Below, piece after piece: positions 1 through 20,506 of a DNA stretch of 20,506 nt. The translations under genes were made by a program, and so were the position numbers. The notes beneath the pieces were generated by a model. It was not told the DNA's origin, searched no databases, and worked only from the letters and a program-made list of their open reading frames with translations. Numbering within the stretch: the stretch's first letter is position 1; each line of letters opens with the position of its first letter. The DNA comes from Selaginella moellendorffii (Eukaryota > Plantae > Lycopodiophyta): contig NW_003314319.1 of assembly GCF_000143415.4 (NCBI RefSeq), forward strand, positions 1-20,506, in the 5' to 3' direction.

Positions 1-807
1 GGCAGAAGGTGGGGAGAGTACCCAGGTGGCTCGCGTAAGGCCACGGTGTTCCGAAATGTTGTCCCAAAGGCCCAGACTGTGGAAAGGAAGAGGAGCAGTC
101 CTCTGGGGTAGTGACCAAGGACACAGTCATGTGGTGAGGAAGTCCCAGAGGACTGTGGGACTTAGTGGTCGGGCCTGTGGGCTTCGATCCAGTGGCAGTG
201 GTCGCAAACACGGCTAAAGGCAGAAAGGGACTTAATAGGGACTGACAAAGGGATATTGGGGAATGCTATTCCCCTTGTCGGTGGGCATCCTAAGGATGCT
301 AAGGAATGGATCTGAGATGACCACTCATGGATGGTTTGCCTAGTCTTGGAGAGCCAAGACTGTGATGCAAGTGGTATTGGACTACCAATGTGGCAAAGGT
401 GATTGGGCATGGCCTTAGTGTAACAAGCTACCATGTCGGTGGTACTTTTGAGTGTTGGTCATGGGATCGGACACATGGAGCACTTGGACTAAGTGCAAAT
501 GTTGAGTGGCATGGATGTTATTCTCGGGGCTAGCAAATCCCAAGTCCTGAATTGGACTTATGGAGGTTGTGAATGAGACTCCTCCAAGTGGTCGGAGGTG
601 TGGTTAAGTGACTAAAGTAGAATGGAAAATTTAGTCGCTTACACTAGGATAGTTGGTTATTCTTGTCAAAAAGGTTTGCTTAATTGTTATTGATATAGAA
701 TGATTCGCTACTCTTTGGGATAGTGGATTCTTTCTTTGATAGTGATTATACATCTCTTTATTGATGGAATGATTGATAGTCTTTCATGATAGTTAGTTAT
801 TCTCCTT

Positions 808-832
808 GAAGCTCTATTTCGTTAAAGTGGGA
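808..832 (+). repeat. Left terminal inverted repeat GAAGCTCTATTTCGTTAAAGTGGGA
   Basis: Reverse complement of 13162-13186 is GAGGCTCTATTTCGTTAAAGTGGGA; one G/A mismatch. Confidence 0.9.
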
Positions 833-1497
833 TTTATTCAGTAAAATGGGACTAGGTACAAATTTTCAAGTATTTGAAAATGACGTGAAATTATATGTTT
901 TTTGTCCAAGGGCTAGACATATCTGGGGCATGGTGACTAGCACGGTGACTTTGTGTCCAGACTGAGTCCATCTGGTTATATAATAAATCTCATTGTCAAG
1001 GTGAACAAGCCGAATCTGAAGCTAAAGAAGAGCGATGGCATGCGCGCACACACTATTTGTTTGTTCATTGAGCTTGTGGTGAGCTTTCCAAGATGAACGT
1101 CATTCCTATTAGCCAGACATATAACTTAATGGTGAGAACATTTAGATATTATTCAATGTTATCTTTTTCTAACGAATCTAATTGTGAAGGTGTAGCAAGA
1201 GGCATTGCTAGTCTGGAGAAGTCATTTAACTCATTTGACCCTTAGTGTATTTTCATGAAACTAAATAACATTCATAGTATTAAGGAATTTCTCTAGTACC
1301 TTTTTTTTACGGCATAGAGGCTTGCATTTCTTTCAAAGGTGATTTAGTAAAAGGCCTGAGGGCACATGCCATTCTATTTCTCAGACCGGTATTAAGATAT
1401 ACTAGTGCAAAGGGCCACATGCCATCACGCCTCCTCTGATTCAGATTCGGATTGTTCACCTTGAAATAAAATACATTAGAAACTTAGTAAAGGAATA

Positions 1498-4400
1498 TTA
1501 ATGAATCTCACCTTGAACCCGGGTTATGAATGCTCTTGCTACATCTCTTACATGGTCTGGCAAGGTGATGGTGGCACTCTGCTTCCACATCCAACCATGC
1601 ACAACATTATCCACCGATATGCTCATGCTAGGATCCCTTGGATTCAGCACCAACCTTTTTTCTAGGCAATCCTTCGTATATCCGGAACTTGGCTTGAACC
1701 ACTCCACAGTTACATTGAAGGAGTTAGTTTCCGCGTCCTCCTCTGCATCAGTGATGCAGCGCCCCACCCATATCATTTGTTTTTTATTACTGGGTCTGAC
1801 AAGCACGACCATTCCTTTGCAAACCTGTACTGGATTGAATGCTGAATCCGGCTTCTTGTTCCTCGGCCCACAATAGTGATCCTCAACATCGTTATCTGTC
1901 ACTGCATTTCAAGAGGACATTGTTCCGCTACTATCTGGTGCTCTGGGTTCTGGCCAAAAGGACTCTTCCAATTCTTCATATACAACCGGCCCATTTTGGA
2001 TAGTAGATATAATCTTCTCCTAGTATTCGAGCAAAGGCTTGCACCTCTTAAAATAGGATTCTCCACCAAACACCAACCCCCTCTTCCAGAAGGCAATATG
2101 CTGTCTAATCCCGGCCACTATACTTTCCTGGTCTTTGAGTCCATCCGGGTGTATCGGCCGTGGGGAACCCTGAGGAATCATAGGTTCCCCAGTTATGGGA
2201 TCTCTCTTGAAGAGTTCAATGCCGTCCACTGGCAGCCACACTGTGTCCCATTCTCTCATCTTGTACCTCATCACTGGAGCACCGTCACGCATGCTGAAAT
2301 GAAACTGAAGAGGCTTGGAGTGGCCAATCAGCATTTCGGATCCGTCCCTGATATAGCCTCTTACAAACCCCTTAAAGTCTGGAACCTCTGTCACAAGTGC
2401 AGCTTCAACAGTGCCTTTGATGCAATTTTGGAATTCATCGTAGAGTTGTGGGAGGGTGAGGACATTGGATCGCTGGAAGGACTCTGCCAGGTGACTGAAC
2501 ATGGCATCGACGTCTTCATGAGTGTGCCCAACCATGAGAAAGCCAAGTGTAACCGTTTCAAATATGCCTTTGGCAACAAGCATCGCCAAGTACGTGAAGA
2601 CGTACATGTTTTTGTTCTTACTGCCAGCATTGTCTGTTTGGAGCAGAAGATGGGGTGGAAGGCCACATTGGCTGCAAGAACTTCCTTGAGATTCTGCTTC
2701 GTTTGGATGAGGCTGTGCATTCACCGGGCGACCAGCCTCGTCGGAATGGCATGAGGCCTCACGTGATAACCTTACAATCTGACGGCCAACATATTCACTG
2801 GGATGGCATGGGGCCCCACGCGATACTGCAAGCCTTTGCTCCTCCTCCAGCTGAACCCTGTATGGGGTTCGATCGACAAGGGCCTTATGCAAGGGTTGGC
2901 TGTTCAGCTCAGTCTGCGCACTTTGCAGAGACCTTAAGTGTTTTGCTAGGGACGCAATCATCATGTTTGCACCCCCGCCACCCCATAGAGGTACAAAGAA
3001 GTTCCCATAGTTCTAGGCACCATGCCCATGAGCGATTATGCCAAACAGAGACACAGGCAGCTGCATGGATGAAAAGATTGCCTTGGGGGTAGGATTGAGT
3101 CGAGGTAAGCACGTCTTTTTTTGGTCCATTTTGTCATGGATGATGCAGAGGTAAGAGTCAGGTCTCTCCATGGAGAGAATCCTGTTATGATAATATGCAG
3201 TCCTGCAGCTTCTCTGCTCGATGTTGTGGTCGAGCCGCCTTCTAACCAACGTCTCTCACTCTTGAGCGCTGCAAAAATTCTTCGACAAAGCTATTTTGAT
3301 AGCAGTGCACTCGTCACACTTTGAAAAGCTAGAGTACTTTCCCCTACTCACATCCCTGAACCTGTTGCTCCACAATCTACTAAATCTAGATTGGCTCAGC
3401 TTCCTGTAGCCATTACTCTGGAGTTCCCGATTCACATCTTCCAATATGGCCCCCTTGGTATACATGGAAGGGAGAACTCGTTGGGTGTCTCGTGTTCCAT
3501 CTTCCAAAAGGCGGGTTTTATGTGGTTGCTGCTCGCTACATGTCTCGACAAACCTCTTGAAGATTGCCTCTCCATATACAACATGACCCCTGGTTTTGTG
3601 CGTACCGTCGTTCCCATGGACTGCCTGTTGAACACTTTGTTCCTTGAACTCAGTTTTGATTCTATAGAATGTGGTTCGAGGGACTCCATAAATGATTCTC
3701 CATGCCTTCATGCAGACCAAACCCCTCTGGAAGACCATGCCCCCCACCTGATGTTCTGAAGCATCAACAGATAACCGTAATGCCTCATACACAAAATTGC
3801 GAGTTGCCTTCCAGGACAATGTCTTGTATCTTGCTCTCTCCTCTTCAATAGCATCCCAATCAGCATGTTGACAGCACCTCCTCTTGCAACAAGCAACTGT
3901 CGAGACCATTCGAACCTCCATCGCCATTTTCTGCCTTTTCGGTTCGTTGCTCAGATCCCTTTGGCTGTGCTGTAGGAAGGTGTACTTTCTTTTCCCATGA
4001 AGAGATGTTCTGTCATCAGTTGTAGTGGTGTTTGATTGTGAATCCTTCACATTCTCAAACACTAAATGCCTCAATTTCCACCGCACAATGCTTCCAATAG
4101 TCAGATTGTTTTCTTCTGTGTCAACAACCTCTAAAATCGCAACTCCAATATCATCCCAGCCCAATTCTTGATTAGCAACCGCATCTCTTGGATCGACAAC
4201 TGTGGCTAAGCCCTCAGCTACCACCTCCCCCTCGGGGTTGTTTAGAAACACCTTTGCCTGAATCCATGTAGCACGGTTCTTAAGATCCATGGAGGGAACA
4301 TGCGTCGCACTTGCTCTATCCCCAACATCTGCTTTCTTCTGCAGATTTTTCAAGGCAACAACAACATTTACCCCGACGACCATCTCTCCTCGTTCAATAG

Positions 4401-4566
4401 CGACCACATTCCCATCGAAGACAGTCTCTACTGATACAGCAGCATTGCCTTCCCCAAGCCTTTGACAGTGTATAACAAAGTTCCGATCCATAGACACAAG
4501 GGTCCCTTTTGCAACTCTCTTCCCACCATTCAAAATGTAAACCTTTTCCCCAACCCTGAAGGCCAT
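1498..4566 (-). pseudogene. DDD transposase, Sola1-like/DUF7869-type, ~1020 codons, interrupted by 4 premature stops
   Basis: ORFs 3256-4566, 3013-3249, 2020-2964 and 1498-1902 share one frame, separated only by stops at 3256-3258 (TGA), 3013-3015 (TAG), 2020-2022 (TAG) and 1909-1911 (TGA). Motifs: CCKRRCC, VCMKAWRIIYGVPRTTFYRIK (HTH-like), FSKCDEC, and catalytic-type IIHDKMDQKK / LQTDNAGSKNKN / FLMVGHTHEDVDAMFS. Confidence 0.85.
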
Positions 4567-4567
4567 T

Positions 4568-4868
4568 CTGAAAGTGCAGAAAAGAAGTTAAGACCATACA
4601 AAAAATGATTGGAGAATGGCCTAAATCATAACATACCAAATAGCATGAGGCCACATGCCATTATTCAAACATGCTATTGACACCCACGTGAAATTTCGCA
4701 TTCACAAAATTGGCATGAGGCCTCATGCCATCTTGATATACACACAGCTGCAGGCAAGTAAAAACATACATGACAATACGCTAGCCATGAAATTGCAAGG
4801 GCCCAAGATGGCATGTGGCCTCATGCCATTTCTAAATGTGGTCCTAAACCATTCCATGGTGAACATAC
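4568..4868 (-). other. Predicted 5'-UTR intron of the transposase gene containing three palindromes
   Basis: Minus-strand acceptor cttttctgcactttcag ends 1 nt before the ATG; best donor TG|GTATGT at 4868 (alternative GTATGT donors at ~4636 and ~4769). Palindromes at 4640, 4710, 4808. Confidence 0.5.
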
Positions 4869-4920
4869 CAGGAAGCACAAGTGCCGAATATCAAGAGGAA
4901 GCGGTAGCCACACCAAAGAC

Positions 4921-5110
4921 AGTGCCGCTCGCAACACCGCAACTACTCGTAGCGCCGCTCACAACACCGCAACTGCTCGTAGCGCCGCTCGCACAAACTG
5001 CCACTCGCATAAACTGCCGCTCGCAATGGCGCTCGCAATGCCGCAACCGCTTGTAAACGCATAAACCACAGCTCACAACGCCGCTTACACAAGCAGCGCT
5101 CACTGCGCTC
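4921..5110 (+). repeat. GC-rich tandem repeat (30-bp unit AGYGCCGCTCRCAACACCGCAACTRCTCGT x2+, then degenerate CGCTCRCA units)
   Basis: Units at 4921-4950, 4951-4980 and partial 4981-4993, with further GCCGCTCGCA-like copies to ~5110. Confidence 0.85.
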
Positions 5111-5852
5111 AACGGAACCAAGAACACGGTGCACAAAAATGATAGACCTAGGAATGAATTCGAGAATTCAAAAATAACACACGCTTGAACGTCACATCAA
5201 ATCCTCTGACAAACCAGATCTTATGATTCCTCTGACAAATTTCAAACTGAGTAGCTTCTAGACTTTGCTGTCGGAGGTTGAACTTTGTCACATCATGTCC
5301 TTGCCTCGATCCAGCTGTGCCATGTCAGTGATTCGAACTTTGCCATGCCATGTCAGCGATCCGCGCCAAGATTATTCGCCGTGTAAAGGAATAATTATGC
5401 TGTGTGTGTACGTCCATTTATGGCAATATAAGGCCACACGCCATTCAAAGAATAATGCTAGTCGAGCATTTTTTGGTGCATTTTTGGGTTCAAAATTGCA
5501 TGAGCCCACACACTATAAAGTTTACCTGTACCAAAAATAGAAACAGCTTTATTTACTTGGGAATTTAAGTGGTTGAGGCATTTTTAAACTTATAAACACA
5601 TGCCCTACTTACATTCATTTGGTTGCTTGAAATTCAAAAATATTATAAACCTTTCTTTTTGCATTTTCAATGTTTTCAATTATGGTTTTTGATTTTCGCA
5701 GGACCAGCCTAGTAATCTATTTGCATCCCGTCATGTTTATAGCTAGCTTTCGTTTGTCCCCTTCACTGGCCTGAGATACATCTGCTCGGAATCTGCCTCT
5801 TACAGCATTTGCCCAGAAAGGGCATCTTTCTTCACGCAGCATTTGCCACATG

Positions 5853-5884
5853 TTTAGGGTTAGGGTTTAGGGTTTAGGGTTTAG
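5853..5884 (+). repeat. Interstitial plant telomeric repeat (TTTAGGG-type, ~4.7 units)
   Basis: tttaggg ttaggg tttaggg tttaggg tttag. Confidence 0.9.
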
Positions 5885-6357
5885 CAATTCAGTAGCTTGA
5901 TAAACATGCAAATACAGAACTTGATGCAAAATCCTTTGATATGTCACAATGCCCCTAGGACCATAAACACATTTCAATAGAGAGGGTCCTTTCATTTCAT
6001 AACTCCTTACGTAGATCTTGGTGAAACCAGAGTTAGTGAAGTTGGTTTCTTGTGATCCCGCATCTGATTGTGATGTCCCTTTGCAGTGTCAATGGAAAGG
6101 TCAATGCACACCAAACTGTAGAATCTTGGAGCAAAATAACGGTCGGATCTATGGCAAATGCCCCTGAAACATTGTAAGGCTCGTGTGGTCTTATGTGGTA
6201 TCTGATCGAGATGCTTCTTTGCAGGGTCATCAAGAAGGACATTGTATACCATTCTGTAAAATCTAGTTGCGATCTAACGGTTGGATCTCCAGGAAACTCA
6301 AAACAATATCGCGCGTGTCAAAATATTTTAGGAATATACTCCTATGTGCTCCTGAAA

Positions 6358-6483
6358 ATGGCATGCGGCCCCACGCCATTCAAGAGATAACGCCAGATGA
6401 CGCCGAGCATTTTTTGGTGCATTTTTTGGGATCAAAATTGCATGAGCCCACACGCTTGAACGTCACATCAAATCCTCTGACAA
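6358..6483 (+). repeat. Composite direct repeat of spacer segments ~5420-5511 and 5178-5212
   Basis: 6449-6483 is identical to 5178-5212 (35 bp); 6404-6453 is nearly identical to 5463-5511; each long copy is preceded by a palindrome plus TCAA. Confidence 0.85.
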
Positions 6484-6779
6484 TTTATTTAGCTGAACAT
6501 CTGGCATTTTTGGAAATACAAGATGCTTTGGAATATCCAATCATGCATGGTATAAATATAGCGAGGGTATTAAATGATATCCCAATCATGATCTTTCTTT
6601 TGGATTTCGCGTGCATGCAGTCCGAGGAATGATGACGTTGCGGATTTCTTTTGGATTTCACGCATTCGCGCGCCGATCCAGAAATTAATGGTGGCGCCCA
6701 AGTCCGAGGAATGATGACGTGGCGGGATTACCAACCGTCGTGAGATTTCGCGCGTGTGAGGTTAGGTTTTGCATTTTGC

Positions 6780-6925
6780 TTCGTACTCGCGCTCGCACAC
6801 TCGCGCTCACATCGCGCTCCCACTCGCGCTCCCACTTCTCTACAGGTTTCTCGTGTGCATCGGCGTCCACTCGCGCTTGCATCACACTCGCGCTCGCATC
6901 GCGCTCGTGTGCATCGGCATCCACT
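6780..6925 (+). repeat. GC-rich ACTCGCGCTC(G/A)CA-type degenerate array upstream of the cargo gene
   Basis: Multiple CTCGCGCTC/CGCTCGCA units. A 20-bp direct repeat AGTCCGAGGAATGATGACGT also occurs just upstream at 6620 and 6701. Confidence 0.8.
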
Positions 6926-8034
6926 TCAAGACACACCCAGTTTGTAACTTTGCCGCCAACTCCGCCGCCCACTCCGCCACCCACACGCAGCCCACTTGGT
7001 GTCCCGGGAGATTTCAGCGCCACTCTCCAACTGTAAGTGGCAGAGTAGCCTTGCTGCTACGATCTGCTGCACACACAGTGCACATTCGCCAGCGAGTCCG
7101 ATTGTCACGCCTCCATTCGGCTTCAAATGGTAAGTCTTTTAGGCCAAGTAGAAAATGGCATGAGGCCACATGCCATTCAGTAGCAACATTGGCATGCACC
7201 GATTGGGCTCTCGAGTGCAGTCCGGTTACAGATGGCGTGTAGCCTCACGCCATCTTAGGATGCAGCCTCAAGACATCTGATGCAGTGGTGAATGGCGTGT
7301 GGCCTCACGTTATTTCCAGCTACTAGCTTTTCATCTGTCAGCTCTAATTGTTGTGCATTTCTGAACAGGCGAGGAATTGCGTTCTTCTTCCAGCCATTGT
7401 CAATGTGGATGCAGAGAAGGGGGAGGAGCTCACCAGTTGGACTTTCGGGATGGAAGGCGAGGATCTGAGGCTATACAACACAGATGGTGGGAGAAAAGAA
7501 TGCATGGGGATCCTCATCCAAGTGACAGACACTCCATGCAGTTCCATACAAGAATATGGACTGGCACTTGTGGTAGAGACAGCGTCTGCCTTCAAGATCC
7601 ACCTTGCACATCCTAGCGGCTTCCCGGAGGGGGGCAGCGGCTATGAGGAATTCCTAGAGGGAGCTAGGGAGAGGTTGTCCAGGAGGCCCACAATTTCAAA
7701 GACGCTGCGGGTCTATGAAGATCACATGGAATCCACGGACCTCACCTACGGCGATGTTCAAAAACTATATTCCAACATTGAGCCGTTGAGAGTGACTCCA
7801 GTTCGCAAAGCAAAGGGGAAGGGGGTCGATCTGGAAACTACCTCGAAGCAGAAAAGGGTGGTCAAGCTCAAGCCGACGTCCGACTCTCCTGCTCCAAAAA
7901 AGAAGCTACTCAGTGATGCCATTGCCTCGGGTTCGAACACTAAACCCACCAAAAAGAAGAGCCGCAAAGAGCAGAAAGAGCAAGAAGAGGCAGCAAAAAT
8001 CGTCGCAGATAATAGTACTTGTTACTATTCCAAC

Positions 8035-8420
8035 AAAGTATATACAATCGACGTGAGCCGTATCGACATCCAAAGCAAATACAACCACAGGCTAGTATCT
8101 GATGAGTGGGTAGAGAAACTGAAGCAGAAGATGCTGGCAAGTCCAGTAACACTCGACATCGCAGACGTGATCCCCTACTACTGAACAATGAAGGGCGAGA
8201 CGAGGTTTCCAGACTTGATCAATAGGAAGGTGTTGGACGATCAGAACATCCGGTTCTATGCCGTCTCCGGGCAGCATTCTAGCTTGGCGATGCAAGAGAT
8301 AGTTGTGGATATTATGGTGGGCGAGGAGGTGAAGAAAGTCTTCAAGACAAGAGTTGTCCGCCTGATAAAAGGCAACTCGCCCCTCCGATCTATCATATAC
8401 ATCTCCCACGCGCAGAATGT
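8035..8420 (+). other. ParB/Sulfiredoxin-like domain region of the cargo protein
   Basis: IDVSRIDIQSKYNHRLVSDEWVEKLKQKM...FYAVSGQHSSLAM resembles the ParB/Srx N-terminal strand-(N..R)-helix and the hhhhxG(Q/E)HRxxA motif; the conserved Arg is replaced by Ser. Confidence 0.55.
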
Positions 8421-9269
8421 CAAGCAAGAAACGTGCTACAAATCGGGTCTGCACGAGACATTGGCACGAACACAGAAGCTCGGGTTCAACTGAAGAAGCC
8501 ACAAAAACCAGGACAAGGACGTGCACTAGCAACTAGCGCCTGGCAGGTAAGCCTCGTTGCATGTGGCATAGCATGTGGTCTCACGCCATTTCCATTGCAG
8601 GAATTCTCGAGTCTTCTCTCGAAAACACTGGGGGTCAATGACACACTCAGCATCCATAACATTCTACTCGCGACAAAAGTTGTTTTTGACAAATGGGTAG
8701 ATGTGCTGAGGAGGTACCATGACGGGGAGTTGCCAAACTCAATGGGTGTGGAGGACGGCCGGAAGCCCAATGATTTGAAGCTCAACGCCTTGCGTTTCTC
8801 GCGGTCTCTAGACGACGACGACCTTCTGATAGTGGCTAATGCTCTTCTACGTGGTGAGGTAGTCTTCAACAAGACCAAAATGACTCCCGGCCATATTGTG
8901 ACATACGAGGACTTGTGCACGACTCTGAGAGCTCGTGCGCTATTGAAGGATTGGATCTTCGAGCAAGTGGCCGTGGAGAGGGTGAGCATCGACACCACGC
9001 AAGAGATGATGGAAGCGCTGGAGTTGTCAAATGAAGACATCGACGAGTACGTGAAGGGGGCCCCCAAGTTCATCGATCTGCTGCGGGATGCCACGAAAAG
9101 TAAAGCTGAGAAGTTGGATCAGTATCCAAATTTCATTAAGATTGATGTCGACCGCCGGCTTCAGAAACAGCTCGACCCCGCAGTAGGGGCCTATCGAGAA
9201 CCTGACCGGGTATACTTGAATTCGGATGAGGATCAAAGGTGGAGGAGCATCGTTTCCCGCGGAGATGAG

Positions 9270-9900
9270 CAGGTCAAGAACATCTTTTGTGTGATGGACT
9301 TCACAAACGAAGAGATCACTCATGCAGACGAAGTCAGCTCCATCATTGACTTAATGGTGGGACTTGCGGAGGTGGAATCTTCAGTCCACTATATGATCTA
9401 CGACTCCGAATCCTATCACAAGTTCTGGAAGGCCTTGAACGAGGTGAAGGCTCGGTTGAAAGGCAAGGAGATGCGGGAGATCCATGGGATAATGGCTAAG
9501 AAGAAGATACCGACGAATGTCTGCATCTTCACACTCGCCCTTGTTATTGGTCCTGCAGCAGAGTGGGACTGGAGTGACTTCCCAGCTTCGTTCGACAAGG
9601 CCAATCGAATTGATCTGAGGGAGGTCAATTTACCCGTGCCTGAGGAACTGAAGACGGCTATGGAGCTTTCGAATCCAAAGAAAGCTCCAGGTGTAGCATG
9701 GGAAATGCTCAGCTGGGTCTTCAACGCAATAGCGGGTGGGTCACCTGCTTCCGACTCCAAGGGCAAATGCGTTGTCGAGTACAACTGCGGCGGACTATTC
9801 TTTCGAGCCGCACTACTCAAGGGTGTCCCGTGTGTTGCGGTGACAAACTCCATTGAAGAGGTGACTTCAATGGAGCATATAATTACAGTTGCCAAAGAAA
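9270..9900 (+). other. Degenerate beta-class (N6_N4_Mtase-like) DNA methyltransferase fold, probably inactive
   Basis: Motif order resembles beta-class MTases: NIFCVMDFT (DPPY position), SSVHYMIYDSESYHKFWKALNEV, NPKKAP...LSWVF, CVVEYNCGGLFFRAALLKGVPCVAV (cf. VLDPFxGSGTTxxAAxxxGRxxIG). Confidence 0.45.
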
Positions 9901-11881
9901 AACAGTATCTTCTCTGCGAACCTGGTGAGTACACACTTTAAGTTTAAATGTTATCTCACAAGCTCTGTATGCAGGAGCGTGGCCACCCCCAGATGCTGAA
10001 ACGGCATTAACAGCTACTGTTGAAGATACCCATGTTGGGCCGAGCTCACAACTTGCACAAGGTAAGGTCACGTGAGGCCTCACGCCATTTTGATTATAGA
10101 TTGTTGTGAATATTCAGACACGAGGACTGAAAAGCGCACTGGTGGCGCATCGAAGAAGGACAAACAGACAAGCAATAGGAAAAAAGGAGGTACAAATTAT
10201 ATTTGCAATGGCGTGTGGTCTCATGCCATTCCTTGCAGGAGAAACTTCTTCAAAGGCAAAACAGGCAAGCACCAGCCAAGCTCAAACTGACAGTGGTCAT
10301 AAAAAGTGAAAGCACGTTGGACAGTCGTCGAGATCAGAGGCGTTTGATTCGAAAAGGAAGAAGGGCAACGAAAAGATGATAGGTAATGCCTCGCGGTTAT
10401 GGCGTGTGTGCTCATGCCATTCATTGCAGATCAAGGGCTGAGTGAAAGCAGGCAGTCACCACCTCATGACTCAGATTCCTATGGCGGACTCCCCTTCCCC
10501 AATCTCAATGGAGAGGTACAATGGATGAGGGAAGCTTTTCAAGTCAGGGCCACGTTTTTCTCATCTCGTCGTCTTCGAAGGGTGCAAGAACGTGCAGAAA
10601 CCATGTTAAGACAGTCGGGTGAGGATACGGTCCTAGGTCACGCACTAAAACAGGGGATGTCTTGTATTTTGAGATGGAGACTCGGCCAGATGATTTTCCC
10701 AAGATGGTCCTGGAAGAACAAGCCATCCAGCCTGAGCAGCCTATGGAAGAAATGCAGGAGGGGGATGAGGAGCCAGAGAAAGATAATGAGCAGGAAGAGC
10801 AGAAGGACGAAGAGGAGGACAAAGAAGAGGAGGACGAAGAAGAGGAGGACGAAGAGGACTTGGATGGTCCTCACAATGGTGACGATCACAATAACGACGA
10901 CGACGATGATGACGACGATGGCCAGCCTGAGGTGGCCAAAGAGCAGCGGAGGAAGGTCATACAAGACAAACTATCAGGTAAATAATAGTACATCCATTCC
11001 TAACCTTTTACCATTTCTAACATTGTCCATGTAGGTCGCAGAGCAAATGGTAAGTAGAGATTATTCAGTTGAATTTAAAAACTCTAGCCTTTAGTGTCGA
11101 GGAAGGATAGTGCCAAGCAAGGGTCGAAACGTATGTCCAATCCTTCAGAATCAGCAGTGCGCCCAAGTGATATCGGTCCTAGTTCTTCAATACCAGTTGA
11201 TGGTAAATACAGTATAGTCGATTCAATGTGCTAATGAGTTTGTTTTTAGTAGCACGGGAGGATACCATCTCAATCGAAGGGAGATATTTGGACATGCATA
11301 TGGATCCGCCAGTGGACTCTACTTGGCTGCAAGAGTCATCAGAGCTGGTGTAGGCTACTATCCATATCAACACCAAGCAAGCTGACCACGCTCCACTTGA
11401 TGCTGCCCATACCACTGAGTCAATCTTGTCCACGTATCCAACTGACGGTGACCAGGTGCCATTGGACCCACATGAGGCCGCCCCAGCCGCCGAGCCGGTC
11501 GTATCCTCATTTCCAACGGACTCAATGTGTGCCCAATCGTCTGACTACGCGCCGTTGGAACCTCCCTACACCGCCCCTGCTGCCTGTTCGGTCATGTCCA
11601 CTTTGCCAACGGAGGCACCAGCTGAAATGGTGTGTGATCACACGCCATCGGAACCACCCCATGCCACTGTTGAGCCAGTTGTACCAGAGTCTACAGCTGA
11701 AATGGCATGTGCCCACACGCCATCGGATGCGATTGACCCCACATTGCAGAGGAGAGTATTTCCGCCCTTCACGTTTCCTCGACCAAAACCCTCTCAACGA
11801 CCATCGGGAGCAACATTTGCTAATATTGTAGATGGTAAAATTGACTTGTACCATTTTTTATGCTGACGCATTTCATTTCAG

Positions 11882-12480
11882 AGTCACTGCGAAGGTACTG
11901 TATCGTTTTTGATCTGAACGGTGTCCTTTTCTCCCATGAGCGTGGCTCGTCCTCGAATGTCACTGCACCCTCCAAAGCCTGCGGTCGCAAGTTGGTCAAA
12001 AGAGACAGATTCACATTAATCACACGGGAGAAACTGCGGGATCTAATAATGACCATGCGACACTTAAAACAGAGGGCCGGGTTCAATTTGCAATTGGGAG
12101 TTTGAACATCCATGATGCGCCACAATGCATTAACGTTGCTACAGATGATGCACGATCAGACGCGAGTAATATTACCATTTGACTTTCTCCTAACGCAGGA
12201 GGATTGCTTGACTATGGTCCATGTGAGGGGTAGCAAGCCCATCTTCGTCAAGCCAGAGGCTGTAGTGATGAACCGGACTGCTAGCTCAAGTGAAATCCTC
12301 ATCATCGATGACTCGCCGATTAAAACTGTAGCGAACACGCACACATATGTAGTGCACCCCATCTCTTGCAGTATGGAAACTAGGGAGAAGAAACCGTATG
12401 TTCTGGGGGACCTTGCAAAACGGCTTGGAGCGATGGTGATAGAGAACCGGCCAGTCCAGGAGGTGGCTGCAGAAATCAAC
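11882..12480 (+). other. FCP1/NIF-like HAD phosphatase domain of the cargo protein
   Basis: HAD motifs: IVFDLNGVL (I), GV[W>stop]TSMMRHN (II), KPIFVKP (III), ILIIDDSPIK (IV). Confidence 0.8.
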
Positions 12481-13161
12481 CAAATGGCAGATGGAACGGT
12501 ATATCAGAAGCCATTTGATCGGACAGACACCAGTCATCATTTATGGCATGTATATTGTCTAGCCAAGCACTATCCGCATCTCCATAATCTGCTCAACCGG
12601 ATGGGTTCTTCGACCATTGAACATGAGCGTGGACGTATTAGAGAAGATATGGCATTACTATTGGGTTTAAATCCTGATAGTGTGGAGAGTGATGAAATTC
12701 CAAGATTATTGTATAGGCGTTGGAGGCAAAAAATAACAGTTTGAGATGGCATGTATTTATTTTAAAATGTAACTTATTATAGCATGGGGTTCCATGCCAT
12801 TGTATTAATATTAAAAGACAATTCTTTGAGAGGATTTGCATTATACTAGAAGTGTTACAGCATGTTATTGGAAGTCTACGAAGTTGTTTTATTAATAATG
12901 GGAAAGTAAAGATTGAATGGGGACTTGGGCTCCACCTAGACTCGGAGCAACTGAGCCAATATTAAAAGGATGGAAAGAAATTGGACGACGATGACAAGGA
13001 GAAGAGAGAGGTGAAGCAGTGGCGGGGGAGGAGAAGTGATTGAGTAGACATTTCATTGTTTAAAATAAAATGGCATGTGCCTCAATGCAGTTCAATTTTG
13101 TTATATTTATATACTATATAAAGGTTTGGAAACCTTATTTTACAAGTGGGATAATGACAAT

Positions 13162-13186
13162 TCCCACTTTAACGAAATAGAGCCTC
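13162..13186 (-). repeat. Right terminal inverted repeat (TCCCACTTTAACGAAATAGAGCCTC on +)
   Basis: Pairs with 808-832. An extra inverted sub-terminal AAGTGGGA at 13144-13151 forms a local palindrome with the TIR. Confidence 0.9.
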
Positions 13187-14308
13187 TTGATAAGTTATGG
13201 CTTTTCGCAATACCACATATTCTTTGTGATTTGCTCTGAATTGGTCTTTTGGGTTGAGACATCAAAGTAGGATGTTGTAAACACTTGCTTAAGCAACTTG
13301 AGTTTCTTTGTATTGTTAACTGGGATCTATTTAGATTGGCTAGTGCGATGGTTGGCATGAATGTTATGTTTGTTTGTCTTGCAACATTTATTTTGTTTTG
13401 TTGATCATTGTTTGAGTTAGTTCTGATAGATTGGGACATTATTTCCTTTGGGTGATACATTCGCGAGCATTGTGCTTGTTAGTCAATGATACTTTGTGTT
13501 CTTTGCATTATCTTTAGTAAGTTGTTTGGCATACTGTCTACCATCTTCGGTAATTAAGTTTCATTATTGAGTTTCCTTGATGATATACTTGCTATTGAAT
13601 TTTGTTGGTTGGTCAATCCTAAATTTCCAAAAATGATGATCTTGGTGGTTCTTATACTATAATACTAGTTTATCGAATGATCACTTACTTGGAATACTTT
13701 TGTGTTCTACTCTAAGATTTAATCACTGGTATTTAAGTCTCTAAGATATCATTGTCTATGACTTTGATATTGTCCATCTATTGATCTTTGAGTTTGGGCC
13801 AGTATAGGTAAACTGGCTTCGGCACTTCGTGTGCATGGTGAAATCTCTAGTCATGGGGTAGTTATTGTCGACTGGTCACATCACCCGCCTCTTTGTCGAT
13901 GTTCCTTATTCCGTTAAAAAGGGCATGACCGTGTAAACAACTCTAGCTACCTGTTTACAGTAGTCTATCTAAACCTTACCGACGGGTTTGGCTTCTTTGC
14001 TCATGAGAGTTGGGGCCTCTAGCTTCTCTCTCTATGTCCCTGCGGGCAGGGGCATATCACACTTTTGTAAGCTAGGTGACACCCAGAGCAGCAAGAGTGG
14101 CTAACTCTATTGGTCATTTCCTTGTCGACGACGGCTGGAAGGTGTCTGAGCTAGTAGCGCATCCGCATTAGACAAAGAGGTTGCCTTCTAACTCATTTAA
14201 GTTGGTGCATTTCTCACATAGTGTGAACAGTGTGAACTTTTTCTGGAGTTGTTTCCTTGGTGGTATTCTAGACTCAAGTATACATCAACGAGGATGTCAA
14301 TCTTCCCT

Positions 14309-14320
14309 AGGGGGGGAGAA
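14309..14320 (+). other. Polypurine tract AGGGGGGGAGAA immediately before an LTR
   Basis: Purine run directly abutting the TGTCGTGA LTR start. Confidence 0.75.
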
Positions 14321-15772
14321 TGTCGTGAATATGACTTCGGGTATCAAAAATTACCTGTCGGCTAGTCCTTTTGAACACTCTTTCCTTACTGCCACGATGG
14401 CAGGAGGTCAATATTGCTGGACCCTTTATTAGTCCCTATTGTGCTAGTGGAGTTAATTGAGCATTTCGAGTGTACTTAGACCGGACAAGCATAAGGACGG
14501 AATTCCTATGTATTATTAGCTAAGCATACTTAGCTCGGTAAGGAGTTCCCGTCTCGTTTTATCTTGCACTTGCTAGTGACAAAAACCCTCGCGTATTGAA
14601 ATTAGTCCCTCAATATCGCTACATGATAGCTTACTGTGTCTGCCAAACACCCTTGCTATCATGCCCTTTGTGTTTGTCTTATTTCAGTCCTAAATGTTAT
14701 TTATGGAAAGTGTCCAGATTTGCTCTTTTGGCATATCTACGGAATGTAGAGATTAGCCTGAACATAATGGTGTTCGTCCCGTGTCCAAATTTGCAATTTA
14801 GCACCATTCCAAATTTAGTAAGTTTCAACTTGTCCCAGAGACTAACTCCTGATACTAAAGGAGGCTTGAGTGAAAGCCCAAAGCGTGTGTTCCTCAAGGG
14901 GGGGGTTGGGGTTCCAAATATATAGTAGGGATATTGGGTAGTTCGGGCATGGCCAACCAACCTGAGGCATAATCTAGCTCCTACTTGCGTGCCTTTCCTT
15001 GTTCTGCTTCCGGCTTATGTCTAAGCCCAAGTTCCATTCCATGCTAGTTGGTGGAGTACTCATGTCCTTGCGTTAAGCCACCGGTATGTCGAAATAGTGC
15101 CAGACTCCGTTTGGCTCCATTTTGTGTGCTAGTCTTAGCATTAGGATGTTGGTTGCTCTAGGACTGTTCCAAGTCACTCCGGGCTCCTGTCCCTTCACTC
15201 CTTGGGCTGTATATTTAGGAGTTGCTCCGTGGTCCGGTTCCGTTGCTCCTTGGCTTCATACTTGGGAGTTTGGCACCGTTCCTTCGTTCCGTGGCCCAAG
15301 GCCCTGAACCTCGGGTCTGCACCACTGTCCTTTGGACACATGGCATATGACACATGGCATAAAAAGGGTTTAGGTTCCACTTTGTGGTGTTATCCTATAG
15401 TAAATCACTATAGGATAAAGGGTAAAAACCACGTGTGCTACACTTTCCTTCTATATTTGAACCCCATGGATCGTATTTTAAGTTGTTCCCTTTGATTGCT
15501 TACACTTGGATCCATCTCAGACTCCATCTCGAGTCTATCTCGAACTCCATCTGGGGTCCATGTTGGGTCCATTTCGAATCCATATCGGACTACATCTTGA
15601 AGTCCATCTTGGGTCCATCTTAGGTCCATATTGGACTCCATCTCGGACTCCATCTTGGGTCCATCTCAAGTCCATATCAAACTCTATCTCGGACTCCATT
15701 TCGAATTTCATCTCGGATTCCTTCTTGAACTCTATCTCAGACTTGTTCTTAACACTTCAATATGTCACGACA
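14321..15772 (+). mobile_element. 3' LTR (~1.45 kb) of a probable Gypsy-type retrotransposon
   Basis: TGTCGTGA...TCACGACA terminal inverted repeats (TG...CA), preceded by a PPT; homologous copies at 19400-20506. Confidence 0.8.
15507..15745 (+). repeat. 11-12-bp tandem repeat (GGACTCCATCTC / GGGTCCATCTT variants) inside the LTR
   Basis: About 20 degenerate TCCATCTY-core units. Confidence 0.85.
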
Positions 15773-16379
15773 CTTGCCATGTATTAGTCCTTCTTGTGTC
15801 CATTTTTAGAGACTCACTCACTGATTGTTTCGTGCTCATCCCTTGAGCACTTTGTTTGGAGTTTCACTCCTATTCTCGACTTTCTAAGTTGGAGCCTTTA
15901 GTCCAAACATATTACATGTGTTAAACTTTTGCTTCAACCACTACCATGTGGCACCCTTTTTTGCTCCACTTTGGAGCTTAGAGGTTTGTGTCTCATAATG
16001 ACTAATAGTGGATATTATGGCCACAACTATGTTATTGCCCTTGTTCTTGAACTCGAGCAACAATAGCATCAACCTTTATTGAAATAGGACCATCTCTCAT
16101 ATGAAGTGAAGTTAAACGATGTGCATTGAAAAGTGGAAGGGATGATATTTAATAATGTTGTGCCAAACAAAGAGCATTGTTGAAGGTTGCTGAAGCAAGT
16201 GCATGCACAAGTTTTACAAGATTTTATAAAGTGTTAGCCACAACATTTTCAACTTGATCCATTTTGACATATTTGGCTTTGCACGAAGCAAAAAGCTCTA
16301 GAAACAAATACCAAATTGCATCACTGACTTAGATGGCCTTTGACGAAGATGATTTAATTCTTAGAAGGCATCATCATAA

Positions 16380-16610
16380 TTGTTGGCATGTCCAAATGGG
16401 TATTTAAAAATGTTTGGGAGAATGCTCCAATCCACATGAGTGGTTGCACTCAAACCATTGTACCACTTTTATGCCAGCCTTTGGAGACATATGGGAAACT
16501 CATGCAAACACCAAGTATCATCCCAAAAATGATATGTGGTAGTCACCATAAAGTGATTGAACTAATGGTACACATCATCCCTAAGATTCTCATAAAAGAA
16601 CTCTAGTTAG
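16380..16610 (-). pseudogene. Degenerate retrotransposon gag fragment
   Basis: Minus-strand translation ...DDTWCLHEFPICLQRLA*KWYNGLSATTHVDWSIL... resembles the Retrotrans_gag FP..L.G.A..WY..L......W..L motif. Confidence 0.55.
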
Positions 16611-17422
16611 ACATAAGGATTGGCAACAAGAGCAAGAGGAGTTGTATCATGTGCTGTGAATGTTGCTGTTAACTGAATTTGATTGTTCAATTACAACCAC
16701 ATAGCATTGAGTAACTACATCAATTATTGCTCCATAGTTAAAGGAGGAGGAGATTGTTATACCATAAAGATAAATAAAAAGGAAAAAGTAGAAGAGAAAA
16801 ATTTGAAAAAGCTATAAGGAAAGTGAGATCTAGATAATGCTAAAGCAAGATTTAAACCAAAATCCTAAATTTAAGCACTTCTTAAGGACAATCAAAATTG
16901 CCCTTTTCCACCAATGTGACTACATAAAATATGAAAATAGAATACAGAAATATACATCTTCATTAACTTAAAAACTTTAGTTTATATATAAAAGCAAGTG
17001 GTCTGGATTGAAATCAATCTAAGGGCTATCAAAATCCACTATATTAATATTAATATACGGCTGTTAATATTAGTATATGGCATTATAACTGTACACTTGA
17101 ACCCCACATATACTACTTTTATTCCTTTTAGATAAATCTTGATAATATAAAATTACATGTGTCTAAGTTTTGTTCACAAATTCATGCCTCTTTTATTTTT
17201 ATTTTTTAATTCTTTTCTCATTCTTTTGACAAGTGGTTCCACTTAGAACATATGTAATAATCTAATTAAAAATGATTTTCTATTAAGCTGAGTTTTTTAT
17301 GCTACTAGAAATAGTACAAAAGGAAATATTTCTTAAAAATAGGAGTTTTTAATTGATTTAAGGTATTAATTGTACTAATCTAGAACTTAAGGAGATTATA
17401 CTTGTTAGTTAAGCTGCACTTC

Positions 17423-17874
17423 ATGGGGTTTTTAATGTTTTTTACTTTAATTATAAATATTTTTAAGTTCTTTGTAAGTATAATTTTAAATAAGTAATTC
17501 TTACTCTCTTTTCTATATTTATATAGGTTATAACACATAGTGATTTTTTTGATACATGTAATGGTAGTACAATGAAGCTTATAAGAATTGATGATAATGA
17601 TGAAAGTAAAGGTTGGCAATTTGAAGCTGTTTGTGAACCTCTTATAAATCAAAAATCAACCATTACTCTTAATAATTGTATTACAAATACTAATGGGACT
17701 ATGGGTCATGGTCGTGATTTTCAATTATCATGTAATAGTGCAATTGTAACAATATCATATGATGGTTTGGTAAAATTATCAGCATTTTGCAGTACTTTTG
17801 GTGGCCTTCCAAATCCAACTGGAATTTATTTAAATTATATTCTTGTAAATGTAAATGGTCATCTCAAATGTTAG
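17423..17874 (+). CDS. Secreted cyanovirin-N homology (CVNH) lectin, 2 exons (17423-17473, 17527-17874), 132 aa
   Basis: Hydrophobic leader MGFLMFFTLIINIFKFF, 53-nt phase-0 GTAAGT...TAG intron, then two CVNH half-repeats: FFDTC...FEAVC...ITLNNCITNTNGTM and FQLSC...LSAFC...IYLNYILVNVNGHLKC. AATAAA at 17879. No lesions seen. Confidence 0.8.
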
Positions 17875-17910
17875 ATTGAATAAAAGAAATAATACAAAAT
17901 AACACAATCT

Positions 17911-18262
17911 TAAAATTTTTTTGACTACTTTATTAAGTATATTATGTTATAAATATTAATTGATATAGTAAAGGTATTTTAAAAGTGTTTTAAAAGAAAT
18001 TTTATAGATTTTGCTTTATAGTCATTAAATTAGAAAAATTTAATTGATAAGGTCCATAAATATATTCGTGTGTGTGTGTGTGTCTATATATATATATATA
18101 CACACATGAATATATTTATGGACCTTATCAATTAAATTTTCTAATTTAATTACTATAAAGCCAAATCTAGAAAATGTCTTTGAAAACACTTTTTAAATAC
18201 CTTTACTAAATCAATTCATATTTACAACATAATATATTTCATAAAGTACTCAAAAAATTTTA
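17911..18262. repeat. Long AT-rich inverted repeat (~160-bp arms, (GT)n/(TA)n loop); foldback/MITE-like or hairpin RNA
   Basis: 17911-~18072 is the reverse complement of ~18100-18262 with scattered mismatches, near-perfect close to the loop. Confidence 0.85.
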
Positions 18263-18270
18263 GGCAACTA

Positions 18271-18370
18271 NNNNNNNNNNNNNNNNNNNNNNNNNNNNNN
18301 NNNNNNNNNNNNNNNNNNNNNNNNNNNNNNNNNNNNNNNNNNNNNNNNNNNNNNNNNNNNNNNNNNNNNN
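18271..18370. other. Assembly gap (100 N)
   Basis: Run of N. Confidence 1.
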
Positions 18371-18382
18371 ATAAAATTCTAT

Positions 18383-18543
<161 letters not shown>

Positions 18544-19399
18544 ACAAGGCAACTAAACATTATTTCATCAAGTGATGAGGAATTTTTTTTAGAGGTTGAT
18601 TTTTCTTATTACAGTTTCGATTTCACATCTGATCTTAAAAATGAATATAAATATCCAAAATATGGTCTTTGATTGAGTTTTGGATTCAAGTAATCAATTT
18701 ATCTATACAATGTTGTACTTAGTATATTACCTTTCTGTTGGACATATATATAACTTAATGATATGAGTTTAGTGTTTAGGTTTATAAAGGTGAACTAAAA
18801 AGTAATTGTTGGTTGTTTGGTGACTAATGATTGCTTGTATATTTCATTGAGGACTACTGGGATTTTATTTAGCTTGATAATGTTTAACAGTGATAAGTTT
18901 GCTTTACGAGATGTGTTGTGGAGGATCATGTTGTTGGGATTGCATGATTTTTGTATGTTAGCATATTGATTCCATCTCTATCTATATTATTTTGTTGCAT
19001 TTAGTTTTTGGTGTCAAATTACATTAAGTCTAGGATGTGGTAATAATTTATTATCTATACCTGAGTATTATTCCAAAATTAACTAAATAAGGTATCTTTA
19101 ACCTTAGTTAGTTTAATTAGTAGAGAGCTTTAAATGGTGATTCTTTTTTAACTTTATTCAAGTGGAGCATCCTTTCAATGAGAAACTTTTAATAACTATT
19201 TTATCCTCATTTATCCACCACTTTATCTTTTTCCCTATAAACCAAATAAATAAAGGAGCCTTGAAAGCTATTTTATCCTTATTCATCTTATAATTGAATT
19301 TATCAATACTTCTGTTGTATAAATTAATTATTCTATATGAAGTAATTAATCATCCCAGGGAACTAAATTATACCTTAAGTTAGTTAGCAATGTTTGACC

Positions 19400-19860
19400 T
19401 ATCCACTATCCTTATAAACCCCTCCAAAGGAATGCACACTTTAGGTTTATACCCCAGTCCCAGGAGTTAATCTTTAGAACAATTACGAAAACTTATTAAA
19501 TATAGAATGACACTAAATTGTGAATTTGGACACAAGAACAACACCATCATGTCCAAGACAACCTTTACATTCTGTAGATATACCTCATTAGCAAATCTAA
19601 ACACCTCCATAAATAGTTCTTGAGACTAAATAAAACCAACACATGTGTTATGATAGTGAGAGTGATTTGGCAAACACAGTAAGCTATCATTTAATAAATA
19701 TTGAAGGACTAATCTTAATATCATAGGGTTCTCAACATTAGTAAGTACAATCCAACGAATGAGTTTCTTTAACCATGTCAAGTATGCTTGATTAATAAGA
19801 TTTAAGAATGCCATTATTATGCTCTTTTGGCTAAGTGCATATGTAAAGATTAGTTTCTCA
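19400..19860 (-). mobile_element. Diverged LTR fragment homologous to ~14500-14905
   Basis: Reverse complement shares blocks such as ATGATAGCTTACTGTGT(T/C)TGCCAAA, TGTCCAAATT..CAATTTAG and TAACTCCTG with the 14321-15772 LTR. Confidence 0.7.
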
Positions 19861-19907
19861 ACTAGTTTGGGTAGAAATTAAAGGGTTCAACAATACTAAC
19901 ATTCTAC

Positions 19908-20506
19908 TATCGTGGTAATAAAGATTATTTGAAAGGACTCACTAATAGGTAATTTTTGTGCTTCTTAGATTCTATAAACTTCTATTTAGTTGTAGCATAT
20001 ATGGTTTTCACCTTTTACCCTATGGTGATATACCATAAGATAACCATAAAGAAGAACTTAAACCTTTTCCAATGGTAGTATAGTGAAATTTAAGTTTCAA
20101 GGTTTTGGGCCACTGAACGAAGGGACAAAGCTAAACTCCTGAAGAGCAAAAGAACTAAAGCACAAAACAACTCTTGAGCATTCAATTTAAGGAGCAAAGG
20201 GACAGGAGCATGGAGTAATATTAAAATAGTCTTAGAGCATCTAACATCCCAATATCAAACCAACATGCAAAATGGAGCTAAATAGAATTTAGTGCTATTT
20301 TGGCATACCTGTGGCTTGACCCTAGGATATAAGTACTCCACTAGCTAGCATAGTATAGAGCTTGCACTTGGATATAAACCAAATGTGGGAACAAGGACAA
20401 ACACACCATGTAGGAGTTAGATTAATACTTTAAGTTGGTCCGGCAATGCCCACTAATCCCATGAGTTACGTCTTTTGGGACAATTTATGAAAACTTACCT
20501 AAATAT
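19908..20506 (-). mobile_element. Diverged LTR 3' portion homologous to ~14930-15440, running off the window edge
   Basis: Reverse complement shares ATGCTAG..GTGGAGTACT, GCTCCATTTTG, GCTCCTGTCCCTT and CCTTCGTTC.GTGGCCCAA with the LTR; it ends in CCACGATA (cf. TCACGACA). Confidence 0.75.

Follow-up and report, generated by a model that had tools for sequence, protein, structure and literature searches.

The 20,506-bp stretch of Selaginella moellendorffii (spikemoss) DNA analysed here, referred to as the window, contains a 12.4-kb unit in which a transposase gene, a large second gene, and an array of palindromes lie together. This arrangement raises the questions of what kind of element the unit is, whether the second gene belongs to it, and which protein reads the palindromes.

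A decayed Sola1 transposon with two broken genes

The unit is a real, decayed cut-and-paste DNA transposon of the Sola1 type, extending from position 809 to 13185 (12,377 bp). Its terminal inverted repeats (TIRs; 809–832 on the plus strand and 13162–13185 on the minus strand) are 24 bp long and differ by one A/G transition, and a 21-nt core is exact at both ends, with only these two matches in the whole window (812–832, plus; 13162–13182, minus; 0 expected). The TIRs are flanked by a perfect 4-bp target site duplication (TSD), CTTG, at 805–808 and 13186–13189. The second copy, Logan contig L002, is 94–98% identical, carries an internal deletion, and stops at the same TIR (809–832) beside different flanking DNA. 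The TIR-bounded unit of about 12.4 kb proposed in the initial annotation, there placed at 808–13186, is thus confirmed by its TIRs and TSD, and L002 shows that the TIRs also bound another copy. Likewise, the proposed Sola-like identity is borne out by a transposase of the Sola1 type together with the TIRs and the 4-bp TSD. A TSD of this length is also found in the related element L088/L005 (CTTC/CTTC) and is listed for Ectocarpus Sola1-1_Ec32. The unit is best explained as a defunct copy of a Sola1 DNA transposon that is autonomous in type and occurs in multiple copies in S. moellendorffii.

The transposase pseudogene, of the DDE/D type, occupies a single minus-strand reading frame of about 1020 codons (4566 to 1498) and matches Pfam DUF7869 (1.5e-38), a domain shared by 66 homologues. 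The frame is interrupted by four in-frame stops of the transition type (3256–3258, 3013–3015, 2020–2022, and 1909–1911), at which the ~95% identical proteins P0001 and P0017 have R, Q, and W. A catalytic block of 52 aa, running from DN..NKN to MVGHTH..D..FS, is identical, by eye, at 26 of 52 positions to the curated transposase of Sola1-1_Ec32 (PMC12477816 supplement). The N-terminus consists of tandem DUF8039/TNP1-like domains, a Cys cluster, and an HTH-like stretch and differs between families. The transposase would recognise the TIRs. The second gene, hereafter the accessory gene, is oriented divergently on the plus strand (7450–12744), as initially described, and is a multi-exon region of roughly 5.3 kb spread over several frames. 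It is broken by in-frame TGA codons at 8182–8184 and 12103–12105, and the frame also shifts at least once near 8440–8480. Both genes were killed by C>T / G>A transitions.

Domains of the accessory protein

The accessory gene had been annotated as encoding ParB-like, methyltransferase-like, and phosphatase parts. Only the phosphatase label stands, and it does so through the NIF domain predicted in the relative L088, while the other two go back to short motifs for which Pfam, PDB sequence, and fold searches were nonspecific. The C-terminal NIF/FCP1-type HAD phosphatase-like domain (11860–12744, plus strand) contains motifs I (IVFDLNGVL), II (GV*TSMM), and IV (LIIDDSP), which occur in this order and spacing once in six frames and in 0 of 300 shuffles, using patterns composed after the sequence was seen. 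The phosphatase-like pieces are collinear with an ORF of L088 (BLASTP 2e-4 and 0.002), which itself matches Pfam NIF (3.8e-12, 46.6 bits), as does L021 (5.2e-6); the window pieces, in which the domain is split by a stop, fall below a Pfam NIF match. The catalytic DxDx(T/V), in which the second Asp serves as acid/base, is not present, as the window and L088 read DLNG and L052/53 reads DLNE. The Asn of this DxN is a family trait, and phosphatase activity may have been altered or lost.

The N-terminal "ParB-like" region (8035–8420, plus strand) can be recognised at the motif level only. It carries the signature F-x-[IV]-[NS]-G-Q-H-[ST], which a scan of six-frame ORFs totalling 870,586 aa places in the window, L007, and L088 loci only, and it is collinear with ORFs of L007 and L088 and interrupted by the stop at 8182–8184. 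No ParB match was obtained in Pfam ParBc and PDB sequence searches with the window pieces and the intact relatives L007 and L088, or with a 4-row profile of the region. In addition, the Gly-x-x-Arg box of ParB/Srx is absent; the three relatives have GQH[ST] there and lack the arginine, and the codon at the expected arginine, TCT, cannot have arisen from an Arg codon by decay.

The middle module (8475–9941, plus strand) comprises a helical domain and an alpha/beta part that ends in VVEYNCGG, a degenerate sequence resembling methylase motif I, and its weak homologues are P0002, P0003/P0011, and P0006/P0016. At the position of SAM motif I (D-x-F-x-G-x-G), the window reads EYNCGG, P0002 EYGCGG, P0011 DINTGG, and L006 DAFSGG. 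None of the 10 family members matches the beta-class N6/N4 methylase PF01555 in Pfam, and the catalytic (D/N/S)PP(Y/F) is absent, the aligned motif IV position reading VMDFTNE. The AF2 model of the module has a pLDDT of 53 and is confident for ORF residues 55–225 only, and a fold search with it returned generic alpha/beta folds (Z about 6) and no specific match, the methylase-like part being poorly modelled. The module is also interrupted by a mini-intron of 54 nt (GTAAG...CAG; 8547–8600, plus strand), which encloses a palindrome (8568–8589) and corresponds exactly to 18 codons that the host homologue P0002 lacks.

The palindrome array and a second Sola1 family

The 22-bp palindrome ATGGCRTGNGGCCNCAYGCCAT has 17 matches with up to 3 mismatches, where 0.01 are expected by chance, and about 5 more half or degenerate sites raise the total to about 22. 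All of them lie within 1035–13091, inside the element, and none is found in the 8.0 kb of non-N window sequence outside it (chance for 17 sites about 2e-4), in agreement with the earlier count of about 21 palindromes confined to the unit. In general, the sites cluster upstream of both genes and in subterminal positions, and the intragenic ones occupy either a variable linker or mini-introns. The left subterminal group includes a full site (1351–1372), a degenerate site (1404–1425), and a half-site (1035–1042), followed by two sites within the transposase gene, in its hypervariable linker (2746–2767 and 2803–2824). The divergent intergenic region between the two genes (4567–7449) holds palindromes immediately upstream of the transposase ATG (4640, 4710, and 4808), two at 5423 (degenerate) and 6358, and three immediately upstream of the accessory gene (7155, 7232, and 7292). 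Within the accessory gene, the palindromes at 10067, 10208, and 10399 (10062–10428, plus strand) each lie between GT...YAG at mini-intron distances, marking candidate introns, and two more (11627–11648 and 11702–11723) belong to a 75-bp unit that is present in duplicate ahead of the phosphatase-like exon(s). The right end (12543–13091) has one subterminal palindrome (12779–12800) and half-sites at 12543, 12746, and 13070. Of 34 CpG positions within the palindromes, 19 have decayed to TpG/CpA, which is the signature of a methylated, silenced element. A VANC-like anti-silencing system would be defined by sequence-specific binding to the element's own motifs and by loss of DNA methylation there; the heavy CpG decay of the palindromes in the window copy shows methylation, not protection.

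The same layout is seen in L088/L005, a complete and unrelated Sola1 element of 18.8 kb whose own TIR ends are identical at 22 of 24 positions. Its TIR and that of the window element share 17 of 24 positions (p about 1e-4), and the palindromes share nothing. The accessory gene of L088/L005 is divergent from the transposase and encodes the same GQH[ST] signature region and a C-terminal Pfam NIF domain. Its unrelated palindrome is 21 bp long and occurs at 19 sites. The regions upstream of the transposase and of the accessory gene hold 7 each, the other 5 lie between accessory ORFs, and the 12.5 kb outside the element has none. NIF ORFs opposite the transposase are also found in L021-23 (Pfam 5.2e-6) and L052/53. 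Because the deeply diverged L088/L005 has the same arrangement of transposase, divergent gene, and palindromes, the accessory gene is, on comparison of these sequences, a stable partner, and the one-off capture that the initial annotation had considered is not the case.

Known systems and the reader of the palindromes

The initial annotation regarded the architecture as possibly undescribed, which is not borne out, as the design was published for algal transposons in 2025 (PMC12477816; bioRxiv 10.1101/2025.02.11.637652), and the window family adds a phosphatase-like domain to it. In Ectocarpus, Sola1-1_Ec32 carries an opposite-strand gene encoding a ParB-like domain and a DNA methyltransferase, proposed to bind and modify its own element (Dinatale, Craig et al. 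2025, Genome Biol, PMC12477816). In the red alga Bostrychia, the Plavaka (KDZ) protein PAG3 combines an N-terminal ParB-like domain with an oxygenase, with inverted-repeat arrays beside the gene in each family and self-binding proposed (Petroll et al. 2025, bioRxiv 10.1101/2025.02.11.637652). When the accessory proteins of Ectocarpus Sola1-1 and Bostrychia PAG3 are likened to that of the window by description, position, orientation, modular build, and palindromes agree. Sola1-1_Ec32 shares with the window element the Sola1 catalytic block, the 4-bp TSD, the giant size, and a large opposite-strand accessory gene, yet its protein of 1104 aa lacks a phosphatase and has an N4/N6 methylase that can still be recognised, the TIRs measure 282 bp, and no palindrome array is reported (PMC12477816); the window element instead has a degenerate methylase-like part, an added NIF phosphatase-like domain, and a land-plant host. 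Plavaka PAG3 resembles the window in combining an accessory protein with inverted-repeat arrays under the same self-binding hypothesis, whereas its transposase belongs to another superfamily, its enzyme is a 2OG oxygenase, and its arrays are tandem and next to the gene rather than distributed over the whole element, introns included. Giant DNA transposons carrying accessory genes of the ParB type were first reported in 2025, from algae alone, and the window family extends the design to a vascular plant, contributing a phosphatase-type head and two complete, deeply diverged elements to compare.

The accessory protein may be viewed as tripartite: its N-terminal region would target DNA, its middle module would descend from a methylase-like fold that is now degenerate, and its C-terminus would be the NIF/FCP1-type phosphatase-like domain. 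It would dock on the palindromes and thereby address itself to its own element, where it could contribute to building the transposition complex, much as TnpA of En/Spm works on subterminal repeats, or alter local transcription or silencing. The transposase would handle the TIRs, which are conserved between families with unrelated palindromes. As the putative palindrome binder, the accessory protein is a candidate with about one chance in two; the N-terminal region of the transposase is possible, if somewhat doubtful, and a different binder is improbable.

The palindromes could also be subterminal and internal repeats bound by the transposase and serving as operators of both promoters, with the accessory protein acting elsewhere or on chromatin without reading them, an explanation that we consider possible but somewhat doubtful. 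Palindrome arrays surround transposase genes at loci with no detectable cargo, namely L004 (about 20 sites), L008, L020, and the family of L003 and L015, in which L003 has an intact two-ORF transposase with 18 palindromes around it and no second gene detectable within 10 kb, and L015 has 10 sites. The transposase is the more parsimonious binder because it is common to all these loci, and its variable, putatively DNA-binding N-terminal parts could read the palindromes. However, the cargo searches have low power, as L005 seemed cargo-less by homology within 10 kb, yet a complete, diverged accessory gene lies in the extended locus, and HMMs built from relatives fail to recover the window's own accessory pieces. 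Moreover, the TIRs are kept between families while the palindromes are not, a transposase would not usually have sites deep in the element or in introns of the accessory gene, and in Plavaka, an unrelated superfamily, ParB-type genes are likewise accompanied by arrays. Between the two complete elements, the TIRs stayed similar and the palindromes and accessory protein turned over, a contrast that makes the reader of the palindromes directly testable with a few binding assays. If this is the accessory protein, the family would offer a compact, naturally occurring way to direct an enzyme to a defined DNA address; if it is the transposase, the array is an ordinary case of subterminal binding sites.

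As inverted repeats that are perfect or nearly so and have no spacer, and of which several lie inside transcribed mini-introns, the palindromes might instead form hairpins or cruciforms that serve small-RNA production, mark introns, or act in replication or repair during transposition. We consider this very unlikely, since a loopless stem of 11 bp makes a poor RNA hairpin, the sequence is strongly conserved within the family, centre included, which points to sequence-specific reading, and across families the palindromic form is kept but the sequence is not. That the second gene is a passenger, a host gene fragment captured once by Pack-type transduplication and without a role for the element, is extremely improbable and already largely refuted: the middle module does have a stand-alone host homologue in an ordinary gene neighbourhood, P0002 (SELMODRAFT_409495), but at only about 25% identity, so that a recent capture did not take place, and the same multi-part gene recurs in the same orientation in another complete Sola1 family whose sequence can hardly be aligned, with NIF ORFs in two further families and an opposite-strand accessory gene in Ectocarpus Sola1-1 too.

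Returning to the accessory protein as the reader, it could be speculated, as a rather unlikely extension, that it serves as a self-addressed modifier of transcription or chromatin. A rapidly evolving N-terminus would read family-specific palindromes placed in promoters and spliced mini-introns, coating the element while leaving its genes unbroken, and its NIF/FCP1-type domain would act at the element on the RNA polymerase II CTD (or plant Pol IV/V partners). Enzyme heads (methylase, SET, oxygenase, phosphatase) would be swapped between lineages, and eukaryotic DNA transposons, those of land plants included, would share a widespread and modular scheme of "bring your own chromatin enzyme".

Other systems bear a looser likeness. 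Bacterial ParB-parS also pairs a multi-copy palindromic site with a protein, here one with a claimed ParB/Srx-type N-terminal domain, yet the window protein has no Pfam or PDB sequence match, lacks the GxxR arginine, and has no identified HTH. Among two-gene DNA transposons, En/Spm (CACTA) encodes TnpA, which acts with 12-bp subterminal repeats, and PIF/Harbinger encodes a Myb-like protein. In these systems, the transposase works at the termini and a second, element-encoded DNA-binding protein on repeated sites that overlap the promoter, with CpG sites that are methylation-sensitive. However, there is no sequence relationship to the window element, their sites are short and subterminal rather than 22-bp palindromes, and neither protein has enzyme-like domains. 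Finally, the anti-silencing protein VANC of Arabidopsis VANDAL21 is alike as a transposon-encoded protein that probably recognises short motifs accumulated in the non-coding DNA of its own element. Yet VANC comes from the Mutator superfamily, is an unrelated protein, and is associated with short, non-palindromic motifs. Its hypomethylating effect has been demonstrated, whereas the window copy looks methylated and decayed.

Ends, transposase and classification of the element

The element spans 12,377 bp and ends in 24-bp TIRs at 809-832 and 13162-13185, which, as read from the sequence, differ by a single A/G transition. Their 21-nt core has just two occurrences in the window, inverted relative to each other (812-832 and 13162-13182). 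An 8-bp TSD with five of eight matches was dropped, as lengthening the TIR by two bases to 24 bp exposed a perfect 4-bp TSD, CTTG (805-808 and 13186-13189). With these ends, the TIR-bounded unit of about 12.4 kb proposed in the initial annotation is confirmed. The Logan contig L002, from a different sequencing run, matches parts of the element at 94-98% identity and terminates at the same TIR beside flanking DNA that differs from that of the window, so the TIR bounds at least one further copy. The contig also carries an internal deletion joining position 2434 to 941, and the family thus yields deletion derivatives.

The transposase is encoded on the minus strand (4566 to 1498) in a single frame of about 1020 codons that is interrupted by four in-frame stops, each a C>T or G>A transition. 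The first two stop positions are Arg or Gln in P0001 and P0017, near-identical proteins from other copies, and the third is Trp in more distant homologues. The protein matches Pfam DUF7869 (1.5e-38) and was compared with the curated transposase of the Ectocarpus element Sola1-1_Ec32, whose sequence is printed in a supplement that lists a 4-bp TSD for its family (PMC12477816). Across the catalytic block (DN..NKN to MVGHTH..D..FS), 26 of 52 residues are identical by eye, and an upstream Cys motif is also common to both. Because the catalytic block, Cys motif and TSD length agree with Sola1-1_Ec32, in addition to the DUF7869 match, the element is filed here, on sequence likeness, as Sola1. The transposase N-terminus (4566-3900, minus strand) contains a small domain twice in tandem. 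This domain weakly matches TNP1/EN/SPM (PF03017, E 0.022), its counterpart in relatives is DUF8039, and it may form a second DNA-binding part.

The accessory gene and its relatives

Opposite the transposase, successive long ORFs in differing frames extend along the plus strand at ~7450-12744, with in-frame TGA codons at 8182-8184 and 12103-12105, which bears out the large divergent second gene noted earlier. None of the ORF pieces matches Pfam even at E up to 10, and PDB sequence searches with the pieces, a 10-row profile of the middle module and a 4-row profile of the N-terminal region returned nothing relevant. Of the proposed ParB/MTase-like/phosphatase architecture, the phosphatase part is supported by way of a relative, while the ParB and MTase parts are without a profile match. 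In the phosphatase part, HAD motifs I, II and IV are each present a single time, in order and in one frame, a combination found in 0 of 300 shuffles. Its pieces are collinear (2e-4 and 0.002) with an ORF of L088, a second complete Sola1 element, in which Pfam NIF is matched at 3.8e-12; in the window, a stop divides the domain, and its pieces therefore fall short of NIF. As DxN replaces the catalytic DxD in all phosphatase-like relatives, it is uncertain whether the domain would be active. A word-index search with the C-terminal piece gave no matches, and its AF2 model (212 aa) was unusable (pLDDT 38).

The MTase-like label is based solely on the likeness of one C-terminal stretch (EYNCGG in the window, DAFSGG in contig L006) to motif I of the beta-class amino-methylases. 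The motif-IV position is non-canonical, and Pfam, PDB sequence and fold searches found nothing specific. The AF2 model of the 502-aa central ORF (pLDDT 53) is confident for a helical domain only, and Foldseek and VIA-align returned generic alpha/beta matches (Z ~6). The ParB-like region is a collinear N-terminal stretch with the signature F-x-[IV]-[NS]-G-Q-H-[ST], common to the window, L088 and contig L007 and absent elsewhere among 870,586 aa of six-frame ORFs. It lacks the ParB arginine and has no profile or PDB sequence match, even in the intact relatives L007 and L088. A tblastn search of plasmids for bacterial ParB-methylases with L007 and the homologous protein P0011 gave no match.

Searching 1.8 billion representative proteins with HMMER gave only six weak matches to the 502-aa ORF, none close, so the accessory gene is annotated nowhere. 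The best match, P0002, is a 451-aa S. moellendorffii host protein in an ordinary gene neighbourhood, aligning across the entire middle module at ~25% identity. The 18 residues absent from P0002 correspond exactly to a 54-nt canonical GTAAG...CAG intron of the element (8547-8600), which holds one palindrome. The P0002 gene, SELMODRAFT_409495 / LOC9650508 (two alleles; L001 10001-11425, GL377575.1; also proteins P0008-P0010), is a stand-alone homologue of the module next to SCAR, ArfGap and VQ genes, and could be either a transposon module that was domesticated or the source of the middle module.

On L007, the N-terminal region and middle module are joined, and on L006 the middle module is followed by a SET-domain ORF (Pfam 4e-5), arrangements indicating that the accessory family is modular, with exchangeable enzyme heads. 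L006, a Logan contig (ERR5554644), carries on one strand a middle-module homologue (32-1303), a motif-I ORF in which the methylase motif is better preserved (IDAFSGG; 1402-1755) and the SET ORF (3318-3941). This arrangement resembles PAG2, a methylase+SET accessory gene reported from red-algal Plavaka elements.

The L088 element was exposed by extending L005, a locus that seemed cargo-less by homology. It is ~18.8 kb long, with TIRs identical at 22 of 24 positions end to end, a CTTC TSD on both sides, and a Sola1 transposase divergent from a series of long ORFs. Among these are the region with the GQH signature, a middle ORF whose end has a similar motif-I-like stretch, and a NIF domain. Its TIR matches that of the window at 17 of 24 positions (p ~1e-4), although the accessory proteins of the two elements can hardly be aligned. 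NIF ORFs also lie opposite decayed Sola1 transposases in loci L021-23 (Pfam 5.2e-6) and L052/53. With this layout recurring, a one-off capture of the cargo gene is very improbable, and the sequence comparisons indicate that the gene is a conserved partner of the Sola1 transposase.

Palindromes and their putative reader

The 22-bp palindrome has 17 matches in the window at ≤3 mismatches (0.01 expected), besides ~5 half or degenerate sites. Every one lies inside the element (probability ~2e-4 for the 17), as the initial annotation had stated. The 250 bp preceding the transposase ATG hold three, and another three lie in the 200 bp ahead of the accessory gene; the transposase's hypervariable linker has two, and the subterminal regions contain several. 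Several more lie inside the accessory gene, bracketed by GT...YAG 40-55 nt apart, fitting short introns. Of the 34 CpG positions in the sites, 19 have decayed to TpG/CpA. L002 opens (1-28) with a 28-nt perfect palindrome of the same half-site in opposite arrangement (ATGCCAT...ATGGCAT), perhaps an artefact that a hairpin caused in the assembly.

The layout in L088 is the same, with an unrelated 21-bp palindrome present 19 times, seven upstream of the transposase, seven upstream of the accessory gene and five between its ORFs, and no copies in the flanks. Upstream of the transposase (2415-3100) they mostly read TTATCTTCGA... and upstream of the accessory gene (9359-9966) TTATGYTCGA..., hence two positional sub-types of one site. 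Other Sola1 loci carry palindromes of their own (18 and 10 copies in L003/L015, ~20 in L004), and arrays were also seen in L008, L020, L021-23 and L054. In L003 (region 12064-12151), one palindrome coincides with the 58 nt that separate the two transposase ORFs (10001-12064 and 12122-12982), paralleling the mini-intron pattern of the window. A family-level tally of arrays against cargo in 80 metagenome loci was dropped, as single-linkage clustering merged 63 of them via unrelated shared repeats.

The initial annotation considered this a candidate undescribed transposon system, yet its architecture and central idea are already in print for algae. Sola1-1_Ec32 (21.5 kb) encodes on the opposite strand a 1104-aa protein with ParB-like and DNA-methylase domains, and such proteins were termed a possible new class of accessory proteins binding and modifying their own transposon (Dinatale et al. 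2025, PMC12477816, who refer to Iyer et al. 2011 and Petroll et al. 2025). In red-algal Bostrychia, ParB + oxygenase accessory genes adjoin inverted-repeat arrays, with the same hypothesis (bioRxiv 10.1101/2025.02.11.637652). New features are a land plant as host, a NIF-type head whose DxN is conserved, palindromes sited in mini-introns, and two complete families for comparison, between which the TIRs were kept and the palindromes replaced.

The accessory protein has about an even chance of being the reader of the palindromes. The sites span the whole element, including the accessory-gene introns, and the TIRs were kept between families whose palindromes and accessory proteins both turned over. 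Plavaka elements, which belong to an unrelated superfamily, also have arrays of inverted repeats alongside ParB-type accessory genes. A precedent for such a reader comes from En/Spm and Harbinger, classic plant transposons with two genes, in which the accessory protein occupies the repeated sites. A somewhat less probable reader is the transposase itself, as the intact transposase of L003 is flanked by arrays on either side, and neither a second gene nor a long ORF was detected within 10 kb; an apparent NIF motif there, in a frame rich in stops beyond the element, was rejected as a chance match. However, the argument from such "cargo-less" loci is weaker than it appears, because L005 looked cargo-less and proved to carry a complete diverged accessory gene, and profiles from relatives miss even the window's own accessory pieces. 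Other readings of the palindromes are improbable.

Surroundings of the element

To the left of the element, 3-643, and a short stretch to its right, 17006-17056, are 68-87% identical to L001 8487-9415, beside the host gene of P0002 on a different scaffold, the shared sequence being an unrelated dispersed repeat. Outside the element, a plus-strand ORF (17572-17874) in an AT-rich stretch adjoining an assembly gap matches Pfam CVNH (cyanovirin-N homology) at 4.2e-08, above the curated cut-off. Within 17913-18261 and 18271-18545, a 128-nt inverted repeat pair (89% complementary, 93 nt apart) precedes a 100-N assembly gap and a long (TA)n tract, and larger diverged inverted repeats pair 14710-15133 with 19489-20380.
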